This document shows, piece by piece, positions 1 through 64,000 of a stretch of DNA of 64,000 nucleotides (positions are counted from its first letter, which is position 1; every line of letters begins with the position of its first letter). The stretch comes from Solirubrobacteraceae bacterium. GTDB taxonomy: Bacteria > Actinomycetota > Thermoleophilia > Solirubrobacterales > Solirubrobacteraceae. Position numbers and translations under genes: made by a program. The stretch lies in contig DATAXK010000025.1 of NCBI GenBank assembly GCA_036266805.1, positions 54,497 through 118,496 of the forward strand. The letters are read 5' to 3'. Below the pieces are notes generated by a model. That model worked only from the letters and a program-made list of their open reading frames with translations. It was not told the origin of the DNA and did not search any database.

Positions 1-274
<274 letters not shown>

Positions 275-275
275 G

Positions 276-1892
276 CTAGCCCTTTGGTCCCGCGCCGGTC
301 CAGTCAACCGCGACCGGCGTGAGGTCCAGCAGCGCCTGCCAGGTGGCTGCTTCGGTGTGACCGCTAGGCGCGATCCCGTGCGCGCTCTGGAACTGCTCGA
401 GGTTCGTCGTGGTCGCCGCGTTGAAGATGCCGGTCGTTTCCTGGGTGGGGATCGCGGCGGCGAGGTGCTCCTGCATCCACAGGACAGGGTCGCCTTTGCT
501 GCCTTCGCCCAGTTCCGACCAAGAGGGATTAGGGGTGACGCCAGCCAGGGGAGCGAGCGGGGTTGCCAGCGCCGTCCACAGGCTTGCCGGCGTTTCCTGG
601 AAGTCCCAGAAGGACGTGCCGGTCGCTCCGTAGAGAGGGGCCTCCTCGCGGAAGCGCACCAGTTCTTCGGTTGAAGGTTTGGAGTAGGTCTGTCCGAGCG
701 GGAAGATGGGCCGGCCATAGACGCGGTTTGAGATGTATGTGTTCGCATACACCGTGTCCACCGAGTTGCCGATGTCCTTCCAGTACATCTGCGGCGCGTT
801 GAACTGGGCGCCATTCGGGCCGAGGAAGACGGAGTAGGGGAATGAGGTGTGGTCGTATACGTATGGAAAGGAGGCGAGCCCAAGCGGATAGGCCGCACCG
901 ACCTTGGCGCGCAGGTCGGCGATGTATGTCTGGGCGGCCCCGTAGTGGCCTTCGTACTCGGACTCGGCGTCGATCACCAGGCAATCGGCCCCGCTGGCCA
1001 CCGCGCGTGCCCCGAGTTCTGCCTCGCCCACTGGATTGGTGCCGTAGACGTACTGCCAGGCGCACACCTTCAGTCCGTTCGCGTGCAGTTGCGCCACCAG
1101 TTCAGGGCTGAACTGGCTCCAGTAGTTGGAGGACCCGTCGGAACTCTTGATGTAGAGCGTGGTCACGTCCGCGGCGTGAGCCTGAGCGACGATCGACGCG
1201 AGGTTGCCGCCGTCCGACTGGCTCACATACCAAATCCACATACCCTGCCCATCGAACGCGGTGCCGCTGGGAGTGGACGCGGGTGGGGCCACCGTCGGTT
1301 TGGGTGGCGTCGGTGGGTGCAGCGCATAGGACACGACCTGCAGCGGCCCGAAGGAGTTGGTGTGGCGGCCGTGGCTGATCAGGATCATGATGCGACCGGA
1401 GTGGGCGCTGTTCGGCACGTGTACCACCATCCCGAGCGTCGAGTTGGCCAGGTGGGCCGTGGGCGAGTTGCTGGCGATGCGCGCGTTCCAGCTGTGGGGA
1501 AAGGCGACGACCATGCCGGTACGCAAGCCTTTGCCCTTGATGAGCAGCTCGCCGCCCACGGACACCTGGCGCGGGTTGGTCGAACAGTGGATCGCTGGCA
1601 CGCATATCGCGCTCGAGAGCGTGAAGGGGTTTACGCGCTTCGCGGTCGTCTTCTTCTTGGCGGGCTTTGGCAAGCTGCCGCCTGTCGCTTTGGCTGGCGG
1701 TGTGGATGCCTTCGCGGAGCCTCCGCTGTTTGCCGGCGTGCCCTCGCCAGCTGGGGCGCTGGTCCCGCCGGCGCCTTGCGAGGCACCTGCCGCGGGCGCA
1801 AGTTGGCCGAGTGTCGCGCAGATCGCGCAGAGCACCGCGAGCGCCGTCCCGCGCGTGAAATAAGTCGAACCTCTGTCCACTGCCCTTGCCAC
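276..1892 (-). CDS. Secreted protein: Ig/IPT-like region, Pro linker, glycoside-hydrolase-like barrel, C-terminal peptidoglycan-binding domain
   Basis: Signal-like TALAVLCAICATLGQLAPAAGA; core GMWIWY...LYIKSSDG...LVIDAESEY...NAPQMYW; C-terminal LGEGSKGDPVLWMQEHL...TGIF...NLEQFQSAHGIAPSG...TWQAL (PG_binding_1-like). Start moved to GTG at 1892 (or 1880) from the ORF-track 2072. Confidence 0.75.
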   Translation of the reverse strand: MARAVDRGSTYFTRGTALAVLCAICATLGQLAPAAGASQGAGGTSAPAGEGTPANSGGSAKASTPPAKATGGSLPKPAKKKTTAKRVNPFTLSSAICVPAIHCSTNPRQVSVGGELLIKGKGLRTGMVVAFPHSWNARIASNSPTAHLANSTLGMVVHVPNSAHSGRIMILISHGRHTNSFGPLQVVSYALHPPTPPKPTVAPPASTPSGTAFDGQGMWIWYVSQSDGGNLASIVAQAHAADVTTLYIKSSDGSSNYWSQFSPELVAQLHANGLKVCAWQYVYGTNPVGEAELGARAVASGADCLVIDAESEYEGHYGAAQTYIADLRAKVGAAYPLGLASFPYVYDHTSFPYSVFLGPNGAQFNAPQMYWKDIGNSVDTVYANTYISNRVYGRPIFPLGQTYSKPSTEELVRFREEAPLYGATGTSFWDFQETPASLWTALATPLAPLAGVTPNPSWSELGEGSKGDPVLWMQEHLAAAIPTQETTGIFNAATTTNLEQFQSAHGIAPSGHTEAATWQALLDLTPVAVDWTGAGPKG

Positions 1893-2225
1893 GAACCATC
1901 CCTTCTGGCGCGCCCACCGCGCCCCAGTTTCTCGCCGCTCGTCCCCGAGGCACGAGCGGCAGCCTGAAATCCGCCGCCAGCGTCGCACGACGTTAGCGGT
2001 TCTGACCCCACAAACCGCTGGTAGACAGAGAAGTTGCGTCCCTATTGTCGGTCGGCTTGGCCCAGGTGCCATGGGAGCGCTCGTGTCGGCTAGCAGAACC
2101 GGGGGGCCTTGGGTCTGGTGTGGCGGATCTCACTCTCCGTGCCGTTCGGCGGTAGCTCGAGTGTCCAGCCCCGATGTGCCACCCGCGCAGACGCTCCGCG
2201 CTTGACCTAAAGCGGTCTTTTCCGC

Positions 2226-2252
2226 TTGACAGAGGAGGATTTTTCCTATAGA
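2226..2252 (+). promoter_or_regulatory. Putative sigma70-type promoter for the 2406 gene
   Basis: TTGACA at 2226-2231 and TATAGA at 2247-2252 in an AT-rich patch; 15-nt spacer is short. Confidence 0.45.
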
Positions 2253-2405
2253 ACCGATGACTGCGTTGTTCCGATAGAAACAACATGCCGTATCCGTGGA
2301 TTGACCATAGATAGACACGATGGATGCGGCCGGTCAGGTACGACTCCGGGTCGAGTTGGCCTGGAACGACGCTTCTGAAGTATCAACCAAACCAGGAGGA
2401 TTAGG

Positions 2406-3320
2406 ATGACTAGAATGGGCAAACCCCATGTGGGAGGACGGGCCATGGCTCCGCTCCTCGCGCTGGCCGCCGTGTCGCTTGCCGTACTTGGGTTTGCGGC
2501 TCCCGCGCTCGCCGGCAAACCGACAGGACGCTACGCGAACTTCAGCCAGTGTCCGTTGAAAGTGACCGGCGTCAATTTCTGCATCTTTGGGCAGACAAGC
2601 AGCGGTGAATTCAAGATCAAGAAAACACAAGTTCCGATTACGAAAACTATCACGCTGCAGGGCGGCATCATAGTCCCCGAATCAGGCGGGGAAACATTCG
2701 TCAACGCGGCGAACGGCGAAACATTGTCGAAAACACCAGAGAACGTGCCTGGCGGTCTGCTGAAAATCATTGCCCCCAAAGGATGGCCCGAAATTCTCCA
2801 GGTCATCTTCAACGAATTCATCAGCAAAGGCATCACTGGCGTGAACGCCTCGACCGAACTGGTTGGGAACGTCACGATCAGCAGGGGTAGCCTCCTCGCC
2901 GGTCTGCCGGATGCACTGGGGCTGCCAGTGCGAGTTCATCTGGAAAACTCGTTCCTGGGCAGCGGCTGCTACGTCGGTTCCAAAGCTCACCCGGTGAATC
3001 TCGAATTGACCACCGGCGCGACGAGCCCGCCTTTACCAAACGAATCGATCAAAGGAAGCCTCGGCGAACCGGAATTCATCGAAGAAGATGGCGAAGATGC
3101 CCTTCTCGTACTGCGGAAAAACTCGCTCGTGAACAACACGTTTTCGGCGCCGGAAGCCGAAGGATGTGGTTCGCAGTACTTCTTTGGCCTATTCACGGGA
3201 CTCATCGATGACGCTGTGGATGCCGAGCTCGGGCTGCCGTCCGCGTCGGGCAACAACACAGCCATCCTCGATGGCACGCTCGAAAATGCGTCGGCTACCG
3301 CTGTGAAAAGGAGTGAATAA
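2406..3320 (+). CDS. Secreted hypothetical protein, beta-rich, with paired Cys
   Basis: AGGAGG RBS at 2394-2399; signal peptide LLALAAVSLAVLGFAAPALA; four Cys; lower GC than neighbours. Confidence 0.8.
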   Translation: MTRMGKPHVGGRAMAPLLALAAVSLAVLGFAAPALAGKPTGRYANFSQCPLKVTGVNFCIFGQTSSGEFKIKKTQVPITKTITLQGGIIVPESGGETFVNAANGETLSKTPENVPGGLLKIIAPKGWPEILQVIFNEFISKGITGVNASTELVGNVTISRGSLLAGLPDALGLPVRVHLENSFLGSGCYVGSKAHPVNLELTTGATSPPLPNESIKGSLGEPEFIEEDGEDALLVLRKNSLVNNTFSAPEAEGCGSQYFFGLFTGLIDDAVDAELGLPSASGNNTAILDGTLENASATAVKRSE

Positions 3321-3355
3321 TTAAAGATTAAGAACTAGCGCTTTATGTCGTAACC

Positions 3356-3388
3356 GGCGGTCCCGTCAGGCGTTTTGGCGGGACCGCC
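3356..3388. terminator. Hairpin between convergent genes
   Basis: GGCGGTCCCGTCA...TGGCGGGACCGCC inverted repeat. Confidence 0.6.
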
Positions 3389-3515
3389 CTGTCGTTGTGA
3401 TTTGGCCCAGGATGTGAGCCCTGGGCTCGGGCTGACCGGAGTGCTGGGCTTGGGTAGACCAGCTCTGGACTTGGGTGGCCCAGGCGTTCCCCGCGCGTTA
3501 CCCAGGCGTTTGCGC

Positions 3516-4589
3516 TCAGTCCTCGTGCGCGCCCCAGCGAAATCCGACTGCCGATGGCGCCGGCGCGAGTGGGCTGGCCGGCAGTCCCGCCGGAGGAATC
3601 GGCAAGTTGTAGGCGCTCGGCGCCACGTCGTTCGGCGCGTCGGCATGAAACAGCGACGCCAGATACTGGATCTGCCCACGCCCAACGCCAAGCTCGAACT
3701 GCCCCCCGCCATAGTTGCCGATTCCGTGCGCGGAGCAGTAGTCGAACGCGTCGAGCAGATTCCTCAATCCGCCGAGCCGCGACGGCTTGATGTTGACCAT
3801 GCGCGGTGGGTAGCGCAACGCCTGGATGTCGGCAACCGAGTGAATTGGAGCATCCCAGGAGAAGCGCTCGCGATGGGTCTCCAGTACCGCGTCGGTCTCA
3901 GGCGTAAGCGCGGGGTCCTCGATCCATGCGCCAGGGAACGCCTCGACCACGCGCTTGTAGAGCAGGGGGTCTGCTGGCTGGTCGACGATCGAGCCGGAAT
4001 AGTAGGCCTTGAAATCGACCGACTCCACCGCACCGGTAGCGACGAGTGCGACGATCAACTGCTCATTCCATGAGCTTGTCGGATCGAGCTTGAAACGTAG
4101 CGATGGATAGGTTCGCAGGCGTTCGCGCAGTGGATCGATGCTGGGTGGCTCGCCAAGGCGCAGCGAGACGACAAAGCGCACCGGCTTCGCTGTGCGACCC
4201 AACGCCTCGTGTAGCGTCGTGCCGGCCTGACGCAGTGCCAGATCGAGCGCCGCCGATTCATATGCCCACACGCGATAGCGCCACGAGACCTCACGTTGAG
4301 GCTCCCGCGGAAAGAGATCGAGCGTCGCCAGATGCTCCGAGAAGGAGCCGATCGTCCAGTCGCCCTGCAGCGATAGCCGCGGTCCCGCGGCCTGCAAGAT
4401 CTCGTGGTCGACTGCGTCGTAGGTCACGTCCTCGCCGACCCCCTCCTGGCCGGCCCCCACGATATGGATCACCGTGCTCTTGCGCTCGAACTCGCTCGAC
4501 ACGAGTGCCTGCTGTGGCTCGAAGGCATACCCCTCGATCCGCAGCGGCAAGCTCGCCAAGCGCTCCCAGGTATTCCTCTGCTCAGGCAC
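3516..4589 (-). CDS. Enolase superfamily protein (mandelate racemase/OSBS-like), function unknown
   Basis: N-terminal GVGED; barrel motifs FKLD, VDFK, WIEDP, SWDAP, NIKPSR; TAAGCT -10 lies 8 nt before the GTG. Confidence 0.7.
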   Translation of the reverse strand: MPEQRNTWERLASLPLRIEGYAFEPQQALVSSEFERKSTVIHIVGAGQEGVGEDVTYDAVDHEILQAAGPRLSLQGDWTIGSFSEHLATLDLFPREPQREVSWRYRVWAYESAALDLALRQAGTTLHEALGRTAKPVRFVVSLRLGEPPSIDPLRERLRTYPSLRFKLDPTSSWNEQLIVALVATGAVESVDFKAYYSGSIVDQPADPLLYKRVVEAFPGAWIEDPALTPETDAVLETHRERFSWDAPIHSVADIQALRYPPRMVNIKPSRLGGLRNLLDAFDYCSAHGIGNYGGGQFELGVGRGQIQYLASLFHADAPNDVAPSAYNLPIPPAGLPASPLAPAPSAVGFRWGAHED

Positions 4590-4637
4590 AGCGGCTCAGC
4601 TTAGAAGGTCCAGAAAACACCCCCGTAAACTGTAGTC

Positions 4638-5252
4638 GTGGCAAGTAATACCAAGGGTCCGCGGGGACGTTCGCGCAAGCCGCGTCCGAGCGTGTCTACG
4701 ACGGGCGACGGCGCCAAGTCGGCTTCGCGCGAGCGGTCCACCTCGCCAGTCGGGCAGGCTGCCTCGCGGGTTGGGCAAGCCAGGTCCTCTCGCCGCGGGC
4801 GCGCGTCACGTACGGCGCCGCGCCCGCCGGTCTCGCCTCACAGAACGTTTGGCGAGCGCCCGCAAGCGCCCTGGCATCCGCTGCCGCTCTCAGAGTTGCT
4901 CATCCTGGCCGGGGGGATCGCGTTCGTGATAGCCGTTACGCGACTGCGCCACGGTCCCGCGGCGGGTGGCCCGCTGCTGCTGGCCGGCATCGCCGCCGTC
5001 GCCCTCGGCACGATCGAGGTGACCTGGCGCGAGCATTCGAGCGGATACCGCTCGCACACGCTGCTCTTGGCGCTGCTCCCAGTCATCGTGCTGCATTCGG
5101 CCGTCGTCCTGGGCTATACGTTTCTCGCGAAAGCCTCTCAGCTCTTGAACGTGGCGATGTTCGCTGTCGACATAGCCGTCTTCGTGCTCCTGTTCAGGCT
5201 GTTGCGCACGCGCTTCCTGGACGCTCGTGCACGCGCGATGACCCGGGTCTAG
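4638..5252 (+). CDS. Membrane protein with basic disordered N-terminus and about 4 TM helices
   Basis: Hydrophobic segments after PWHPLPLSE; TAAACT -10 lies 6 nt before the GTG. Confidence 0.7.
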   Translation: MASNTKGPRGRSRKPRPSVSTTGDGAKSASRERSTSPVGQAASRVGQARSSRRGRASRTAPRPPVSPHRTFGERPQAPWHPLPLSELLILAGGIAFVIAVTRLRHGPAAGGPLLLAGIAAVALGTIEVTWREHSSGYRSHTLLLALLPVIVLHSAVVLGYTFLAKASQLLNVAMFAVDIAVFVLLFRLLRTRFLDARARAMTRV

Positions 5253-5265
5253 CCGGACCCTTGGT

Positions 5266-5547
5266 CTAGCCGACGCTCAGCGAAGGCAGCGGCAGCTCGC
5301 CCTCGTTGCCGGCCTCGCCGCGCGTCTCGCCGGTGAAACCAAGGCGCTCCAGTCGCGCGATCTCGCGCTCGCCTTCTCTTCGTGCCGGATGGTCGCGGGG
5401 AAGCTCGGCGATCAGGCCTACGATGCGATTGCGCAGCTGTAGGGCGAAGTGTGGGGTGGAGGCGCCCATCAGCTCGCGCACGTCCTCCACGCTCACCTCT
5501 CCGGTGCGCTCTCTGATCAGGCGTTGTGGGTGCTCGGCTTGGCTCAT
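5266..5547 (-). CDS. Small hypothetical protein
   Basis: 93 aa; ATGA overlap with the stop of the upstream gene at 5544-5547. Confidence 0.65.
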   Translation of the reverse strand: MSQAEHPQRLIRERTGEVSVEDVRELMGASTPHFALQLRNRIVGLIAELPRDHPARREGEREIARLERLGFTGETRGEAGNEGELPLPSLSVG

Positions 5548-6812
5548 GGTGTGGATTCGCTGCTCTGTGTCGATTCGCTGGGTGTCGGTTCGCTCGAGGG
5601 CGTCGCCGGTGAAGAGAAGCTCGCTTCGGGTGCCGTTCGGGAGGATATCTCCAGCAGCGTGTCCAAGCGCGCCTGGGTGGTGGCGGAGATCGCGGTTTCA
5701 TCCCCGATCAGCCAGCCCCGGTTGTAGACGCCGTGTACCGGGCCCGAGGAAGGCGAGCCCGGCTGCAGATCGCTCAGGTAGCCACTCAGCTCGCTTGGCA
5801 GCGTCTCGGTATTTTCAAGTAGCAGCAGCGGGCCGTAGTCGCCGCGTGCGGACAGCGGCGCCGCGGCGGGCGCGTCCAGTGGTCGCGAGCTGTTCGCGAA
5901 CACGAGTCCGTGGCCGGGTTCCAGGACGCCCCAGCCGAAGGCGCCCTTGCTGAAGCGCGCCACGGCGATTGCGTTTGCCGCTGGAGTCGGACCGTCGATG
6001 CGCGTCACCTGCCCGAAGTGTCGGAGCTCTCGGACCACGCGCTGGCTTACGACCGTGCGTGGTCCGACGACGTAGATCGAGGCTCCGGCGAGTCTCCTCA
6101 GCTCGGCCGCGGTGGTACGGGGAATCCCCGAACGCAGCACGAACAGGATCGGCGCACCCGTCTGAGCAGACAACCCCGCGGCCGGCATCGTCATCGCGGG
6201 CGAACCGTTTGCGGCAGTCACGATCAGCTCGTGCGGCGAGTGCCCCTCCAGCAAGCTCGAGAGCCGCTCGATTGCGACCGCCTGAGCGGCCGGTTCGGCT
6301 CCAGCGATCGACCGTATTGTATAGCCGCCCGGCGTGGCCGCGTTGCCGATCTCGAGCACCTGGGCGCGCCCGGCGGGCCCGCTTGGCGATGGTCCGAGCG
6401 AATCGGTCCCGGTTGGTTTCATGGCGTGTAGCGCCATGTCGCTTGCCTGCGGCAACGTGGTGCCTTCGCTGTACAGAATCGGCGCTCGCAGTGGCGTGCC
6501 CGCAAATACAGACGACGCAAGTGCCCCCGGCCAGTCGTTGTCGTCCACCATCACCACCATCGGCGGTCGAGTCGCCGGGGTGAGGCCCGGGTATGCGGCC
6601 AGCGCAATCGCGGCGGCGTCCACGACCGGAGTAGACCCACCCAGACGGGTGGTGTTGATCGTATTCACGCCTACCGCGGCGTGCGCACCGAGTGCCGGAA
6701 CCGTCGCCGTCGGGCGTTCCGTGGCATGCGGGGAGAACGCCTTGCCGCATCCGGCGAGAGCCGTACAAGACAGGACCACGATGGCCGCGGCACGTAGAGG
6801 GGCGAAACGCAT
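5544..6812 (-). CDS. Lipoprotein with cell-wall-binding repeat 2 (CWB2)-like repeats
   Basis: Lipobox LAGC; three R(L/I)xG-type repeats; APILY, APILF, GPLLL segments; start 6812 has TAGCGT 7 nt upstream. Confidence 0.72.
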   Translation of the reverse strand: MRFAPLRAAAIVVLSCTALAGCGKAFSPHATERPTATVPALGAHAAVGVNTINTTRLGGSTPVVDAAAIALAAYPGLTPATRPPMVVMVDDNDWPGALASSVFAGTPLRAPILYSEGTTLPQASDMALHAMKPTGTDSLGPSPSGPAGRAQVLEIGNAATPGGYTIRSIAGAEPAAQAVAIERLSSLLEGHSPHELIVTAANGSPAMTMPAAGLSAQTGAPILFVLRSGIPRTTAAELRRLAGASIYVVGPRTVVSQRVVRELRHFGQVTRIDGPTPAANAIAVARFSKGAFGWGVLEPGHGLVFANSSRPLDAPAAAPLSARGDYGPLLLLENTETLPSELSGYLSDLQPGSPSSGPVHGVYNRGWLIGDETAISATTQARLDTLLEISSRTAPEASFSSPATPSSEPTPSESTQSSESTP

Positions 6813-7021
6813 ATCCGCCACGCTACCCGCCTTCCCCGACGGCAGTGGAGTCGGCCCGGCCTTTTGCGGGTCGGCCCGCACGAAGAGCAACAACCGCTTT
6901 GAGGTCCTGAGAATCAGCTCCCCGGAGGGCTTGACAAATGCCCCTCAACTGCAATTTGACGCCCAAAATCCCCCTATTTGCGGGCAAAATGCCCACATCG
7001 GGTGCAACCGTCATTGCACTC

Positions 7022-7030
7022 TGATAGCCT
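7022..7030 (+). promoter_or_regulatory. Extended -10 promoter (TG-A-TAGCCT) upstream of the riboswitch
   Basis: TGnTAnnnT immediately 5' of the aptamer; same CTGATAGCCT 10-mer recurs at 7975-7984 before pspA. Confidence 0.55.
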
Positions 7031-7034
7031 GCCG

Positions 7035-7175
7035 CCCCGAACGCCGAATCCTTGGTCAGAAGCCAAGGAACGGGGGACCCAAGTTGTTGGGGCGAATCCC
7101 GCGGTAGATCCGTGAGAAGCGCAGGCTCTTTCAGCGCTAGCCCGTCAGCTAACCCCGCAGGCCGACGAAAGAGGT
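7035..7175 (+). promoter_or_regulatory. Cyclic di-AMP (ydaO/yuaA) riboswitch
   Basis: Hallmark segments CGCCGAATCC, GGAACGGGGGACCC, TTGGGGCGAATC and CCCGTCAGCTAACCCCGCAGGC in order; precedes a cell-wall hydrolase, the usual actinobacterial context. Confidence 0.92.
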
Positions 7176-7179
7176 TGCT

Positions 7180-7959
7180 TTGCGATTGCGAGCCGCGGGC
7201 TCAACGCTATTCAGCATGCTGTTCCTGGCTGTCGCCCCTGTATCGGCGCTTGCCGCGACAGGCGGTGTCTCGGTGGGAGGCGCCGCGGCGACTGTGACTC
7301 CGCCCGCCGCGGTTGGCGGGACCGCTCCGACGACCACCACTCCGGCTGTCAAGAAGCCGCACGCGCCCGTCACCTCGAAATCGACGAGTCTCCTTTACAG
7401 GGGCGCGGTCTACGAGCAGACTGCCACCGGCCAGGTCGTTCCCTACGTTGCTCCCCAGTCGCCGAGCGAAGTGACCTCCTCGACCGGTGGAAGCGTGGTG
7501 GGTGTTGCCGCCGACACCAAGCCCGAGCTGCTCGTTCCCGGTAGCACTGCTCGCGTCGTGGATGGTCTTGCCGCCGCCCCGATGTCCGCGCCACCCGCCG
7601 TCCAAGAGATCATCTGGGCCGGCGATCAGATCATCGGTCTGCCCTACATCTACGGCGGCGGTCACGCCTCTTTCATCTCGCCCGGCTATGACTGCTCGGG
7701 CACCGTCTCCTACGCACTTCACGGCGCCAACCTGATCACGACGCCGATGGACTCGACCGAATTCATGGGCTGGGAATCCGGCGGTATCGGCACGTGGGTG
7801 ACGATCTTCGCCAACGGCGGTCACGCCTACATGACGGTCGCCGGCCTGCGCTTGGACACGAGCCCCGTCGACGATCCGTCCGACCAAGAGGGCCCACGTT
7901 GGCGTCCGTTGCGGCCCGCCAACCCGGGCTTCACGGTTCGCCACCCCACCGGTTTGTAG
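7180..7959 (+). CDS. Secreted NlpC/P60 (C40) family peptidoglycan hydrolase
   Basis: Signal peptide; PYIYGGGH...YDCSG catalytic Cys; GHAYM His; TTG start, exact start uncertain. Confidence 0.82.
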   Translation: MRLRAAGSTLFSMLFLAVAPVSALAATGGVSVGGAAATVTPPAAVGGTAPTTTTPAVKKPHAPVTSKSTSLLYRGAVYEQTATGQVVPYVAPQSPSEVTSSTGGSVVGVAADTKPELLVPGSTARVVDGLAAAPMSAPPAVQEIIWAGDQIIGLPYIYGGGHASFISPGYDCSGTVSYALHGANLITTPMDSTEFMGWESGGIGTWVTIFANGGHAYMTVAGLRLDTSPVDDPSDQEGPRWRPLRPANPGFTVRHPTGL

Positions 7960-8011
7960 CCCCAGTCGGCTACGCTGATAGCCTCACTTCCCCGCCCTAC
8001 AGGAGGATCAT

Positions 8012-8839
8012 ATGGCCGGTTTGACCGGGCGCATGTCAACCGTCGTGAAGGCCAAGGTATCCAAGCTCTTGGATCGCGCCGAAGACCCCGCCGAGACGCT
8101 CGACTACAGCTATCAAAAGCAGGTCGAACAGCTGCAGAACGTCAAGAAGGGCATCGCCGACGTGGTGACTGCCAAGAAGCGTCTGCAGCTGCAGGAGACT
8201 TCGCTGCAGCAGCAGGTCGTCAAGCTCGACACGCAGGCCCGCCAAGCGGTCTCCTCAGGTAAGGAAGATCTCGCGCGCGTAGCGCTGGAACGCAAGAACA
8301 TCGCCCAGACGGAGCTGCAGGGGCTCGACACGCAAGTGACCGAACTGGAAGACCAGCAGCAGAAGCTGACCGACTCCGAGCAGAAGCTGCGCGCCAAGAT
8401 CGAATCCTTCCGTACCAAGAAGGAGGTCATCAAGGCCCAGTACTCCGCCGCCGAAGCGCAGGTGAAGATCTCCGAAGCGGCCACCGGTGTCGGCGAGCAG
8501 ATGGCCGACGTGGGGCTCGCCATGCAGCGCGCCGTGGACAAGACCGAAAACATGAAGGCCCGTGCGGATGCGGTGCAGGAGCTCGAAGCGGCGGGCACGT
8601 TCGACGACGTCACCGCGCTGGGCCCAGGCGAAGACGACATCGACCGCCAGCTCAAATCGCTCTCCAGCAAGTCCGCTGTCGACGATGACCTGGCGAAGCT
8701 CAAGGGTGAGCTGGGCGCGGGAAACGCAGGCGCCGGTGCGGGTCAGCTGCCGGCGGGTGCCGAGGACGAGCCGGTCGAGGGTGAACCTGCCGTGGCGGAC
8801 GCCGCCGCGGCCGATCCAAGCAGGGAGCAGTCGGCATGA
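8012..8839 (+). CDS. pspA: PspA/IM30 family protein
   Basis: LDRAEDPAETLDYSY, long coiled coil, ARADAVQEL, VDDDLAKLK; AGGAGG RBS. Confidence 0.92.
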   Translation: MAGLTGRMSTVVKAKVSKLLDRAEDPAETLDYSYQKQVEQLQNVKKGIADVVTAKKRLQLQETSLQQQVVKLDTQARQAVSSGKEDLARVALERKNIAQTELQGLDTQVTELEDQQQKLTDSEQKLRAKIESFRTKKEVIKAQYSAAEAQVKISEAATGVGEQMADVGLAMQRAVDKTENMKARADAVQELEAAGTFDDVTALGPGEDDIDRQLKSLSSKSAVDDDLAKLKGELGAGNAGAGAGQLPAGAEDEPVEGEPAVADAAAADPSREQSA

Positions 8840-9114
8840 TCGTGCGCATCTCAGGCGAGGACCAATACCGGCTCGACGACGGCCTGCATGACCAGCTCGA
8901 CCAACTCGCCGGTGCCGCGCACACGGCGGTTGACGCCGACGACGAGGGCGCCTTCTCGCGCTCGCTCGCTGAGCTGCTCGCGTTCGTGCGTGCCAACGGT
9001 ACGCGTGTGGACGACGAGGAGATCGAGACCTCCGACGTGATCCTGCCGCCCAGCGATACGACGCTCGCCGAGGCCCGCTCTGAGTTCACAGGCGAGGGCC
9101 TGATCCCAGACTGA
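8836..9114 (+). CDS. PspA-associated protein PspAA-like
   Basis: MIVRISGEDQYRL...SDVILPPSDTTLAEAR...EGLIPD; ATGA overlap with pspA. Confidence 0.75.
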   Translation: MIVRISGEDQYRLDDGLHDQLDQLAGAAHTAVDADDEGAFSRSLAELLAFVRANGTRVDDEEIETSDVILPPSDTTLAEARSEFTGEGLIPD

Positions 9115-9184
9115 CGCTCCGCCTTGCCGGGGATGGCGTAGTCGCCAGATCAGTCATGCCCATCGCGCGCGCGGGGGGCATCGC

Positions 9185-9781
9185 TCAAATCGGGATACCC
9201 CACAGAGGGAACCAACGCTCGAGCTCCGGCTCGATCGGCAGTTCCGAGGCCATCTGCGCCTTCAGTTGCAGCTCGCGCTCTGTGGAGCGTTCGCTGGCCT
9301 GGGTCGAGCTCGAGGAGCCGCCGCTCGAGGCCGGCACGAACGGATACCAAAAGCCGCGCTTGTAGTTGTAGATAAAATAGACAGGCCGGCTCTTGGCGTC
9401 CTTGAAGGCGAACACGGCGCACAACAGTCGCTCGCCATGCCCGGCCGTCTCGATCGAGCTGGACACGGCGTTGATGCCGACAGCCAGGTCTTCTATCGAG
9501 CTGCCATTTAGCACCATCCAGCGATAGCCGAAGCTGTCGTCCTCTGTGTGGACCTTGGTGCCGCTCTCCCCACCGGTAGCCACGACGACTTCTTCCATTT
9601 CCTTGATGACCCCTTCGAACTCGCTTGTCTGCAGCGCCTGGAACACGATCGCCGCGGCGCCGGCGGGCTCGATGTTGTGCTCTGTCTGCAGCGCGATGTA
9701 GGCGGTGGAGATCGCAAACAGGCGGTCGGGGGCCGGCCCCTTGACCTCGTGGCGGCCCGTCAGGATGTCTTTCAGGCCCAC
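9185..9781 (-). CDS. PspA-associated protein PspAB-like
   Basis: MGLKDILTGR...DRLFAISTA...DSFGYRW...YNYKRGFWYPFVP...ELERWFPLW; directly after htpX. Confidence 0.72.
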   Translation of the reverse strand: MGLKDILTGRHEVKGPAPDRLFAISTAYIALQTEHNIEPAGAAAIVFQALQTSEFEGVIKEMEEVVVATGGESGTKVHTEDDSFGYRWMVLNGSSIEDLAVGINAVSSSIETAGHGERLLCAVFAFKDAKSRPVYFIYNYKRGFWYPFVPASSGGSSSSTQASERSTERELQLKAQMASELPIEPELERWFPLWGIPI

Positions 9782-9783
9782 GG

Positions 9784-10698
9784 TCAGGCAGCGCTCTGCA
9801 GCTGAGACTCAAGCCGGCTGAGCGCGTCCAGGCGCTTCTCGAGCGAGGGATGGTCGGAGAAGAGGTTCATCAGCGACTGCTTGGTGCGCGCGGGCACGAT
9901 GAAGAAGGCGCTCATGCCTTCGGCCTGGCGCAGGTCCTGGCTGGGAATGCGTTCGATCGTGCCGCTGATCTTCACAAGCGCCGAGGCCAGCGCGCTCGGA
10001 CGGCCCGTGAGCACCGCCGAGCCACGGTCGGCCGCGAACTCGCGGTAGCGCGAGAGCGCCTGCAGCAGCAGGAAGGAGATCGCGTAGACAAGCACCGACG
10101 CGACCAGCACGAGCAGCGCGCCCTCCTCCTCTTCCTGGTTGCGACCGTAGCCGCCGCCAAAGCCGCCACCGAAGAACAGCGAGAACTGGGCGATCAGCGC
10201 CGCCAACGTCGCGAAGAAGCTGGCCAGCGTCATCACCATCACGTCACGGTTGATCACATGCGTCAGCTCGTGGCCGATCACGCCTTCGAGCTCGGCTGTG
10301 TCGAGCATCCGCAGGATGCCGCTTGTCGCGCACACGGTTGCCTTCTTCTGCGAGCGACCCATCGCGAAGGCGTTGGGCATGGGTGTATCCATCACGCACA
10401 CGCGTGGCTTGGGCAGGTCCGCCTGCACGCACAGCCGCTCGATGATCCCGTGCAGCTCCGGCTGTTCCTCGGGAGTGACCTCTTTGGCTCCAAGCGTCGA
10501 GAGCGCGATCTTGTCCGAGGTGAAGAACTGCATCCCCAGCATGACCAGCGCGATCACGACGATGAAGCCGGCGGCGGCGCCGGCCGCGATCAGGGCGCCG
10601 ACGAACACCACGTAGACGAGTCCGAGCAGGAACATCGTGAACAGCATGCGTGCCTGCAGGCCGCCGTCTTTGCCGAACTCTGAGCTTCGCTTTGCCAT
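9784..10698 (-). CDS. htpX: Zinc metalloprotease HtpX (M48)
   Basis: HELTH zincin, PNAFAMG, SRYREFAADRG, HPSLEKR; start 10698 has TACAAT 8 nt upstream. Confidence 0.92.
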   Translation of the reverse strand: MAKRSSEFGKDGGLQARMLFTMFLLGLVYVVFVGALIAAGAAAGFIVVIALVMLGMQFFTSDKIALSTLGAKEVTPEEQPELHGIIERLCVQADLPKPRVCVMDTPMPNAFAMGRSQKKATVCATSGILRMLDTAELEGVIGHELTHVINRDVMVMTLASFFATLAALIAQFSLFFGGGFGGGYGRNQEEEEGALLVLVASVLVYAISFLLLQALSRYREFAADRGSAVLTGRPSALASALVKISGTIERIPSQDLRQAEGMSAFFIVPARTKQSLMNLFSDHPSLEKRLDALSRLESQLQSAA

Positions 10699-10753
10699 CT
10701 GGGTTGATTGTAGAGTCCGCCGGGCGCCGGTGTCGCCGTCCGCCAGACAGTCC

Positions 10754-10848
10754 TGTTTGCGCTGTGGCGAATCGCCCCGCGCCGTTGCGTATGTTTGCGC
10801 TGCGGCGAATTGCACGCGCCGCGGCGAATCGTCACGCGCCGTTGCGTA
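10754..10848. repeat. Imperfect tandem repeat in the htpX-lgt divergent spacer
   Basis: TGTTTGCGCTG at 10754 and 10792; GGCGAAT three times; CGCGCCGTTGCGTA twice. Confidence 0.75.
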
Positions 10849-10889
10849 GAGTCCCGTGTAATGCACGCCCTCGAGGAGCGACACAAGCC

Positions 10890-11708
10890 GTGAAGCCGGA
10901 AGTTCTCATCTTCGGCATCTCGATCAAGACGTTCGGCGTCACGTTCGCGATCTGCTTCCTGGTCTGCGGCGCGATCGTCGCGCGTCGCCTGCGCGAGCTC
11001 GGCAAGCCGGTGGACTGGGCGTATGAGATCGTGTTCGCCGCTCTTATCGGGGGTTTGCTCGGAGCGCGCGGCTACTTCATCGTGCAGAACTACGGCGAAG
11101 TCAAGAACGACCTGTTCGGACACATCTTCTCCGGGTCTGGTTTGGTCTGGTATGGCGGCGCGATCGGCGGCGCGATCGCCGTGGTGGCTTGGATGCGCTG
11201 GCGCGACATGCTCAACCTGGCCGCCGTCGATATGTGCGCAACCGTGCTGGCGCTCGGCTATGGGATTGGGCGGATCGGCTGTCAGGTCTCCGGCGACGGC
11301 GACTACGGCATCCGCTCGAAACTGCCCTGGGCAATGGGCTATCCGCATGGCACGGTGCCAACGCCGCCGGGTGTGACCGTGCAGCCGACGCCGATCTACG
11401 AGACCGTCTCGATGTGCCTGCTCGCCTATGTCCTGTGGCAGTTGCGCGATCGTGTGCGGCCAGGAGTCATCTTTGGGCTGTACTTGGTGCTCAGCGGTTT
11501 GGAGCGGCTGCTGGTGGAGTTCGTGCGGCGCAACAAAGAGATCTTCGCGGGCTTGACCGCGCCGCAGTTGGAGAGCATCGTGCTGATGGCAATCGGCGTG
11601 GTTCTGCTCTGGGTGTTGACTCGTAGTGGGGGCTGGGCGGCACCGGGCAGGGGCCGTGGTGTCTCCGTTTCGGGTCGCCCCCCGCGTGCGCGCGCGAGCA
11701 CGGCTTGA
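10890..11708 (+). CDS. lgt: Prolipoprotein diacylglyceryl transferase
   Basis: GARGY, GLVWYGG, GRIGC, PTPIYE, RLLVEFVR; GTG start at 10890 after GAGGAG. Confidence 0.9.
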   Translation: MKPEVLIFGISIKTFGVTFAICFLVCGAIVARRLRELGKPVDWAYEIVFAALIGGLLGARGYFIVQNYGEVKNDLFGHIFSGSGLVWYGGAIGGAIAVVAWMRWRDMLNLAAVDMCATVLALGYGIGRIGCQVSGDGDYGIRSKLPWAMGYPHGTVPTPPGVTVQPTPIYETVSMCLLAYVLWQLRDRVRPGVIFGLYLVLSGLERLLVEFVRRNKEIFAGLTAPQLESIVLMAIGVVLLWVLTRSGGWAAPGRGRGVSVSGRPPRARASTA

Positions 11709-11870
11709 ACGAAGCCTGGATTAACGAAGCCTGGGGTTAGTGCGAGCGTTACGAACGCCTGAGTTAGCGAGCACCCGCGCGTGCGGGGGGCCATGCCTTT
11801 TTGCACTCCATCGCCAGCTTGTGTGTCGCGCGCCGAGTTCCGTCCCCTGCGAGCCGCCATAATCCAACGC

Positions 11871-13250
11871 ATGGCGACGGGAACTTCTCTTTCGCACGTC
11901 TTCCCACTGGGCAGCCGCCTCAACGAGCGCGGCCGGGTCGAGGTGGGGGGGTGCGACACGATCGAGCTTGCGCGGGAATTCGGCACGCCGGCGTATGTCG
12001 TCGCCGAAGACGATCTACGAGCGCGGGCGCGGGCGTTCGTGCAGGCGGGGTCCGCGGCCGGCCACGAGGACTTCCACGTGGTGTTCGCCTCCAAGGCGTT
12101 CCCGTGCACGGCGGTGCTGAGCCTGTTCGCCGAAGAGGGCCTGTGGTGCGACGTGGCCTCCGGTGGCGAGCTGCATCTTGCTTTGAACGCGGGATTCCCG
12201 CCCGAGCGGATTCTGATGCACGGCAACGCCAAGTCTGAGGCCGAGTTGCGCATGGGTTTGGAGCACGGGATCGGTCTGATCGTGATCGACAACTTCGACG
12301 AGATCGATCGACTCGAGCGACTCATCAATTCTTTCCAGCCGGCGCATGCGCCGGCTGGCCGGGCCGTGCATGCACGGCCCGGGACAACGCCGCATGCGGC
12401 GTTGTCTTCTCGCATAAGAGAAGGGGATGGGCAGCCCATCCTCATAAGGGCTACACCCGACGTCCGAGGAGACACCCACGAGAAGATCTCCACGGGTCAG
12501 GCCGACTCGAAGTTCGGCTTCTCGATGGCCGACATCCCTCTAGCGATCGAGCGCGTGCGGGCGGTTGCGGGTCTGGAGCTGCGGGGCATCCATGCCCACA
12601 TCGGCTCGCAGCTGCTCGAGTTGGAGCCCTACCGTCGCGAGGCCGAGGCGCTCGCGAAGATCGGCGACGGGGTGGGCGGATTCTCCACCTACGATCTCGG
12701 TGGCGGACTCGGCGTCGCATATGCGGAGACCCAGCATCCACCCGATATCGAGGAATGGGTGGGGGCGGTTCTCGGTGCCGCGCACGAGGCCGGGATCGAT
12801 CCCGGCAAGCGCGTGCTGGTCGAGCCGGGGCGCGCGCTCACGGCAAATGCGGGTGTCACCCTCTACACGGTGGAGAGCGTCAAGCGCAACGTCTCCACCT
12901 GGGTGGCGGTCGACGGCGGCATGTCCGACAACCTGCGCCCGATGCTCTACGGCGCCGCCTACGAAGCGCACGTCGTCGATCGCCTCTCCGATCCCGCGAG
13001 CGCCATCGGCTGCGTGCTGGCCGGCAAGCACTGCGAGTCCGGCGACGTTATCGTGCGCGAGGCACTGCTCGAGGACCCAAGGCCTGGAGACGTGATCGTG
13101 ACGCCCGCCACCGGCGCCTACGGGTTTGCGATGGCCAGCAACTACAACGGCGTGCCGCGGCCGCCGGTCGTGTTCTGCAAGGACGGCGAGGCCCGTATCG
13201 TGGTCAGGCGCGAGCGCTTCGAGGATCTCACGGCCCGCGATGTCCTCTGA
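11871..13250 (+). CDS. lysA: Diaminopimelate decarboxylase with a ~30-aa internal insertion
   Basis: FASKAF PLP Lys, DVASGGEL, SKFG, HAHIGSQ, DLGGG, EPGR, AGKHCESGD, GAYG...SNYN; CATAAT 7 nt before ATG 11871. Confidence 0.95.
   Translation: MATGTSLSHVFPLGSRLNERGRVEVGGCDTIELAREFGTPAYVVAEDDLRARARAFVQAGSAAGHEDFHVVFASKAFPCTAVLSLFAEEGLWCDVASGGELHLALNAGFPPERILMHGNAKSEAELRMGLEHGIGLIVIDNFDEIDRLERLINSFQPAHAPAGRAVHARPGTTPHAALSSRIREGDGQPILIRATPDVRGDTHEKISTGQADSKFGFSMADIPLAIERVRAVAGLELRGIHAHIGSQLLELEPYRREAEALAKIGDGVGGFSTYDLGGGLGVAYAETQHPPDIEEWVGAVLGAAHEAGIDPGKRVLVEPGRALTANAGVTLYTVESVKRNVSTWVAVDGGMSDNLRPMLYGAAYEAHVVDRLSDPASAIGCVLAGKHCESGDVIVREALLEDPRPGDVIVTPATGAYGFAMASNYNGVPRPPVVFCKDGEARIVVRRERFEDLTARDVL
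12335..12441. repeat. Array of perfect palindromes and hairpins inside lysA
   Basis: Three abutting perfect 24-bp palindromes at 12335-12358, 12359-12382 and 12383-12406, then two shorter hairpins. Confidence 0.95.
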
Positions 13251-14526
13251 GCGCTCAGCGATGACCTCCGTGCGCCCAGCCCCGTCACCAGAGCGCGCCG
13301 GGGCCGAAGCTGTGCCCTTCAATGTCGGTCTGCTCGGCTTCGGCACTGTTGGTTCGGCTTTCGCCGCGCTGCTGGGGGAGCGCGCCCCTCACATCGAGCG
13401 GCTCACCAGACGCCTGCCGGTACTGGGCGAGGCGCTCACCACCAGCAAAGGGGACTTCGCCCAGGTTCTCGCGTCCTCCGACTTGATCGTCGAGTTGATC
13501 GGCGGGATCGAACCCGCGCGTGAGTACGTGCTCACGTCGCTACAGGCGGGTAAGCACGTCGTCACAGCCAACAAGCAGCTGCTCTCTCAGCACGGCGAGG
13601 AGCTGTTCGACACGGCGCGGGCGAGTGGAGTGCAGCTGCGCTTCGAGGCTGCCGTGGCAGGCGTCGTCCCGGTCATCCGCGTGCTGTGCGAGTCGCTCGC
13701 CGGTGCGCACGTCGAGCGTATCCACGGGATCGTCAACGGCACGACCAACTTCATCTTGAGTGAGATGACCCGTGGCTCCTCCTACGAGCAGGCACTTGCC
13801 GAGGCTCAACGGCAGGGCTACGCCGAGGCCGACCCAAGCGACGACGTGAGCGGACGCGACGCCGCGGCCAAGATGGCGATCCTCGCGCGGCTCGCGTTCG
13901 GCACGCCGGTCCACATCGACCAGGTTCCCTACGAGGGCATCGAGCAGCTGCAAACAGACGATCTGCAGTACGCGCGTGAGCTGGGGCTCGGCCTCAAGCT
14001 GATCGGTACCGCTGAGCGCCGCGACGGTGGGCTGTCGGTGCGTGTGCACCCTGCCTTCCTCTACTCCGGTCACCCGCTGGCTTCGGTCAACGGCCCCTTC
14101 AACGCGGTCACGGTCGAGTCAGACGCGATCACCGAGATCACGATGTCCGGACCGGGGGCCGGGGGACGCCAGACGGCGAGCGCCGTGCTGGGCGACCTCG
14201 TCAGCGCGATGCTCCCGCTGGGCGCGCCCTCCGCGCCACTCGATCCGCTGCCGCTCGTGCGGGATGTCGAGAGTGGCTTCTACATTCACATGGAGGTTGC
14301 CGACACACCTGGCACGCTCGCTTCGATCGCCCAGTTGCTCGGGGAGCAGGGAGCCTCGATCAAGTCTGTTGCCCAGCATGGCCTGGGCGAGCACGCCCGC
14401 CTCGTGATGGTCATCCATCCGCTGTCTGAATCGCGCGTGCGCGAGGCCCTGAAACGCATCGCCGCGCTCGACTTCCTACGCTCAACACCCCGCGCCATTC
14501 GCGTTATCGAAGAGGAGTTCATGTGA
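13240..14526 (+). CDS. hom: Homoserine dehydrogenase with C-terminal ACT domain
   Basis: GLLGFGTVG, VTANK, FEAAVAG, GIVNGTTN, GYAEADP...DAAAK, GPGAGG, ACT-like tail; start 13240 or 13261. Confidence 0.95.
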   Translation: MSSERSAMTSVRPAPSPERAGAEAVPFNVGLLGFGTVGSAFAALLGERAPHIERLTRRLPVLGEALTTSKGDFAQVLASSDLIVELIGGIEPAREYVLTSLQAGKHVVTANKQLLSQHGEELFDTARASGVQLRFEAAVAGVVPVIRVLCESLAGAHVERIHGIVNGTTNFILSEMTRGSSYEQALAEAQRQGYAEADPSDDVSGRDAAAKMAILARLAFGTPVHIDQVPYEGIEQLQTDDLQYARELGLGLKLIGTAERRDGGLSVRVHPAFLYSGHPLASVNGPFNAVTVESDAITEITMSGPGAGGRQTASAVLGDLVSAMLPLGAPSAPLDPLPLVRDVESGFYIHMEVADTPGTLASIAQLLGEQGASIKSVAQHGLGEHARLVMVIHPLSESRVREALKRIAALDFLRSTPRAIRVIEEEFM

Positions 14527-15569
14527 GCAACACGATTTCTATGGGCAAGAGCCACGTGCCGCTGATCGAGCGCTATCGCGATCGTCTGCCCTTCGCCGAG
14601 GACGATCCGATCGTCAGCCTGCAGGAGGGTTCCACGCCGCTGTTGCGCGCGCCCGTGCTCTCGGAGATGGTGGGCGCCAGCGTGCGCCTCAAGCTCGAGG
14701 GAGCCAATCCCACGGGCTCGTTCAAGGACCGCGGCATGACCTGTGCGGTCTCCGCGGCCGTACGCGATGGCGCCAAGGCCGTGATTTGTGCCTCCACGGG
14801 CAACACCGCCGGGAGCGCCGCTGCCTACGCCGCGCGCGCGGGCATCACCTGCGCGGTGATCGTTCCCGAGGGCAAGATCGCCGAAGGCAAGATGGCCCAG
14901 ACGTTGATGCACGGCGCGCGCGTGATCTCGCTCGCCGGCAACTTCGACCAGGCGCTGAAACTCGTGCGCGAGCTGGTCGAGAAGGACCCGATCGTACTCG
15001 TCAACTCCGTCAACGAATTCCGCGTCGAAGGCCAGAAGACGGCGGCTTTCGAGATTCACGAGGATCTCGACGGGCAGCTGGAGGCGCTCTGCATCCCGGT
15101 CGGCAACGCCGGCAACATCACTTCCTACTGGCGCGGCTTCCGCGAGATGGGAGCGACCCCGAGGCTGTTCGGCTTCCAGGCCGAGGGCGCTTCGCCGCTG
15201 GTGCGCGGCACGGCGTTCGAGCACCCTGAAACTGTCGCAAGCGCGATCCGCATCGGTCACCCGGTCCGGGGCGAGGATGCGCTCCTCGCGGTGAGCGAGT
15301 CCGGTGGCGCGATCCGCGCCGTCTCAGACCACGAGATCCTCGCCGCCTACCGGCTCTTGGCCTCCAAGGAAGGCATGTTCTGCGAGCCCGCGTCGGCGGC
15401 GTCGGTCGCCGGCCTGCTCAAGTACGGCACCGACGGCGCAGAGCAGGTCGTGTGCGTGCTCACCGGCCGCGGCATCAAGGACCCGCAGACCGCGATCGAA
15501 CACAACGGCGGCGCCGTGATCCCCTGCCAGCCTGACATCGGCGCGATCGAAGAGGCGGTCCTGAGTTGA
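14523..15569 (+). CDS. thrC: Threonine synthase
   Basis: NPTGSFKDRG, CASTGNT, PVGNAGN, EPASAA; overlaps the hom stop. Confidence 0.95.
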   Translation: MSNTISMGKSHVPLIERYRDRLPFAEDDPIVSLQEGSTPLLRAPVLSEMVGASVRLKLEGANPTGSFKDRGMTCAVSAAVRDGAKAVICASTGNTAGSAAAYAARAGITCAVIVPEGKIAEGKMAQTLMHGARVISLAGNFDQALKLVRELVEKDPIVLVNSVNEFRVEGQKTAAFEIHEDLDGQLEALCIPVGNAGNITSYWRGFREMGATPRLFGFQAEGASPLVRGTAFEHPETVASAIRIGHPVRGEDALLAVSESGGAIRAVSDHEILAAYRLLASKEGMFCEPASAASVAGLLKYGTDGAEQVVCVLTGRGIKDPQTAIEHNGGAVIPCQPDIGAIEEAVLS

Positions 15570-15648
15570 TCGCCGCGAGCGCCCGCGTGCCCCGGCCGCT
15601 CGCGGGCCGCACCGGGGCCGCGGACGAGCACGCGGGGGAGCGCCGCGG

Positions 15649-16500
15649 ATGATTCGCAGGCGGGTCGTGCGCGTGCCCGCGTCCTCCGCCAACCTCGGCC
15701 CGGGCTTTGACTGCTTCGCCGCCGCGCTCGGCTTGCACCTGGAGCTGGAGGTCGCGGAGACCGGCAGCTTCGCCGTCGAGACCGACCTCGACGTTCCGCG
15801 TGGCAAAGACAACCTCTGCGTGCGCGCCTTCGAGAGTCTGCACTCAGCCGACGATTTCACCTTCCGTATCCGCTCGGAGATCCCGCTGACGGGCGGTCTC
15901 GGCTCGAGCGCCTCGGCGATCGTGGCTGGCCTGCTCGCCGCCGACCACCTGTTCGAGCTGGACGTGGACCTGCTGGCGTGCGCGACCGCGATGGAGGGCC
16001 ATCCAGACAACGTCGCGGCGGCGCTCTACGGCGGCTTTGTCATTTGCGCCGACGGCCGAGCGGTGCGTTTCGAGCCGCCCACGGGCCTGGAGGCGCTCGC
16101 GGTCGTGCCCGAGCAGGCTGTGCGTACCAGCGAGGCGCGCGGTGCGCTGCCTGAGCAGGTTCCGATCGAGCAGGCGGTCTTCAACGTGGCCCACGGTGCG
16201 CTACTCACTCTGGGACTCGCGCGCGGCGACTGGGACCTGGTGGCCCGTGGTCTGCACGACAGCCTGCACGAGCAGCGGCGCTCGCACCTGTTCCCGCGCT
16301 CATATGAGCTCGCCCAGCGTGCACGCGACTTCGGTGCGCTGGGTGCCACGATCTCCGGCGCCGGACCCACTGTTTTGTTGTGGTGCTTCTACGAGCACAC
16401 AGGCGCCGTTGTGGAGGCGCTGCGAGGAGAGATCGAGGGCTGGGCAACGCTATTGCGTGCCCCGTTCGAGGCTCAGGGCGCCTATGTGGGGGAGCTATAG
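15649..16500 (+). CDS. thrB: Homoserine kinase
   Basis: VPASSANLGPGFD, GLGSSASA, EGHPDN, ISGAGPT. Confidence 0.95.
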   Translation: MIRRRVVRVPASSANLGPGFDCFAAALGLHLELEVAETGSFAVETDLDVPRGKDNLCVRAFESLHSADDFTFRIRSEIPLTGGLGSSASAIVAGLLAADHLFELDVDLLACATAMEGHPDNVAAALYGGFVICADGRAVRFEPPTGLEALAVVPEQAVRTSEARGALPEQVPIEQAVFNVAHGALLTLGLARGDWDLVARGLHDSLHEQRRSHLFPRSYELAQRARDFGALGATISGAGPTVLLWCFYEHTGAVVEALRGEIEGWATLLRAPFEAQGAYVGEL

Positions 16501-17268
16501 GAGCGCGAGGCGCTCGCGGGCGCCGGCCATGCCCGGCAGGCGCTCGAGGACTTCGTCGGCGACCGCCAAGTAGTCGGCGCCGAGATCGGGGCGGTGGTCG
16601 AGGATCGACGTGGCCCGCTCGGCCGACTCCGCGTAGGCGATCGAACCGCGTATCGGGGTCTCGAAGACCTTCTCGCCGAAGCGCTCTTGCAGCGACGCCT
16701 TCGCCTCGCGGGAGTGCACCGTGCGCATATCGGCCAAGTTCAGCAATATCCCAAGCAACGCGAGCTCGTCGTTGAGGCTGTCGCGCGCAACCTCGATCAC
16801 CTCCATCGCCTGCTCCACTCCCTGCAACGCGAAGTACTGTGCCTCGGCCGTCACCAGCGCGTAGTCGGCCGCCACAAGCGCGTTTACGGTCAGCAGCCCC
16901 AGCGAGGGCGGGCAATCGACAAGCACCACTTCGTACTCGTCTGGCAGCTTCGCAAGCGCTCGCCTCAAGGTCATCTCACGCCCGATCCTGCCGCCGAGCA
17001 TCAACTCGGCCTCGGCCAGATTCAAGCTGGCTGGGATCACTTCCTCGTGGATTGCCTCGGTGGCGGGGCAGGTCCCGGTGAGTACATCGGCAATCGTCGG
17101 ATCGCTGTCCGGCGGCAAGTCGAAGTAGTCCGACAGGTTGCCCTGCGGGTCGAGATCGATCGCCAACGTCTTCACCTCGATCCGGCGCAACACGTCGGTG
17201 AGCGTGCGCACCGTCGTCGTCTTGCCGGTGCCGCCCTTCTGCGAGAGCACAGCGATTGTCTGGGCCAT
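16495..17268 (-). CDS. ParA/Soj family ATPase
   Basis: QKGGTGKTT, IDLDPQGN, VDCPPSLG, NALVAAD; TACCAT 7 nt before ATG. Confidence 0.92.
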   Translation of the reverse strand: MAQTIAVLSQKGGTGKTTTVRTLTDVLRRIEVKTLAIDLDPQGNLSDYFDLPPDSDPTIADVLTGTCPATEAIHEEVIPASLNLAEAELMLGGRIGREMTLRRALAKLPDEYEVVLVDCPPSLGLLTVNALVAADYALVTAEAQYFALQGVEQAMEVIEVARDSLNDELALLGILLNLADMRTVHSREAKASLQERFGEKVFETPIRGSIAYAESAERATSILDHRPDLGADYLAVADEVLERLPGMAGARERLALL

Positions 17269-17377
17269 GGGGCCGATGGTACGTGGAATGGGCGTTGGCG
17301 GGACTCAGGGCCTACAGTCGCCGCTCAGGCTCAGGGTCCCGGGCGGGGGCAGAGCTCGATCACGGACGACCCGGCGC

Positions 17378-17947
17378 TCAGGCCCGCGCCAGCAACGGCG
17401 GACGCTGCGTACGCTCGCCCGGCACGCTCACGAACGTGAGTCGATAGCGGCCGACCAGGATCTCGTCACCGTCGTTCAAGGGTCGCCACTCGACGCGCTC
17501 GCCGTTGACGAAAACACCGTTGAGGCTACGGTCGTCGAGCACTCTCACGCCATCGGCCTGGCGCACGACGAGCGCGTGGCGGCGGGAGACGGTCGGATCG
17601 TCGAAGCGCACGTCGGCGGCGAGGCTGCGCCCGATGCGTGTCCACTCGCGCGTGAGTGCGACCGTCCTCGACTCCTCGCCATCGTCATACAGCAGGTACT
17701 CGCCCGGCTCGATCAGATCTTCGCGGGCGCGGGCGATCCACTCCTGTGGCTCATGGACGTGTGGTTGCGCATGAGCCTCAACGGGACTGACGGCCGCGTT
17801 GAACAGCGAAGCCCTGACGAAGTCGTGCCCGCCACAGTCCGGACAGTCGCGCAGTGCGTCCAACGACGTGAGGGTCAATACGTATCCGCATCCCTGGCAG
17901 CGGAACGATCCGGTACCAGCCATCGTGCCCGAAATATGCGACTCCAT
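17378..17947 (-). CDS. Zn-ribbon plus FHA domain protein
   Basis: CQGC...CPDC N-terminus; FHA motifs IGRS, VSRRH, SLNGVFVNG. Confidence 0.88.
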   Translation of the reverse strand: MESHISGTMAGTGSFRCQGCGYVLTLTSLDALRDCPDCGGHDFVRASLFNAAVSPVEAHAQPHVHEPQEWIARAREDLIEPGEYLLYDDGEESRTVALTREWTRIGRSLAADVRFDDPTVSRRHALVVRQADGVRVLDDRSLNGVFVNGERVEWRPLNDGDEILVGRYRLTFVSVPGERTQRPPLLARA

Positions 17948-18100
17948 ATTGCGCTACCCCTTCCTCTCGTTCCCGGAGGGTTTGGGAACTTTCTACAGGG
18001 TGGAATCCGGCGAAATCATAACGAAGCTGTCAAGTGAGCTTGTAAGGAGCAGGTGAACGAGGTGCTCCATCGTTGCCTGCACTTAGTCGCTGATCCCAGC

Positions 18101-18126
18101 ATACCCCTCCGATTCGGCAGTCAAAC
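18101..18126 (-). promoter_or_regulatory. SigB/SigF-type promoter GTTT-N16-GGGTAT facing the FHA gene
   Basis: Plus strand ATACCC at 18101-18106 and AAAC at 18123-18126; matches the mycobacterial SigF consensus GTTT-N15-17-GGGTAT. Confidence 0.55.
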
Positions 18127-18190
18127 GAATGCCGCCGAAAGATCAATGAAGAGTGCAGGATCCAGCACGACCCTGGCGAAAGTAGGCCCC

Positions 18191-18454
18191 ATGGCCTCGC
18201 CCCACGTAGACGTCGAGCAGCTCGAGCGCTTCCTCTTGCGCCGGGGCGTCGGCTCGCTCACCGCCGACCGCCACCGTTGCGCCGACTGCGAGCGCACGCC
18301 GCTCGTGGGCGAGCGCATACATGTGTACGAGCAGGCAAAAGGCATCGTCTGCGAGCTATGCCGCCAGCTGCGTCGTGGAGCGCCGCTTCAGAGCGAGATC
18401 GTCCGCCACAGCGAGCTCGGCCATACGGTGCGGCTGACCGCTCGCGCCGCCTGA
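18191..18454 (+). CDS. Small protein with CxxC...CxxC motifs
   Basis: CADC...CELC; start at ATG 18191 preferred over 18053. Confidence 0.65.
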   Translation: MASPHVDVEQLERFLLRRGVGSLTADRHRCADCERTPLVGERIHVYEQAKGIVCELCRQLRRGAPLQSEIVRHSELGHTVRLTARAA

Positions 18455-18559
18455 AAGACGGCTTCGGCGCGCGAATCTCGATGCATGCACCGCAGAGGGG
18501 GGTGTGAGCGCCGCGTCCAAGGCGCAAAACCGCCCCGCCAGTCATTAGACTGCCGCGCC

Positions 18560-19054
18560 GTGGACCCTCTCACCGTCTCGATCGTGATCAGCGCCCCGCG
18601 CGAGCAGGTGTTCGACTACCTGCAGGACATCGCCAACCACCCGGAGTTCACCGATCACTATCTGGTCGACTGGCACCTCACGCGTGAGGATTCGGTCGGT
18701 CGTGGCGCGGGCGCTCGTTTCCGCGTGAAGGCTCCAGGCAACCGCTTCAGCTGGGCCGACTCGACGTTCAGCGAGATCTCCCGCCCCCACCGTATCGTCG
18801 AGGTGGGTCGCACCGGCAAGACCAATCGGGTGCGCACACTCGGCGTCTACGAGCTCGCTCCCGCCGCCGGTGGAGCCACGCGCGTGCAGTTCACGCTGGA
18901 GACCGAGACGCACGTGCTGTCCGACCGGATCATGGAGGCGCTTGGCGGGCGTGCATGGCTGAAGCGCAAGAACGAGAAGGCCATGCGCCGCCTGCGCGCG
19001 ATCCTCGAGCGGGGCGAAGGCCGCGGAGAGCGCATCACCGTCGCCGGCGGATAA
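18560..19054 (+). CDS. SRPBCC (polyketide cyclase/dehydrase-like) family protein
   Basis: VSIVISAPREQVFDYLQD, GAGARF, C-terminal helix AMRRLRAILE; TAGACT 8 nt before GTG. Confidence 0.85.
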   Translation: MDPLTVSIVISAPREQVFDYLQDIANHPEFTDHYLVDWHLTREDSVGRGAGARFRVKAPGNRFSWADSTFSEISRPHRIVEVGRTGKTNRVRTLGVYELAPAAGGATRVQFTLETETHVLSDRIMEALGGRAWLKRKNEKAMRRLRAILERGEGRGERITVAGG

Positions 19055-19067
19055 ACTGCCCGCTCGC

Positions 19068-19730
19068 ATGACTCCCCGCCCAGCCAACAGCCTCTTCCGT
19101 GCTCGCCTGCGCACCCTCGTCCGTCGGCCCTCCTCGATGCCTGCACGCTCGTTGGGCAAGCTCGCGCCGCTGGCGGTTCTGTTGGTGTCGATGCTGGCGC
19201 TCAGCGCTTGCTCTGACAACTCTCATACCCGCGTAACGACCGGAACCTACGCCGGCGAGTCCGGCCAGAACGCTCCATACCTGAACGTTGGCCCGCTGAT
19301 CTACGAGGTTCAGCTCTCGCGCGAGCTCAACCCCTACGACACGGAAGACTCCACCTACTTGAGCGGCCTGACACCCGCCCAGCGAAAGCTTGCCCCAGGC
19401 GAAGAGTGGTTTGCGGTCTTCCTGCAGGTCTACAACGAAAGCTCGGCCCCTCATGTGGCCACCACGAACATCTCGATCAGCGATACCCAGGAAAACGTGT
19501 ACACGCCGATCGCCCCGGCCCTGACTAACGAATTCGCCTACCGGGGCGGGCTCATCCCTCCCAAAGGCCGCATTCCGGCGCTCGACACGACTGCTGCCAA
19601 TGGGCCGACGCAGGGCGCCCTGGTGCTGTTCAAGATCAAGATCGTCTCGCTCGACAACCGCCCGATCGAGATCAAGTTCGTGGATCCGCTCAACCCGGCG
19701 GAGACGGCCTCCGCCGAGCTCGACGTTTAG
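19068..19730 (+). CDS. Lipoprotein of unknown function
   Basis: Lipobox LALSAC; beta-rich body; start could be 19137. Confidence 0.72.
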   Translation: MTPRPANSLFRARLRTLVRRPSSMPARSLGKLAPLAVLLVSMLALSACSDNSHTRVTTGTYAGESGQNAPYLNVGPLIYEVQLSRELNPYDTEDSTYLSGLTPAQRKLAPGEEWFAVFLQVYNESSAPHVATTNISISDTQENVYTPIAPALTNEFAYRGGLIPPKGRIPALDTTAANGPTQGALVLFKIKIVSLDNRPIEIKFVDPLNPAETASAELDV

Positions 19731-19827
19731 GGTGGGCTGTCTCCGGATGCTCCCGACGGTTGGGGTTCTGTAGTCCCGAAGTTGCGTCCCGTTGAGCCTA
19801 GTCTTTTTGGGCTACGGAGTAGCCGTC

Positions 19828-21606
19828 TCAGCGCAAGCCGGCTTCGAGCACCTGTTTGGCCAGCGGCGCGGCCGTTTCCCCGCCGGCGCCGTCTTTCACG
19901 AGCAACACCCCGACGGCGATCCTTGGGTGTATGGCCGGCGCGAACGCGGCAAACCAGGCGTCGGTGTTCTGTGGATCGTCGTTTCCGGTAGAGCAGTCTT
20001 CGTCCGCCTCCTTTTCGCTTTCTTTTTCGTTTTCTCCGCTCGTCTGGGGTTCGCCGCCTTCAGATCTGTGTTCGCTTTTGCTGGGGCAGGCCGGCACGCC
20101 CAGTTCGGCGGTACCGGTCTTGCCGGCTACGACAACTCCGGGAATGGCGGCCGCGGTACCTGTCCCTTCGCGCACCACTCCGATCATCAAGTGCCGCACG
20201 GTGCGCGCGGTGGCGGCGCTCATTACGCGCACGGGCATGGAAGGTAGCGCTTCGAACGTGGGGGTAGGGCGCCTGCCGCCGTCGCCCACGGTCGCCGCGA
20301 TCCTCACCATCTGTAGCGCCGATGCCTGTACTTGTCCCTGCCCGATCGATGTCGATCCGAGGTCCAGTTCGCCCTGGATCTGGCTTGCCTGTGGCAGCGT
20401 GCTTTCGACCGCACCGGGGAGCCCGGGCGAATGGTTGAAACCAAAGCGCTCAGCTGTCGCCACGAGCCGATTGGCGCCGACCTTCACCCCAAGCGGGGCG
20501 AACACCGAGTTGCACGACACCGCGAAGGCAAGCGCCAAGCTGCCACCGCAGTCCTCGCCGTTGGCGTTTTCCAGCTTTACTCCGTCCAGCGTCGCCGACG
20601 TGGCGTAGGGGAACACGCTTTTCAGGCTCGCCACTTTGGCTTCCAAGGCGGCAGTGACGGTCACCATCTTGAAGGTCGAGCCCGGCGGCTGCAGATCGTC
20701 GATGCCGAGGCCCGCCACCGCGAGTATCTCCCCGCTCGCGGGATCCATCGCCACGACCCCGCCAAGCTGTCCGCCAAGCGCTTCCGCGGCAACGCGCTGC
20801 AGGGTTGGGGAGATCGTGGTGTGTACAGCTGGGCTTGGCTTCGGCGGCACGCTCGCAAGCACGTGTTCGCCCGCAAGCAGCTGTCCGCCTGGCGTCCCGC
20901 GTAGTTGACTGTCGAGCGCCAGCTCCAGGCCACTGGTGCCGACGATCGCCGCGTCCGGTACGCCGTGAGCTTCCAATTCGCTCACGCGAGCGCTGGGCAC
21001 GGGCCCGACCTCTCCGACGACCCCCGCGGCCGCCGCGCCGAGCGGCGAGTCGCGCGCGCCGGCCGCGGTTGCCGGCCCGTCGGCCAGCACCGAGCCGTCG
21101 CGCGCCAGCAGCGTGGCGCGCGAGGGCATCGTCATGCGCCTGCTCAGCGACTCGCCCGCCGGCAGCCCGGGAAAGACGAGCGAGTGCGACCAGATCACAC
21201 GCGGGCCGCCGGCGCCGTCTTCGACGTTCAGGAGCAGTCTCTCTTTGAGCTTCCCCCAGATTCGCGTGTTCACAAGCATCGGCACCGAGATCGCTCCATG
21301 CGCGCCTTCGCGGGCGGAACCCACAACGGCCAAGCTGGTCTCGGTCGCCGTACGCGCGGCCGCACGGTAGGCGCCGGCGAACGTGCTCGCGGGGATGCGT
21401 CGCCGCGAGGCTTCGTCGACGTCTTCGTACATGGACGCGTAGTCGCTGTGCGTCCAAGCGTGAGCGAACCGCTCGGCCAGCCCCAGCTGAGGCGAGCCGC
21501 CATGACCGGAGCCGACGACCGCGCCTACGAGAAATGCGATCGCGGCAAGGGCGATCACCGGCGTCGCTCGTCGCGCCCGCAGCCGGCGGTCGTGGGAGGT
21601 GTTCAC
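19828..21606 (-). CDS. Class B-like penicillin-binding transpeptidase with NTF2/MecA_N-like N-domain
   Basis: N-terminal TM; SxxK (GSTFK), SxN (SCN), KTG (GKTGTAE); TACCGT 8 nt before GTG. Confidence 0.88.
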   Translation of the reverse strand: MNTSHDRRLRARRATPVIALAAIAFLVGAVVGSGHGGSPQLGLAERFAHAWTHSDYASMYEDVDEASRRRIPASTFAGAYRAAARTATETSLAVVGSAREGAHGAISVPMLVNTRIWGKLKERLLLNVEDGAGGPRVIWSHSLVFPGLPAGESLSRRMTMPSRATLLARDGSVLADGPATAAGARDSPLGAAAAGVVGEVGPVPSARVSELEAHGVPDAAIVGTSGLELALDSQLRGTPGGQLLAGEHVLASVPPKPSPAVHTTISPTLQRVAAEALGGQLGGVVAMDPASGEILAVAGLGIDDLQPPGSTFKMVTVTAALEAKVASLKSVFPYATSATLDGVKLENANGEDCGGSLALAFAVSCNSVFAPLGVKVGANRLVATAERFGFNHSPGLPGAVESTLPQASQIQGELDLGSTSIGQGQVQASALQMVRIAATVGDGGRRPTPTFEALPSMPVRVMSAATARTVRHLMIGVVREGTGTAAAIPGVVVAGKTGTAELGVPACPSKSEHRSEGGEPQTSGENEKESEKEADEDCSTGNDDPQNTDAWFAAFAPAIHPRIAVGVLLVKDGAGGETAAPLAKQVLEAGLR

Positions 21607-21624
21607 AGCTCGGGACGGTAGAAC

Positions 21625-22782
21625 ATGAGCATGACGCGGCTCGACTGGATCATCGTGGGATTCGCCGTCCTGCTTGGGCTGTTCGGGTTTCGACGGGGCT
21701 TCATCGTTGCTGTGCTCTCCTTCGGCGGCTTCGCCCTTGGTTCATTCATCGGAACGCGGCTGGGTCCTCTACTGCTCTCCCAGGGTTCTGCTTCGCCGTA
21801 TGCACCGGCATTCGGGCTGGTTGGCGCGCTGCTCGCGGGCGCGATCCTGGCCACTGGCTTCGAGGGGGTGGGCTTCAGGCTGCGTCGCACGCTCGTCCTG
21901 CCTGGGCTGGGCATGCTCGACGGCGTGCTCGGCGCCCTGCTCAGCGCGGCGCTCGGTTTGGCGATCGCTTGGATCCTCGCCGCGGTGGTGGTGCAGACGG
22001 CGGGCACGACCCAGCTGCGCGCCGACATCCAGCGCTCACAGATCTTGCGCGAGCTCGATCAACTGCTGCCGCCCAGCGGGCCGATCTTGAACGTGCTCGC
22101 AAGCCTCGATCCGCTGCCGTCGATCGCCGGTCCGGTTCCAGAGGCCGCGCCGCCGTCGCGCGCGATCGACCGGGAGCCGGGAGTACGTATCGCCGCGCGC
22201 GGCGTCGTGCGTGTGCTCGGCACTGCCTGCGGCTTGGCGATCGAGGGGTCTGGCTGGGTGGCGCGGCCTGGCGTAGTGGTCACCAACGCGCATGTGGTCG
22301 CGGGCGAGCACGACACGACCGTCGAGGTTGGGGGAGACGAACCGGAGCTCTCGGCCTACGCGATCGCCTTCGACCCCACCGACGACATCGCGATCCTGCG
22401 TGTGCCTGGCCTCGACCTGCCGTCGCTTGCGCTCGTCCCCAATCCAGCCCCGGGCAGCGCGGGTGCGATCTTGGGCTACCCGGAGGACGGCCCGTTCGAC
22501 CCGCAACCCGGGCGCATCGGCACGACACAGAAGATCATCACCGACGACGCCTACGGCCGCGGCCCGGTCTCGCGACTGCTGACGCCGCTGCGCGGCCTGG
22601 TGCGCCCGGGCAACTCAGGCGGTCCGCTGGTCAATCGTCAAGGACGTGTGCTGACCACGGTATTCGCGAGCACCACGGGCGGTGGCCCCGCCGGTGGCTA
22701 TGGCGTTGCCAACGCGACTGTCGCCCAGGTGCTGGCGGGGGCGGGCCACATGGTGGGCACGGGGGAATGCAGCTCCGGCTGA
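21625..22782 (+). CDS. marP: MarP family serine protease (CvpA-like TM domain plus trypsin domain)
   Basis: Four N-terminal TMs; TNAHVV, DIAIL, GNSGGP triad; start 21625 or 21631. Confidence 0.85.
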   Translation: MSMTRLDWIIVGFAVLLGLFGFRRGFIVAVLSFGGFALGSFIGTRLGPLLLSQGSASPYAPAFGLVGALLAGAILATGFEGVGFRLRRTLVLPGLGMLDGVLGALLSAALGLAIAWILAAVVVQTAGTTQLRADIQRSQILRELDQLLPPSGPILNVLASLDPLPSIAGPVPEAAPPSRAIDREPGVRIAARGVVRVLGTACGLAIEGSGWVARPGVVVTNAHVVAGEHDTTVEVGGDEPELSAYAIAFDPTDDIAILRVPGLDLPSLALVPNPAPGSAGAILGYPEDGPFDPQPGRIGTTQKIITDDAYGRGPVSRLLTPLRGLVRPGNSGGPLVNRQGRVLTTVFASTTGGGPAGGYGVANATVAQVLAGAGHMVGTGECSSG

Positions 22783-22783
22783 G

Positions 22784-23611
22784 TCAGGCGGTGGAGGGGC
22801 GAGTCCGGGGACGTGTACGCGGCGCCCTTCGCTCCTGTGCGGGCTTGGAGGGCGTGGCCCGCGGCTCGGCGTCGCTCACGCTCTGTCGCTCCGCCGCGAC
22901 GGCGTTTCTCTTATCCGCGGGGGTTTGGAACAGCGGCTCGGCGGCGGCTATGCGGCGGACGAGCTCCATGCGCACGCGCTCCAGCTCCTCGACGCTCAGC
23001 AGGCGCGGACCGGCATGCCTGGATGGTTTGCTGGGCGCGGGAATCAAGCCCGGATGGCTGGACTGGATCTCTGAAAGGGTTTGCTCGAGCGCTGCGATCT
23101 GAGCGCGCAGCTCGCGTCGGCGCTCACCGGCTTGGGTCGCCTCATCGGAGGCCGGCTCGGCCGTGACGTACAGGGCGGCGGCCACCTCGCGCGGGTCGAC
23201 GCCGGTGCGGCGCGCCTGGCGTGCGGCGTCCGCGGCTATCTGGCCGACGGCGGAAGGTTCCTGAGCGACGCTTGCCACGAACGTGCCGGTGCCCTGGCGG
23301 CTGTCGATCAACCCCTCCTGCTCCAAACGCTGGTAGACGGAGCGGGCGGTGTTGGCGTTGATCCCGAGCATCTCGGCAAGCTCACGCAGGCCGGGCAGCC
23401 GCCGTCCGGGCGCCAGCCGCCCGTCGCCGATCCGAGCGCGCAATGCCCATGCGAGCTGAACGCCGATTGGGATCTCTCCCGCGCGGTCGATCGTCAGGTC
23501 TTCGAGCTCGAGCTGAGCCGCCGGTGGCTGCCCTGAAACAAGGGGCTCTGACGCAAGCGTTTCAGTTGCCGCTTCTGACGCGTACGAGTCTGGGTGGTCG
23601 CGTCTTGCCAT
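22784..23611 (-). CDS. GntR family (YtrA-like) regulator with extended C-terminus
   Basis: PIGVQL...LPGLRELA...INANTARSVYQRLEQEGLIDSRQGTGTFV; TAGAAT 7 nt before ATG. Confidence 0.9.
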   Translation of the reverse strand: MARRDHPDSYASEAATETLASEPLVSGQPPAAQLELEDLTIDRAGEIPIGVQLAWALRARIGDGRLAPGRRLPGLRELAEMLGINANTARSVYQRLEQEGLIDSRQGTGTFVASVAQEPSAVGQIAADAARQARRTGVDPREVAAALYVTAEPASDEATQAGERRRELRAQIAALEQTLSEIQSSHPGLIPAPSKPSRHAGPRLLSVEELERVRMELVRRIAAAEPLFQTPADKRNAVAAERQSVSDAEPRATPSKPAQERRAPRTRPRTRPSTA

Positions 23612-23648
23612 GCGCTCAATTCTAGACGCTCACGGGCAAGAAACATAT

Positions 23649-23668
23649 TGTGCTAGTTAATTAGTACA
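23649..23668. promoter_or_regulatory. Putative GntR operator overlapping the -10 of the first yrbE gene
   Basis: AT-rich palindrome TGTGCTAGTTAATTAGTACA (8 of 10 pairs); TACACT at 23665-23670 is 6 nt before ATG 23677. Confidence 0.65.
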
Positions 23669-23676
23669 CTAGCGCT

Positions 23677-24606
23677 ATGGAAGGGTTGGGGTCTGGGGAA
23701 GTGGCCGGCGGTGACGCGTTGAGTGGTGCGCCAGGCGTAGGGCCGAACGGCGCGCTGAGCGATAGGCCCAGCGGCGCGCTGAGCGACGAGGCGAACCCGA
23801 CGGGTACAGGTCTTTTGCGACGAGCATTGCTCCCGGCTCGCAACGTGCTCGAGGAAGTGGGGGACATGATGATGCTCACGGGCCGCACTGTCGTGGCTAT
23901 CGTGAGGCCGCCTTATCCATATGGTGGCGAGTTCGTCTGGCAGTTCCTGTTCGCGTTGCGGATCTGCTGGCTGCCGTTGCTGCTGTCGACCTTCGCCCTC
24001 TCCTACGGCGCTGCGGGTCTGCAGGCGGCGAACTTCCTGCAGGTACTGGGCTCGGTCGATCGCTTGGGCGGCTTCTTCGTGTTGATCGTCGTGCGCGAAA
24101 TCGGCCCGCTGATCACGGCAACGATGCTTGCCGGGGCGGCCGGCACCGCGATCACCGCGGACCTGGGCGCGCGCAAGATCCGGGAGGAGCTCGACGCCCT
24201 CCAGGTGTTGGGCGTCGATCCCGTCAAGAATCTCGTGGTGCCGCGGTTCCTGGCGCTGATGCTCGTGACGGGCCTGTTCAATGTCTACGCGATCCTGTTC
24301 GGCATCTTCGGTGGGGTGCTTGCCACCATCGTCCACGGTGCGCCGCTGGGGCCTTTCTGGGCGACCTTCTTCAACAACACCTCGACTACTGACCTATGGG
24401 GCTCGACCCTGAAGACGGCCGTGTTCGGGGCGATCATCGCGATCATTTGCTGTTACAAGGGCATGACCGCCTCAGGCGGCGCCGAGGGCGTGGGACGCGC
24501 CGTCAACCAGGCCGTCGTGGCGTCCTTTCTCGCGTTCGGATCGTTCAACTACGCCTTCACGCAGCTATTGCTCGCGACACACCCCAACCTGATCGCGATC
24601 AAATGA
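23677..24606 (+). CDS. MlaE/YrbE family permease (YrbE-A-like)
   Basis: VREIGPLITA, DLGARKIREELDALQVLGVDP...VVPR, GAEGVGRAVN. Confidence 0.9.
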   Translation: MEGLGSGEVAGGDALSGAPGVGPNGALSDRPSGALSDEANPTGTGLLRRALLPARNVLEEVGDMMMLTGRTVVAIVRPPYPYGGEFVWQFLFALRICWLPLLLSTFALSYGAAGLQAANFLQVLGSVDRLGGFFVLIVVREIGPLITATMLAGAAGTAITADLGARKIREELDALQVLGVDPVKNLVVPRFLALMLVTGLFNVYAILFGIFGGVLATIVHGAPLGPFWATFFNNTSTTDLWGSTLKTAVFGAIIAIICCYKGMTASGGAEGVGRAVNQAVVASFLAFGSFNYAFTQLLLATHPNLIAIK

Positions 24607-24721
24607 ACCGCGGTTACACCCAAAAGGGGTCATGCCCCCGTGGGGGGCATGGGTTTGAGGAGTCGTGCGAGGAGGGGGCATGCCCCAAGGAGCACGGGTT
24701 TGGGCAGGAAGGGAGGATCAG

Positions 24722-25522
24722 ATGAACGAAGCTCTCATAGGCGCGCGCGAGTGGCTTGCCTCGGCGGGGGAGATCGCCAGCTTCACAGGTCGGATCGTGC
24801 GCGACGTATGGACGCTGCGTGTGCTGCGCTTCTTCGGCGAGGGGGTGCGTCAGGCGGGTCTCATGATCGTGTCTTCGACGGCGGTCCTGTGGATCATGAT
24901 CTTCATCATCGGCCTTGGTCCGTGCGGCATCCAGGGCGCCTACTTCGCCACGGCTCAGGGCGCGCCAAGCATCGCGGGGGCTTTTGCTGCCTGGTGCGAT
25001 CTGCGCGAGGCAATTCCCTATGCGTTCGGCTACATGATGGCGGCAAAGGTCGGTACAGGTATCGTCGCCGAGCTCGGTGCGATGCGCATCAACGATGAGA
25101 TCGACGCGCTGGAAGTGATGGGTGTCGATTCGATGGTGTTCCTTTGCGCCACGCGCTTGCTGGCGGCCTGGATGGTGCTGCCGTTCATGTACATCGCCGG
25201 AATCGGGATGGGCTACCTGGCCTCCTACATCGCGGTCGTCAAGCAGGTGGGAGCCGTTACCTCGGGCGGCTACCTGCTGATCTTCTGGCAGTACCAGAAC
25301 CCGGTGGATTACCTCTACAGCGTGATCAAGGCGATGTCGATGGCCACGGCTGTCGTGCTCGTGTCCTGTTACTACGGCTACAACGCCTCAGGCGGGCCGG
25401 TGGGGGTGGGCAGGGCTACGGCCAAGTCGATGGTGCTCAACCTGGTGCTCGTCACGATGGTCGGGATGCTCGGCACCGAGGTCTTCTGGGGTACCAGCCC
25501 GCGCACGCCGATCGGCGGTTGA
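24722..25522 (+). CDS. MlaE/YrbE family permease (YrbE-B-like)
   Basis: AELGAMRINDEIDALEVMG, GYNASGGPVGVGRAT; GGGAGG RBS before ATG 24722. Confidence 0.9.
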   Translation: MNEALIGAREWLASAGEIASFTGRIVRDVWTLRVLRFFGEGVRQAGLMIVSSTAVLWIMIFIIGLGPCGIQGAYFATAQGAPSIAGAFAAWCDLREAIPYAFGYMMAAKVGTGIVAELGAMRINDEIDALEVMGVDSMVFLCATRLLAAWMVLPFMYIAGIGMGYLASYIAVVKQVGAVTSGGYLLIFWQYQNPVDYLYSVIKAMSMATAVVLVSCYYGYNASGGPVGVGRATAKSMVLNLVLVTMVGMLGTEVFWGTSPRTPIGG

Positions 25523-25550
25523 GCGCGCACGGGCACCGGGTCGGGTGCCC

Positions 25551-25602
25551 CGGGTGGGTGGAGCGCGACGGGGGGTCGCTCATACGTCGCTTCACCCACC
25601 CG
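25551..25602. terminator. Long hairpin between yrbE-B and topB
   Basis: CGGGTGGGTGGAGCG...CGCTTCACCCACCCG inverted repeat. Confidence 0.55.
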
Positions 25603-25616
25603 CTACGCTGGGCGCC

Positions 25617-28031
<2,415 letters not shown>

Positions 28032-28153
28032 GGGCCGTGAGCCACAACGGTTTTTGCAGATGCCCCGCGCGCGCGGGGGGCCATCGCGGTTTTTTGCAAG
28101 TGTGAGCGAGCGTGCTGAACGGGCTCGTCGGGACGGTGCGCCAGGATGGCTGA

Positions 28154-31100
28154 ATGTCGATTGCGCTCGTAACCGGACCCGCCAACGCCGGCAAGGCGCA
28201 CGTCCTGTTGGAAGCGGTGCGCGGATACGTGGCGCGGGGGCAGGAGCCGCTGCTGGTGGTGCCGACCGAGGCGGACCAGGATCGCTACCGGCGCGAGCTG
28301 GCCGAGGAGGGATTGACGCTCGGCGTCCGGGTCGAGCGTTTCGACGGCCTGCTGGCGGAGGTGCTGGCCAGGGTCGGAGGGGCGCGCGCGCCGCTTGGCG
28401 AGATGGCGCGCGCGCATCTGCTGGCACGGCTGGCAGGCGCCCGCCCGGGCATGGCCGGGGAGCTGGCGACCCTGGTTGCCGCCCTCGAGACCCAGCGTGT
28501 GACTCCGGCCAGGCTGCGTGGCGCGCTGCGCGCGTCGAGATCCGAGGGGAAGGAGTCCGGCGAGCAAGTACCTGCCGGGGGAGTGCCTGCCGGGGGAGTG
28601 CCTGGCGGAGGAGTGCCTGGCGAGGGAGTGCATGGCGAAGAAGTGCATGGCGGGGGAATGCCTGGCGAGCGAGGGTCCGGCGAGCAGGCGCCGCTGGAGG
28701 GTCTCTGCACGGTCTTCGAGCGCTACCAACAGACGCTCGCGCAAATGCGGCGCGTCGATCGCGAGCTGCGCGCGACGAGGGCATTGGATGGGCTGCGCCG
28801 CAAGCCCGCGTCGTGGGGTGCGGTCCCGGTGCTGCTCTACGGCTTCGACGACTTCACCGAGCTGCAGATCGACACGATCGTGACGCTCGGCGGCGTGGTG
28901 GACGCTCCCGTGATGGTCTCGCTGGCATACGAGCCGGGGCGTGTCGCCTTCCTCGGCCGCGCCGCCACTTTCCAGCGGCTCGCGCCGCTCGCCGACGCCT
29001 ATACCGAGTTGTCGGCGCGTGCCGACCATTACGCTCCGTCCTCGCGCGAGGCGCTGCACCACCTGGAGCGCTCGCTGTTCGGCGACGACCCGCAACGGGT
29101 GGAGCCCGGGGAGGCGGTGAGGCTGCTCGAAGGCGGCAGCCCACGAGCGGAGCTGGAGCTCGTCGCCGGCGAGGTCAGGGCGCTGCTCGACGGCGGCGTG
29201 CCGGCGGAGGAGATCGCGATCGTGCACCGCTCTCCCGAGACGATCGCCGGCCTGCTCGGAGAAGTGCTGGAGGATTTCGAGATCCCCTACGCGCAGCATC
29301 GCCGCACGCTGTTCGCCGACACCGCGCTCGGTCGCGGCCTGCTGGGAATGCTGCGCTGCGCCACCGAAGTCGGCGAGCTGGGCGATCTGCTGGCCTGGCT
29401 GGGAGCGCCTGGCGTGCTCGAGCACCCGGAGCTGCTCGATCGCTTCGAGCTCAGCGCACGCCGGCGGGGAGCGCTCGACGGCGCTCGCGCCCGCGCTCTG
29501 TGGGAGGCCGAGAACTGGCCGCTCGAGCGCATCGATCGCCTACGCGAAGCGGCAGCCGCCGGCACGCGCACGCTGCTCGACCTGCTCGCCGAGGAACTGC
29601 AGCGCCTCGGCGGCGCCGCCAGCGCCAGTGCTGCCGGCGCCGCCAACACCAACTCCAGTACCAGTGCCGCCAGCGCTAGCGCCCCCACCGCCAGCGCCGC
29701 GGTGCCGCCAAGTGAAGACGAGCCCGACGAAGACCAGCCAGACGAGGCGCGCGTGCTTGCAGGCGCGCGCGCCGCGCTCGAGGAGTTGCGCGAGCTGGCG
29801 CGCGCCGCGCCACAGCTGGCACCGAGCGCAGGCGAGCTGATCGGGCTGTTGGAGCGGCTGGAGCTCGAGGCAGGGGAGCAGCTCGAGCCGGGGCGGGTCG
29901 TGGTACTCGCCCCCCTGTCACTGAGGGCACGACGCGTGAGAATGGTATTTGCCTGTGGGCTGCAGGAGGGCGTCTTTCCGACGACCGCCACGCCCAACCC
30001 CCTCCTCCAAGAGCACCAGCGTCGCGAGCTGGCGCGGGGTTCGGGGTTGGTGTTGCGTGGCGAGCCAGACACGCTGGCGGCTGAGCGCTACTTGCTCTAT
30101 GCCCTGACCTCGCGCCCGCTCGAGCGCCTCACGCTCAGCTGGCACAGCGCCGACGAAGAGGGCACGCCGGTCGCTCGTTCGCTGTTCGTCGACGACGTCT
30201 GCGACCTGTTCACCGCGGCGCTGAGCGAGCGCACCGTACGTCGCGTCGCCGGCGCGGCCGGCTGGCCTGGTCCTGGAAGACCGGCCGGGGCTATGGCAAG
30301 GCGCGCCGCCGCGATCTCCGCGGCCGCCGTCTCTCCCAGCGCACCGGCCGCCCCGATCGCGCCGCTGCGAGACGAGCGCGTGCTGGCGGAGATGCGCGAG
30401 CGCGTGCTGTGGTCCGCTTCGGCGCTTGAGAGCTGGACCGCCTGTCCCGTGAAGTGGTTCGTGGAGCGCCTGCTGCGCGCCGCTGACATCGAGCCCGACC
30501 CCGAGCCATTGGCGCGCGGCGGATTGGCCCACGCGGCGTTGAAGGACACGCTGGAGCGCCTGCGCGAGCGCACGGGCTCGGCACGCTTGACCCCGGCGAG
30601 CGTCGGTCTCGCCAAGCGCCTGCTGGCAGAGGCTCTGCTCGAGTTGGAACCCAGCCACCCGCTGTCGGTCGCCCCAGCTCGTCTGCCCGGGGCGCGTCGG
30701 CGCTTGCGGGTGGACCTAGAACGCTACTTGGAGTACGCCGCCGAGCAGTCCAGCCCGCTGGAGCCGACATACCTGGAGTTGGAGTTCGGCTTCGGCGAGC
30801 ACCCGCGCGAGCAGTCAGATGCGGAGGTCAGCTCGCGCACTGGTGAATCGCGCACTGGTGAGGAGGGCGCGCCGGCCGTTGGTGACGAAGGAGCGCCGGC
30901 CGCCGGCGCAGAGCGCGCGACGCGCACGCTACCTGCGCTCGAGCTGGGCGAGGGCGTGCTCTTGCGCGGTCGCATCGACCGTGTGGACGTCGGCTCGGCG
31001 GGAGAGGCGCTGGTCTACGACTACAAGGGCCTGGGCGCCCCGCCGGCGGCAAAGTGGCTTGCCGACGGCTCCTTCCAGGTGGCGCTCTACATGCGCGCCG

Positions 31101-31387
31101 TCGAGACCCTGCTCGACCACGGCGTGCTCGGTGGCTTCTATCAGCCGTTGGCAGGCAGGGACATCCGCGCGCGCGGTGTGCTCGACGGCGATGGCACGCT
31201 GGATATCGACTGCGTTCGCACCGATCGCCTCGATCACGACGCGATGCGCGAGCTGCTCGACGAGTGCCTGGCCGCTGCCTTGCGCGCCGCCGGCGAGGCG
31301 CGCGCGGGAGCGCTCGAGCCACGGCCGGCCAGCTGCGCCTACAACGGCGGATGCTCATATCCGACCATCTGTCGCTGCGAGCGATGA
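28154..31387 (+). CDS. addB: AddB-like helicase/nuclease subunit with PD-(D/E)XK nuclease and Fe-S staple Cys
   Basis: GPANAGK; LRGRIDRVD, VYDYK, FQVALY; Cys in ACPVKW and CAYNGGCSYPTIC. Confidence 0.8.
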   Translation: MSIALVTGPANAGKAHVLLEAVRGYVARGQEPLLVVPTEADQDRYRRELAEEGLTLGVRVERFDGLLAEVLARVGGARAPLGEMARAHLLARLAGARPGMAGELATLVAALETQRVTPARLRGALRASRSEGKESGEQVPAGGVPAGGVPGGGVPGEGVHGEEVHGGGMPGERGSGEQAPLEGLCTVFERYQQTLAQMRRVDRELRATRALDGLRRKPASWGAVPVLLYGFDDFTELQIDTIVTLGGVVDAPVMVSLAYEPGRVAFLGRAATFQRLAPLADAYTELSARADHYAPSSREALHHLERSLFGDDPQRVEPGEAVRLLEGGSPRAELELVAGEVRALLDGGVPAEEIAIVHRSPETIAGLLGEVLEDFEIPYAQHRRTLFADTALGRGLLGMLRCATEVGELGDLLAWLGAPGVLEHPELLDRFELSARRRGALDGARARALWEAENWPLERIDRLREAAAAGTRTLLDLLAEELQRLGGAASASAAGAANTNSSTSAASASAPTASAAVPPSEDEPDEDQPDEARVLAGARAALEELRELARAAPQLAPSAGELIGLLERLELEAGEQLEPGRVVVLAPLSLRARRVRMVFACGLQEGVFPTTATPNPLLQEHQRRELARGSGLVLRGEPDTLAAERYLLYALTSRPLERLTLSWHSADEEGTPVARSLFVDDVCDLFTAALSERTVRRVAGAAGWPGPGRPAGAMARRAAAISAAAVSPSAPAAPIAPLRDERVLAEMRERVLWSASALESWTACPVKWFVERLLRAADIEPDPEPLARGGLAHAALKDTLERLRERTGSARLTPASVGLAKRLLAEALLELEPSHPLSVAPARLPGARRRLRVDLERYLEYAAEQSSPLEPTYLELEFGFGEHPREQSDAEVSSRTGESRTGEEGAPAVGDEGAPAAGAERATRTLPALELGEGVLLRGRIDRVDVGSAGEALVYDYKGLGAPPAAKWLADGSFQVALYMRAVETLLDHGVLGGFYQPLAGRDIRARGVLDGDGTLDIDCVRTDRLDHDAMRELLDECLAAALRAAGEARAGALEPRPASCAYNGGCSYPTICRCER
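28551..28685 (+). repeat. 15-bp minisatellite, 9 units, in frame in addB
   Basis: Units such as GAGTGCCTGCCGGGG, GAGTGCCTGGCGGAG, GAGTGCATGGCGAAG encode (V/M)-(P/H)-(A/G)-(G/E)-(G/E) pentapeptides. Confidence 0.9.
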
Positions 31388-33852
31388 GTCCCCGACAGGG
31401 CAGGAACGAGACGGCGCTCGCGAGCGGTCTGCTCGTTCAACAGCAGCTGACGCTCGACTACGAGCAGCCCGCAAGCCCATCGCCGGCGCGGCGAGCGCTC
31501 ACCGACGAGCAGGAGCGCGCGGCCGCCAACCGCCACGGCTCGCTGCTGCTCGCCGCCGGCGCCGGCAGCGGCAAGACCTCGGTGCTGGTCGAGCGCTTCG
31601 TGCGCGCCGTGCGCGAGGATGGCGTCGCCCCCGGGCGGATCCTCGCGATCACTTTCACCGAGCGCGCGGCGGGCGAGTTGCGCCAGCGGGTGCGCTCGCG
31701 CATGCTGGAGCTGGGCGAGCGCGAGGCCGCCCGCGAGACCGAGGCCGCGAATGTGTGCACCTTCCACAGCTTCTGTGCGCGGCTGCTGCGCATCCATCCG
31801 CTCCAGGCGGGTGTGGAACCGGGCTTCGAGATCCTCGAGGAGGGGATCGCCACGAGGCTGCGCATACTTGCCTTCGGCGATGCGCTGGGCGACTTCCTGG
31901 CCGGTGAGCGCCAGCGGGCGGTCGATCTCGTGGCCGCCTACGGCGCCGACCCCCTGAGCACAATGGTGCTGGGCGCCTACGCGCAGCTGCGCAGTCAGGG
32001 ACAGGCACGTCCACGCCTGCCCACAGAGCCTCGCCAGAGGAGCCTGAACCTCTCGGACGCCGATGTCGACGCGCTCGTCGCCTGCGAGCTGACGGACGAG
32101 TTGCTCGAGCGCTTCGGGGTCCGCTACGGCGAGCGCAAGCGTGCGCGCGCCGCACTCGACTTCGACGACCTCGAGCTGAGCGCGCGCGCGCTGCTGCAAG
32201 CGCACGCGGACGTGCGCGAATCCTGGGCGGAGCGCTTCCAGCTGTTGATGGTGGACGAGCTCCAGGACTCGAACCCGCGCCAGCTGCAGGTGCTGGCCGC
32301 GCTCGATCGCGACAATCTGTTCACCGTCGGCGACGAGCTGCAGTCGATCTATGGCTTTCGCCATGCCGACGTCGGCCTCTTTCGCGAGCGTCGCGAACGG
32401 CTGGCACGCGACGCCGCCAGCCTCGAGCTGACTCGCAACTTTCGCAGCCTGCCCCCGATCCTCGGCTCGGTCAAGCGAATCTTCTCCGAGCGGATGGGCG
32501 AGCGCTTCACAGCGCTAACTCCCGCGCGCTCTGTGCGTGAAGGCTCCTGGCCGGTAGACGAGCCGCTCGTCGAGCTGCTGCTCTGCGACAAGCGCGGCTG
32601 GGAGCAGCTTCCAGGCGACGAGGATCTTGCGGGCCTGGCGCAAGCCACGCCGTGGCGCCAGGCCGAAGCGGCTCTGCTGGCCGAGCGCATCGCGGGGCTG
32701 ATCGCGAGCGGCGGTGCTCGAGCAGGGGAGGTTGTGGTGCTGTTGCGCGCGCTGGGCGACATGCCCGTGTACGAGAGCGCGTTGCGCCGCCGCGGCCTGC
32801 CCACGCTCGCCGGGGTCGGCGGCTTCTGGAGCCATCAACAGATCGGCGATCTGCTCGCATGGCTGCGAGCGCTGGCAAACCCGCTCGACGAGCTGGCGCT
32901 GTACGCCACGCTCGCATCGCCGCTCGTGGGTCTCTCGAGCGATGCGCTCGTGCTGCTCGCGCGCGTCGTTCGGGAGCGCGGTCACGGGCGCGGCGTGTGG
33001 CAGGCGATGCTCGAGTACTCGGCGGAGCTGGATGCCCTGCTGCCGCCCGCGGACCGCGAGCGGGTCGTTGCCTTCCGCGAACTGTTTGCGGCCGAGCGCG
33101 CGGCCGCTCGGCCGCACCCGGCCTCCGAGCTGTTGCGTCGTGTCATCCGCGCCAGCGGCTACGACGCCCACGTGCTCTCGCTCGGCTGGGGCGAGCGGCG
33201 GCTTGCCAATGTGCACAAGCTGATAGGCATGGCGCGCCGTTTCGAGGCGCGGGAGGGCCGCGACCTGCGCGCCTTCCTCGATCACGTCGCGCACCTCGAA
33301 GCCGCGCTGGCCGGTCGCGAGGCCGAAGCGCCGGTCGACGCCCCCCAATCGCGGGGGCCAGACGCGCGGCCGGAAGCGGTACGCCTGATGAGCATTCACG
33401 CGGCCAAGGGACTCGAGTTCCCGGTCGTGTGCGTCGCCGACCTGGGCCGCGAAGTCAACCTGCGCGTGCCAGACCTCTTGTTCGACGAGCCCAGCGGGCG
33501 CCTGGGCCTGCGCCTGCGGCGGCTGGGCGACCCGGAGGCGGTCAGCGCGCTCGCCTACGAGCAACTGCGCGACGAGCGTCGCGTTGCGCAGGAAGAGGAG
33601 GAGGACCGTGTCCTGTACGTCGCCTGCACGCGAGCGGAGAACAGGCTGCTGCTGAGCGGCGCCGTGGCGTTCGAGCGCTGGCCGGCCATCAGGCCCGGCG
33701 TCGCTCCGATCGCATGGATGGCACCGGCGCTCGTGCCCGACGTGCCCACGCTTACCGCCTCCGGTCATCCACCGGCGGAGGCTCTGACGGTGGATCTCGG
33801 CGGCGGATTGACGGTACGTTGCATGTTTCGCTCCTCAGGCGCTGTTGCATGA
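31384..33852 (+). CDS. addA: AddA-like UvrD/SF1 helicase with no C-terminal nuclease domain
   Basis: AAGAGSGKT, ITFTERAA, VDELQD, VGDELQSIYGFR, NFRS, SIHAAKGLEFPVV, LYVACTRA; ATGA overlap with addB. Confidence 0.82.
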   Translation: MSPRQGRNETALASGLLVQQQLTLDYEQPASPSPARRALTDEQERAAANRHGSLLLAAGAGSGKTSVLVERFVRAVREDGVAPGRILAITFTERAAGELRQRVRSRMLELGEREAARETEAANVCTFHSFCARLLRIHPLQAGVEPGFEILEEGIATRLRILAFGDALGDFLAGERQRAVDLVAAYGADPLSTMVLGAYAQLRSQGQARPRLPTEPRQRSLNLSDADVDALVACELTDELLERFGVRYGERKRARAALDFDDLELSARALLQAHADVRESWAERFQLLMVDELQDSNPRQLQVLAALDRDNLFTVGDELQSIYGFRHADVGLFRERRERLARDAASLELTRNFRSLPPILGSVKRIFSERMGERFTALTPARSVREGSWPVDEPLVELLLCDKRGWEQLPGDEDLAGLAQATPWRQAEAALLAERIAGLIASGGARAGEVVVLLRALGDMPVYESALRRRGLPTLAGVGGFWSHQQIGDLLAWLRALANPLDELALYATLASPLVGLSSDALVLLARVVRERGHGRGVWQAMLEYSAELDALLPPADRERVVAFRELFAAERAAARPHPASELLRRVIRASGYDAHVLSLGWGERRLANVHKLIGMARRFEAREGRDLRAFLDHVAHLEAALAGREAEAPVDAPQSRGPDARPEAVRLMSIHAAKGLEFPVVCVADLGREVNLRVPDLLFDEPSGRLGLRLRRLGDPEAVSALAYEQLRDERRVAQEEEEDRVLYVACTRAENRLLLSGAVAFERWPAIRPGVAPIAWMAPALVPDVPTLTASGHPPAEALTVDLGGGLTVRCMFRSSGAVA

Positions 33853-34065
33853 GAGCAGGCGCCGAAGGGCCGAGGGCTTCGCTGTTACGGAAAGACCTCA
33901 CCGTTGTGCCGCCTGACGCGTCCGCTCGTGCGCGCTTGTGCTCGTGCGGGTAAACCCGCACCATGAGTGAGCGGTCCGCCACATTGGAATCCGACGGTTG
34001 AAGGGGTAGCCTCAAAAGTCGAGCAGCACAAAGTGTTGCAATTGAGCGAGGCCGAAGAGGAGCTC

Positions 34066-34851
34066 ATGGCAAGCGGAAAGTCAGCGGCTACGGTAATTCA
34101 GGTGCCGTCTGCCTTGCCCGACCTCGAGCTGTTTGCCCGCATGCGCGGCGACGGCGACCAGCATGCTCGTGAGCTGCTCGTCGAGCGCTACCTGCCGCTC
34201 GCACGCCGCCTGGCACGCCGCTACCAGCACACCGACGAGCCGATCGAGGATCTGATCCAGGTCGCCTCGATCGGATTGCTGAAGGCGGTGGACCGTTTCG
34301 ATTGCTCGCGCGAGGTGATGTTCTCCAGCTACGCGGTGCCCACCATCCTGGGCGAGCTCAAGCGCCATTTTCGCGATCGCACGTGGTCGGTGCGAGTCCC
34401 GCGCGACCTGCAGGAGTTGGCGTTGCGAGTCGATCAGACGGTCACGCGACTGTCGCTTGGTCAGCGTCACTCCCCGTCGGTCGGGGAGGTCGCGCGAGCG
34501 GTCGAAGCCTCCGAGGAGCAGGTGCTCGAGGCGCTCGAGGCGATGGGCGCCTACAGAGCGGGCTCACTCGATGCGCCACGCTCTGGGCGGGACGAGGAGA
34601 CCGAGACGGTTGCCGAGGGCCTCGGCTCAGATGACGATGGCTTCGCCAGGGCGGAGGAGCGGGCGACTTTGGAGCCGCTGATGGGTCAGATCGGCGAGCG
34701 CGAGCGCGTCGTGCTGAAGCTTCGCTTCGGCGACGACCTCACGCAGGCGGAGATCGGCGAGCGGATAGGCGTCTCCCAGATGCAGGTCTCGCGTTTGATC
34801 CGCCAAGCTTTGAGCCGCTTGCGTGCGGGCGCCGATGCCTCTGCCCAATAG
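34066..34851 (+). CDS. SigB/SigF/SigG family RNA polymerase sigma factor
   Basis: DLIQVASIGLLKAVDRFD, YAVPTILGELKRHFRD, TQAEIGERIGVSQMQVSRL; GAGGAG before ATG 34066 (ORF-track start 33967). Confidence 0.92.
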   Translation: MASGKSAATVIQVPSALPDLELFARMRGDGDQHARELLVERYLPLARRLARRYQHTDEPIEDLIQVASIGLLKAVDRFDCSREVMFSSYAVPTILGELKRHFRDRTWSVRVPRDLQELALRVDQTVTRLSLGQRHSPSVGEVARAVEASEEQVLEALEAMGAYRAGSLDAPRSGRDEETETVAEGLGSDDDGFARAEERATLEPLMGQIGERERVVLKLRFGDDLTQAEIGERIGVSQMQVSRLIRQALSRLRAGADASAQ

Positions 34852-34867
34852 GGATCCGGGTCGCTTG

Positions 34868-35371
34868 CTACCGACTGCGGGATGAGCGCGCACGCAGTGC
34901 GATGACCAGTTGCGAGCCCTCGCCGCACGCCCCAGGCTCCACGGATACGCGCTCGGCGATGCACTCGAGCACGTTGCCCACGACCGGCAGCATCGCGTCT
35001 TGGACGAGGCCGCCCGCGCCATCGTCCTTGAGGCCGAGCACACGCAGCTCGGCCTCGTGCTCGCCGACTTGGATGCTGAACGTCACGGTGGCGTCGCTCG
35101 AGTGCGCGAAGGCGTGCGCCGACAGCGCATCGCACACGAGCTGCGTGTCGTCGAGCCGGTCGAGCGGCCAGTTGGCGCGGGCGAGCATCATCGACACCAC
35201 CCGCGACAGCACGGGACCGACGAATGGCCCGTGGGCGAGGCGCACACGCGCAAAGTTGCCGTCGGCCGGCTCGACTTCGTCGGGGAGCGACTCCATCACG
35301 GTAGATCGATCCAAGGAGACGGTGCCCAGCGAATCGACCGGGTCTGCTTGCTCAACCGGCTCGATCGCCAT
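34868..35371 (-). CDS. Degenerate anti-sigma-like (HATPase_c-like) protein
   Basis: RLDDTQLVCDAL resembles the RsbW-type helix but lacks the N-box Asn and G-boxes; overlaps the upstream anti-sigma gene. Confidence 0.55.
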   Translation of the reverse strand: MAIEPVEQADPVDSLGTVSLDRSTVMESLPDEVEPADGNFARVRLAHGPFVGPVLSRVVSMMLARANWPLDRLDDTQLVCDALSAHAFAHSSDATVTFSIQVGEHEAELRVLGLKDDGAGGLVQDAMLPVVGNVLECIAERVSVEPGACGEGSQLVIALRARSSRSR

Positions 35372-35858
35372 GTCCGTGGCCGCCTGCCTGCCTGTCGTGG
35401 GCCCATTGGGTATGCCCTTCGGGGTGCGCCGGCAAGGGTGTGCCCGGCAGGTTGTTCATGCTCGTTTGCGAGTCGGCCAGCGAGAACGTCATTCGCACCT
35501 CCGTGTGCTCGACGTCGTCGTGGCCCAGTTGCACGCTGTCGGCCAGCGCCGCGATCAGCGATAGCCCGAGGCCGAGCCCCGGGCTATCCGGGCGTGGCCC
35601 GATACCGCGTCCCCAATCGCGCACGAGCACCGTGAGGGTGTCCTCGTGCTTGCTCGCGACCACTTCCATCGGCCCATAGTGGCCATCCGGATAGGCGTGC
35701 ACGACGACGTTTGCGCACGCCTCGGTAACCGCGAGGCGGATATCCGAGAGCTTGGCCTCGGGTACCGCGAAGGCCTCGGCGAGGCCGCCGAGGGCATACC
35801 GAACAACCGCAATATTCTCAGCTTGCGCCGTTAGCGCAAGCTCCATGTCCGGCGTCAT
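35352..35858 (-). CDS. RsbW-like anti-sigma factor (HATPase_c_2)
   Basis: DIRLAVTEACANVVVHAY, VRDWGRG, GLGLGLSLI. Confidence 0.88.
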   Translation of the reverse strand: MTPDMELALTAQAENIAVVRYALGGLAEAFAVPEAKLSDIRLAVTEACANVVVHAYPDGHYGPMEVVASKHEDTLTVLVRDWGRGIGPRPDSPGLGLGLSLIAALADSVQLGHDDVEHTEVRMTFSLADSQTSMNNLPGTPLPAHPEGHTQWAHDRQAGGHGHGDRAG

Positions 35859-36063
35859 TGCCTCTCCTGGCGCTTGCCGTACCTAGCGTGCCTTGCCGTC
35901 TCGCTCATAATGATCCCCGTCGAGGACGGATTTCACACGTCCAATACCGCTCCAGGGGCGATCTCGATGCTACGCTTTCTAGCTCCGCCTCAGGTGCCGA
36001 CCCCCCATGTCCGCGAGCGCGCCGTAGCCCAAAGGGGCCGCGTCGCCTCAAGGCAGCACTCAT

Positions 36064-39000
36064 ATGACTTCGCAAACATTGCCATCACAGGCCGCTGGAC
36101 TCTACGACCCCCGCTATGAGCATGACGCCTGCGGGGTCGGCATGGTTGCGCGCCTGGACAACGTCCCTACGCACGAGGTGGTTACACGCGCGCTGACCGC
36201 CTTGGAGAATCTCGAGCATCGTGGTGCCTCCGGGGCCGACCCGCTGACCGGCGACGGTGCCGGGATCCTGATGCAGATGCCCGACGAGCTGCTACGCGCG
36301 GTGGCGGGCTTCGAGTTGCCCCCGCTTGGCGCCTACGGGGTCTTCATGTGCTTCCTACCCACTGAGGACTTGGCGCGCGCGGAGGTCGAGGCTTTGCTCG
36401 AGCAGACCGTAGACAACGAGGGCCAGAGGGTGTTGGGTTGGCGCGACGTACCTGTCTGCCCCGAGCACACCGGTGCAACCGCCGCGGCCTGCCGCCCCGT
36501 GATCCGCCAGCTCTTCGTCGGCGCGGGCTCTTCCCCGACGCCGGGCGTGGCGGGGAAGGGGGAGGTGGGCGCCAAGGGCCTGGACCAGGACGCCTTCGAG
36601 CGCAAGCTGTACGTGATCCGGCGTGTCTGCGAACAGGCCGTGGCCGCCTGGCCGCCGGAGCGGCGCAAGGGCTTCTATGTCACCTCCGGCTCCTCGCGCA
36701 CGATCAACTACAAGGGCATGCTCATCAGCTACCAGCTCGGCGCTTTCTATCCCGACCTGCGCGACGAGCGCTGTAAGAGCGCACTGGGGCTCGTGCACTC
36801 GCGCTTCTCGACGAACACCTTCCCCAGCTGGGAGCTTGCCCATCCCTACCGCGTGATCTGCCACAACGGCGAGATCAACACGGTGATGGGCAACGTCAAC
36901 TGGATGCGCGCGCGCGAGTCCGAGCTTTCGAGCGAGCTGTTTGGCCAGGATCTGGCCAAGATCCTACCGGTCGTCACACAGGGCAACTCCGACTCGGCCA
37001 CGTTCGACAACGTGCTCGAGCTGCTGCTGCTGGCCGGGCGCTCGCTGCCCCACGCGGTGATGATGATGATCCCCGAGGCCTACCGGGCTCGCGCCGACCT
37101 CTCTGAGGAGCTGAAGGGTTTCTACGCCTTCCACTCATGCCTGATGGAGCCGTGGGACGGCCCCGCGGCGGTTGCCTTCACCGACGGTCGCGTAGTGGGA
37201 GCGACGCTCGACCGCAACGGCCTGCGCCCTGGGCGCTGGGTCCTGACCAAGGACGGCCATGTCGTGCTCGGCTCGGAGGCGGGCCTGCTCGACGTGCCCG
37301 CCGAGCAGGTTCTACGCCTCGGCCGGCTCCAGCCGGGCAAGCTGTTTCTCGTCGACCTCGAGCAGGGCTGTGTGGTGGACGACGGGGATGTCAAGCACCG
37401 CATCGCCACGCAGAAGCCATACGGCGAGTGGTACGCGCGCAACGCGGTGCGCTTTGCCGAGATCGCGCCCGCAGAGCAGGTGACGCTCTCCGACCAGCCT
37501 CTGCGCCGTCGTCAGCGCGCCTTCGGCTACTCCCAGGAGGACCTGCGCGTACTGCTCGAGCCGATGGCGCGCGACGCACAGGAGCCGCTCGGATCGATGG
37601 GCAACGATCTCTCGCTGGCCGTGCTCTCCGACCAGGCGCCGCCGCTGTTCTCGTACTTCAAGCAGCTGTTCGCGCAGGTCACGAATCCGCCGATCGATCC
37701 GATTCGTGAGGAAATCGTGATGAGCCTCTCGACCAGCCTCGGCACTGAGCGCAACCTGTTCGACGAGACCCCCGAGCACGCCCACAAGCTGGAGCTGGAC
37801 CAGCCGATCCTGCTCAATCGCGAGCTCGAGACGCTGCGCCACATCTCAACCGACGTTTTCTCTTCGCGTACGCTCGACATCACCTGGAAGGTCGCCGAGG
37901 GGCCCGAGGGCCTGGCGGAAGCGCTTGCGCGGGTCTGTGAGCAGGCACATGAGGCAATCGCCGAAGGCGTCAACATCATCATCCTCTCCGACCGTCTGCT
38001 CGGTCCGGCGCGTGCAGCGATTCCCTCGTTGCTTGCGGTCTCCTCGGTCCATCACCATCTGGTGCGCGAGGGCACGCGTCTGCGCGCCGGCATCGTGCTC
38101 GAGTCCGGCGAGCCGCGCGAGGTCCACCACTTCGCCACACTGATCGGCTACGGCGCCAGCGCGATCAATCCCTATGTAATGCTCGAGACGCTTGACGAAC
38201 TCGTTGTGCAGGGGCGCATCGTTCGTGCTGAGAACGGCTCCAGCGTTCCGCTCTCTCCCGAGCAGGCTGCGCAAAACACGATCAAGGCGATCGGCAAGGG
38301 GCTGCTCAAGACGATCTCCAAGATGGGGATCTCCACGATCCAGTCCTATCGCGGCGCGCAGATCTTCGAGGCTGTCGGCCTGGAGCCAGGCTTGATCGAG
38401 CGCCACTTCACCGGCACCGCCTCGCGCATCGGCGGCATCGGCCTGGACGTGTTGGCCGTCGAGGCGCTGGAGCGCCATGCGCGCGCATATCCCGCGCCGC
38501 GCGACGATCTGCTGCCGGTCGGCGGCGTCTACGCATGGCGTCGCGACGGCGAGCACCACATGTGGAACCCCGAGACGATCGCGCTCGTCCAGCACGCGGT
38601 GCGCTCGGCAAACGGCAACGTCGCCGCGGCCTTGCGGGGCGACGCCGACGCGCACGCCGAGGTGCGCGACTCGCCCGCTTTCCAGAAGTACCGCGAGTAC
38701 GCGGCCGCCGTCAACGAGGACGCCGCGCGCAAGGCCACTTTGCGTGGCCTGCTGCGGATTGGGCCGGAGCGCGACGGGAGGCCAGCTGGGACCGGCGAGG
38801 CCGGCACAAGCGCGATCCCGCTATCCGAGGTCGAGCCCGCCAGGGAGATCGTCAGGCGCTTTTGCACCGGCGCCATGAGCCTCGGCTCGATCTCCCGCGA
38901 GGCGCACGAGACGCTTGCGATCGCGATGAACCGCCTCGGCGGGCGCTCCAACACCGGCGAGGGCGGGGAGGACCCGGCGCGCTTCACGCCCGACGCCAAC

Positions 39001-40917
39001 GGCGACCGGCGCCGCTCGGCGATCAAGCAGGTCGCCTCGGGGCGCTTTGGCGTGACGATCCACTACCTGGTCAACGCCGACGAGCTGCAGATCAAGATGG
39101 CCCAGGGTGCCAAGCCCGGTGAGGGCGGCCAGCTGCCCGGCCACAAGGTGGACGCCTACATCGGCTCGATCCGCCACACCACCCCCGGTGTCGGCCTGAT
39201 CTCACCGCCGCCCCACCACGACATCTACTCGATCGAGGATCTCAAGCAGCTGATCTACGACCTGCGCTGCTCCAACCCCGAGGCCCAGGTGTCCGTCAAG
39301 CTCGTCTCCGAGGTCGGTGTCGGCACCGTCGCCGCCGGCGTCTCCAAGGCCAACGCCGATCGCGTGCTGATCGCCGGCCATGACGGTGGCACGGGCGCCT
39401 CGCCGCTGTCCTCGATCCAAGCGGCCGGCATCCCCTGGGAGATAGGTCTGGCTGAGACTCAGCAAACGCTGCTGCTCAACGATCTGCGCTCGCGTATCGT
39501 CGTACAGACCGACGGCCAGCTGAAGACCGGCCGCGACGTCGTGATCGCCGCGATGCTCGGTGCCGACGAGATGGGCTTCTCCACCGGGCCGCTGATCGCG
39601 ACCGGCTGCATCATGATGCGCGCCTGCCACCTGAACACGTGTCCGGTCGGCATCGCCACGCAGGACCCGGAGCTGCGCAAGCGCTTCACAGGCACACCTG
39701 AGCACGTCGTCAACTTCTTCTTCTTCGTGGCCGAGGAAGTCCGCGAGATCCTTGCCTCGTTGGGTTTGCGCACTTTGGACGAGGCGATCGGGCGCGTCGA
39801 CTTGCTTGGTGCTGAGACCGCGATCGAGCACTGGAAGGCGCGCGGCGTGGATCTCACGCATATCCTCGCTCACGTCGAGTTGCCCGAGGGAGCGGCGCGC
39901 CATCGCGTCGAGCCGCCTCCGCGCGTGCTTGACGACGCGCTCGACTGGGAGCTGGTGGAGCGTTCGCGTGCGGTCATCGACGCGCCTGTGCCAGTCGCGA
40001 ATGGGCACGACGACGGCGAGGCTCAGGACATGGCCGTACAGGCGATCGCCCGCGATGGCTCAAGGCGCGCGCGAGTAGAGATCGAGCTGCCGATTCGCAA
40101 CGTCAATCGCTGCGTTGGCGGCATCCTCTCCAGCCATATCGCGCGTGCGCGTGGAGCCGAGGGGCTGCCGCCCGATTCGATCGTCGTTCGCTTCAAGGGC
40201 TCCGCCGGGCAGAGCTTCGGCGGCTGGCTTGCGCCCGGCGTCACCTTCGAGCTCGAGGGCGACACGAACGACTACACCGGCAAGGGACTCTCCGGCGGTG
40301 TCGTCTCGGTGCGCCCGTCGCGCGAGCTGGGCGAGCACTTCGTCGCCCAGGAGAACGTGATCGTCGGCAACACGGTGCTCTACGGTGCCACATCCGGCCG
40401 AGCTTTCTTCAGGGGCCTCGCCGGCGAGCGCTTTGCCGTGCGCAACTCGGGCGCGTGGGCGGTCGTCGAGGGTGTCGGCGATCACGGTTGCGAGTACATG
40501 ACCGGCGGTCGCGTCGTCGTGCTCGGGCCCACCGGCCGCAACTTCGCCGCCGGCATGAGCGGTGGGGTCGCCTACGTGCTCGACGAGTACGGCGACTTCC
40601 CCGCCCGCTGCAACATGGGCATGGTGGGCTTCGACGAGATATCGGCGGCCGACGCGATCGAGCTGCGCGCGATGATCGAGGAGCACGCGCGGCACACCGA
40701 CTCGCCGGTGGCGCGCGATGTGCTCGCGCGCTTCGAGCAGTTGCTTGCGAATGGCTCGCTCGTGAAGGTGATGCCCCACGACTACAAGCGCGTCTTGAGC
40801 GAACTGGCGGAGGTTGAGGCTCTGCAAGCCTCGGGCAACGGCAGCGTGCCTCTGGCGTCGCTCGGCGCGGTCGCTGCTCCACGCGCGGCGGCCGAGCCCG
40901 AGGAGGAGCGGATCTGA
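36064..40917 (+). CDS. gltB: Glutamate synthase large subunit
   Basis: CGVG glutaminase start, [45 protein letters not shown] domain. Confidence 0.97.
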
Positions 40918-42506
40918 TGGGCAAGCTTGGCGGTTTCCTGCAAATAGAGCGTCACGGGATGACCTATCGCGATCCCAACGAGCGAGCGCATGACTATCAG
41001 GAGTTCGTCGTAGAGCGTCCCGTGCAGGAGTTGCGCGACCAGGGTGCGCGCTGCATGGAATGCGGCGTGCCCTTCTGCCACAACGGCTGTCCGCTGGGCA
41101 ATCTGATCCCCGACTGGAACGACCTCGTGTATCGCGATCGCTGGCAGGAGGCGATCGCCCAACTGCACGCCACCAACAACTTCCCCGACTTCACCGGACG
41201 CCTGTGCCCGGCACCGTGCGAGGCCTCCTGTGTGCTCGAGATTCGCGAGGGCGACTCGGTCACGATCAAGCAGATCGAGCTTGCGATCGTCGATCGGGCC
41301 TTCGCGGAAGGCTGGATCAGGCCTGAGCCGCCCAAGGCCAAGTACGAGACCGGCCAGTCGGTCGCGGTCGTCGGCTCGGGCCCCGCCGGTATGGCCGCCG
41401 CACAGCAGTTGCGCCGCATCGGCCACAACGTCACACTGTTCGAGCGCGACGAGGCCGCGGGCGGGCTTGTGCGTTTCGGCGTGCCCGACTTCAAGATCGA
41501 GAAGCGCGTCGTGCAGCGGCGCGTCGAGCAGTTGATCGCCGAGGGCGTCGACCTGCGCTGTGGCGTGGATGTCGGCAGCGACGTCACGGTGGCCGAGCTG
41601 CGTGAGCGCTTCGACGCGGTCGTGCTTGCGACCGGCTCGCGCGTTCCCCGCGACCTGCCTGTGCCAGGGCGCGAGCTTCACGGCGTTCACTTCGCGATGG
41701 ACTACCTCTACCAGCGCAATCGCTTTGTGGCGAGCGAGTACGGCCCCGAGCCGACTGTGCCCCAGCCGCCCGCCGGCGAGCCGATCAGCGCGGCCGGCAA
41801 GCACGTCGTCGTGATCGGCGGCGGCGACACGGGCGCCGACTGTGTCGGCAATTCGCTGCGCGAGGGCGCCCTTTCGATCGTCCAGCTCGAGCTTCTGCCC
41901 GAGCCCCCCGAGCACCGCCCGGACGAGCGCACGCCGTGGCCCGAGTGGCCGCTGAAGTATCGCCTCTCCTACGCGATGGAGGAGGCCAAGACGGCGGCTG
42001 TGGGCGAGCAGGACTATTCGGTCACCACGGCCCGCTTCACCGGCGACGAGCACGGTAACGTCGCCGCGTTGCACATTGCCGCGGCCGAGGCGGCGCCGCC
42101 GTTCGGGTCGGTGCCCGGCACCGAACGCGAACTGCCGGCGCAGCTCGTGCTGCTGGCGATGGGCTTTCTGCATCCCGAGCAGCCGCTGCTGGATCAGCTC
42201 GGCGTGGAGAAGGATCGGCGTGGCAACGTCAAGGCGCTCAAGCCCTACACGACCTCGGTGGACGGCGTCTTCGCCGCGGGTGACGCGCGCCGCGGGCAGT
42301 CGTTGATCGTGTGGGCGATCAACGAGGGACGCCAGTGCGCGCGGATGGTCGATCGCTATCTGTCCGGTCTGCGGGTCGAGGCGGCCGGCGGTGCCGCCTC
42401 CAACGGCGCGACGCCCGAAGACGGCGGTATTGCCGGTCACGGCGAGGCCGACGAAGGCCCCGAGGGACCGCCGCGGCACGTCGGGCCGGGCGTGCCCGCC
42501 GAATGA
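40917..42506 (+). CDS. gltD: Glutamate synthase small subunit
   Basis: [61 protein letters not shown]. Confidence 0.96.
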
Positions 42507-42535
42507 TCTTCCAGCCGCGGCGCTAGACTGGCTGC

Positions 42536-43945
42536 GTGGCCAGCAGCCCGGAGAACGGACGCCTCGCTTTGAGCAACGGCAATATCGCCGCAAGCGGCCT
42601 GCCGCGAGCCTGCATCATCGGCGCCGGTTCCTCCGGCATCGCCGCGGCCAAGGCGCTGCTCGACCGCGGCATCCCCTTCGACTGCTTCGAGAAGTCAGAC
42701 CAGGTCGGGGGCAATTGGGTCTTTGGCAACCGCAATGGTATGTCCGCCGCCTACCGCGACCTATTCATCAACGTCTCGCGCGAGCGCATGGCCTACGCCG
42801 ACTTCCCGATGCCGAGCAGCTATCCGGACTTTCCCCACCACACCCACATCAAGGAGTACTTCGACAACTACGTCGACCACTTCGGGCTGCGCGAGCAGAT
42901 CGCGTTTGAGACGTCGGTGGAGAGCGCACGCAAGCGCGAGGACGGAAAGTGGGAAACAGTGCTTAGCAACGGCCAGACGCGCTTTTATGATGCGCTACTG
43001 GTCGCCAACGGACACCATTGGGATCCGCGCTGGCCAGAACCGGCTTTCCCCGGGACGGACACGTTCGAGGGCAAGCAGCTGCACGCGCACTCATATGTGG
43101 ACAATTCGATCTTCGCGGGCAAGGATGTCGTGATCCTCGGCATGGGCAACTCGGCGATGGACATCGCGGTGGAGTCCTCCTATGTGGCCGCCAACACCTA
43201 CCTAGCAGCGCGCAAAGGGGCTTGGATCATCCCCAAGTACGTGTTCGGCAAGCCCGTCGACCAGCTGCCCAACAATCCCCGCATCCCGTTTGCGATTCGC
43301 CAGCGCATGATCCACCAGACGATCAAGACGTTGACCGGACCGCCCGAGCGCTACGGCTTGCCCAAGCCAGACCATAAGTTCGGCGAGGCTCATCCCACCG
43401 TCTCCGGGCGCATCCTCGATCGCATCGCCCACGGCACGATTGCGCCCAAGCCGAACATCGCCTCGCTCGACGGAGGTGGCGTGCACTTTACCGACGGTAG
43501 CGAGGTCCACGCCGACGTCGTCGTGTACTGCACCGGCTACAAGATCAGCTTCCCGTTCTTCGACAAGGACTTTTTGGCGGCGCCGGACAACCACATCGAG
43601 CTGTTTCGCCGCGTCTTTCATCCTGGTATCGAGGGTCTGTTCTTCATTGGGCTCCTGCAGCCGCTCGGCGCGATCATGCCGCTGGCCGAGGCCCAGTCGG
43701 CCTGGGTCGGCGACTACCTGCGCGGCGAGTACGCGCTGCCCGCCCCGGCGCGGGTGCGCCGCGACGTCGCCTCCGACCAGGCAGCCATGCACAAGCGCTA
43801 CATCGCCTCCAAGCGCCACACGATCCAGGTCGACTTCGACGACTACCTGTACGCGCTCGAAGCCGAGCGGCGTGCCGGCGCCGAGCGCGCGCGAGCGCGT
43901 GGGTTTGCCGTGCCGTTGGCGGCACACGCCTCCTCTCTGGCCTAG
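42536..43945 (+). CDS. Flavin-containing monooxygenase (class B FMO-like)
   Basis: GAGSSG, VANGHH, LHAHSY, GMGNSAMD, YCTGY; TAGACT 6 nt before GTG. Confidence 0.9.
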   Translation: MASSPENGRLALSNGNIAASGLPRACIIGAGSSGIAAAKALLDRGIPFDCFEKSDQVGGNWVFGNRNGMSAAYRDLFINVSRERMAYADFPMPSSYPDFPHHTHIKEYFDNYVDHFGLREQIAFETSVESARKREDGKWETVLSNGQTRFYDALLVANGHHWDPRWPEPAFPGTDTFEGKQLHAHSYVDNSIFAGKDVVILGMGNSAMDIAVESSYVAANTYLAARKGAWIIPKYVFGKPVDQLPNNPRIPFAIRQRMIHQTIKTLTGPPERYGLPKPDHKFGEAHPTVSGRILDRIAHGTIAPKPNIASLDGGGVHFTDGSEVHADVVVYCTGYKISFPFFDKDFLAAPDNHIELFRRVFHPGIEGLFFIGLLQPLGAIMPLAEAQSAWVGDYLRGEYALPAPARVRRDVASDQAAMHKRYIASKRHTIQVDFDDYLYALEAERRAGAERARARGFAVPLAAHASSLA

Positions 43946-44021
43946 CGCCAAAAGCTCCCTCTCTTCCCAGGACCGCCGTTCGCTCGGAGGGCTCTCGCAC
44001 GTTCCTGTGCGACAGAGGGGG

Positions 44022-44049
44022 TTGACTTTTGGACAGGCCTTGGTATAAG
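44022..44049 (+). promoter_or_regulatory. Putative housekeeping-sigma promoter for the giant secreted protein pair
   Basis: TTGACT at 44022-44027; extended -10 TG-G-TATAAG at 44041-44049. Confidence 0.6.
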
Positions 44050-44249
44050 GTACCCATGTGGTCGTTCCGCATCGGGCGTCTACTAAACATAAGCGTCGGG
44101 TTTTGGGTCGGTCTCTGTGGTCGACGCTAACCGGTTCAAGCAGGGCCCTTTGTTCTCACGTTGTTGGGCGTCAGTCCAGGGGCGTTTTGTTTTGCCCGCG
44201 GTCCCGCGGGTTTCGTGTGGATCGCTCTTTTGGGGAGGGGATGGGTTAG

Positions 44250-47200
44250 ATGATCGCTCGTCGTTTGAAGCTGCCGGTGATGGTCCTTGGGTGTGTGCTG
44301 GCTGGTGCGGTGGGGTTGATGGTGGCACCCGCTTTGGCGCTGGCTGCTCCGATAACTCCGGTGTTGTATGCCGTGTCGCAACGTACCCCGGAAACCGTGA
44401 CGGTGCTCGGTGTGTTGAATCTCGAAAGCGAAACCGAAGGCGGTAGCGAAGGCGGCATTTACGAATTTCTCTATAAAGAATCGGCGAGTGGGGAATGCGA
44501 AGGAGCGGATCATTCGCTGCCGGTTCTGTGGTCTGGATCGCAGGCCCAATTTCCTGAAGGGACGCTCTCGGGTTTGAAACCGGGCAAGACCTACGCGGTG
44601 TGTCTACGTGTGGAAAACAGCACCGCGGAAACGGCTGTCAGTAAACCATTCACGGTTACGACGGCGATCGCTCCTGAAGTGCCGACGGGCGAGGAAGCCA
44701 AACCAATTGCCGCGAGAAGCGCGACGTTGCACGGCGTGTTGAACCCCGGTGCCGAACGCACTGTGGAACCCGGCAACTATGAATTCGTGTACAGCCGCTC
44801 CTCGAGCGAATGCCAGGGTCCGGAAGAAAAGACGACTTCGCCTGTCACGGGCAGCGGCGCAAAGGGCGAGACCGTGGAAGCACCGGTAGCAGAACTGCTC
44901 TCGCATACTCAGTACACGTTCTGTTTGCGTGAGAGCAACGAAGCGTCGCCAACCGAATCGGTGTTGGGGGCGCCCGTGACGTTCACGACGCCGGCGGGGG
45001 CGCCGCGGATAGAAGCAGAGTTCACGAGCGAAGTAGCTTCGACCAGCGCGACGCTGCACGCAACGATCAACCCAGAAGGCGCCGAAACCTCATACGTTTT
45101 CGAATCCGCTCCCGTTGGCGGTACGTTCGCTCCTGTGGTGGAAGCCGGGGGCGAGGGTGATATCCCGGAAGGAGCGGCCGGTGTGCCGGTGAGCGTGCAT
45201 GTGCAGAAGGGCTTGGTTCCTGGCGCCACCTATGAGTTCCGTGTGGTCACGAGCAACTCGGTGGGAAGTGTGACCGGTGGGACGGTCACCTTCACAAACC
45301 AGCATGCGACGACCGAACTCGCGCTTCCCGATGGTCGCCAGTATGAAATGGTCTCCCCGCTGCAGAAGGAGGGTGCGCTGTTCTTGCCTATTCGCGAAGG
45401 CATCATCCAGGCCGCGGCTGACGGGAACGCTTTCACCGACGAGAGCGCCTTCGAGCCGATCGAAGACGGTGCTGCCGGCGCTTATGGTTTCCATGAGGCC
45501 GATTTCTTTGGTCGTGGTCCCGGTGGGTGGGTATCCAAGACGATCACGCCGCCTCACCCTGCAAGGGGCGCGGTGCCACTATACGGGGGGCAGGAATATC
45601 GGTTTTTCTCGGAAGACCTCTCCGAGGCTATTTTGCAGCCGTTTGGTCCCACGACTCCGCTCGCGCCCGGTGTGAGCGAATCGACACCCTATATCCACAC
45701 CGATTATCTAAATGGCGATCAGGGTGAACTATGCGGTACGGATTGCTTTCAACCGCTGGTGACCGAAGCCAACGTGCCGGCCGGCACAAAGTACGGGGAA
45801 GAAGAAAGCGAACCCTGTAAGAACCGTAGGCCCATCTGTGGTCCAGAAGTTGTTGCGACGAGCCCAGACTTGAGCCACGTTCTGATCAGCTCGGATGTCG
45901 CGCTGACAGCCGGCTCCGGTGGGGGACGGTATGAGTGGGTAGGCGGCAAGTTGACATTCATCACCACCGGGCGCGTGGATGCGATCTCCGACAACGGGTC
46001 GCTCGTCATCGATGGGTCCTATGAAGGGATGGAAGGGTTGCTGTTGCACGACGCCGCGACGGGCGAAACGATTCGCCTCGACGTGCCGCAGGGTAGCGGT
46101 CTGTCGCCGGTACCACCCGGACAGGCGTCGTTCCAAGCAGCGAGCGCCGATGTCTCGAGGGTCTTCTTCACCAGCGAACAGCCGTTGGTCGGGGGTGTGA
46201 GCGAACCGGCTCTCTATGAATACAACCTGAACGCTCCGGCGGGTAGCCGCCTGACCGATATCAGCGCCGATGAGAACTCCGGCGAAGCGGCTGGTGTGAG
46301 CTCGGTGCTGGGGACGAGCAATGACGGCTCATATGTGTATTTCGCGGCGAGCGGGGTGCTCGCACAGGGCGCCACTCCCGCGAAATGCGACAGCGAAACG
46401 CCCGTATGCATGAATCTGTACGTGCATCACGACGGGACAACCACGTTCGTCGCGGGACTCGGTGAAGAAGACTATCCGGACTGGATCGTCAACCGGGGCG
46501 ATCGCGTGACCGCGCGCGTGTCACCTAACGGGCAGTGGCTAGCGTTCATGTCAAACCGCGATCTGACGGGTTATGACACCGATGACGCCGTCAGTGATCA
46601 TCCCGATGAGGAGGTCTACCTATATGGTGCCTCCGCCGGCAAGCTCGTCTGCGCTTCGTGCGATCCGACCGGCTCACGCCCTGTGGGAGTGGAATACGGC
46701 GAAAGCGAATCCAGGCTAGTAGACGGCCTCAATGTCTTTCCCGATAACACGTGGATCGCGGCGAACGTGCCGCCATGGACGGACTTCGAAAGCTCTAAAG
46801 CGAGCTATCAGTCACGGTATCTGTCCGATAGCGGCCGCTTGTTCTTCGACAGCGGCGATGCACTTGTTTCGCAGGATGTGAACGGCACACAGGATGTGTA
46901 TCAGTACGAGCCGCACGGTGTGGGTAGTTGTACGTCTGGCACTTTGACGTTCAGTGAACGCTCGGATGGTTGTGTCGATTTGGTCTCCTCGGGGGAATCC
47001 GCTGAAGAATCGACGTTCCTCGACGCGAGTGAAACGGGTGGGGACGTGTTCTTCCTGACGTCCTCAAAACTCGTCGGACAGGACACCGACAATGCGTATG
47101 ACATCTACGATGCGCGTGAATGCGGTAGCCCGTCGCGGTGCTTGGCGCCCGAGTCGGTGAGTCCGCCGCCGTGTGACACGGGCGATTCCTGTAAGCCGGC

Positions 47201-47459
47201 GTCCACGCCGCAACCGGCGATCTTCGGGTCGCCTTCCAGCGCGACGTTCTCAGGCGCGGGGAACGTCACGCCGCCAATTGGGACGCCCGCGGTCAAAACG
47301 AAGGCGTTGACGCGCGCGCAACAGTTGACGCGGGCGTTGAAAGCGTGTCGTGAGAAGAAGAGGGGCAAGCGGCGAAATACGTGCGAACGTCAGGCTCGCG
47401 CGCGGTACGGCGCAAAGAAAGCGCGTAAGGCCAATGCAATCAAGAGGAGCGGACGATGA
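44250..47459 (+). CDS. Large secreted protein: 3 FN3-like domains, beta-propeller-like region, Cys/Lys/Arg-rich tail
   Basis: Signal peptide ...APALALA; three ATL(H)G/NP...YxF...L.PG..Y repeats; repeated S.DG..V.F blades; tail ALKACREKKRGKRRNTCERQARARYG. Confidence 0.85.
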   Translation: MIARRLKLPVMVLGCVLAGAVGLMVAPALALAAPITPVLYAVSQRTPETVTVLGVLNLESETEGGSEGGIYEFLYKESASGECEGADHSLPVLWSGSQAQFPEGTLSGLKPGKTYAVCLRVENSTAETAVSKPFTVTTAIAPEVPTGEEAKPIAARSATLHGVLNPGAERTVEPGNYEFVYSRSSSECQGPEEKTTSPVTGSGAKGETVEAPVAELLSHTQYTFCLRESNEASPTESVLGAPVTFTTPAGAPRIEAEFTSEVASTSATLHATINPEGAETSYVFESAPVGGTFAPVVEAGGEGDIPEGAAGVPVSVHVQKGLVPGATYEFRVVTSNSVGSVTGGTVTFTNQHATTELALPDGRQYEMVSPLQKEGALFLPIREGIIQAAADGNAFTDESAFEPIEDGAAGAYGFHEADFFGRGPGGWVSKTITPPHPARGAVPLYGGQEYRFFSEDLSEAILQPFGPTTPLAPGVSESTPYIHTDYLNGDQGELCGTDCFQPLVTEANVPAGTKYGEEESEPCKNRRPICGPEVVATSPDLSHVLISSDVALTAGSGGGRYEWVGGKLTFITTGRVDAISDNGSLVIDGSYEGMEGLLLHDAATGETIRLDVPQGSGLSPVPPGQASFQAASADVSRVFFTSEQPLVGGVSEPALYEYNLNAPAGSRLTDISADENSGEAAGVSSVLGTSNDGSYVYFAASGVLAQGATPAKCDSETPVCMNLYVHHDGTTTFVAGLGEEDYPDWIVNRGDRVTARVSPNGQWLAFMSNRDLTGYDTDDAVSDHPDEEVYLYGASAGKLVCASCDPTGSRPVGVEYGESESRLVDGLNVFPDNTWIAANVPPWTDFESSKASYQSRYLSDSGRLFFDSGDALVSQDVNGTQDVYQYEPHGVGSCTSGTLTFSERSDGCVDLVSSGESAEESTFLDASETGGDVFFLTSSKLVGQDTDNAYDIYDARECGSPSRCLAPESVSPPPCDTGDSCKPASTPQPAIFGSPSSATFSGAGNVTPPIGTPAVKTKALTRAQQLTRALKACREKKRGKRRNTCERQARARYGAKKARKANAIKRSGR

Positions 47460-50400
47460 GCGTGGGTATGATCAAGAGAAGCCTCATTGGCGTTGTCGCG
47501 CTCGCACTTGTCAGCCTGTGCGTGCAGGTCTCATCGGCGCTAGCTGTTCAACCGTGGTGGAAGCTGCAGGTCGATAGTGCCCCCGCGATCCTGCAGCCCG
47601 GTCAGGGACGAGACGAGGTTCAGGAATTGACGGTCACGGCAACCGGTGGCAGTTTTATTTTGGGAAACGAAACGAATTCGTACGTGTCTCATGAATTTGC
47701 CTGGGATGCTACGCACCAGGAATTGCAGGAAGGCCTTGAAGATATGTTCGGTAGGGGCGACGTGGAAGTTCCGAGTGGGCAGGGCAACGTTGCGGGTAGC
47801 GATCCTTACCGGATCATATGGAAAGATCGCTACATCGAACGGTTGGAATTCGGGGGCGGGAGCTTGTCTGGAGGTGCGACGATCAAGCAAGTCAGTCGGG
47901 GTCGCAGCGAAGCGACGCTGATCTTGACGGCGGCAAATATGGGCGATAGGGATCTGACGGGGCCCGTGAAGTTGACCGCGAAACTACCGGCGGGCATGAC
48001 CGCGGTGCAGATCACCGGGTCAGGGGGGTTCGGCAACGTCAACCCGATTGAATGCGATGCGGAAACGCTGAGCTGCACATACACGGGTATCACGGCTCCC
48101 TACGAGCAGGTCGAGTTGGTCATCCAGGTGAGCTTGAATCCGGGGGCGCATTCGGGTGAAGCGGTTGAACTGTCGGCGAGTGGCGGTAACGCTCCGCCTG
48201 CCAAGAGGACGCGTGCGATGACCGTCGGGAGCGTGGCGCCGTCGTTTGGTGTCGAGAACTATGAATTGGCTCCAGAAGAAGAAGGCGGCTCGCCCGCGAC
48301 GCAGGCCGGTTCACACCCATTCCAGCTCACGACAACGGTGACGCTCAACGGGGGCCCACTCGAAAACTATTACAACTCCAAATATCAGCCACAACAGGTC
48401 GAAATGCCCAAGGATCTCGTGTTCAAGATCCCTCCGGGCTTGATCGGCAACCCGACGCCGTTCCCGCAATGCACGGTCGCGCAATTCGACCAATCGAACC
48501 GCGAGGTAGACGAATGTCCAAACGACACGGCGATAGGTGTCGCGTCGGTCACGATCGTATTCGAAGCGGTTGTCGCGACCTTTCCCGTGCCGCTCTTCAA
48601 TCTGACGCCGTCTGCCGGTGAGCCCGCACGCTTTGGCTTCGACGTGCTGAACAACCCAGTGTTCCTGGATACATCGGTACGCACGGGTGGTGATTATGGC
48701 GTGACGGTGAAGGTCACGAACATAACCCAACAGGTCGCGTTTGTGGGTAGTCGAGTGACGTTCTGGGGCGTGCCGGGCGATCCGCGCCACGACGAGCAGC
48801 GTGGCTGGAGCTGCCTCGCCGATGGGCATGAGCAGCTAGAATCCGCAGGTAGGTTCGCGCCGTGCACTGCCGTGGGTCAGCGTTTGCCGCCGCCGTTGTT
48901 GGAGTTGCCGACCTCGTGCACGGGACCGTTGCAGACCACGCTGGAAGCCGATTCGTGGCAGAGCGAGGGTAGTTTCTCGTCCGTTGGTCCCAATACGCCG
49001 TTGCCGAGCCTCGATGGTTGTAACAAGCTGCCGTTCAACCCCTCTATCAGTGTCGCACCGGACGGGCAGGCTGGTAGTACTCCCACGGGGTTGACGGTGG
49101 GTATCCATCTTCCTCAGGAAGTGAGTTTGGATGGGGAAGGGTTGGGTGAGGCCGTTGTGAGGAACACGACTGTCGCGTTGCCCGAAGGAGTCGTGTTGAA
49201 CCCCTCTGCCGCCGATGGCCTGTCCTCTTGCTCTGAAGGCGAGGCTGGGCTCTCCGAAGATCGTGCGGTGTCGTGTCCCGATGCGTCGAAGGTTGGGACG
49301 GTGAAGATCAAGAGTCCATTGCTGCCGAATGCGCTTGAAGGCGCGGTTTATTTGGCAGCACAAGACGCCAACCCGTTCGGGAGCTTGGTCGCGCTGTATG
49401 TGGTTGCTGAAGATCCTGTGTCTGGGACGTTGGTCAAGGTTGCTGGCGAAGTCGTGTTGAATCAGCAGACCGGCCAGTTGGTCTCGACGTTCAAGAACAC
49501 TCCCCAACTCCCGTTTGAAAACTTTGAACTGCATTTCTTTGGTGGGGAACGAGCACCACTGGCGACCCCCAGCGCTTGTGGGGCGTATACGACGAACGCG
49601 TCGATAGAACCATGGTCTGGTAATCGGACGGCTGAACCGTCTTCGACGTTCGATGTGATCTCCGGCCCCAACGGCAGTCCCTGCTCCAACCCGCTGCCGT
49701 TCGGTCCGTCTTTGACGGCTGGCACGACGAGTATTCAGGCTGGTGGGTTCAGCCCGTTTACGATGACGATGAGCCGCACCGACGGCCAACAGAACCTGAA
49801 GGTAGTGCAACTGCACATGCCTTCGGGCCTATTGGGTTTGGTGTCCTCGGTCGATCCGTGTGGGGAACCACAAGCCGACGCGGGTACATGTACTGCCGCG
49901 AGCCTGATCGGGCATACGACCGTCAGCGTTGGTATTGGTGGGGACCCGTATAGCGTGACCGGCGGGGAAGTGTTCATCACCGGACCGTATGAGGGTGCCC
50001 CCTACGGACTGTCGATCGTGGTGCCGGCGGTAGCCGGCCCATACAACCTCGGGAAGGTCGTGGTACGAGCGAAGATCGAAGTGGATCCGTTGACGGCGAA
50101 TTTGACGGTTACGACCGATAGCAGTGGTCCGTATGCGATCCCGACGATCATCGATGGCATCCCGTTGCAGATCCAACACGTGAACGTCACGATCGACAGG
50201 CCAGGATTCATTTTCAACCCAACCGATTGTGCGCCGTTGGCGGTCAGTGGGAGCCTAACGAGCGATCATGGCGCCGTATCCACCTTGAACGTGCCGTTCC
50301 AGGTCACCAACTGTGCGACCCTCGGCTTCAAACCGAAGTTGACGGTCGCTACTTCGGGGAAGACGTCGCGTAAGAACGGGACGAGTCTTTTGATCAAGAT

Positions 50401-50986
50401 CGCTTATCCCAAGGGAGCGATCGGCAAAGAAGCATGGTTCAAGGGCGCGAAGTTCGATTTCCCAAAACAGCTTCCCGCTCGCCTGACGACGCTGCAGAAG
50501 GCTTGTCCGGCGGCAACGTTCAATAGTAATCCCGCCGCTTGTCCCGCGGCGTCGAAAGTTGGGACGGCCATCGTGCATACCTCTGTGCTACCAGGAGTGC
50601 TCAACGGCGTTGTGTATTTCGTGTCGTATGGTGGTTTGAAGTTCCCTGAAGCGGTGATCGTGCTGCAGGGCGATAACGTCACCGTCGATCTGCACGCCGA
50701 AACGTTCATCAGCGAAAAGACCGGTGTGACGAGCGCGACGCTTAGGAGCATTCCCGGTGTTCCTTTCGAAAGCGTCGAAGTCAACCTCCCGGCTGGTCCG
50801 AACTCCGAGTTCGCCGCCAACGGGAACCTATGCACAGCCAAACTGGTGATGCCCAACGCGTTTACCGCACAAAACGGGCTGTCCATACACCAAAACACCC
50901 CCGTTACGACCACCAACTGTCCAAAGCACAAGACGACGAAGAAAGTCAAGAAGAAGCCCAAACACAAGAAGACCAAACACAAGTAG
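47456..50986 (+). CDS. Large secreted protein: DUF11/Ig-like domain, four Cys-pair repeat modules, Lys-rich tail
   Basis: Signal peptide ...VQVSSALA; ATGA overlap; repeated P.G...C-x(9-14)-C...S.VG motif; tail CPKHKTTKKVKKKPKHKKTKHK. Confidence 0.85.
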   Translation: MSVGMIKRSLIGVVALALVSLCVQVSSALAVQPWWKLQVDSAPAILQPGQGRDEVQELTVTATGGSFILGNETNSYVSHEFAWDATHQELQEGLEDMFGRGDVEVPSGQGNVAGSDPYRIIWKDRYIERLEFGGGSLSGGATIKQVSRGRSEATLILTAANMGDRDLTGPVKLTAKLPAGMTAVQITGSGGFGNVNPIECDAETLSCTYTGITAPYEQVELVIQVSLNPGAHSGEAVELSASGGNAPPAKRTRAMTVGSVAPSFGVENYELAPEEEGGSPATQAGSHPFQLTTTVTLNGGPLENYYNSKYQPQQVEMPKDLVFKIPPGLIGNPTPFPQCTVAQFDQSNREVDECPNDTAIGVASVTIVFEAVVATFPVPLFNLTPSAGEPARFGFDVLNNPVFLDTSVRTGGDYGVTVKVTNITQQVAFVGSRVTFWGVPGDPRHDEQRGWSCLADGHEQLESAGRFAPCTAVGQRLPPPLLELPTSCTGPLQTTLEADSWQSEGSFSSVGPNTPLPSLDGCNKLPFNPSISVAPDGQAGSTPTGLTVGIHLPQEVSLDGEGLGEAVVRNTTVALPEGVVLNPSAADGLSSCSEGEAGLSEDRAVSCPDASKVGTVKIKSPLLPNALEGAVYLAAQDANPFGSLVALYVVAEDPVSGTLVKVAGEVVLNQQTGQLVSTFKNTPQLPFENFELHFFGGERAPLATPSACGAYTTNASIEPWSGNRTAEPSSTFDVISGPNGSPCSNPLPFGPSLTAGTTSIQAGGFSPFTMTMSRTDGQQNLKVVQLHMPSGLLGLVSSVDPCGEPQADAGTCTAASLIGHTTVSVGIGGDPYSVTGGEVFITGPYEGAPYGLSIVVPAVAGPYNLGKVVVRAKIEVDPLTANLTVTTDSSGPYAIPTIIDGIPLQIQHVNVTIDRPGFIFNPTDCAPLAVSGSLTSDHGAVSTLNVPFQVTNCATLGFKPKLTVATSGKTSRKNGTSLLIKIAYPKGAIGKEAWFKGAKFDFPKQLPARLTTLQKACPAATFNSNPAACPAASKVGTAIVHTSVLPGVLNGVVYFVSYGGLKFPEAVIVLQGDNVTVDLHAETFISEKTGVTSATLRSIPGVPFESVEVNLPAGPNSEFAANGNLCTAKLVMPNAFTAQNGLSIHQNTPVTTTNCPKHKTTKKVKKKPKHKKTKHK

Positions 50987-51034
50987 AGAGGCCATCGCCG
51001 CCGGAAGAGGCTCCAGGTCGCTAGCGTTAGCCAT

Positions 51035-52066
51035 GTGACACAAGCATTCTGCCGCCACAACCGTTTCGTCCAGCGTTGCCCGATCTGTCGCGACACCATA
51101 CCCGGACAGAAGCTCAAGCCCAAGCGGCAAGGTGGCGGCAGCGCTCGGACCAACGGTGGGATGGGGGCGGCGTCGCGTGGCGGGGCGAGCGCCGTGCGCG
51201 CAACCGGGCGCACCTACGCGCGTCGCACCCAGGAAGTGCGGGTGCATCGCGAGGCGCGCTCCGAGGACGACGGCTATCGCTGTGAGCTTGTTCCGGGACT
51301 TCACTCATCCGAGGACGCGCTGCGGCTGGTGCGGGAGATCGGGTTCGCAAGCGGGAGACTGCTCACGCTCACCGCCGCGCCGCCCGACCTATACGCGGAG
51401 GCGCGCGATTGCGGGGACGTCGAGCAGACGACCTGGATGTGCTTCCTGGCCGCCTATCTGTCGCCCTTGCAAGGCGCACAGCCCTTTGTCGGCATCCGCC
51501 AGGCACTGCTCTCGAGTTGGGCATCGGGCACGATCCCCGACATCGCGGAGGTTCCGCTCGGACCGCGCAGCTCCCACGACCCTGCCCGCGGTGGTGAGAC
51601 CCTGGTCGCGTACCGACGCTTCGCCGAGAACGCCGGCTCGCAGCAGCTGGCCTTTACGGGCGAGCCCGAGTGGACTCCGCAGCGACGCTTCGCGCGGCTG
51701 TTCGAGCGCCTGGCGCTACCCGGCTTCGGACGCATGGGCCGCTACGACCTGCTGGTCACGCTGGGGCGCCTCGGCCTCTACGAGCTGCGCGCCGACTCGC
51801 TGCAGCTCGTCACACGCTCCGCGCAGGCATCCGATCTCACGCCGCAGGCCGTCAAGCGCGTCTTCGCGATCGGCGATCCGCTGATCATCGAACGGCGCGC
51901 TCAAGTGCTCGCGGAGGCCGCCGCGATCCCGATCGAAGCGCTCGATCTGGCGCTTTACAACTGGAGCGTGGTGGACCCGACGCGAGAACGCGCGACGCTC
52001 GGCTTCGCGCTCGACATGAGCGATGAGCACGGGCTCGAGCAAGCTGAAGCGGCGCTCGAAGTCTGA
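51035..52066 (+). CDS. Hypothetical protein, probably alpha-glutamyl/putrescinyl-thymine pyrophosphorylase clade-3-like, with N-terminal Zn-binding motif
   Basis: FCRHNRFVQRCPIC; TWMCFLAAY, FGRMGRYDLLVTLGRLGL, ALDLALYNW resemble recalled aGPT-PPlase3 motifs; TAGCGT 7 nt before GTG. Confidence 0.55.
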   Translation: MTQAFCRHNRFVQRCPICRDTIPGQKLKPKRQGGGSARTNGGMGAASRGGASAVRATGRTYARRTQEVRVHREARSEDDGYRCELVPGLHSSEDALRLVREIGFASGRLLTLTAAPPDLYAEARDCGDVEQTTWMCFLAAYLSPLQGAQPFVGIRQALLSSWASGTIPDIAEVPLGPRSSHDPARGGETLVAYRRFAENAGSQQLAFTGEPEWTPQRRFARLFERLALPGFGRMGRYDLLVTLGRLGLYELRADSLQLVTRSAQASDLTPQAVKRVFAIGDPLIIERRAQVLAEAAAIPIEALDLALYNWSVVDPTRERATLGFALDMSDEHGLEQAEAALEV

Positions 52067-52106
52067 TCGAAAAGTTACGTCCACACCGGCCCCTAAAGTG
52101 CCGGTT

Positions 52107-52562
52107 ATGCCGCTCTGCTTCATCGAGCCACACGACGCGATACGCGTAATCGCGGATTCCGTCGGCCGCGAGGCCCGCCGGCAGCTCGTCGGAGAGGTCG
52201 TGCGCGCATGGGTCGACGATCTCCCCGACCAGGAGCTCACGTTCCACTACGAGCGCGCGATCGCCGGCTTGGATCAGGACGACCTACACCTACTGGCCGC
52301 CTGGCACGCCTCGCTCGAGGTCGGCCATCCCGTGCCCAACACCGACTTCCTCGTCGGCGTCTTTCCGAGCCTCGGCGAGAATCGCCGCGAGGCGCTGAAG
52401 ATCGCCGCCGGCTTCAAAGGCGAGGAAGCCTTCCAAGCCGGTGTCGCCGAGGAACAGGCGCTCGACACCGTGTTGCCGCACCTGTCCCGCGCCCGCGCCA
52501 TCGAGCTGGCCGAGGAGTGCATCCAGCTGTATCAGTGGGACCGCCTCGGCTCCTACAACTAG
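52107..52562 (+). CDS. Hypothetical helical protein
   Basis: 151 aa; TAAAGT 7 nt before ATG 52107. Confidence 0.7.
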   Translation: MPLCFIEPHDAIRVIADSVGREARRQLVGEVVRAWVDDLPDQELTFHYERAIAGLDQDDLHLLAAWHASLEVGHPVPNTDFLVGVFPSLGENRREALKIAAGFKGEEAFQAGVAEEQALDTVLPHLSRARAIELAEECIQLYQWDRLGSYN

Positions 52563-52663
52563 GACGTCCTATGGGCGGCGCGATACGGCGTCCTCGGACC
52601 CTTGTGTGCAGAGCACACTGCGGGTCCTGCGTCCTTGTCTCGCTTGCCCCTAGAACGTCCTAG
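52559..52663. repeat. Hairpin repeat element copy A (MITE/REP-like)
   Basis: Ends CTAGGACGT / ACGTCCTAG; 78-bp core shared with copy B. Confidence 0.85.
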
Positions 52664-52680
52664 TCGCTAGAGTCATGGAT

Positions 52681-52992
52681 ATGCATGAGGAAACGACGGT
52701 CACCGTCGATGACGTGATGGACGCCTTGTCCAACGTGATCGACCCCGAGCTTGGCCTGGACTTCGTGGAGCTGGGGTTGATCTACGGCGTGGAGGTCTCA
52801 GGGGGGGACGTGCAGGTCACGTTCACGCTCACGACACCCGGCTGCCCGATCGGGCCTCAGGTGACCGAGCAGATCGAAGAGTTCGTGGGCGAGCTCGACG
52901 GCGTCGCCACCGTCGAATCGGAGATGGTCTTCACGCCCCCGTGGTCGCCTGAGAAGATGTCGGAGGACGCAAAGTTCGCCCTGGGCTACTAG
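52681..52992 (+). CDS. sufT: Metal-sulfur cluster assembly factor (SufT/DUF59 family)
   Basis: VIDPELGLDFVELGLIY, TLTTPGCP, VFTPPWSPEKMS; TAGAGT 7 nt before ATG 52681. Confidence 0.9.
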   Translation: MHEETTVTVDDVMDALSNVIDPELGLDFVELGLIYGVEVSGGDVQVTFTLTTPGCPIGPQVTEQIEEFVGELDGVATVESEMVFTPPWSPEKMSEDAKFALGY

Positions 52993-53092
52993 CGCCGTTG
53001 GGCGGCGCGATACTGCGTCCTCAGTCGCTCATGTGCTAGCGCACACTACGCTCCTTGCGTCCTTGTCTCGCTTGCCCAACGGCGCTAGTAGC
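52985..53092. repeat. Hairpin repeat element copy B (MITE/REP-like)
   Basis: Perfect 19-bp terminal IR GCTACTAGCGCCGTTGGGC / GCCCAACGGCGCTAGTAGC; core about 80% identical to copy A. Confidence 0.85.
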
Positions 53093-54547
53093 GGCCCGTC
53101 GGGGTGCAGTCTTCTTGCTGTTTTCGCGGGCCAGCTCGACCAGTTCCGCCAGCTCCGCTTTGATGCTCTCGCCGAGCGAGTCGATGTCCGGCAGTGCGTC
53201 GAAGTCGCCCAGCAGGCCGAAGTTCATCTCGCCCGCGTAGGACATGATTGCCACCGCGAGCGCGTGGTTTTCGGGCAGAAAGGCCACCGGGAACACGCGC
53301 TCCATGCGCCGCCCGAGCACATACAGCGGGAACTGGGGCCCTGGCACGTTCGTCACGATCAGGTTGAACAGGCGCGTGGAGAAGTTCAGGCGCGAGGCCT
53401 GCGCCAGGATCGTGGGCGGCGCGAAGTTCTGCGCGCCGGCGATCACCTCCGCGCCGAGGGCCTGCTTTGACTCCTTCAGGCCGTCCATCGCGTGGCTGAC
53501 GAAGCGCAGGCGCTGCAGCGGGTCGGCGATGTACACGGGCAAGGGGCCCCGCATCACGACGATCCGGTTGCCGCCCTCGTGACGCTCGCCCACGGTGCGC
53601 ACCGAGACCGGCACGAGCGCTCTCATCTCCTTGCCCTCCGTGCGCACCCCGCGCTCAATCAAGAACGAGCGCAGAGCACCCGTCACGACGGCCAGGACCA
53701 CGTCGTTGACCGTGCCACCAAAGGCGTTCTTGACGAGCTTGAAGTCATCCAGCTGTGCCGCGATCCCGACAAAGCGCCGGTGCGGCCCGATCTCTACGTT
53801 CAAAGGTGTGTCGGGCGCCGGGTTCAGTCCGGCCCAAACGATCTCGCCGACGCCCTCCGCGGCCTCGCGCGCTCGCTCGAGCGTGCGCTCGGGATGGGTG
53901 AGCGCATGTACCGCCCCGCTCACCATCTCCACGCCCGCGCGTACCGCGCTGCGTACGCCCACCGCGACGAGCTCGGTCGCGTCCGGTTCCGGCTTCGGTT
54001 TCCACGCTCTGCCCGAATGACGCAAGGGCTCTGGCTCCGGTGCGAGGTCGAACAGGACCGTCGCGAGATCGACGCCCGCGATCCCGTCGATCAGCGAATG
54101 ATGGGTCTTGGATATCAGCGCGAAGCGGTCGCGGGCAGGGGCGCCATGGCCGTCCATCCTTGGATCGAGGCCCTCGATCAGCCACATCTCCCATAGGGGC
54201 TTGGAGCGGTCGAGCGCCTGCGAGAAGATGCGCGCCGTCAGGTTGCGCAACTGCTCCCAACTGCCCGGGGCCGGCAGCGCCGTGTGGCGCACGTGGAACT
54301 CGAGGTTGAAGCCCGGGTCGTCGACCCACACCGGACGGCCGCTGTCGAGCGCCGTATAGGCCAGCTTGTGGCGGTAGCGAGGCACGAGATGCAGACGCTT
54401 GCGGATCTGCTCGAGGAACTCCTCCATCGCCGGCGGCGGGCCCTCCAGCAACGTGAGCCCGCCCACGTGCATGTGCGAGTTGCGCCCCTCCTGGTGCAGG
54501 AAGGAGGCGTCCACCGCTGTGAGCCTGTCGAGGTGTTGCTGCGCCAT
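53036..54547 (-). CDS. Wax ester synthase/diacylglycerol acyltransferase (WS/DGAT)
   Basis: DASFL...MHVGG, KTHHSLIDG (HHxxxDG), GTVNDVVL, TNVPGPQ; TACTCT 6 nt before ATG 54547. Confidence 0.93.
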   Translation of the reverse strand: MAQQHLDRLTAVDASFLHQEGRNSHMHVGGLTLLEGPPPAMEEFLEQIRKRLHLVPRYRHKLAYTALDSGRPVWVDDPGFNLEFHVRHTALPAPGSWEQLRNLTARIFSQALDRSKPLWEMWLIEGLDPRMDGHGAPARDRFALISKTHHSLIDGIAGVDLATVLFDLAPEPEPLRHSGRAWKPKPEPDATELVAVGVRSAVRAGVEMVSGAVHALTHPERTLERAREAAEGVGEIVWAGLNPAPDTPLNVEIGPHRRFVGIAAQLDDFKLVKNAFGGTVNDVVLAVVTGALRSFLIERGVRTEGKEMRALVPVSVRTVGERHEGGNRIVVMRGPLPVYIADPLQRLRFVSHAMDGLKESKQALGAEVIAGAQNFAPPTILAQASRLNFSTRLFNLIVTNVPGPQFPLYVLGRRMERVFPVAFLPENHALAVAIMSYAGEMNFGLLGDFDALPDIDSLGESIKAELAELVELARENSKKTAPRRAATSAVGQARQGRKERSVR

Positions 54548-54639
54548 TAGCCAAGAGTACCCATCGCGTGCGCGCGGACGGTCTCGGACGCAGACCATCT
54601 GCGAAGCGTGGCCCGCTGGCGCCTCTACAATGGGATGCG

Positions 54640-55617
54640 ATGTCTACGGAAACGGCCACAACGCCGAACACGGTCGAGAAGCTCCTGCTGGCCGCGCCGC
54701 GCGGATATTGCGCCGGCGTCGATCGTGCCGTGCAAACGGTCGAACGCGCGCTCGACCTGCACGGGCCGCCCGTTTACGTGCGCAAGCAGATCGTTCATAA
54801 CAAGCACGTGGTCGAGTTGCTGACCGCGCGTGGCGCCGTATTCGTCGAGGACGTCTCGGAAGTGCCGGAGGGGGCGCTCACGGTCTTCTCCGCCCACGGT
54901 GTCTCGCCGCAAGTGCGCAGCGACGCACAGGCACGCGGGCTCGAGACGATCGACGCCACCTGCCCGCTTGTGACGAAGGTCCATCGCGAGGCGGTCCACT
55001 TTGCGCAGGACGGCTACACGATCGTGCTCGTCGGTCACGCCGGCCACGAGGAGGTGCAGGGGACGATGGGGGAGGCTCCAGAGCACATCGTGCTCGTCGA
55101 GAGCGAGCGGGACGTGGACGAGCTTGTCGTCGAGGACCCCGAGCGCGTCGCCTACATCACGCAGACCACGCTCTCGGTGGATGAAACGACGGCGATCGTC
55201 AAGCGACTGCACGAGCGTTTCCCGGCGATTGCCGGTCCGCGCACCGACGACATCTGCTACGCAACCACCAACCGTCAGGCCGCCGTCAAGCAGATGGCGG
55301 GCGACTGCGACCTGATGCTCGTGATCGGCTCGCGCAACTCATCCAATTCCGTGCGTCTGGTGGAGGTCGCCCACGATTGTGGCACCGAGGCCTACCTGAT
55401 CGATCACGCCGGCGAGGTGCGCGAGGAGTGGCTTGCCGGCAAGCGCGTCGTCGGCGTCAGCTCGGGCGCCAGCGCCCCAGACGATCTGGTTCAGGATCTG
55501 CTCGACTTCTTCCGTGCGCGCGGCGTCGAGGACATATCCGAATTCCACGTGGTTCGTGAGGATGTGCGTTTTATGCTGCCGAAGCCGATCCGCGAGGCAG
55601 TCGCCGCGGCGTCTTGA
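54640..55617 (+). CDS. ispH: 4-hydroxy-3-methylbut-2-enyl diphosphate reductase
   Basis: PRGYCAGV, DATCPLVTKVH, DICYATTNRQ, SSGASAP; TACAAT 8 nt before ATG. Confidence 0.96.
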   Translation: MSTETATTPNTVEKLLLAAPRGYCAGVDRAVQTVERALDLHGPPVYVRKQIVHNKHVVELLTARGAVFVEDVSEVPEGALTVFSAHGVSPQVRSDAQARGLETIDATCPLVTKVHREAVHFAQDGYTIVLVGHAGHEEVQGTMGEAPEHIVLVESERDVDELVVEDPERVAYITQTTLSVDETTAIVKRLHERFPAIAGPRTDDICYATTNRQAAVKQMAGDCDLMLVIGSRNSSNSVRLVEVAHDCGTEAYLIDHAGEVREEWLAGKRVVGVSSGASAPDDLVQDLLDFFRARGVEDISEFHVVREDVRFMLPKPIREAVAAAS

Positions 55618-56750
55618 CGCGCACGCTTGTAGTTTCAGATCTGCATCTCGGCGCGGGCTCAGGCGCCGACGTTTTGCGCCGTTCCGGGCCCCGCGCCGCG
55701 CTGATCGACGCGCTCCAGGACATCGATCGACTTGTCTTGCTTGGGGACGTGCTCGAGCTGCGCCACGGCCCGCGCCGCGACGCGCTTGCCGCCGCGCGGC
55801 CGTTCTTCGAGGAGCTCGGACGGACGTTTGCCGGGCGTGAGATCGTGGTTGTCCCCGGCAACCACGACCATGCGCTCCTGGAGTCTTGGGCGCGGAGCCG
55901 TGACGAAGCGCCGGAGCTCCTACCGCTTGGTCTGGAGCAGCGCTTTAGCGCCGAGGAAGCTTCCTCCATGCTCGCCGCACTTGCCGTGTGGGCCGAGCCG
56001 GCACGCTTGAGCGCCGCCTATCCCGGTCTGTGGCTGGGGCCCGACGTGTACGCCACTCATGGCCATTACCTCGATTGTCACCTGTCGATCCCAACGATGG
56101 AGAGACTTGGCATCGGCATGACCGCGCGTGTGCAGAGCCGGCCGACTGACGCGTTTGCCACGGTTGCGGACTACGAGGCCGTCACTGCGCCTGTGTTCGC
56201 GTGGATCGACGCAGTCGCGCGCCAGGCCCCGACGGGGTCCACGCTCAACGGGCAGTCCACCGTGCGCGTCTGGCGCGCGCTTGCGGGCAAGGGACGAAAT
56301 ACCCGGACGGGCACAGGCGGCAATGGCTTCGATTGGCGCGCTCGCGCGCTGGTCGGTGCCTTCCCGTTTGCGGTCGCGGCTCTCAACAGGGCGGGCATCG
56401 GCTCCTTTCAAGCCGACATCTCGACGGCGGAGCTACGTCGCGCGGGCTTGCGTGCGATGGGGGAGGTGGCCGCTCGCCTCGGTCTCGGCGACGCACACGT
56501 GATCTTCGGTCACACACACCGCGCCGGGCCGTTGCCGGGAGATGTGGACGCGGAGTGGCGTGGGCCCGCGGGTGCGCGTCTGCTCAACGCCGGCTGCTGG
56601 ACCTATGACTCGTATTTCGTCACCGACACGCCCGGTGAGAGCCCCTATTGGCCGGGGGGTAGCGTGCTCGTGGAGGATGAAGGCCCGCCCCAGTTGCGAC
56701 GGCTGCTCGACGATCGCTCGAAGGTCGAACTGGCCGCCGTGCGCGACTGA
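55614..56750 (+). CDS. Metallophosphoesterase
   Basis: SDLHLG, LGDVLEL, PGNHD, THGH, FGHTH; TTGA overlap with ispH. Confidence 0.88.
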   Translation: MTRTLVVSDLHLGAGSGADVLRRSGPRAALIDALQDIDRLVLLGDVLELRHGPRRDALAAARPFFEELGRTFAGREIVVVPGNHDHALLESWARSRDEAPELLPLGLEQRFSAEEASSMLAALAVWAEPARLSAAYPGLWLGPDVYATHGHYLDCHLSIPTMERLGIGMTARVQSRPTDAFATVADYEAVTAPVFAWIDAVARQAPTGSTLNGQSTVRVWRALAGKGRNTRTGTGGNGFDWRARALVGAFPFAVAALNRAGIGSFQADISTAELRRAGLRAMGEVAARLGLGDAHVIFGHTHRAGPLPGDVDAEWRGPAGARLLNAGCWTYDSYFVTDTPGESPYWPGGSVLVEDEGPPQLRRLLDDRSKVELAAVRD

Positions 56751-56774
56751 GCGCGGGGAGCAGGGCGCAGCCGC

Positions 56775-56810
56775 GCCGCCGGCTCGTAAGACATATCCCG
56801 AGCCGGCGGC
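56775..56810. terminator. Hairpin between convergent genes
   Basis: Perfect 12-bp stem GCCGCCGGCTCG / CGAGCCGGCGGC. Confidence 0.65.
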
Positions 56811-56821
56811 GGCCGCATTCG

Positions 56822-57982
56822 TCAGTCGGCGACGAGGCCTGCCGCGAAGGCACCCACGGGCAGCGGCGTGGGTGAGCTGGGCAGTTCGGCGAGGCTTCCA
56901 CCGTTTACCGCGAACGACGCGATGACGTTGGCTTTGCTTCCATCTACCAGCAGCGTCCTGCCGTCGGGGGACAGACGGGCGTCGACGGCGCCCGCTCCGG
57001 CCGAGCCGAACGGTGTGCTGCCGAGCAAGACCAGTGAGCCATCGGGATTGATCGAGTAGCTCGAGATCGAGCCTGACGCGGTGTTCACCGTGAACAGGAA
57101 CTGTCCGTCGTGGCTGATCTCCACCCAGCAGGGTGCTGTCTGAAGGTCGGCGAATGGGGATGCGCCGATCGGAGCCAGCTGACCCGTGCTGCCGCTCGCC
57201 AAGAAGACCGAGACGTTTCCGTTGCCTGCCCCGCCGTGGGCGTTGCTGACAAACAGCTGTGAGGGATTGCTCGGCCTGAACTCCGCGCCGAACGGTCCTG
57301 CTCCCTGCGCCGCTATGGGCGAGCCCGGAGCGGCGACGAGCAAGCCATCATGAAGAACGTGAAAGCTCGCGATCGTCGAGGTGTTATCCAGGTCGACGAC
57401 GAGTCTCCGGCCCTTCGGGTCGATCAACACGTCATCCGGACCCGAGCCGGCCGGCAACGAGACGGTCGAGCCTGACAGCGGGTTCAGCGATCCGTTCGGG
57501 GCAAGCGTGAATCCGGTGATGTTCGGCGCGCCCGCGCCGGCGTTGGCGACGTACACGAGATTGCCGGAGACCGCGATGCTGAGCGGTTCGCCGCCACCGG
57601 AGGGCACGGGAGCGCCAACCGGCTGGGGTACACCGTTGAAACCAACTCGCAGCACCGATATCTGGTTGCTACCGGCGTCTGCCGCGAGCAGGTAGTGCCC
57701 GTCGCTTGAGAGCTGAATCGCGCCCTGCGAGGGCAAGCCGGCGCCGAGCCCCGCGCCGCCGACAGGAAACGGAGAGCCGGAGATTGGAGTAAGCGACCCG
57801 TCGGCGTGCCGGTCAAAGCCAGCCACGGTGTTCGATACCGCGGTGTTGTCGTTGACGTAGGCGTGACCGACGACCGGGGATTCATGGTGGCCAAATTCGC
57901 GCCCTTCGTGGGCGGCCGCGGATGTCGCCGTGGCGCCGGCCAGGGCCAGCACAAGCGGGATGACGAGATGAGGCAGCTTCAT
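56822..57982 (-). CDS. Secreted lactonase-family beta-propeller
   Basis: Signal peptide; repeated blades LSSDGHYLLAA, ISHDGQFLFTVN, LSPDGRTLLV; AGGAGG RBS. Confidence 0.8.
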   Translation of the reverse strand: MKLPHLVIPLVLALAGATATSAAAHEGREFGHHESPVVGHAYVNDNTAVSNTVAGFDRHADGSLTPISGSPFPVGGAGLGAGLPSQGAIQLSSDGHYLLAADAGSNQISVLRVGFNGVPQPVGAPVPSGGGEPLSIAVSGNLVYVANAGAGAPNITGFTLAPNGSLNPLSGSTVSLPAGSGPDDVLIDPKGRRLVVDLDNTSTIASFHVLHDGLLVAAPGSPIAAQGAGPFGAEFRPSNPSQLFVSNAHGGAGNGNVSVFLASGSTGQLAPIGASPFADLQTAPCWVEISHDGQFLFTVNTASGSISSYSINPDGSLVLLGSTPFGSAGAGAVDARLSPDGRTLLVDGSKANVIASFAVNGGSLAELPSSPTPLPVGAFAAGLVAD

Positions 57983-58107
57983 AGGTAAACCTCCTGGACT
58001 GGGCGGGGATCATTCCCCGACCACGGGCACGATGCCTGGGGCTCCTAACGTCCCTCTTGCACGAAGATGAACATTCCGTGAATCGTTTGCGCCGCTGCCC
58101 GAGCGAG

Positions 58108-59199
58108 TCAGGCGATCGCGGAGGGCTCTGCGATCGGGAGCGTGAACGCGAAGCGCGCACCTCCCTCGGGCCGGTTCTCCGCCCAGATACGACCGCCCTG
58201 CGCCTCCACGAAGCCTCGCGCTATGGCGAGCCCCAGCCCAGCGCCGCCGCTCGCGCGAGTACGCGAGGCATCGTCGCGCCAGAAACGCTCGAACATGCGT
58301 TGCTGGGCTTCCTTGCTGAGCCCGACGCCCGTGTCCTCGACCGATACCTCCAACTCACGATTGCGCCGTCTCGCCCTGACGAGCACCGAGCCGTCTGAAG
58401 GAGTGTGCCGCAGCGCGTTGGTCACGAGGTTCAAGAGCACACGTTGCACATGCTCAGGAGCGCAGCGAACGTCGGGCAAGGCGTCGTCGAGCTGACTCTC
58501 GAGGTGTACCTGCCGCGCTCGCGCGTCGGCCTCCAGGCCGCTCACGCAGTGAGAGACGAGCTGTGGGAGCTGGGCCTCACGGAGCTCGAGCGTGAGCGCT
58601 CCCGCATCGATGCGCGCGAGCTCGAACAGATCGTCGATCAGGCTTGCGAGTGTACGCGTCTGCTGGTGTAGCGCTGGCAGGTACTCGTCGATCGAAGCAA
58701 GACCATCCTCGACCGCTTCGAGCATCGCCTGAATCGAGGCTACCGGCGTACGCAGATCGTGACTCGCCCAGGCGACGAGCTGGCGACGCGCATCGAAGAG
58801 CGCCTCGATGTTTCCCGCCATCGCGTTGAAAGCCTCGCCGACGTGCGCGAGCTCGCGCGGCCCCTCAGTCGGAGCGCGAGCCTTCAGCTCCCCGCCGGAG
58901 AGCTCGTCGGCCGCCACCTCCAGTCCACGGATACGCCGCGCGATCTGCGCTCCGAGCAGCAACGCCGCGGCGAGCGCCGTCGAGGCCGAGGCTGCCGCCA
59001 CGGCCAGGATCTTCACGTCGTCGTGCATATGGAACATCACAAGACCACCCAGGATCACCGCCGCCAGCGGCAAGCCCACCGCCAGCAGCGCAAGTCCCAC
59101 GAGCTGCATGCGCACCGTCGGCAGCAGACGCAGGGCCAGGGCCAGCGCCACGCCCGCGACGAGCGTGCTCGAGGACACGATGAGCGCGAAAGCGATCAC
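58108..59199 (-). CDS. Sensor histidine kinase (HAMP-HisKA-HATPase)
   Basis: SHDLRTP, NLVTNALRH, DTGVG, GAGLGLAI; GTGA overlap with the regulator stop. Confidence 0.92.
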   Translation of the reverse strand: MIAFALIVSSSTLVAGVALALALRLLPTVRMQLVGLALLAVGLPLAAVILGGLVMFHMHDDVKILAVAAASASTALAAALLLGAQIARRIRGLEVAADELSGGELKARAPTEGPRELAHVGEAFNAMAGNIEALFDARRQLVAWASHDLRTPVASIQAMLEAVEDGLASIDEYLPALHQQTRTLASLIDDLFELARIDAGALTLELREAQLPQLVSHCVSGLEADARARQVHLESQLDDALPDVRCAPEHVQRVLLNLVTNALRHTPSDGSVLVRARRRNRELEVSVEDTGVGLSKEAQQRMFERFWRDDASRTRASGGAGLGLAIARGFVEAQGGRIWAENRPEGGARFAFTLPIAEPSAIA

Positions 59200-59876
59200 G
59201 GCGTGAACCTGTAGCCGACGCCGAAGACCGTCTCGAGGTGACGTGGACGCGAAGCATCCTCCTCGATCTTCTTGCGCAAGCGGCGAACATGGACCGTCAC
59301 CGTCCCCGTATCGAGGGCGGTCGTATATCCCCACACACGGTCCATCAGCTGATCGCGTGAGAACACCTGTCGCGGATTCGACACAAAGAACAGGAGCAGG
59401 TCCAGCTCCTTCAACGTTAGCTTGAGCGGCTCGCCGCCCTTGTGAGCCTCACGTGCCATCGGATCGATCACGACATCGCCAAAAGCGATCGTCTGCGCTC
59501 TGCCGACGATCGGCTGGACCGTGCGACGCATCAGCTTGCGAACTCGAACCGCAAGCTCCCTGGGCGAGAAAGGCTTGGTCAGATAGTCGTCAGCCCCGAG
59601 CTCCAAACCAACGATCCGATCGGCCTCCTCGCCGAGCGCCGTCAGCATCATGATCGGCACCTCCGAGCGCGAGCGGATCCAGCGGCACAGCTCGAGCCCG
59701 CTCACCCCCGGCAGCATCACGTCCAAAACGACCAGCGACGGCCACTCACGTTCCAAAAGGCTCCGTGCCTCATCGCCGGTGGCGGCCTCGAGTGTCCTGT
59801 GCCCGTCGCGCTCGAGGTAGCGCACGACCACGTCGCGCACGATCGGCTCGTCATCGACGACAAGGACGGTAGACAC
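59196..59876 (-). CDS. OmpR/PhoB family response regulator
   Basis: VVDDEP, LDVMLPG, GADDYLTKPFSPREL, VHVRRLRKKIE, ETVFGVGYRF. Confidence 0.94.
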   Translation of the reverse strand: MSTVLVVDDEPIVRDVVVRYLERDGHRTLEAATGDEARSLLEREWPSLVVLDVMLPGVSGLELCRWIRSRSEVPIMMLTALGEEADRIVGLELGADDYLTKPFSPRELAVRVRKLMRRTVQPIVGRAQTIAFGDVVIDPMAREAHKGGEPLKLTLKELDLLLFFVSNPRQVFSRDQLMDRVWGYTTALDTGTVTVHVRRLRKKIEEDASRPRHLETVFGVGYRFTP

Positions 59877-59981
59877 ACCGAAATTGTCGGCGGCAGAGAT
59901 TACGCACACCTTAAATCGAGCGTGCGACGCGCTCCTACCGTACGCGCCACTCTCCCCAGGTCGATCGACAAGCCGAGGGAC

Positions 59982-60755
59982 TCAAGCGACTCCTGGCGTG
60001 AAGCAAGTCGCCAGGCACTCAACTCCTGAGCCGACCTCGAGGCTGAGCATCCCCTGAGTATGGTGCTCGTGCTCGACCAGCTTGTATGCACCCGGGCTCT
60101 GGACGCTCAGCATCATCTCCTCGGTTGGCGCTCTCTTGCTGGTACCCGTGCCGACCGTCACCGTGCCCGATCCGTCGAGTACGGCCCAAACACTGCCGGC
60201 TTCGTAGGGGCCCGACCACGCGCCAGCTTGCTCCTCGGTTTGAGGCAGCAGTTGGGCATCGGCCGCGTCCTCCGGGCGCAGCGGCTCGAGTGGCTCGCGC
60301 TCTACGCCGAGTAGCTCTTGTATGGCCAGCTCGGTCTCTACGTAGGCACCCTCGCCGTAGTGGTAGTCGAAAAGGCGCGCATGCCCGTCGAACAGATAGC
60401 GCGCGGGCCAACCGCGGTTCTCGTACTCCTGCCAGACCTCGAACTCGCTGTCGATCAGCACCGGATGGGTTATTTCCAGGCGCTCGACGGCATTGCGCAC
60501 GGCCTGCTCGGGATGGGACGGCGCAAAGCCGGGACAGTGAACGCCGATCACACGCAAGCCGTCGGCGGCGTAGCGCTCGTGCCATGCCCTCACGTATGGG
60601 AGCGTCCTGATCGAGTTGGGTCGGCAGAAGTCCCAGAACTCGACCAGCATCGGCTGCCCGCGCTTGAGGATGCTCGCCTGCGCCCCGTTCGTGTTGACCC
60701 ACGGCAGTTTCGTGGGAAACAACGGTGCGGCGATGGTGTCGACTGGGGCGCGCAA
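59982..60755 (-). CDS. DipZ-like thioredoxin-fold protein with atypical active site
   Basis: VEFWDFCRPNSIRTLPY...GLRVIGVH...N.GWPA.YL...YGEG.Y...E.AIQELLG. Confidence 0.75.
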   Translation of the reverse strand: MRAPVDTIAAPLFPTKLPWVNTNGAQASILKRGQPMLVEFWDFCRPNSIRTLPYVRAWHERYAADGLRVIGVHCPGFAPSHPEQAVRNAVERLEITHPVLIDSEFEVWQEYENRGWPARYLFDGHARLFDYHYGEGAYVETELAIQELLGVEREPLEPLRPEDAADAQLLPQTEEQAGAWSGPYEAGSVWAVLDGSGTVTVGTGTSKRAPTEEMMLSVQSPGAYKLVEHEHHTQGMLSLEVGSGVECLATCFTPGVA

Positions 60756-60801
60756 CGCGGACGTGAGCTTCGCTGCCGGGCCGCGGGGTCCGGACGGCTG
60801 G

Positions 60802-62202
60802 TCAGCCTATGGAGCCGACCATCTCCAACTGAATCAAGCGGTTGAGCTCGACCGCGTACTCCATCGGCAGCTCCTTCGTCACCGGCTCGATGAAGCCGTT
60901 GACGATCATCGCCGCGGCCTCGTCCTCGGTGAAGCCGCGCGAGCCCATATAGAAGAGCTGGTCGTCAGAGATGCGCCCCACCGTTGCCTCGTGCGCGACC
61001 GCCACGTTGGGGTTCTGAATCTGAATGTCAGGCCAAGTGTCAGAGCGCGATTCGCCGTCCATCATCAGGCCGTCGCACTGCACGCGGGCCTTTGAGCCAG
61101 CGCTGTTGTGGCCCATCTTGACGAGGCCCCTGTAGCCCATGATCCCGCCGTCCTTGGAGATCGACTTGGCGAGAATATTCGAGGTGGTGTTGGGGGCCAG
61201 GTGCACGACCTTGGCGCCCGTGTCCTTGTGCACGCCCTTGCCGGCGACGCCCACGTTGAGATGGTCGGCGCGGGCGCCCTCGCCCATCAGGTAGGAGCCG
61301 GGGTAGAGCATCACGTACTTGGCGCCCATCGAGCCACCGACCCACTCGACTGTGCCCTCGGCGTCGACGACGGCGCGCTTGGTGTTGAGGTTGTAGACGT
61401 CCTTGGACCAGTTCTGCACAGTCGTGTAACGGGCCTTGGCGCCCTCGTGCACGAAGATCTCAACGACGGCGGAGTGCATCGAGTTGACGCTGTATGTCTG
61501 GGCGGTGCAACCCTCGATGTAGTTCACGTCCGAGCCCTCGTCGGCGATGATCAAGGTGTGCTCGAAGGTACCCTCGCCGGCGCCCTCCATGCGGAAGTAG
61601 GCCTGCAATGGCAGGTCCACCTTCACGCCCTTGGGCACGTACAGGAACGACCCGCCCGACCACACCGCGCCATGTAGCGCCGAGAACTTGTTGTCCTGTG
61701 GGGGCACGCACTTGTTCATAAAATACTTCTGCACGAGATCGGGATACTCGGTGATCGCGGTGTCCATCGAGCAGAACAGGATCCCGAGCTTGGCGTACTC
61801 TTCCTTCAGGCCCTCATACACGGGCTCCTGGCGCCACACGCCCACCACGCCGGCGAGGTGCTCGCGCTCGGCCTGGGGGATGCCGAGGTCCTCATAGGTC
61901 TGCTTCATCTCCTCGGGCACGTCGTCCCAGCTTTTGAAGCGCCCAGCGGTGGGGGGGGAGTAGAGCACCAGCTCGTCCAGGTTCAGGCCGCTGAGGTCCG
62001 GGCCCCACGTCGGCACCGGCTTGCGTTCGTAGATCTCAAGCGACTTGACACGCTTCTCGGCCATCCAGTCGGGCTCGCCCTTGACCTTGGAGAGCTCCCG
62101 CACCACCTCGCGCGAGATGCCTTTGCGCGCCAGCAGTTGCCCCTGCTCGTCCTCGACGATCGGGCTGGGCTTTGCGATCTTCGTCTGGTCTAGCGTCGCC
62201 AT
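60802..62202 (-). CDS. sufB: Fe-S cluster assembly scaffold SufB (divergent)
   Basis: SALHGAVWSGGSF, YIEGCT, TVQNWS..VYN, QCDGL, HEATVG, EYAVELNRLI. Confidence 0.9.
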   Translation of the reverse strand: MATLDQTKIAKPSPIVEDEQGQLLARKGISREVVRELSKVKGEPDWMAEKRVKSLEIYERKPVPTWGPDLSGLNLDELVLYSPPTAGRFKSWDDVPEEMKQTYEDLGIPQAEREHLAGVVGVWRQEPVYEGLKEEYAKLGILFCSMDTAITEYPDLVQKYFMNKCVPPQDNKFSALHGAVWSGGSFLYVPKGVKVDLPLQAYFRMEGAGEGTFEHTLIIADEGSDVNYIEGCTAQTYSVNSMHSAVVEIFVHEGAKARYTTVQNWSKDVYNLNTKRAVVDAEGTVEWVGGSMGAKYVMLYPGSYLMGEGARADHLNVGVAGKGVHKDTGAKVVHLAPNTTSNILAKSISKDGGIMGYRGLVKMGHNSAGSKARVQCDGLMMDGESRSDTWPDIQIQNPNVAVAHEATVGRISDDQLFYMGSRGFTEDEAAAMIVNGFIEPVTKELPMEYAVELNRLIQLEMVGSIG

Positions 62203-62340
62203 GGGGCTCCCTTTGTGAATCCTGTGCTCTGGACTAGGAATTGTATCGATGTCGGGGCTCGTGCCCGGAGGTCTGCGGCAAATTCTCTCGGTGGTGAGGA
62301 CTTCTTACGCGCTCGTGAACGGGGAGGGTGGGCTCGTCAA

Positions 62341-62730
62341 TCAAATCGATCCCACGGGCCAGCTGTTGTCGCCGGTGACGGCGCCCTTGACCACCTTCAA
62401 CCCGAGCAGTGCGCACTTGCGTCGCGTGGCCGACACTGGAATGCCAAGCAGGTCGATCGCCCAGTCGGCGTCGAGCTTGCCGACCTCCTCCAGATCCATG
62501 CCCATCAGCTCCTCGGATGCGATCGACGCCGAGGCTTGGGAGATCGCGCAGCCGTGGCCGTGGAAGCGCAGGTCCTCGATCTTTCCATCCTTGACACGGA
62601 TGTGTACGCCCAGCTCGTCGCCGCACAGCGGGTTGTGCTCGAGGCCCTCCATGTCGTGCGGGTCCAGCTCGCCGAAGTTGCGCGGGCGCTTGTAGTGATC
62701 GAGTATGTAATCGCGGTAGAGGTCGTCCAT
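62341..62730 (-). CDS. sufU: SufU/NifU-family protein
   Basis: ILDHYKRPRNFG, NPLCGD, GCAISQAS, RRKCA. Confidence 0.9.
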   Translation of the reverse strand: MDDLYRDYILDHYKRPRNFGELDPHDMEGLEHNPLCGDELGVHIRVKDGKIEDLRFHGHGCAISQASASIASEELMGMDLEEVGKLDADWAIDLLGIPVSATRRKCALLGLKVVKGAVTGDNSWPVGSI

Positions 62731-62849
62731 AAAGGGTGGTGTCTTTGTGGGTTGATGTTTTTGGATGGAAGGTCGTGCCGGTCGATGGTCGGTGGCAGTC
62801 GATGAAGTCCGTGATCGTTTGATCTACCTCGCGCGTGCCGCTTGGTCTT

Positions 62850-64000
62850 CTAGAGGCCGAACACCTTTATGCCCGCGATCAACGCGTCGATCAGGGCGTC
62901 CACGTCGCTTGGTTCGTTGTAGACGCCCACACTGGCGCGCGCGGTCGCTCCGACGCCCAGGCAGCGCATCAGCGGTTGCGCGCAGTGGTGCCCGGCGCGA
63001 ATGCACACGCCCCCGCGGTTGGCCAGCTCGGCGATGTCGTGGGCGTGCATGCCCTCGATCGTGAACGACACGAGGCCGCCGCGATTCACGGCCTCGGGCG
63101 GCCCGACGAAGCGCAGGCCCGGCACCTCTCCCAGACGATCGAGCATGTATCCGGTCAGCTCGCGCTCGTGCGCGCGGACCTGCTCCATCCCGAGCGCCGA
63201 CAGATAGTCGACGGCCGCCCCCAGCCCCACTGCCTCGGCGATCGGTGGCGTGCCCGCCTCGAACTTGTAGGGCAGCTCGTTCCAGGTGGCGTCGTCGAAG
63301 TCCACCGAGGCGATCATGTCGCCGCCGGTCAGGAACGGCTGCATCTCATCCAGGATCTCCGCGCGACCGTGCAACACGCCGATGCCGGTCGGCCCAAGCG
63401 CCTTGTGGCCGGTCCACGCGTAGAAGTCGGCGCCGAGCGCGTTGAGGTCCACCGGCATGTGCGGCACCGCCTGGGCGCCATCCACCAACGAAGTCGCGCC
63501 CGCGGCGCGGATGCGGGCGGTCATGTCCGCGACAGGCACGATCGTGCCGAGCACGTTCGAGACATGCGTGAACGCCACCAGCTTCACGTCGCCCCTCGCC
63601 AGCTCCCGGTCGAGCTGCTCGAGCGATAGCTCTCCACGCTCGTCCACCTCCAGGTAGCGCAGCTCGGCGCCGCGCTCGCGGCACAGCACCTGCCAGGGCA
63701 CGATGTTCGCGTGGTGCTCCATCTGGGTGATGAGCACCGCGTCGCCGGGTCCCACGTTGGCGCGGCCCCACGCGTAGGCAACGAGGTTGATTGCCTCGGT
63801 CACGTTCTTGGTGAAGATCGTCGTCTTCGGCTCCCAGTCGACGAATGCGGCGACCTTCTTGCGTGCGCCGTCGTAGGCGGCGTCGGCCTCCTGGGCGAGC
63901 GCGTACACGCCGCGGTGCACGTTCGCGTTGCGCTCGCGGTAGTAGGCGTTGATCGCCTCGATGACGGCCGTCGGCTTCTGCGAGGTGGCGCCCGAGTCGA
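62850..64000 (-). CDS. sufS: Cysteine desulfurase SufS, 5' end outside the window
   Basis: DSGATSQKP, NVHRG, MEHHAN, GHKALGP, RAGHHCAQPL (group II). Confidence 0.95.
   Translation of the reverse strand, partial: DSGATSQKPTAVIEAINAYYRERNANVHRGVYALAQEADAAYDGARKKVAAFVDWEPKTTIFTKNVTEAINLVAYAWGRANVGPGDAVLITQMEHHANIVPWQVLCRERGAELRYLEVDERGELSLEQLDRELARGDVKLVAFTHVSNVLGTIVPVADMTARIRAAGATSLVDGAQAVPHMPVDLNALGADFYAWTGHKALGPTGIGVLHGRAEILDEMQPFLTGGDMIASVDFDDATWNELPYKFEAGTPPIAEAVGLGAAVDYLSALGMEQVRAHERELTGYMLDRLGEVPGLRFVGPPEAVNRGGLVSFTIEGMHAHDIAELANRGGVCIRAGHHCAQPLMRCLGVGATARASVGVYNEPSDVDALIDALIAGIKVFGL

Follow-up and report, generated by a model that had tools for sequence, protein, structure and literature searches.

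Arrays of perfect 24-bp palindromes in Solirubrobacteraceae, with a probable passenger copy located in frame in lysA

Three perfect palindromes found in frame in lysA of a Solirubrobacteraceae bacterium are probably a passenger copy of a non-autonomous, REP/BIME-like hairpin-array element that behaves like a Rickettsia palindromic element (RPE); we infer the spread of this element and the upkeep of its symmetry. The repeat family, found in a few genera of soil Solirubrobacteraceae, apparently has not been described before. The window analysed here is a stretch of 64,000 nucleotides, and the genome that holds it is designated G000. Overall, the interpretation given in the initial annotation of this DNA was partly supported.

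An open reading frame at 11781..13250 (+) of the window contains the whole palindrome region in frame, with the ATG at 11871 as its likely start (Table 1). The Pfam matches of this ORF (PF02784, 2.4e-47; PF00278, 5e-17) identify it as encoding diaminopimelate decarboxylase, and lysA is single-copy, with one match in G000 at E<=1e-30. The three abutting 24-bp palindromes reported in the initial annotation were confirmed at 12335-12406; each is perfect (12/12), each is centred on GCATGC, and there is zero spacer between them. The two trailing structures were also present as reported, i.e., a small hairpin, CTTCTC-GCATAA-GAGAAG, at 12406-12423 (arms CTTCTC at 12406-12411 and GAGAAG at 12418-12423), and GGATGGGC-A-GCCCATCC; L064 keeps 6/8 pairs of the latter, a near-palindrome at the junction with native codons. 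The approximately 30 extra residues noted between LERL and Q.ILIR correspond to a linker of 35 aa (105 bp), compared with 0-12 aa (0-36 bp) in most relatives; this linker is bordered by a conserved helix (..DRLERLI) before it and by a strand (QPILIRATPDV) after it. LysA of Mycobacterium tuberculosis (1HKV) can be aligned before and after the insert, and the insertion point falls between 1HKV residues 148 and 153. A structure model of LysA, which was used solely for the secondary-structure context of the insert (mean pLDDT 56.9, shallow alignment), placed a helix at residues 142-155, a stretch with pLDDT < 50 at residues 157-185, and a strand at residues 188-195. Within the LysA barrel, the insert occupies a turn from helix to strand that faces away from the PLP site; the PLP-lysine motif and the other LysA motifs are invariant.

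Table 1. Features of lysA and its palindrome array, in coordinates of the window
Feature	Position	Strand	Basis or remark
lysA (diaminopimelate decarboxylase), 459 aa	11871..13250	+	ORF, Pfam, single-copy search, 1HKV alignment; hosts insert
Whole variable linker NSFQPAHAPAGRAVHARPGTTPHAALSSRIREGDG, 105 bp, 35 codons (element and flanks)	12327..12431	+	tblastn anchors
A-end flank AATTCTTT	12327..12334	+	degenerate form of the family ..GCTGTT end (AACAGCA.. read outward)
Unit 1, perfect 24-bp palindrome CCAGCCGGCGCA / TGCGCCGGCTGG	12335..12358	.	CC.G type
Unit 2, perfect 24-bp palindrome CCGGGCCGTGCA / TGCACGGCCCGG	12359..12382	.	
Unit 3, perfect 24-bp palindrome GACAACGCCGCA / TGCGGCGTTGTC	12383..12406	.	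GAC..GTC terminal type
B-end flank TTCTCGCATAAGAGAAGGGGATGGG	12407..12431	+	family consensus TTCC..; includes small hairpin
17-bp near-palindrome GGATGGGC-A-GCCCATCC	12425..12441	.	spans junction of insert flank and native lysA codons (QPIL)

A genome-wide palindrome search showed that the lysA array is clearly not the isolated case that the initial annotation had allowed for. The chance of a perfect palindrome with 12-bp arms at 65.7% GC is approximately 0.275^12 = 1.9e-7 per centre, i.e., about 0.6 expected per 3.17-Mb genome; G000 holds 149 perfect palindromes with arms >= 12, and the histogram of arm lengths peaks sharply at exactly 12 (106 cases). We identified 31 arrays in G000, comprising 126 units with 105 distinct sequences. 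Each element begins with an AT-richer A-end (..GCTGTT), continues with 3-6 perfect 24-bp palindromes that abut one another and are centred on RCATGY, and closes with a B-end (TTCC..); within units, conservation is restricted to CATG and the outer CC/GG or GAC/GTC positions. The two end types are conserved among the G000 arrays, and both are recognisable at the lysA copy. When the ends of all G000 arrays were sorted, the A-end flank of the lysA array had its closest matches (AACAGAAT..) at C40:60237 and C17:11751, while its B-end flank has homologues (TTCCCCGATAGG..) in L064, L068, L070, and L072. GAC-type units adjoin the TTCC end in most G000 arrays, and one unit, CCGACCCTTGCATGCAAGGGTCGG, is present at two loci.

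Gene calls around the arrays were made with a trained codon model, which replaced a GC3-only finder. Twenty-nine of the 31 arrays are intergenic, without orientation bias, and two copies are in frame, in lysA and fliI; one array (C7:5875) called intragenic by the GC3-only finder was rejected, as the left part of the ORF is without coding signal and the gene begins after the array. Array ends in G000 adjoin gene starts (26) about as often as stops (31) and follow no orientation rule, and a role as terminator or mRNA end is thus not supported in this genome. The units are open in nearly all reading frames (126, 124, and 126 of 126 units in the three frames). In fliI, the 9-aa loop found in orthologues (IDRNRAPVS) is replaced by 48 aa, with the ORF intact; this copy changes reading frame midway. 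The 31-array family, its near stop-free units, and this second in-frame copy support the proposal, made initially by comparison with RPEs, of a coding-tolerant palindromic element. The family was found in 12 of 19 congeners and in 35 of 401 genomes of the order Solirubrobacterales, and three genera of a single family account for nearly all of the 35. As a control, the reversed pattern was absent from every genome but one, where it matched once.

RPEs are single long hairpins of ~100-150 bp with conserved sequence and encoded peptide, about half of which are located in ORFs (Ogata et al. 2000 Science 290:347; 2002 Genome Res 12:808; summarised in PMC10969869). Like RPEs, the arrays are short non-autonomous palindromic repeats found between genes and in frame inside unrelated housekeeping genes (here lysA and fliI, both with intact ORFs), where they probably add a peptide segment at surface positions that tolerate it, with the protein preserved. 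RPEs have no known transposase. However, the arrays are stacks of separate perfect palindromes with arms that differ from unit to unit, only 2/31 copies are intragenic, and the host belongs to a free-living, high-GC actinobacterial lineage. On architecture they do not belong to RPE-1 to RPE-10, a separation that follows the description in PMC10969869 and not sequence.

The arrays also resemble REP, BIME, and REPIN elements, i.e., palindromic units of 20-40 bp, often clustered and with a conserved hairpin, that occupy dozens to hundreds of mostly extragenic sites; dispersed, mostly extragenic palindromic units were likewise found here. GTAG- and CGTC-tagged REPs were surveyed by Di Nocera et al. 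2013, and some REPs are located inside genes (PMC3733652). REPs form imperfect palindromes, conserve their sequence, and bear a GTAG or CGTC tag, while the arrays have no tag and no spacer, their stems are perfect, and their sequences differ among most units. GTAG REPs accompany RAYT transposases; no RAYT (Y1 HUH, PF01797) was detected in G000 or in any of the 18 congeners searched, with the same search positive in 6 control genomes, or in any of 31 related genomes. The genus lacks TnpB (PF07282), which counts against mobilisation of the IS200/IS605 type, and IS110 (PF01548) was rejected as mobiliser, since its copy counts do not follow the arrays (33 copies and 3 pattern matches in G009, 1 and 20 in G000, 5 and 0 in G004). 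No parent insertion sequence was identified for the arrays. MITEs, which can form in-frame fusions (PMC10969869), are also small, non-coding, dispersed, and present or absent between close genomes; in contrast to MITEs, the arrays are without terminal inverted repeats (ends AACAGCA.. vs. TTCC..) and without target-site duplication at five to six filled/empty sites. Unlike CRISPR arrays, the units abut without spacer and differ from one another. The best hits to Rfam covariance models had E values of 0.19-0.68 and scored far below the gathering scores. RCATGY is the NspI site and GCATGC the SphI site; a restriction-site explanation was rejected, as away from the arrays the ratio of observed to Markov-expected counts is 0.97-0.99 for RCATGY, GCATGC, and CATG.

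An array-type insert was found at the LysA turn in eleven species at the DNA level, and it is also present in 37 LysA proteins drawn from separate JGI, ENA, and NCBI assemblies. One clade contains 9 filled and 8 empty lineages that are interleaved, with the empty lineages L066 and L067 nested among G000, L064, and L065 (support 100/99). In lysA of a second, separate clade, (L111,(G003,G007)), the insert is a different one, with 5-6 units. At least two independent lysA insertions and several later losses are implied by these sequence comparisons. At least four losses have reduced the lysA copy to linkers of 9-24 bp, with the gene kept. No target-site duplication was found at the filled/empty junctions L159, L160, L162, L164, L169, and L172; TTCC recurs at each end of the L065 insert but was rejected as such a duplication because it represents the element's own ends and would give a frame-breaking 74-bp insertion. 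Whole intergenic stretches often differ in filled/empty comparisons. It is dispersal, shared ends, and presence or absence among genomes that point to mobility of the family; neither an enzyme nor an insertion signature was found. Probably, one copy entered the helix-to-strand turn of LysA in the ancestor of the clade of ~17 species and would then have been inherited vertically, with resizing and repeated deletion, while a different copy would have entered the same turn independently in the second clade.

Linker lengths are multiples of three in all 80 relatives as well as in G000, G017, and G003; the eleven array-bearing linkers have ten different lengths, ranging from 84 to 264 bp. Judging by its divergence, lysA is under purifying selection; G000 and L064 show 95.5% amino-acid identity in LysA vs. 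23% divergence at four-fold sites in the gene. Together, the frame-keeping linker lengths and the purifying selection on LysA make translation of the insert, as a loop that the enzyme tolerates, most likely. Since the element is rich in GC, lacks stops in every frame, and has a total length divisible by three, the ribosome would read through it, adding to the enzyme a loop of 24-35 residues rich in Pro, Ala, His, and Gly. The element would have no function specific to lysA; long retention across many lineages could also reflect some use of the lysA copy.

Alignment of LysA orthologues placed the insert at the same turn and showed strictly two-sided pair changes, in agreement with the initial proposal that symmetry rather than sequence is kept. 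Over nine species, 270/270 stem pairs of the lysA array are Watson-Crick; 17/30 stem pairs vary, always on both sides, with 0 one-sided changes and 0 G·U pairs, a pattern reached by 0/500 shuffles. Unit 1 is perfect in 8/8 other species, while unit 2 differs from its L064/L065 orthologue by a double swap (GTGCATGCAC/GCACATGTGC) that is seen in the protein as AVHAR/AAHVR; QPAHAPAG/QSAHAPTG is another coupled amino-acid swap in the insert. Beyond lysA, 27 two-sided and 0 one-sided changes were found in 26 orthologous units of G000 and its relative G418, and G000 shows 5 mismatches in 1,260 inner pairs genome-wide. Unit changes are over-dispersed, with two units presenting at least 5 changes vs. 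0.11 expected; this over-dispersion, like the presence of CCGACCCTTGCATGCAAGGGTCGG at two loci, favours replacement of whole units. The conserved property appears to be the intrastrand pairing of each unit (10-bp stem, CATG loop), equal on both strands.

Hundreds of pairs without a half-changed state or G·U pair are hard to explain by selection alone and point to a mechanical symmetrising process. Template-switch correction of inverted repeats is an established process (PMC7202029, PMC3820800); in the Ripley model of quasipalindrome template switching, the arms are made identical and a mutation in one arm leads to reversion or to a two-sided change, matching the lack of one-sided changes here. 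This process is, however, known as a single-locus mutational hotspot in laboratory strains and not as the upkeep of a repeat family; symmetry upkeep by template switching is nevertheless favoured, which we infer from the rates and the absent intermediates. Units would change only via two-sided, Watson-Crick-preserving steps or via whole-unit replacement: a mutation in one arm would create a quasipalindrome, and template switching during replication would either revert the mutation or copy it to the other arm, with whole-unit exchange between arrays contributing too. In one L111 unit, the centre changed symmetrically from CATG to CTAG, which counts against purely stem-based correction because such correction does not predict it. 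Strong selection on pairing together with unit swapping could give the same picture. A bolder reading, which we hold only tentatively, is that the arrays are self-perfecting selfish DNA, in which hairpin-templated copying would keep units palindromic and whole modules would be exchanged, gained, and lost, with spread without a recognised type of transposase; copies in the lysA and fliI loops would then yield fast-evolving peptides with changes dictated by DNA symmetry and not by protein function. With a period of eight codons and all frames open, a copy that lands in a permissive loop of an essential gene would, on this reading, become a peptide loop.

The predicted RNA fold of 12320-12450 contains five consecutive hairpins (-84.2 kcal/mol, z = -9.0), a stability equalled by 0/200 shuffles. 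Together with the strictly conserved pairing and with retention of the insert through substantial divergence (at least nine species and many metagenome proteins), this extreme stability would fit co-option of the array in lysA as an RNA device, in which five stable hairpins in the ORF slow ribosomes or protect or destabilise the mRNA, tuning lysA and the downstream operon. Pairing is, however, equally strict in the 29 intergenic copies, which occur in either orientation and near starts and stops alike, and the lysA copy was repeatedly lost from close relatives without loss of the gene; zero G·U pairs are unlike selection on RNA only, and there is no Rfam match. Such a role, like the mRNA or cruciform control structure put forward initially, is unlikely.

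Retention of the insert for its peptide, i.e., as a His/Pro/Ala-rich surface loop (..AHAP..HA..PHAA..) that binds metal or a partner, has very little probability. The peptide is recognisably conserved over many proteins, and the two independent lysA insertions share the frame in which CAT encodes His, but such sharing by only two independent events has a 1 in 3 chance. Moreover, the amino-acid changes are coupled swaps dictated by DNA symmetry, the fliI copy switches frame, the region is without confident structure in the model, and close relatives do not have the insert.

The initial annotation had also considered repeated template-switch products; in this reading, template-switch or fold-back errors would have generated the palindromes within lysA itself, with no element inserted. 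It is known that inverted repeats can arise and become perfect through template switching, filled/empty sites are without target-site duplications, and the 17-bp near-palindrome straddles the junction with native codons; however, the unit types, their order, and the A-end and B-end flanks of the lysA copy match dozens of intergenic arrays, the array flanks are AT-rich, unlike lysA, and identical units occur at different loci, making this origin highly improbable. An assembly or polishing artefact (fold-back chimera) is practically negligible: the exact 72-mer had no match in a metagenome contig collection, which is uninformative since orthologues differ by compensated changes, while arrays with species-specific compensated differences are found at this codon position in assemblies from long reads (MFD) and from Illumina data (k141, e.g., L075) as well as in JGI, ENA, and NCBI proteins, always with the reading frame kept, and 18 G418 arrays map to syntenic flanks in G000, 11 of which hold an array.

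Read as a passenger copy of a dispersed element, the lysA array provides a natural experiment on palindrome evolution, as an orthologous series of arrays is present in an essential single-copy gene of many species; its changes can be polarised and compared with neutral sites of the same gene, and a symmetrising process, if mechanical, would be directly measurable. Protein-coding palindromes are best known from Rickettsia, obligate intracellular bacteria; here, their architecture is quite different and the hosts are free-living soil Actinomycetota of high GC content. For annotation, the His/Pro/Ala-rich insertions of 24-88 residues that LysA, FliI, and probably further proteins of these MAGs carry derive from repeats and should not be taken for domains or assembly errors. 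If translated, the insert-derived loop of LysA would yield tryptic peptides such as AVHARPGTTPHAALSSR.

Re-reading of the sequence confirmed the three spacer-free perfect 24-bp palindromes that the initial annotation had reported in lysA, where they lie in frame in an ORF encoding diaminopimelate decarboxylase (PF02784, PF00278). Perfect palindromes with 12-bp arms occur 149 times in the 3.17-Mb source genome (G000), versus approximately 0.6 expected at 65.7% GC, and the distribution of arm lengths peaks sharply at exactly 12. A G000-wide scan for CATG-centred dyads identified a dispersed family of 31 arrays with three to six units each (126 units in total), so that the lysA array is not the single isolated case that would have made it a curiosity. 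The units, centred on GCATGC or ACATGT, include 105 distinct sequences; 60 of 95 spacings between unit centres are 24 bp, and only 5 of the 1,260 stem pairs inside the outer two positions are mismatched. The arrays have defined ends, i.e., a CC.G-type unit followed outward by AACAGCA.. (end A) and a GAC...GTC-type unit followed outward by TTCC.. (end B). The lysA copy bears both family ends in slightly degenerate form (left, AAAGAAT.., read outward; right, TTCT..), and therefore was not made in situ.

Features of the lysA region (window positions) and of array sites on G000 contigs (C-numbers)
Feature	Position	Description
Second-family palindrome	11677-11791	between upstream membrane-protein ORF and lysA
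lysA start (likely)	11871	ATG
lysA linker	12327-12431	105 bp, between conserved ..DRLERLI and QPILIRATPDV
lysA unit 1	12335-12358	first of three perfect 24-bp palindromes, CCAGCCGGCGCA/TGCGCCGGCTGG
lysA unit 2	12359-12382	second of three, CCGGGCCGTGCA/TGCACGGCCCGG
lysA unit 3	12383-12406	third of three, GACAACGCCGCA/TGCGGCGTTGTC
Hairpin	12406-12423	CTTCTC-GCATAA-GAGAAG, after the lysA palindromes
Near-palindrome	12425-12441	GGATGGGC-A-GCCCATCC, 17 bp
FliI-type ATPase gene	C31:164131-165663	outside the window
fliI array	C31:164265-164361	four units plus extra hairpin, in frame
Apparently reordered array	C21:135682-135798	intergenic
One-sided centre change	C27:158493	CACGTG

By a codon-usage gene model, 29 of the 31 arrays are intergenic and two are inside genes; the ends of intergenic arrays adjoin both starts (26) and stops (31), with no orientation rule. 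Read in the three frames, 126, 124, and 126 of the 126 units contain no stop codon, so that openness comes automatically and the sole constraint is on total length. The second array persisting in frame in a gene lies in a FliI-type flagellar/T3SS ATPase (PF00006, PF18269, PF02874) and carries an extra hairpin (GGGGGCGTGC-AA-GCACGCCCCC). FliI orthologues in three related genomes (G012, G001, and G009) read ..EVCLVG-IDRNRAPVS-AEVVGF.., and G000 presents 48 residues in place of the 9-aa loop IDRNRAPVS; a single 25-bp spacing shifts the reading frame midway through the array. A dispersed family with two in-frame gene copies bears out the proposal of a coding-tolerant palindromic element. As RNA, the lysA array region folds into five successive hairpins (-84.2 kcal/mol, z = -9.0); an mRNA or cruciform control structure for lysA, as had also been proposed, is unsupported, given that 29 arrays are intergenic and follow no orientation rule.

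The simplest reading of the lysA sequences is that the ribosome would read through the array, since linkers keep frame, lysA is present as a single copy in G000, and the protein remains constrained. Linker length is a multiple of three in 80 of 80 other species as well as in G000, G017, and G003, and ten lengths (84-264 bp) occur among the eleven linkers with arrays. LysA of G000 and of L064 (a lysA record of another species) share 95.5% identity while 23% of four-fold sites differ, and residues after the insert, including catalytic motifs, are invariant. The flanks of the insert align to residues ≤148 and ≥153 of the solved M. tuberculosis enzyme (1HKV). An AlphaFold model, poor overall (mean pLDDT 56.9), places the low-confidence segment 157-185 between a helix (142-155) and a strand (188-195). 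Helix-to-strand turns of this kind face away from the active site in (beta/alpha)8 barrels.

Among the first 27 relatives searched, the linker was mostly 0-36 bp (e.g., AEGELADRSEG); arrays were found in the linker of 8 of 80 further species, with 27 of 27 units perfect. Array-bearing records come from long-read MFD and Illumina k141 assemblies alike, and this independent recovery serves as a proxy for read support. All 37 LysA proteins from the best-matching JGI, ENA, and NCBI matches have the insert, some with extra units. In a LysA tree computed without the linker region, nine filled and eight empty lineages interleave in a clade of 17, and two empties with 9-bp linkers (L066 and L067) nest among G000, L064, and L065 (support 100/99). 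Because the filled members have a common unit order and homologous flanks (AATTCTTT.. and TTCCCCGAT..), we read their insert as probably a single old insertion followed by several deletions. The clade (L111,(G003,G007)) contains a 5-6-unit insert with other flanks, G007 being empty; this turn of LysA thus received an insertion twice, independently.

Several linkers present further peculiarities. Six perfect palindromes lie in that of L111 (OY970247.1; 264 bp, 88 aa): five units centred on CATG and one of 24 bp (CCCATCGGCGCTAGCGCCGATGGG) whose centre has gone from CATG to CTAG, a symmetric, two-sided substitution of bases that a hairpin would leave unpaired. In the linker of L069 (CAWCFD010000001.1), an additional unit in truncated form (CCGGCCGGCACATGTGCC/TGTCAATGCTGAATCTGT) precedes a complete A-end and three-unit array. 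The arrangement resembles insertion of one element into an older unit's right arm, in which case self-targeted insertion may be a route of array growth. A similar truncated unit is found in the proteins P0030, P0036, and P0037. In P0007 (JGI, 474 aa), unit 2 is interrupted by approximately 14 extra residues (GRT-DRRSTGSPIGQ-HARPG), which may represent a disrupted palindrome.

Evolution of the units is strictly paired. In an alignment of the 72-bp lysA arrays of nine species (three 10-bp stems), 270 of 270 stem cells are Watson-Crick; 17 of 30 pairs vary, each on both sides, with no one-sided change and no G·U. None of 500 shuffles matched these values, and sliding partners gave 24-43% pairing. 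G418 is the complete genome of the L064 organism; between it and G000, syntenic flanks (78-94% identity) were matched for 18 arrays. Six of these sites supplied 23 orthologous unit pairs and lysA a further three; in these 26 pairs, 27 changes were two-sided and none one-sided. The unpaired centre can change on one side, to CACGTG in G000 and to CACG at a G418 site (L160). Symmetry where the sequence is not conserved points to base pairing and not to a dimeric protein site; as it holds on both strands with no G·U, DNA hairpins or a copying mechanism are favoured over selection acting on a single RNA strand. Of the material to date, the lysA series is the most suitable for asking how the family keeps its exact symmetry.

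Template switching, rejected as the origin of a lysA copy with family ends, may nevertheless account for maintenance of symmetry, although we hold this only tentatively. A one-arm mutation would produce a quasipalindrome, which template switching during replication would quickly resolve to either of two perfect forms; such switching at quasipalindromes is established as a source of mutation (PMC7202029, PMC3820800). With half of arm mutations so fixed, pair changes would occur at about the neutral per-site rate, and the observed order agrees. Overall array divergence is approximately one third of the four-fold-site rate (e.g., 0.083 vs. 0.233), and the estimated rate at variable positions approaches neutral.

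Units also turn over. Changes between G000 and G418 are over-dispersed (variance 2.76, mean 1.04), with two units presenting at least five changes (0.11 expected); one highly changed unit, CCGACCCTTGCATGCAAGGGTCGG, is present at a second locus too, and therefore some units are replaced whole. Orthologous sites differ in unit number (2 vs. 6, 3 vs. 6), and one presents exactly a half-unit in G000, a deletion scar, and three units in G418. At another (L165 in G418), unit order is apparently reversed with flank orientation kept, CACCCCCGCACATGTGCGGGGGTG being the first unit in one genome and the last in the other; as every unit equals its reverse complement, block inversion alters nothing but unit order. 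Arrays are present or absent between close genomes; no target-site duplication was seen at five to six filled/empty sites, where the whole intergenic stretch is often different. Searches for RAYT and TnpB as spreaders of the arrays found neither, no correlation with IS110 transposases was found, and RCATGY presented no sign of restriction pressure.

Within the genus, 12 of 19 genomes contain the pattern RCATGY-N18-RCATGY-N18-RCATGY, versus none of 12 genomes from other genera in the order; a wider draw on the order found it in 35 of 401 genomes, almost exclusively from three genera of one family, with reversed-pattern controls essentially zero. Hosts are uncultured Solirubrobacterales/Solirubrobacteraceae MAGs. 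A limited literature search found no published description of the family. Its lysA and fliI copies resemble Rickettsia palindromic elements (RPE), selfish palindromic DNA in frame in housekeeping genes (PMC10969869), and its genomic habit resembles REP/BIME clusters; Di Nocera et al. found REPs within genes too (PMC3733652). By the defining features of these two families it belongs to neither: unit sequences are not conserved and carry no tag, RAYT is absent, stems are perfect instead of imperfect, and the units abut in tandem and vary in their arms.

In the near-palindrome that follows the lysA array, insert-flank codons (GDG) pair with native codons (QPI). Six of eight pairs are kept in its L064 counterpart, where T-A has become C-G in one compensated change involving a synonymous Asp codon paired with Ile/Val; the pairing could be chance, or a symmetrising process extended into native sequence. 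The palindrome upstream of lysA belongs to a second, unrelated family (genome consensus ATGCCCCCCGCGCGCGCGGGGGGCAT, approximately 50 copies genome-wide); in this copy, two 16-nt arms apparently lie separated by 83 nt, within which the 12-nt sequence AACGAAGCCTGG occurs twice as a direct repeat.

Follow-up and report, generated by a model that had tools for sequence, protein, structure and literature searches.

Gene organisation and genomic context

The window, a 64,000-nt stretch of the genome of a Solirubrobacteraceae bacterium, carries two long genes that overlap by a few nucleotides on the forward (+) strand, on which all of the features described here lie. Gene A (44250..47459) encodes a predicted exported FN3-propeller protein of 1069 aa and gene B (47456..50986) a predicted exported all-beta protein of 1176 aa, and both ORFs were confirmed as an earlier note on this DNA had placed them. 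The ATGA overlap that it had reported was also found, at 47456-47459, where the junction reads ...GGA CGA TGA and the ATG of B lies within the end of A, so that the start of B overlaps the stop of A. Judged from this arrangement A and B appear to be co-transcribed and translationally coupled.

The window copy of this cassette is a 7.1-kb insertion, and the genes bordering it adjoin one another in congeners. No convincing terminal repeats or target-site duplications were found at its borders. Most cassettes of the family additionally carry R, a regulator combining a TetR_N domain with a winged helix-turn-helix (wHTH). A genome-wide search with R gave no copy on the contig of the window, and the window cassette is thus R-less. 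The ORF following B (51035-52066) was considered as a divergent regulator and ruled out, being a single-copy backbone gene unrelated to R. The absence of R, the status of the cassette as an insertion, a conserved leader and the switch in glutamate codons described below are observations that go beyond the first reading of this locus.

We read a non-coding region from the sequence upstream of the inserted cassette (43946..44249). A promoter-like element, TTGACT (44022-44027) and TATAAG (44044-44049) separated by a 16 nt spacer, was recognised on visual inspection; a promoter scan did not call it. The leader of approximately 190 nt contains a hairpin with a T-run (44166-44193), the hairpin CCCGCG-GTCC-CGCGGG (44195-44210), the Shine-Dalgarno sequence GGGGAGGGGA (44232-44241) and, directly before A, a mini-ORF of two codons, ATG GGT TAG (44241-44249). 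Its final ~100 nt are common to two cassettes from relatives (L043 and L054). The leader had no match in Rfam, its fold was not significantly stable (MFE z-score -1.7) and covariation was weak.

The earlier note had put the pair at about 42-60 % GC against 70 % or more in the flanks. A and B do lie below their surroundings but the difference is modest, with 56-63 % for the pair and 63-72 % for the flanks in 500-nt segments. Over the whole gene A has a GC content of 60.5 % and B of 58.7 % compared to 65.7 % for the genome, which places both in the lowest 5 % of long ORFs.

Domain architecture of protein A

The N-termini of both A and B resemble Sec signals ending in ALA, calls that were made by reading the sequence and not with a dedicated predictor. 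The signal peptide of A comprises aa 1-32 (44250..44345) and ends in ...PALALA, followed by AP. Three tandem FN3 domains (~aa 33-355, 44346..45314) make up the N-terminal part, which varies among paralogues, some of which have NHL, PhoD_N or extra FN3 domains in this position. One FN3 domain was detected by Pfam (fn3, PF00041, residues 252-340, 34.2 bits against a cut-off of 25), while the other two copies were seen through the repeat spacing, with DNA repeats 324 and 327 nt apart, and in the structure model, whose best fold matches were FN3 arrays and ROS1/Sevenless (10-11 % identity, TM ~0.13). The FN3 domains are followed by a beta-propeller-like domain of some 600 aa (~aa 358-957, 45321..47120), which forms the conserved core of family A. 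The blades proposed from first inspection are corroborated by the model, mostly at a pLDDT of 80-90, and by a match to the PD40/TolB-like propeller repeat (PF07676) that is marginal, a single repeat at 22.0 bits against a cut-off of 20.9. The region is conserved across paralogues and PF07676 is present in many A homologues.

Next to the propeller lies a Pro-rich linker (47121..47306), modelled as disordered, with four invariant cysteines (Cys 958, 964, 975 and 981) and the near-invariant motif IFGSPxSATFSGxGN. A basic helical hairpin (helices 1022-1036 and 1040-1053), in which Cys1033 and Cys1045 are invariant and staple the hairpin by a disulfide, leads into a K/R tail and the stop codon (47307..47459). 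The A of the window therefore carries all three traits of its family, namely the conserved propeller, the four-Cys linker and the basic, Cys-stapled helical hairpin.

Domain architecture of protein B

B begins, after its signal, with domains N1 (aa 33-150) and N2 (aa 151-258; together 47552..48229). N1 is present in only some paralogues, and N2 is a DUF11-like beta-sandwich whose match to DUF11 (PF01345) on residues 151-230 falls below the Pfam cut-off (15.8 bits against 24.6). The best match of the B model in a viral fold library was also a DUF11 protein (TM 0.10). The remainder consists of four modules of about 210 aa each (48239..50923), M1 (aa 262-521), M2 (522-742), M3 (743-952) and M4 (953-1156), each with conserved Cys pairs and the motif P-x-G-[LV]-x-x-N-P...C...C-P-x-x-S-x-[VI]-G. 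Conservation within the genus is highest in M1. The four repeated modules had been claimed from inspection and are recovered by comparison of the modules using hhalign (M2-M4 98 % probability, E 1.7e-13; M1-M2 79 %; M3-M4 62 %; M1-M3 51 %). A BLAST self-comparison revealed no internal repeats, so that profile comparison was needed to reveal the modules, and one DNA repeat was seen within the gene (49274 versus 50540). B ends in a polybasic, poly-Lys tail, KHKTTKKVKKKPKHKKTKHK, and the stop codon (50924..50986).

The model of B is mediocre (pLDDT 66.5, pTM 0.42) and its fold matches were exclusively strings of Ig, MG or DUF11 sandwiches, including PrgB Ig domains, CD109, alpha-2-macroglobulin, C3/C5, SspB C123 and mastigoneme; at a TM of ~0.1 these indicate the type of domain only. 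Residues of B that are invariant across the order are G, P, C, L and F together with the isolated polar residues H287, N921, S1033 and T1042. As these invariants are otherwise structural and the four polar ones form no catalytic-looking cluster, we read B as a structural rather than a catalytic protein.

Each of the two proteins contains 21 cysteines, in keeping with the many paired cysteines noted at the outset, and all 20 mature cysteines of B (20/20) are invariant in 34 homologues. The tails are strongly basic, with a pI for the last 60 aa of 12.0 in A and 10.4 in B, and the bodies are acidic (pI 4.3 and 4.7). We found no LPxTG motif in A or B and, besides the N-terminal signals, no hydrophobic stretch resembling a membrane anchor; a hydrophobic stretch at residues 358-383 of B is modelled as a beta hairpin. 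A and B are disulfide-rich, acidic, all-beta and non-enzymatic proteins with predicted export via Sec.

Searches for known identity

Enzyme, defence and phage identities were rejected after sequence and profile searches of Pfam, NCBIfam, PADLOC, PHROGs and PDB sequences, which returned only FN3 and PD40. No enzyme family was found for either protein in these collections, and no characterised enzyme or adhesin matched A or B along its length. Neither of the two outcomes named in the earlier note as speaking against its reading, mostly unlinked families or a full-length match of this kind, was thus observed. B has no relative in Pfam, NCBIfam or solved structures and no functional annotation. 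The suggestion that the system is undescribed has held up, as the A-B gene-pair family is absent from database descriptions and a literature search for the family, for surface proteins of Solirubrobacterales and for cationic-tail anchors found nothing specific. Kinship with phage tail or receptor-binding proteins was rejected, since PHROGs matched only the FN3 of A and BFVD gave generic DUF11, Big-1 and FN3 strings at TM ~0.1. A thioester protein was likewise rejected given the absence of a CxEQ motif and of any Pfam A2M match; in the CGEPQ of B (802-806), Cys802 pairs with the conserved Cys812 and the Gln is not invariant. With regard to attachment, Pfam and NCBIfam identified no SLH, CWB2, GW or SlpA-type anchoring domains in A or B, Pfam identified no isopeptide-type CnaB or SpaA domains, and neither protein has a C-terminal hydrophobic segment that with LPxTG would form a sortase signal. 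The genome does encode one sortase, which would make sortase-independent anchoring of A and B a choice rather than a necessity.

Distribution and linkage of the A-B cassette

Both families are confined to one actinobacterial order, Solirubrobacterales according to the names that the sources attach to the homologues, as the earlier note had expected. Within it more than 7,400 B clusters were found, and copies of the cassette number from 3 to at least 29 per genome within the genus, with tandem arrays of ~11-kb cassette units occurring. The two genes are tightly linked: in a complete genome (G205) every B gene, 21 of 21, adjoins an A gene, 4 of 6 do so in the genome from which the window derives, the order A-B-R with a 4-nt overlap of A and B was found in all six metagenomic relatives (6/6), and in a second family of the order the pairing is kept at all six loci examined (6/6) at ~36 % identity. 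The linkage is nonetheless not strictly obligate. Two tandem B-like genes lacking A are found in the window's own genome, and in a distant family a B-like gene is coupled to an RTX-repeat protein instead of A. The distance matrices of A and B correlate with a mirror-tree r of 0.93 (Mantel 0 of 5000), and A and B appear, from these sequence comparisons, to have been inherited, duplicated and diversified as a unit.

Variation between loci, also foreseen by the earlier note, resides mainly in the N-terminal parts of the two proteins. Flanking genes differ at every locus among the cassettes of relatives, and the sites that cassettes occupy change from genome to genome, with transposases and toxin-antitoxin genes close by. 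Several of the relatives' cassettes are preceded by a (TC)n tract, which the window copy lacks.

Glutamate codon usage

GAA accounts for 77-79 % of the glutamate codons in A and B, against 19 % genome-wide and 10-17 % in the co-operonic R of related cassettes. The shift is strong for Glu, partial for Asp and Tyr and nil for Gln, and is not seen in A and B homologues from other families of the order. As it is residue-specific and spares the R genes of related cassettes, the lower GC content does not fit a foreign origin. The GAA share lies between 0 and 0.17 in rpoB, rpoC, atpD, eno, gap and a gene with an EF-Tu/EF-G motif, for which the two factors were not told apart. A and B are therefore unlike highly expressed genes in codon usage, and the codon usage expected of an S-layer protein was not observed, which disfavours an abundant constitutive coat.

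In Streptomyces, bldA/TTA control involves a codon that the high-GC genome disfavours and that is concentrated in a functional class of genes. GAA is similarly a disfavoured codon in a high-GC genome concentrated in one gene class; it differs in not being absent from housekeeping genes (about 10-19 %) and in that the class consists of exported proteins. A speculative extension, which we think unlikely, is that in this genus exported proteins, comprising A, B and other signal-peptide proteins (GAA ~75-90 %), form a codon-defined translational class distinct from GAG-using cytoplasmic proteins including R. If supply or modification of tRNA-Glu(UUC) were to exert control, a decoding-gated regulon would exist as a secretome-wide analogue of bldA/TTA, with the A-B repertoire as one of its arms and A-B itself as a new two-protein surface fibre bearing a new disulfide-stapled cationic hairpin anchor.

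Comparison with known surface proteins

A and B share with the fibrillar adhesins and pilins of Gram-positive bacteria (MSCRAMMs, SspB/antigen I/II C123, PrgB) Sec export, acidity, long strings of Ig-like sandwiches and a putative distal binding region, and some of the best fold matches of B, PrgB Ig domains and SspB C123, come from this group. They differ from these in having no LPxTG, membrane anchor or sequence kinship, and B further in being stabilised by conserved disulfides rather than demonstrated isopeptide bonds, in its tight pairing with a propeller protein and in its massive multiplication. Non-covalent anchoring is known for SlpA/SlpX of Lactobacillus, which are bound to teichoic acids (PMC11181022), and for the CWB2 surface and S-layer proteins of Clostridioides difficile (PMC4973711). 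The basic tails of A and B suggest a comparable anchoring to an anionic polymer on a monoderm envelope, although their putative anchor is a disulfide-stapled helical hairpin of ~35 aa or a bare poly-Lys tail. In contrast to S-layer proteins A and B contain no SLH, CWB2, GW or SlpA-type domain, and their choice of codons sets them apart from highly expressed genes.

The B model also aligns with the runs of MG-type sandwiches in alpha-2-macroglobulin, complement, TEP and CD109, but TM-scores of ~0.1 imply no global likeness, and a thioester motif, a bait region and TED/CUB domains are all absent from B. The FN3 repeats and PD40-type propeller of A recall ROS1/Sevenless ectodomains and TolB/PD40 propellers; the likeness to ROS1/Sevenless is architectural only, A having neither a transmembrane nor a kinase part.

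A candidate surface fibre and alternative explanations

The earlier note had proposed an adhesin, filament or S-layer-like assembly of two subunits, with the hypothetical roles of tip for the propeller and of shaft or base for the repeats. The reading we favour, plausible though still tentative, is that A and B form a non-covalently anchored surface fibre or adhesin encoded by a self-contained, order-specific secreted cassette. Following export A and B would join into a hetero-complex, with contact probably made through their conserved parts, namely the propeller and unstructured FSGxGN segment of A and the modules of B. The cationic hairpin of A and the poly-Lys tail of B may then hold the complex on the cell non-covalently by binding the membrane surface or an anionic polymer of the envelope, the four modules of B would serve as a stalk, and the outward binding surface would be formed by the variable domains at the N-termini (FN3, NHL or PhoD_N-type in A, N1 in B). 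With dozens of such cassettes, each normally governed by a ligand-type regulator of its own, the cell would possess a repertoire of individually inducible surface binders. The hairpin or poly-Lys tail also terminates three unrelated exported proteins in the same genome, in two of which (2/3) it comes after a long Glu/Lys-rich stalk, and elsewhere the module is found on a few non-A proteins (DUF11, YD, List-Bact-rpt). Since it is shared by unrelated exported proteins, two of which have a layout of the wall-spanning type, the tail can be viewed as a portable anchor. The existence of some B-like genes with no A partner and the presence of a sortase in the genome count against this reading. A role as the main S-layer, which the earlier note had entertained, is less likely, since codon usage runs counter to that of highly expressed genes and there are dozens of copies, each regulated individually.

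Binding of eDNA or soil minerals by the polycationic tails is equally conceivable, in which case A and B would be released matrix proteins. Developed more fully, this alternative, to which we give a low but appreciable probability, has A and B as matrix or scavenging proteins whose tails bind eDNA, acidic polysaccharide or minerals and whose variable domains capture polymers, each cassette being induced by a small molecule via its TetR-type regulator with a logic like that of the SusC/D pairs in polysaccharide utilisation loci of Bacteroidetes. The dedicated TetR_N-plus-wHTH regulator of most cassettes would fit such a role, as would the very high copy number, the divergent N-terminal binding-type domains and the lack of either a covalent or a membrane anchor. 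No transporter, hydrolase or other catabolic gene accompanies the cassette however, the flanks differing at every locus, and the same tails following Glu/Lys-rich stalks elsewhere fit wall-spanning anchors better.

Copy number, with genomes having from 3 up to at least 29 divergent cassettes and tandem ~11-kb arrays, also enters into a reading that we consider rather improbable, in which the pairs form a variable surface coat for evasion of phage or predators or for kin recognition, with few A-B pairs expressed at once and switching altering the surface, as in the sap S-layer repertoire of Campylobacter fetus or in polymorphic recognition pairs like TraA/B of Myxococcus. The presumed anchoring ends are conserved and the distal ends variable, cassette sites differ among genomes and lie near transposases and toxin-antitoxin genes, and the (TC)n tract upstream of several relatives' cassettes could slip. 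Against this we saw no invertase, recombinase or silent-cassette architecture, every copy appears complete, having a start of its own and often a regulator as well, and the window copy lacks a (TC)n tract. It is very doubtful that B or the propeller of A has gone unrecognised as an enzyme, such as a metal-dependent polymer hydrolase, with the pair acting as enzyme plus carrier. M1 does contain polar motifs (AGSHPFQ, GEPARFGF, GGDYG and WGVPGDPRHD) and H287 does not vary across the order, but the polar order-wide invariants amount to only four scattered residues (H287, N921, S1033 and T1042), the folds of B match non-catalytic sandwiches, and no sequence or profile match to any enzyme family or solved structure was obtained.

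By estimate, the A-B cassette takes up several percent of the genome (3-4.5 Mb) in members of the genus, and knowing what A-B does would account for much of the cell surface in these soil bacteria. Such knowledge might also show how proteins are retained on the actinobacterial envelope independently of sortase, and the glutamate-codon switch, if confirmed as a regulatory device, would matter beyond the A-B family.

Domain architecture of the coupled A and B proteins

The two large ORFs proposed in the earlier note lie where it placed them, with gene A, encoding an exported FN3-propeller protein, at 44250-47459 (1069 aa) and gene B, encoding an exported all-beta protein, at 47456-50986 (1176 aa). 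They overlap at ATGA, as had been claimed, and are translationally coupled in a co-transcription geometry. A begins with a Sec-type signal peptide, and its three suspected FN3 domains were recovered by Pfam (fn3, 34 bits), as DNA repeats at 324 and 327 nt spacing and in the structural model. The propeller-like region spans ~600 aa, modelled as beta-propeller-like with pLDDT mostly 80-90 and with a marginal PD40 match. In the Pro-rich linker, disordered in the model, four Cys are invariant and the motif FSGxGN is nearly so; the C-terminal part of A, a basic hairpin of helices, has two further invariant Cys. B consists of a signal peptide, two N-terminal beta domains, the second DUF11-like at a score below the Pfam cut-off, the four predicted repeated modules (M1-M4, each ~210 aa) and a poly-Lys tail. 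The modules were found by profile comparison, with M2 and M4 matching at 98 % probability (E 1.7e-13) and the remaining informative pairs at 51-79 %, and were not picked up as repeats by BLAST of B.

Other features read from the sequence also stood. Each of the 20 Cys in mature B is conserved without exception in 34 homologues, both proteins have strongly basic tails on acidic bodies (pI 4.3 for A and 4.7 for B), and neither has an LPxTG motif or a hydrophobic segment resembling a membrane anchor, the N-terminal signal peptides aside. The reported dip in GC is real but its size had been overstated, A being 60.5 % and B 58.7 % GC against 65.7 % for the genome, values that put both genes in the lowest 5 % of long ORFs.

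Compared by sequence with solved structures, A, B and their family profiles gave no match except FN3. For A (model pLDDT 76.6) the fold matches were FN3 arrays and the ectodomains of ROS1/Sevenless, which combine FN3 with a propeller. The weaker B model (pLDDT 66.5, pTM 0.42) gave matches to nothing but chains of Ig-, MG- or DUF11-type sandwiches, including PrgB, CD109, alpha-2-macroglobulin, C3/C5, SspB C123, mastigonemes and a giant-virus DUF11 protein, at TM-scores of ~0.1, so that the likeness is one of domain type and not of architecture.

A and B are inherited as a multiplied unit

B homologues form more than 7,400 clusters in a large protein collection, every one called hypothetical and those that are named deriving from Solirubrobacteraceae MAGs, while A homologues form more than 1,300. 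B was detected in 9 of 201 sampled genomes of the class, all from the order of the window, and in 27 of 31 relatives, with 3 to at least 29 copies per genome within the genus. The 3.17-Mb assembly that holds the window has six B-type genes, four of them with A upstream. In the closed genome G205 an A-type propeller gene adjoins B in all 21 listed B genes and lies directly upstream on the same strand in 20. Six metagenomic relatives invariably show A, a 4-nt overlap, B and then R, a regulator of 330-350 aa that matches TetR_N and wHTH domains of MarR/IclR type, and the FN3-propeller-then-B order is kept in another family of the order at ~36 % identity. Pairwise distances of A and of their B partners were strongly correlated (21 pairs, r = 0.93; 0 of 5000 permutations as high; r = 0.78 inside G205 only), so that the two genes of a pair are duplicated and diverge together.

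Checked for co-occurrence, the pairing is near-obligate but not strictly obligate, with exceptions in the window's own genome and in a distant family. The former has two tandem B-like genes without A (contig C20, 25199-31464; L022:5200-11465; 1052 and 1001 aa) whose tails are non-polybasic; in the latter one B-like gene is coupled, across a 3-nt gap, to a 1129-aa RTX-repeat protein (L049:3388-10502, genome G179) and another stands alone. A 2427-aa ORF built of reiterated B-type modules was also seen in genome G149, likewise from a distant family (contig C11, locus L051). G205 has tandem repeats of a ~11-kb unit ordered R, C, A, B, where C is a small secreted Cys/Lys-rich protein of ~270-300 aa (L017:8127-9029 plus 49 genome-wide matches); the C family is absent from the window's genome.

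The window copy is an insertion lacking its regulator

Congeners lack the pair at this place: the backbone reads gltB-gltD-FMO-aGPT-like in G208, where it is contiguous and the aGPT-like gene directly abuts FMO, gltB-gltD-FMO-aGPT-like in G203 and gltB-gltD-aGPT-like in G205. Leader, A and B (43946-51034) are thus a 7.1-kb insertion, at whose borders no terminal repeats were found. This copy has no R: none turned up on the contig of the window when the genome was searched with R. The ORF following B (51035-52066; weak aGPT-PPlase-like match, clade 3) was ruled out as R, being unrelated; it is single-copy, conserved across the genus, not beside cassettes elsewhere, and belongs to the backbone. 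Cassettes of relatives occupy differing contexts, with PIN/RHH toxin-antitoxin genes or transposases as frequent neighbours. A DDE transposase has inserted into the A gene of one relative's A-B-R cassette, splitting it (L043:5032-10004).

Within the 304-nt upstream region a promoter-like TTGACT-16-TATAAG was seen by eye but not called by the scan. The leader of A is ~190 nt, and its final ~100 nt, with a CCCGCG/CGCGGG hairpin and a Shine-Dalgarno sequence, are common to the cassettes of two relatives. As it matched no Rfam family, was not significantly stable and showed little covariation, we treat a role as a structured RNA as hypothetical. The two-codon mini-ORF ATG GGT TAG (44241-44249) lies within the Shine-Dalgarno sequence or immediately behind it and runs up to the ATG of A (44250-44252); in relatives the upstream ATG is in frame and open (ATGGTTTTGATG). 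Some relatives (L043:4860-4885, L053, L054 and L055) carry, ~250 nt upstream of A and after GCTGACGCGTC, a (TC)n tract of ~20-26 nt, a candidate slipped-strand switch that is not present at the window's cassette.

Exported cassette genes favour GAA

GAA accounts for 77-82 % of Glu codons in every A and B gene (six in all) of the genome's three full pairs, against 19 % genome-wide and 0-17 % in rpoB, rpoC, an EF-Tu/EF-G-motif gene (the two not told apart), atpD, eno and gap. General AT drift was rejected as the cause, since Gln CAA is unchanged and four-fold families are nearly static; Asp GAT and Tyr TAT are partly raised. The range is 75-93 % across exported A, B and C genes (window 44250-50986; contigs C18, C33 and C20 of its genome; loci L017 and L042), and the tandem A-less B-like genes have the top shares of all long ORFs (0.93 and 0.88). 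Within related cassettes exported A, B and C reach 75-86 %, whereas the cytoplasmic R of the same operon has 10-17 %, which excludes a regional or foreign-DNA explanation. The switch is lineage-specific, with 0-11 % GAA in A and B homologues from three other genera of the order, and it is absent from those of the order's other families. Genome-wide, signal-peptide-like N-termini, assigned by a crude rule, occur in 65 of 124 long ORFs at ≥ 60 % GAA and in 174 of 1304 below 40 % (Mann-Whitney p ~1e-17). Aragorn found tRNA-Glu(CUC) but neither tRNA-Glu(UUC) nor tRNA-Cys; with the assembly 90.7 % complete and tRNA-Cys missing too, the absence of tRNA-Glu(UUC) is probably an assembly gap and we draw no inference from it.

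Proposed surface retention and possible roles

Basic tails recur on unrelated exported proteins of the same genome (contig C31, 298747-301236; contig C27, 200039-201805 and 35547-38213): the hairpin ends one protein with CarboxypepD_reg repeats and another that has a long stalk rich in Glu/Lys, and a poly-Lys tail ends a third, likewise after a Glu/Lys-rich helical stalk. Beyond this genome the hairpin is almost confined to the A family, the exceptions being a few proteins of DUF11, YD or List-Bact-rpt type. It is mainly this portability that argues for the tails being anchoring or sorting modules; the genome has one sortase, which these proteins evidently do not use.

We tentatively favour a model in which A and B would form a complex after export, held by the cationic tails on an anionic envelope polymer or membrane surface, with the modules of B as a stalk, the variable N-terminal domains binding outside targets, and the usual R gene making each cassette individually inducible. 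The earlier note had suggested an adhesin, filament or S-layer-like assembly; copy number, individual regulators and codon usage make a dominant S-layer unlikely. That A and B are instead released matrix or scavenging proteins following a PUL-like logic appears unlikely, and a switchable variable coat or recognition pair somewhat less likely still. Both proteins combine export signals and disulfide-type Cys conservation with a non-catalytic beta architecture, and the order-wide invariants of B are Gly, Pro, Cys, Leu and Phe with only a few isolated polar residues (H287, N921, S1033, T1042), a pattern typical of a scaffold and not of a catalyst; a hidden enzyme in the pair seems very improbable.

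By function class A and B come closest to Gram-positive fibrillar adhesins and to non-covalently anchored surface or S-layer proteins, but they lack the anchor or domain that defines membership in either. A literature search found no description of the cassette. It is a new protein-pair family within a familiar general type, the exported beta-sandwich surface proteins, and stands out by its near-obligate pairing, its cationic hairpin tail and its extremely high copy number, most copies having a regulator of their own.

What the first reader, a model, noticed from the sequence alone, without database searches (positions are those of the whole stretch)
51035..52066. Chromosomal aGPT-pyrophosphorylase clade-3-like protein with an N-terminal C-x-H-x6-C-x2-C motif
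Seen: Zn-binding-like N-terminus, basic linker, helical core with WMCFL, FGRMGRYDLLVTLGRLGL and ALYNW. Established: aGPT-PPlases are HhH-glycosylase-fold proteins tied to thymine hypermodification, mostly in phage-type gene clusters. Here no nucleotide kinase or thymidylate-synthase-like partner is nearby and it has its own promoter. The family call is from recalled motifs. Inference: a domesticated DNA-modification, repair or anti-modified-phage factor.
Basis: inference. Interest (0 to 1): 0.65.

Follow-up and report, generated by a model that had tools for sequence, protein, structure and literature searches.

The report
Domesticated thymidine-modifying enzyme relative lacking catalytic cysteine
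This gene encodes a DNA-glycosylase-fold protein descended from the phage-type enzymes that decorate thymine in DNA; one family of soil actinobacteria has inherited it vertically as a near-core chromosomal gene, it has lost the cysteine those enzymes need, and it has gained a small metal-binding knuckle and a basic tail, so it most likely binds or repairs host DNA and does not hypermodify it.

Summary
The family call from memory holds: Pfam aGPT-Pplase3 scores just above its cut-off, 52 of 53 orthologues match it, and a profile comparison with a canonical clade-3 protein gives 95.7% probability over 229 columns. The closest solved structure to the AlphaFold model is the phage 5-PmdU glycinyltransferase PUGT (Z 10.4).

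Three new points:
- **Distribution.** The gene is near-core, single-copy and vertically inherited in one family (named hits say Solirubrobacteraceae): 175 of 201 genomes. It was not found in 294 other sampled genomes of the phylum, in phages or in viral contigs.
- **Catalytic residue.** The E-x-x-x-C motif, essential in phage enzymes, reads D304-L-A-L-X-N-W here. Cys is absent in 53 of 53 orthologues and in all 171 wider homologues with a recognisable motif.
- **Added parts and partners.** It carries an invariant N-terminal F-C-x-H-x6-C-x2-C knuckle, a basic disordered linker (+6 to +13) and its own leaderless-type promoter. No hydroxymethylase, 5-hmdU kinase or TET/JBP gene was detected in the genome.

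Verdict: a domesticated, cysteine-less variant of a known family, very unlikely to hypermodify thymidine. It is most likely a DNA-binding, base-flipping maintenance factor; the function is inferred. The scan had not noted this protein on other DNA.

The parts
51022..51027 (+). -10 promoter hexamer TAGCGT, 7 nt upstream of the GTG start (leaderless-type transcript)
   Evidence: Sequence. A TAnnnT hexamer (TAGACT 17, TACACT 5) ends 4-12 nt before the start in 30/45 orthologues vs 33/275 background genes; an SD-like core occurs in only 6/45.
51035..52066 (+). Whole gene, 343 aa plus TGA stop
51035..51094 (+). N-terminal metal-binding knuckle, residues 1-20: F5-C6-R-H8-N-R-x5-C15-P-I-C18
   Evidence: F5, C6, H8, C15 and C18 are invariant in 53 and in 45 sequences. 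pLDDT is 82-88 in the full model and 78-79 when folded alone; the model shows a beta-bridge 5/11 and a short helix 18-21. The motif is unique in the genome.
51095..51250 (+). Basic disordered linker, residues 21-72
   Evidence: pLDDT 42-67. Across orthologues: length 41-88, net charge +6 to +13, about 80% R/K/G/S/P/A/T.
51251..52063 (+). HhH-GPD-fold core related to aGPT-Pplase3/amino-acid:DNA transferases, residues 73-343
   Evidence: pLDDT mostly above 95. PUGT 8z2n_B: Z 10.4, rmsd 3.9, 212 aligned. hhalign to the canonical clade-3 protein: 95.7%, E 8.5e-9.
51710..51778 (+). Helix-hairpin-helix motif, residues 226-248 (L-A-L-P-G-F-G-R-x-x-R-Y-D-L-L-V-T-L-G-R-L-G-L); R233 and R236 invariant
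   Evidence: This is the stretch matched by the Pfam PF18746 and ADDT profiles.
51944..51964 (+). Remnant of the transferase active-site motif, residues 304-310: D-L-A-L-Y-N-W, against E-T-I-L-C-K-W in PUGT and E-D-A-V-C-N-W in canonical clade 3
   Evidence: D304 and W310 are 53/53. Position 308 is A/W/F/Y/T/S and never Cys. Cys occurs in 0 of 171 wider homologues. The Cys and Glu are essential in M6 gp51 and ViI gp247 (PMC8989533); C247 is the proposed nucleophile in PUGT (PMC11472151).

Best explanation
SHOWN: this is a divergent, chromosomal branch of the aGPT-Pplase3 / amino-acid:DNA-transferase family (HhH-GPD fold). It arose once at the root of one actinobacterial family (Solirubrobacteraceae by the named hits) and has been inherited vertically since, as a single-copy near-core gene with its own leaderless-type promoter. 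It has lost the active-site cysteine of the transferases. It keeps the neighbouring acidic residue, the HhH hairpin and the acidic/aromatic pocket residues, and it has gained an N-terminal Cys3-His knuckle and a strongly basic disordered linker. INFERRED: it no longer transfers amino acids or polyamines to phosphorylated 5-hmU. It binds chromosomal DNA through the Arg-rich HhH surface, helped by the knuckle and tail, and flips a pyrimidine (thymine or a 5-substituted uracil) into the retained pocket. It then acts as a housekeeping lesion-recognition or glycosylase-type maintenance factor, possibly for oxidised thymine such as 5-hmU or 5-formyl-U. My confidence is about 0.9 for the 'shown' part and about 0.4 for the whole statement including the repair-type role.
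For: Family and fold: Pfam 28.2 bits and 52/53 members; hhalign 95.7% over residues 77-315 to a 278-bit canonical member; PUGT Z 10.4, with every fold match of Z above about 4 in either VIA search (34 and 23 rows) an HhH-superfamily glycosylase, PUGT or the queuine-salvage enzyme DUF2419; top viral hits are mycobacteriophage amino-acid:DNA transferases. Distribution: 6/6 in the own family vs 0/294 elsewhere in the phylum; 175/201 genomes and 46/51 genera; other families of the order 0/91. Vertical descent: genus labels need 19 changes on the tree, the minimum possible, vs a shuffled mean of 35.4; conserved position after gltB-gltD-(FMO). Cys loss: with essentiality from PMC8989533. Retained residues aligned with the canonical protein or named for PUGT: D79 (PUGT D24), D128/E130/W134, R233/R236, D304, N309, W310. 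Acidic residues after the HhH: E/D250 in 48/53 and D267 in 49/53. No partner genes (control).
Against: No biochemical evidence exists for any activity. No residue-level superposition was possible, so the pocket and Asp equivalences rest on sequence alignment and secondary-structure register. The genome already has four classical HhH-GPD glycosylases, so no repair gap is evident. No LexA or PafBC motif was found upstream. The gene was not found in 26 of 201 family genomes, many of them the smallest, so it is dispensable. Essentiality of the Cys was tested only in clade 2 enzymes; for clade 3 it is inferred from one canonical sequence. The genome is 90.7% complete, so partner genes could be missed.
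Confidence: 0.4

Rival explanations
1. A non-catalytic pseudoenzyme: a DNA-binding 'reader', architectural or regulatory protein that keeps only the DNA-binding surface of its enzyme ancestor.
For: Loss of the nucleophile and of the second metal ligand (T244/D replaced by L305). Very Arg-rich (38 R of 343 residues), with a basic IDR and a knuckle, as in nucleoid or chromatin proteins. No Lys in the HhH. Constitutive-looking leaderless promoter.
Against: Pocket residues far from the DNA backbone (D79, D128, E130, W134, D304, N309, W310) are invariant or nearly so. That is more than a purely architectural role would need.
Confidence: 0.25
2. An anti-phage factor that recognises or excises hypermodified thymidines (or 5-hmU) in invading phage DNA.
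For: It descends from enzymes that bind 5-substituted uracil in DNA. An aGPT-Pplase domain is among the unvalidated predicted defence domains in DefensePredictor (PMC13092281). Actinophages carry such hypermodification systems.
Against: It is near-core, single-copy, strictly vertical and syntenic next to gltBD, FMO and sufT, not in a defence island. No PADLOC match. No partner or effector gene is conserved beside it.
Confidence: 0.15
3. A hydrolase acting on free modified nucleotides or nucleosides, like the queuine-salvage enzyme DUF2419/QNG1.
For: QNG1 structures match about as well as the glycosylases (Z 9.1 and 8.9).
Against: No sequence or Pfam link to DUF2419. The HhH hairpin with invariant Arg residues, the basic tail and the knuckle point to a polymer substrate. 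The sequence homology is to DNA-acting transferases.
Confidence: 0.08
4. A still-active thymidine-hypermodifying transferase that uses another nucleophile or direct displacement and modifies the host chromosome.
For: Pfam names it so, and the pocket is largely retained. Direct displacement was considered chemically possible (PMC8989533).
Against: No Cys at the catalytic position in any member, and no conserved Cys anywhere in the core (highest count 16/53 at one site). No dUMP hydroxymethylase, 5-hmdU kinase or TET/JBP gene was detected (control), and ThyX is the only thymidylate synthase found. The canonical relative is coupled to a ThyA-like gene, whereas this one is not.
Confidence: 0.05

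Closest known systems
PaMx11 gp46 / PUGT, 5-PmdU glycinyltransferase (Pfam ADDT; PDB 8z2m, 8z2n; clade 2 aGPT-Pplase)
   Same: It is the best structural match (Z 10.4, rmsd 3.9, 212 residues, model 73-328). It shares the HhH-derived two-lobe fold, the acidic residue and Trp of the E-x-x-x-C-x-W motif, and an N-terminal Asp (D24, matching D79) that matters for DNA binding.
   Different: There is no detectable pairwise sequence similarity. The Cys247 nucleophile and the Thr244 ligand are replaced. PUGT has no Zn knuckle or basic linker. PUGT lies in a phage cluster with a 5-hmdU kinase, a ThyA-like gene, an FAD oxidase and an acetyltransferase; this gene stands alone in a chromosome.
Canonical aGPT-Pplase3 (PF18746), e.g. 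the G640 protein L063:1402-2334
   Same: It is homologous over the whole core (95.7%, E 8.5e-9, 229 columns). Shared motifs: D-x-Y, P-G, D-x-E-x-x-x-W, G-R-x-x-R-[YF]-D-x-L-x-T-L, N-W.
   Different: The canonical protein scores 278 bits over the full profile and keeps E-D-A-V-C-N-W. It abuts a thymidylate-synthase-like gene in a low-GC3 island with a NUDIX gene and an XRE/ImmA regulator. The window's family scores 25-43 bits on the C-terminal half of the profile only, lacks the Cys and has the added N-terminal module. On the tree the canonical protein sits on a branch of about 6 substitutions per site.
HhH-GPD DNA glycosylases (Ogg2/AGOG, EndoIII/Nth, MutY, AlkA, MagIII)
   Same: Same fold (Z 5.7-9.3), an L-P-G-x-G hairpin, and conserved acidic residues after the HhH (E/D250, D267).
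   Different: No PF00730 match. No Lys in the HhH. No C-terminal Fe-S cluster loop. Which residue corresponds to the catalytic Asp is unresolved.

Membership tests
aGPT-Pplase3 (PF18746) / amino-acid:DNA transferase superfamily | Profile match above Pfam's gathering score | tested here: met
   28.2 bits against a cut-off of 25, but only profile positions 145-217 of 279. 52/53 orthologues match, best E 3.9e-14.
aGPT-Pplase3 (PF18746) / amino-acid:DNA transferase superfamily | Homology to a canonical member across the whole catalytic domain | tested here: met
   hhalign 95.7%, E 8.5e-9, 229 columns, residues 77-315.
aGPT-Pplase3 (PF18746) / amino-acid:DNA transferase superfamily | HhH glycosylase-like fold closest to a solved transferase | tested here: met
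   8z2n_B Z 10.4; 8z2m_A Z 9.3. BFVD top hit is a mycobacteriophage AADT, probability 1.00.
aGPT-Pplase3 (PF18746) / amino-acid:DNA transferase superfamily | Active-site cysteine that attacks C6 (essential in M6 gp51 and ViI gp247; C247 in PUGT) | tested here: not met
   The aligned position 308 is A/W/F/Y/T/S in 53/53. Cys occurs in 0/171 wider homologues. No conserved Cys exists in the core (PMC8989533, PMC11472151).
aGPT-Pplase3 (PF18746) / amino-acid:DNA transferase superfamily | Neighbouring essential acidic residue (Glu) | tested here: met
   D304 is invariant, 53/53, aligned with E of E-D-A-V-C and with E243 of PUGT; a conservative Glu-to-Asp change.
aGPT-Pplase3 (PF18746) / amino-acid:DNA transferase superfamily | Genomic association with a 5-hmdU DNA kinase and/or a dUMP hydroxymethylase (ThyA-like) | tested here: not met
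   None within 8 kb in 20 genomes. No PF00303, PF18723 or PF18748 match in the genome, which is 90.7% complete. The positive control rings in PaMx11.
aGPT-Pplase3 (PF18746) / amino-acid:DNA transferase superfamily | Group transfer to 5-PmdU DNA | not testable with these tools
   Needs an enzyme assay.
HhH-GPD DNA glycosylases (PF00730) | Fold with an HhH hairpin | tested here: met
   Z 5.7-9.3 to Ogg2, AGOG, Nth, MutY, AlkA and MagIII. L228-P229-G230 are conserved.
HhH-GPD DNA glycosylases (PF00730) | Match to the PF00730 profile | tested here: not met
   Not among the Pfam hits at E<=1. The four PF00730 loci of the genome lie elsewhere.
HhH-GPD DNA glycosylases (PF00730) | Catalytic Asp after the Gly/Pro-rich loop | tested here: inconclusive
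   E/D250 (48/53) and D267 (49/53, at the N-cap of helix 269-277) are candidates. No coordinates were available for a superposition.
HhH-GPD DNA glycosylases (PF00730) | Catalytic Lys in the HhH (bifunctional glycosylase/lyases) | tested here: not met
   Position 234 is variable (A/M/G/D).
Queuine salvage enzyme DUF2419/QNG1 | Sequence or profile membership | tested here: not met
   Fold similarity only (Z 9.1); no Pfam match.
Known anti-phage defence systems (PADLOC) | Profile match or location in a defence island | tested here: not met
   No PADLOC hit. The neighbours are gltBD, FMO, sufT, WS/DGAT and ispH.

The most novel reading that the evidence does not exclude
Solirubrobacteraceae have turned a phage thymidine-hypermodification enzyme into a genome-wide reader or glycosylase for 5-substituted uracils. 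This would be either an innate, non-island defence against actinophages with hypermodified T, or part of an undescribed thymine-derived base system or repair pathway specific to this lineage. In either case the Cys3-His knuckle would act as a new targeting or redox (Fe-S) module.
Probability: 0.15. Interest if true: 0.75.

Novelty: new variant of a known kind. Interest (0 to 1): 0.45.

Why it matters
aGPT-Pplases (amino-acid:DNA transferases) are known as phage counter-defence enzymes. This finding documents a cellular lineage that fixed one of them as a vertically inherited, near-core chromosomal gene, removed its nucleophile and added a metal knuckle and a basic tail. It is a clean natural example of how an HhH-fold enzyme changes job, and it warns that 'aGPT-Pplase3' labels on actinobacterial genomes do not imply thymidine hypermodification. 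If the protein proves to recognise 5-hmU-type bases, it could serve as a reagent for detecting them.

Tried and rejected
- **No signal from sequence searches.** Profile of A1 against PUGT (probability 0.15%). BLASTP of PUGT against the canonical clade 3 protein (E 1.9 and above; only the VETILCKW / MEDAVCNW stretch lines up). PDB sequence searches with the protein and with the profile. NCBIfam, PHROGs and PADLOC. tblastn against 50,697 phage records. A viral-contig scan.
- **N-terminal knuckle.** A word-based search of residues 1-40 returned only three orthologues. The isolated 32-residue model gave no fold match with Z>=2. A weak resemblance to ribosomal protein L37 was not significant (E 5.7).
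- **Regulation.** No LexA box and no PafBC-type promoter upstream. No sigma-70 consensus.
- **Downstream gene as a partner.** Rejected: it occurs in 116/121 genomes across all families of the order, whereas the target is confined to one family.
- **Vertical descent by distance correlation.** The Mantel test against gltD was weak (r 0.21, p 0.066), probably because the cluster mixes paralogues. I replaced it with the genus-label test on the tree.
- **Tools and sources not available.** The original family description (Iyer et al. 2013, PMC3763556) is not held, so I could not check whether chromosomal actinobacterial versions were mentioned there. Model coordinates are not exposed, so no residue-level superposition was done.

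Full report
**Observation.** The ORF at window:51035-52066 (+) is real: 343 aa, GTG start, TGA stop. Its codon-position GC (GC3 0.81, GC2 0.53) is typical of genes in this genome. The public protein collection holds this gene only as a 301-aa product starting at Met43. However, 50 of 52 orthologues extracted from other genomes begin M-P-[TS]-F-C-R-H-[NG]-R-x5-C-P-I-C, with the motif 2-5 residues from the start codon. The GTG at 51035 is therefore the true start, and the database call cuts off the knuckle.

**Family and fold.**
- Pfam gives aGPT-Pplase3 (PF18746) at 28.2 bits (cut-off 25), but only for residues 192-260. ADDT (PF18724) scores 21.3 bits, below its cut-off.
- At family level the link is robust: 52/53 aligned orthologues match PF18746 (best E 3.9e-14) and 34/53 match ADDT.
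- One genome from another family of the phylum (G640) carries a canonical member: 278 bits, full profile. A profile comparison of my alignment A1 with it gives 95.7% probability, E 8.5e-9, over 229 columns covering residues 77-315. The whole core is therefore homologous.
- The AlphaFold2 model built on A1 is confident: pLDDT 88.8, pTM 0.79, core mostly above 95, residues 30-58 disordered.
- Foldseek finds only weak PDB matches, all of them HhH glycosylases or PUGT. In the viral library the top hits are mycobacteriophage amino-acid:DNA transferases (E 1.6e-4, probability 1.00).
- The independent aligner ranks the phage 5-PmdU glycinyltransferase PUGT first: 8z2n_B Z 10.4, rmsd 3.9, 212 aligned; 8z2m_A Z 9.3. 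Ogg2-type glycosylases follow (Z 9.2-9.3), then the queuine-salvage enzyme DUF2419 (Z 9.1) and about 20 other HhH-GPD glycosylases (Z 5.7-8.3). In the second look at Foldseek's own matches the scores fall from 4.3 for the last HhH-superfamily entry to 2.6 for the first unrelated protein.

**Distribution and evolution.**
- The window is contig 12 of a 3.17-Mb, 90.7%-complete genome, and the gene is single-copy there.
- With the protein as query, it is found in 6/6 sampled genomes of the window's own family and in 0/294 from the rest of the phylum.
- In a denser sample of that family it is found in 175/201 genomes (111/124 high-quality) and 46/51 genera. Named database hits call these Solirubrobacteraceae.
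- With the Pfam model, other families of the order give 0/91.
- Genomes without a match include many of the smallest ones, 1.7-2.1 Mb.
- Only 713 cluster representatives among 1.84 billion proteins match the family profile. No relative was found in 50,697 phage records or in IMG/VR contigs.
- On a maximum-likelihood tree of 45 orthologues, the 20 genus labels need 19 changes, the minimum possible. Shuffled labels need 35.4 on average, and none of 200 shuffles was as low. The canonical clade-3 protein joins on a branch of about 6 substitutions per site.
- Position is conserved too: gltB, gltD, (a lysyl-PG-synthase-like membrane protein), an FMO-like monooxygenase, then the target. In this window two giant low-GC secreted-protein genes (44250-50986) have been inserted between the FMO gene and the target, as an earlier finding of this scan also described.
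- Together these results show one origin at the root of the family and vertical descent since, which supports 'domestication'.

**Context contrast.** In G640 the canonical gene abuts a thymidylate-synthase-like gene. The pair lies in a 4-kb low-GC3 island with a NUDIX gene and an HTH/ImmA-type regulator. In phage PaMx11, PUGT lies with a 5-hmdU kinase, a ThyA-like gene, an FAD oxidase and an acetyltransferase. The window's family has no such partner within 8 kb in any of 20 genomes. The window's genome shows no ThyA-family, HMUDK or TET/JBP gene. The HMUDK search does detect PaMx11. ThyX is the thymidylate synthase.

**Active site.** Lee et al. showed that a conserved Cys and a nearby Glu are each essential in M6 gp51 and ViI gp247, and that the reaction runs through a covalent C6 adduct (PMC8989533). 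The PUGT structure paper names C247 as the nucleophile, E243 and T244 as metal ligands, and W146, R94, H95, F173, D175 and D24 as DNA or base contacts (PMC11472151).
- PUGT reads E243-T-I-L-C247-K-W. The canonical clade-3 protein reads E-D-A-V-C-N-W. The aligned stretch in this family reads D304-L-A-L-X308-N309-W310.
- D304 and W310 are invariant and N309 is present in 50/53. X308 is Ala, Trp, Phe, Tyr, Thr or Ser and never Cys.
- Among 171 wider homologues with a recognisable motif, none has Cys there (Ala 83, Tyr 40, Trp 17, Phe 9 and others).
- No Cys is conserved anywhere in the core; the highest count is 16/53 at one site.
- Other residues shared with the canonical protein or PUGT are retained: D79 (PUGT D24), D128, E130, W134, the L-P-G hairpin with invariant R233 and R236, and R218, R275 and R288.
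- After the HhH there are two conserved acidic positions, E/D250 (48/53) and D267 (49/53, capping helix 269-277). Either could correspond to the glycosylase Asp or to PUGT D175. This could not be settled without coordinates.
- The HhH has no conserved Lys.

**Added parts.**
- Residues 1-20 form a small knuckle with invariant F5, C6, H8, C15 and C18. It is modelled with pLDDT about 80 both in the full protein and alone. The motif is unique in the genome and gave no fold match.
- Whether it binds Zn or an Fe-S cluster is open. The H-x6-C-x2-C spacing recalls the first three ligands of the EndoIII/MutY cluster loop; that comparison rests on my own knowledge and was not tested here.
- The linker (41-88 residues in orthologues) has a net charge of +6 to +13 and is about 80% R/K/G/S/P/A/T.

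**Expression signal.** A TAnnnT hexamer (TAGACT in 17 orthologues, TACACT in 5) ends 4-12 nt before the start codon in 30/45 orthologues, against 33/275 other genes in the same loci. An SD-like core is present in only 6/45. In the window, TAGCGT (51022-51027) lies 7 nt before the GTG and 36 nt after the upstream stop codon. This is the layout of a leaderless actinobacterial transcript and supports 'own promoter'. No LexA or PafBC motif was found.

**Interpretation.** The identity, the evolutionary history and the loss of the nucleophile are shown. Function is inferred. The pattern is a specific loss of the thiol and of one metal ligand in an otherwise conserved pocket, together with gain of nucleic-acid-binding modules and fixation as a core gene. 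It argues against thymidine hypermodification and for a DNA-binding, base-flipping protein acting on the host chromosome. I favour a repair or lesion-recognition role (about 0.4) over the alternatives:
- a non-catalytic reader or architectural protein (0.25);
- an anti-phage factor (0.15; core, syntenic, no PADLOC hit);
- a QNG1-like nucleotide hydrolase (0.08);
- a still-active transferase (0.05).

**Caveats.**
- The tallies include two unpublished genomes (G463, G302) and those include one (G535). No sequence from them was used in alignments, trees or models, and removing them does not change any conclusion.
- The 2013 paper that defined the clades could not be read.
- The scan's earlier notes hold no look-alike of this protein on other DNA.

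Noticed in passing
window:52107-52562 (+): The ORF listed as 52023-52562 (179 aa) is a real gene whose conserved part starts at the ATG at 52107 (151 aa). It has its own TAAAGT hexamer 7 nt upstream. It has no Pfam, NCBIfam, PHROG or PADLOC match, yet it occurs in 116/121 genomes across all families of the order at 51-87% identity. It is an order-wide core protein of unknown function.
   Followed up: partly
window:44250-50986: Two giant secreted-protein genes with low GC (0.60) are an insertion relative to the order gltB-gltD-FMO-target that other genera conserve. This agrees with the earlier finding e1-5258907.
   Followed up: partly
L068:8450-12412 (G640:C1, about 2648515-2652477): A 4-kb low-GC3 island in another actinobacterial family carries NUDIX (-), a thymidylate-synthase-like gene that abuts a canonical, Cys-bearing aGPT-Pplase3, and an HTH/ImmA-M78 regulator (-). 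No HMUDK_hel gene was found anywhere in that complete genome. It could be a chromosomal thymidine-modification or defence module working without the known kinase.
   Followed up: partly
window:51035-51160: The public gene call for this protein starts at Met43 (301 aa) and misses the conserved knuckle. Leaderless GTG starts may be systematically mis-called in this lineage.
   Followed up: partly
G326:C87:2041-2958 and G326:C73:26327-27253: One family genome has two full-length copies (51% and 47% identity to the query). Several others show two matches that may be split genes. This could be a paralogue or contamination (5% in G326).
   Followed up: no
window:53036-54598 (-) and 54568-55617 (+): The WS/DGAT and ispH ORFs as listed overlap head to head by about 30 nt. 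The ispH Pfam match begins at residue 40, so its true start is probably later.
   Followed up: no

Follow-up and report, generated by a model that had tools for sequence, protein, structure and literature searches.

The gene sufT lies between two similar hairpins with CTAG ends in the stretch of DNA analysed here (64,000 nt, hereafter the window), which raises the question of what these hairpins are and how they came to stand on either side of it. The original prediction took them for a non-autonomous mobile or REP-like element aimed at CTAG or stop codons and able to form a mini composite cassette, or else for a repeated structured RNA. The features of the locus, in window coordinates, are as follows.

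52023 to 52562, plus strand: upstream ORF of 179 aa, no Pfam match, with its stop inside copy A; the orthologous C-terminus ...LGSYN* is retained at empty sites
52558 to 52664, plus strand: copy A, whole hairpin element (outer stem, conserved core and apical GTGTGC/GCACAC hairpin); Infernal, model R1, 110 bits (C12:107053-107162)
52560 to 52562, plus strand: TAG stop of ORF 52023-52562, paired within the left arm of copy A
52588 to 52595, plus strand: conserved 5'-arm motif of copy A, GCGTCCTC, in (near-)invariant columns of the 25-copy alignment and retained in distant relatives
52628 to 52637, plus strand: conserved 3'-arm motif of copy A, TGCGTCCTTG, a direct repeat of the 5'-arm motif (25-copy alignment), retained in distant relatives
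52675 to 52992, plus strand: sufT (FeS_assembly_P/DUF59; PF01883, E 1e-23), a bystander and not cargo, constant in position in 80 species
52985 to 53092, plus strand: copy B, whole hairpin element with a perfect 19/19 outer stem; Infernal, model R1, 110 bits (C12:107480-107590)
52990 to 52992, plus strand: TAG stop of sufT within the left arm of copy B; the preceding 5 nt of sufT coding sequence are also paired
53015 to 53022, plus strand: conserved 5'-arm motif of copy B, GCGTCCTC (25-copy alignment)
53056 to 53065, plus strand: conserved 3'-arm motif of copy B, TGCGTCCTTG (25-copy alignment)
53036 to 54598, minus strand: convergent WS/DGAT gene, whose open frame now ends within copy B; 53036-53092 is antisense to the element
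60805 to 62202, strand opposite to sufT: SufB/D
62853 to 63920, strand opposite to sufT: SufS-like gene

The two cores (52572-52609/52610-52649 in copy A and 52999-53036/53038-53077 in copy B) have the exact strings TGGGCGGCGCGATAC and TGCGTCCTTGTCTCGCTTGCCC in common and are 84-85% identical, confirming the two similar cores that had been put at about 80% identity. The outer arms of copy B (52985-53003/53074-53092) are complementary at 19 of 19 positions, as predicted. Those of copy A (52558-52576/52646-52664) are complementary at 17 of 19, with a longest perfect run of 10 bp and not the perfect 9-bp arm first described. Folding energies are -61.9 kcal/mol for copy A (z -6.8) and -62.6 kcal/mol for copy B (z -8.1), and none of 200 shuffles was as stable in either case. 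The left end of each copy does hold the TAG stop of the gene upstream, and the suf genes do lie about 8 kb from sufT.

The idea of a mini composite cassette fails because the position of sufT is constant in all species compared. Eighty loci were retrieved with the sufT protein, nearly all from metagenome-assembled genomes (MAGs) of uncultured Solirubrobacterales/Solirubrobacteraceae (Thermoleophilia, Actinomycetota), and the neighbours of sufT are unchanged across these 80 other species whether they have zero, one or two copies of the element. The element stands upstream of sufT at 16 loci, downstream at 8, on both sides at 2 (L048 and L054, matching the arrangement in the window) and on neither side at more than 50; all 29 matches at these loci have the same strand as sufT. 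SufT ends in DAKFALGY* with and without the element alike, and in distant species that have no element at the locus the WS/DGAT stop overlaps the sufT stop by 4 nt. That one copy arose from the other by local duplication, or that the pair acted as a composite transposon which mobilised sufT, would be suggested by two similar copies spaced 427 nt apart on the same strand around one small gene, but there are 46 further copies elsewhere in the genome and the two copies have separate histories. Orthologues of copy A (L054, L056, L048 and L053) have in common with it an unusual GGACCC/GGGTCC inner stem, and orthologues of copy B (L044-46, L048 and L051) have in common with copy B its outer stem, whose paired arms change together between species, e.g., CTAG/CTAG here versus CTGA/CCAG in L044. 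Species with one copy only, or with neither, likewise speak against a composite transposon, and the copy number in the genome together with the patchy copies at fixed sufT loci refutes both forms of this explanation, to which we attach almost no credence. Shortened remnants of the element occur at three further sufT loci (L052, L084 and L109), and a coreless footprint, GCTACTGACGCCGCCAGTAGC, at a fourth (L043).

Copies A and B are members of an apparently undescribed repeat family of soil actinobacteria. Three nhmmer rounds over the whole assembly (3.17 Mb, 65.7% G+C, 45 contigs, 91% complete) recovered 48 copies of 57-159 nt on 18 contigs, and Infernal counted 46 in the same genome; all of the genomes compared are MAGs, in which repeat assembly may distort copy numbers. 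Because the genome holds 48 copies and many orthologous sites are empty, the pair at sufT is not a local duplication. Short copies measure about 90-105 nt, and long copies carry extra inner modules, of which three types were recognised: one to three TGCCTGTGCCCCGAAGGGGTAC mini-hairpins, a G-rich GGGTGGGTGGGC... block in place of the 3' loop, and a nested second palindrome, CCGATCGGAGATC...GATCTCCGATCGG. The covariance model R1 detected the element, at 1-59 copies per genome, in 22 of the 24 other genomes searched within the genus; among 41 relatives it found 35 carriers, and among 301 sampled Actinomycetota, other classes included, it found 29. Distant copies retain the loop motifs as CGUCCUC/CUGCGUCCU(U/A)G or CGUUCUC/CUGCGGCCUUG and have an additional outer stem of 15-18 bp, which again starts with (C/T)TAG and is set off by 12-nt internal loops, making these copies nested hairpins of about 190 nt. 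A scan of Rfam 15 at E values up to 10 gave only noise (the best score on the element was 15.7 bits, to MIR840, versus a threshold of 150), and BLASTN against plasmid and phage collections gave no match to the element. Literature searches on palindromic repeats of Solirubrobacter and on actinobacterial MITEs at stop codons found nothing relevant, and one on REP and tmRNA returned only a review. The non-autonomous mobile or REP-like repeat proposed originally is borne out as a dispersed REP/MITE-like family whose left end bears the stop of the upstream gene.

Comparison of orthologous sites reveals genuine insertions and losses of recent date. Queries made from the joined flanks of 20 other sites of this genome were run against genomes of the same genus. 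At most of the element sites of this genome, other species lack a copy. Even the eight genomes nearest to this one carry copies patchily, and in the nearest of all, G072, 6 of 10 sites have none. Only this genome and its two nearest relatives are filled at the pilT|pilC site, a state read as an insertion because the site is empty in at least seven other genomes. At the infB site, one genome (G054) has an independent copy with a different stem, and in another (G050) only the perfect palindrome CTGAGACGG|CCGTCTCAG is left where relatives have a full copy. Orthologous copies with flanks 90-95% identical differ between species in their inner modules. The label "mobile" is meant in the comparative sense, drawn solely from presence and absence among genomes.

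The element is placed on stop codons with great precision. The end of a sense ORF with high GC3 falls at model columns -5 to +6 in 32 copies and at column 13 in 3 (35 of 48), and most other copies also show TAG or TGA at the stop position. In 36 of 48 copies the left end is no more than 13 nt from a sense stop, versus only five right ends that near the end of an antisense gene. All three bases of the stop codon are paired in 21 of 33 copies. The placement at stop codons that had been noted is upheld, but CTAG is not obligatory, since TAG and TGA ends are equally common (17 versus 18, compared with 31% and 60% of stops genome-wide). The genes concerned are unrelated housekeeping genes (secA, pdxS, atpG, infB, rpsO, tsf, ftsZ, pyk, pilT and nadA). 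Copies lie inside operons, after atpG, tsf, pilT, infB and rpsO, and a role as an efficient terminator is unlikely because termination would not be tolerated there. Empty sites have TAG in 12 of 17 cases, versus 31% genome-wide, and TAGAC or TGAGA in several. A target motif (TAGAC, TGAGA or CTAG) was rejected as the cause of the stop-codon bias, since real stops would be hit too seldom: they account for no more than about 25% of tolerated TAGAC/TGAGA/CTAG sites, an approximate figure from a crude gene map covering 61% of the genome. The sequence context after stop codons gave no genome-wide consensus able to explain the GAC-rich outer stems. As judged from these comparisons of sequence, the apparent aim at genuine stop codons is nucleotide-precise and in one orientation, and no DNA motif appears to account for it.

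An alignment of 25 copies, on which the structure and consensus are based, supports a single hairpin of 41 pairs. In total, 84.6% of cells are paired, compared with 30-47% when partners are slid by 1-3 columns; both sides change in 30 of the 41 pairs, and the covariation score is 0.47 versus about 0.11. The direct-repeat motifs GCGTCCTC (5' arm) and TGCGTCCTTG (3' arm), which are opposed across the stem, are invariant, as is a lower stem with two G.T pairs and a bulged C. The variable stems hold 27 G.U and 39 A.C oppositions, without any G.U excess, and the strand-specific signal is confined to four invariant G.T positions. Because G.U is not commoner than A.C in the variable stems, their complementarity looks like that of copied DNA and not like the product of wobble-tolerant selection on RNA. 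The conserved asymmetric loops argue for a partner that recognises one strand, whether as RNA or as single-stranded DNA, and the four invariant G.T positions, together with asymmetric loop motifs maintained across classes, point to strand-specific selection beyond what a fold-back model provides.

The origin of the outer stems was read from junctions at filled and empty sites. In no fewer than six cases, 6-12 nt from the native end of the gene recur in inverted form as the right arm, and the six right arms listed below are missing from the empty sites.

C32_22211: native left flank CTGCTGCGCCGC (coding); right inverted copy TCGGCGCAGCAG, 11/12; the core starts at the stop
C27_170244: native left flank ATTAGCGGCCCG (pre-existing); right inverted copy CGGGCCGCTAAT, 12/12; the filled site has also gained 7 nt of filler and a 9-nt direct repeat
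C32_128112: native left flank CCGCATGAG; right inverted copy CTCATGCGG; empty site GCATGAGATGAGC; followed by 15 nt with a ribosome-binding site and a regenerated GTG start of pilC
C22_22921: native left flank CCAGTAG; right inverted copy CTACTGG
C17_29789: native left flank TGAGCC; right inverted copy GGCTCA; an 18-nt direct duplication preserves both overlapping genes
G054, independent copy at the infB site: native left flank TGAGCTG; right inverted copy CAGCTCA

An arm that is the reverse complement of adjacent native sequence and is missing from the empty state is the hallmark of template switching, and it is present at all six sites. In a register search around the stop codon, pairing extended at least 5 nt into coding sequence in five copies, versus about 0.2 expected. 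Comparison of filled with empty sites further revealed direct duplications of 0, 3, 8, 9 and 18 nt, together with filler of 7-31 nt. The original prediction stressed terminal inverted repeats that differ between copies with pairing preserved; the arms do pair, but ordinary compensatory evolution alone is insufficient to explain them, given that the right arm is the inverted native left flank at six or more sites. That each copy has its own terminal inverted repeat, and that its two arms change jointly, would follow from copying of the right arm from the local left flank. A local fold-back copy is shown for only part of the family, because many copies brought the outer stem along: a consensus (CTAGGACG.., CTGAGACGG..) is common to many of them and was carried in with the element, e.g., at C17_59731 and C34_97715. 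For cases limited to 4 nt (CTAG, CTGA/TCAG), a target preference could equally fit.

These junctions also bear on whether the family is a classical MITE, one that has fixed terminal inverted repeats and depends on a DDE transposase acting in trans (e.g., IS5-like, with CTAG/YTAR or TNA targets), in which case CTAG would be a target duplication. Like a MITE, the element is small, non-coding, multicopy and insertion-polymorphic between relatives. The CTAG..CTAG or CTGAG..CTCAG ends, the outer-stem consensus common to many copies, the TAG on both sides at C9_11551, the CCCGCTAG on both sides at C34_157738 and the enrichment of TAG, often as TAGAC, at empty sites all fit this explanation. However, the fixed-length direct target-site duplication of a MITE is lacking, since direct duplications are absent or of 3, 8, 9 or 18 nt and come with filler; the TGA/TCA ends are inverted, not direct; and several copies have ends that consist of native gene sequence and not of element sequence. 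The orientation observed cannot be dictated by palindromic ends, and no longer element with the same ends was found in this genome. Searching this 91%-complete genome for a pair of element ends around a larger unit yielded none, the nearest case being one truncated left end (C28:29661). We regard a classical MITE as improbable. A cut-and-paste transposase is a poor fit because the target sequence, the core and the reverse complement of the target follow one another (T-core-rc(T)) with variable filler and direct duplication.

Other enzymes were sought that might move such hairpins, the cognate transposase or RAYT envisaged earlier among them. The Y1/RAYT transposase profile PF01797, which did match in six known genomes used as positive controls, has no match in this genome or in 37 of 41 relatives; it matched in only 4 of the 41, compared with 35 of 41 that hold the element. 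The integron integrase TIGR02249 was above the cut-off in none of 41 genomes (best 82 bits versus 265), and reverse transcriptase PF00078 has no match in this genome and, across genomes, shows no correlation with the element. Extragenic palindromes at gene ends, and a short ORF, sufT, between two same-strand hairpins in a cassette-like layout, would suit either a REP/REPIN family and its RAYT (Y1) transposase or an integron in which sufT is the gene cassette and the hairpins are attC sites. The first is opposed by the distribution of PF01797. Against the second stand the missing integrase, the absence of RYYYAAC/GTTRRRY boxes from the 25-copy consensus and the dispersal of copies singly behind housekeeping genes, with sufT itself fixed in 80 species; GTTGGGC/GCCCAAC in copy B is in the wrong order for attC boxes and is peculiar to that copy. 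Both are refuted for the genomes compared, barring a divergent Y1 or IntI missed by the profiles, and are given very little weight.

The best explanation, in our judgement with a little better than an even chance of being right, is a non-autonomous hairpin insertion element with target-templated stems. The transferable unit would be a conserved core of about 80 nt with the asymmetric motifs GCGUCCUC and UGCGUCCUUG, a stem with tandem G.T and a bulged C, and an apical GTGYGC hairpin. The core would land on or directly after the stop codon of a gene, in gene orientation, often supplying a new TGA or TAG. An outer stem of about 12 bp would then be made or remade locally: the gene end and stop, 6-12 nt on the left side of the core, would be copied inverted to its right, presumably by fold-back or intra-strand template-switch DNA synthesis. 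Closure of the right junction would be untidy and would leave 7-31 nt of filler as well as direct duplications of 3-18 nt. The T-core-rc(T) layout, as far as junction sequences can tell, fits fold-back/template-switch synthesis; template switching in replication makes reverse-complement copies and RNA hairpins (PMC8794818). The core may be captured at a break or stalled fork without a dedicated transposase. Once inserted, the element would be cotranscribed as a 3'-UTR or intercistronic hairpin that may shield the upstream message from 3' decay without acting as an efficient terminator; it may plausibly protect mRNA in the way that REP, ERIC or BOX elements do. The same slightly better than even confidence covers the whole explanation jointly, fold-back stems included: copies A and B would be dispersed non-autonomous hairpin insertion elements of 90-160 nt of Solirubrobacterales, with longer nested relatives in other Actinomycetota.

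A more specific and rather doubtful proposal is that insertion is independent of any transposase, the core being captured exactly at the point of translation termination, perhaps on a sense strand uncovered by the departure of ribosomes from the message, and its 3' end priming fold-back synthesis on the gene end. Each insertion would thus write its own terminal inverted repeat from the target, and further stem layers could be stacked; the nested 190-nt relatives would be older stem layers under this proposal.

Opposed to insertion as the primary process is the reading that the hairpin is a cis-acting structured RNA of 3' UTRs or intercistronic regions, its spread being secondary. A conserved protein or RNA, perhaps a dimer, would recognise its conserved internal loops; selection at the RNA level would account for the covariation of its stems; and the hairpin would have to stand at the stop codon, e.g., for contact with the terminating ribosome or control of message decay. 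The sense orientation (36 of 48 copies, and every match at the sufT loci), the strong covariation and very stable folds, and the conservation of loop motifs, tandem G.U and bulge from Solirubrobacterales to other classes are in its favour, as is the stop-codon aiming, which no non-RNA mechanism explains. However, the lack of a G.U excess over A.C in variable stems is unlike typical functional RNAs, and the arms are made by DNA copying. The element comes and goes rapidly at orthologous sites, even downstream of essential genes; close species differ by swapped inner modules; and no Rfam family matches. We consider the structured-RNA reading unlikely, though likelier than the other rivals.

Hairpin repeats such as REP, ERIC, BOX and Correia shape mRNA stability and genome plasticity, and to our knowledge the mode of movement is not known for most small hairpin repeats. 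ERIC/IRU of enterobacteria, BOX of pneumococci and Correia/NEMIS of Neisseria are transcribed MITE-like repeats thought to alter mRNA stability. Like the present family, they are non-coding imperfect palindromes of 100-150 nt that occur tens to hundreds of times and vary in copy number between related species. They occupy intergenic or 3' sequence that is transcribed (as is probable here too), operons included; the modular inner inserts described here resemble boxB repeats and the internal insertions of ERIC. They are unrelated to it in sequence. The present family, carried by uncultured Actinomycetota, is set apart by a left end placed on the stop codon in a single orientation, by an outer stem for which the target supplies part of the sequence, and by the lack of a fixed TA-type duplication. 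REPs are 20-40 nt long, have a conserved GTAG-type head and are accompanied by a RAYT gene; they stabilise upstream mRNA and can affect translation when about 15 nt or less from the stop codon. The present family resembles REP/BIME and REPIN-RAYT systems in being extragenic palindromes just after genes, but here the unit is 90-160 nt with conserved asymmetric loops and CTAG, CTGAG or variable ends, and no Y1 transposase was found. MIRUs are 40-100-bp mycobacterial tandem direct repeats carrying small ORFs for translational coupling. As an actinobacterial intergenic repeat found in operons in one orientation and overlapping the stop of the upstream gene, a MIRU is similar to the present element; as a tandem direct repeat, it is unlike a long hairpin, and we know of no target-derived inverted copy in MIRUs.

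Hairpins are also made or repaired by quasi-palindrome correction, as they are by template switching. Mönttinen and Löytynoja described single-step events in which sequence beside a hairpin gives way to the reverse complement of the opposite arm or flank, yielding perfect stems and apparent "compensatory" changes (PMC8794818). The T-core-rc(T) pattern of this family is alike, but that work concerns mutation in resident sequences and not the insertion of a dispersed repeat at new sites (PMC8794818).

The many related genomes provide unusually clean triplets of filled, empty and footprint sites, and two traits seen in them, the near nucleotide-precise, single-orientation placement on genuine stops and the terminal inverted repeats written from the target, are not described for REP, ERIC, BOX or Correia. 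If the proposed mechanism is true, it would tie replication template switching, which has been put forward as an origin of RNA hairpins, to the birth and spread of a repeat family, and "compensatory" stem changes could be mutational and not selected. Insertion independent of a transposase, if true, would be a new route for the spread of bacterial repeats and the birth of 3'-end hairpins. The element would also, if the mechanism holds, serve as an annotation marker for altered gene ends, where stops have been replaced and C-terminal tails rewritten in the neighbours of sufT and other genes. The native stop has been replaced by that of the element at C17_59731 (TAA to TGA) and at C6_39259 and C32_22211 (TAG to TGA), and at C34_97715 the last codons have changed from LQV* to LDVR*.

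Among the 80 sufT loci compared across species, most carry the hexamer TAGACT 6 to 7 nt upstream of the sufT start. Its counterpart in the window is TAGAGT, which lies 7 nt upstream of the second sufT ATG at 52681 (region of hexamer and ATG, 52668-52681). The hexamer resembles a -10 box that would give sufT a leaderless mRNA, which makes 52681 the probable start of translation in place of 52675. At the closest empty sites, which are orthologous positions without the hairpin element, the TAG stop of the upstream gene falls within this hexamer. The genes and gene ends around sufT are as follows.

51035-52066: first gene of an overlapping pair conserved 5' of sufT, with weak Pfam matches to aGPT-Pplase3 (E 1.5e-6) and ADDT (E 2.4e-4)
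52023-52562: second gene of the pair, with no match in Pfam
52675-52992 (+): sufT
53036-53092 (-): end of the WS/DGAT open frame, within hairpin copy B

The aGPT-Pplase3 and ADDT families are linked with DNA base hypermodification. Because the WS/DGAT frame terminates within copy B, its last ~18 residues (..AVGQARQGRKERSVR*) are encoded by the antisense of the element. At sites without the element, the frame extends 62 nt into sufT antisense in nearer species, and the WS/DGAT and sufT stops share a 4-nt overlap in distant species.

Elsewhere in the same genome (contigs prefixed C), the copy at C9:11551 occupies a site whose empty counterparts at four loci of other species (L134 to L136 and L173) carry a small native hairpin, CATCGCGC(TTG)GCGCGATG, 13 nt past the stop. 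This hairpin is broken up in the element-gaining genome, as if the old hairpin had been replaced by the new one. A tandem pair of copies lies 3' of secA (C17:63724-63930), and the second copy is 5' truncated and begins 25 nt past the first. CTAG is strongly avoided genome-wide, with ~2,270 sites against ~10,000 expected from base composition (observed/expected ratio, ~0.23).

Some copies have, in place of the conserved 3' loop motif, the sequence GGGTGGGTGGGC(A/C)TTTCGA.., a G-rich block that may fold into a G-quadruplex. The presence of this block varies among orthologous copies of close species.

Same genome, examples: C27:142247, C45:20057, C9:25528, C34:97715
Loci of other species: L056, L048, L133

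A second small palindromic element, distinct from the hairpin family, has the layout CCGATCGGAGATC(N5-25)GATCTCCGATCGG.

Same genome: C6:35682-35730, C6:127983, C32:22178-22210, C9:30353, C18:65592, C36:3314
Loci of other species: L044, L054, L109, L132, L133, L142, L146, L187

In several species it recurs at one and the same insertion point within the hairpin family, directly 3' of GCGTCCT in the 5' loop; it looks like a mini-element that has the hairpin family as its target.
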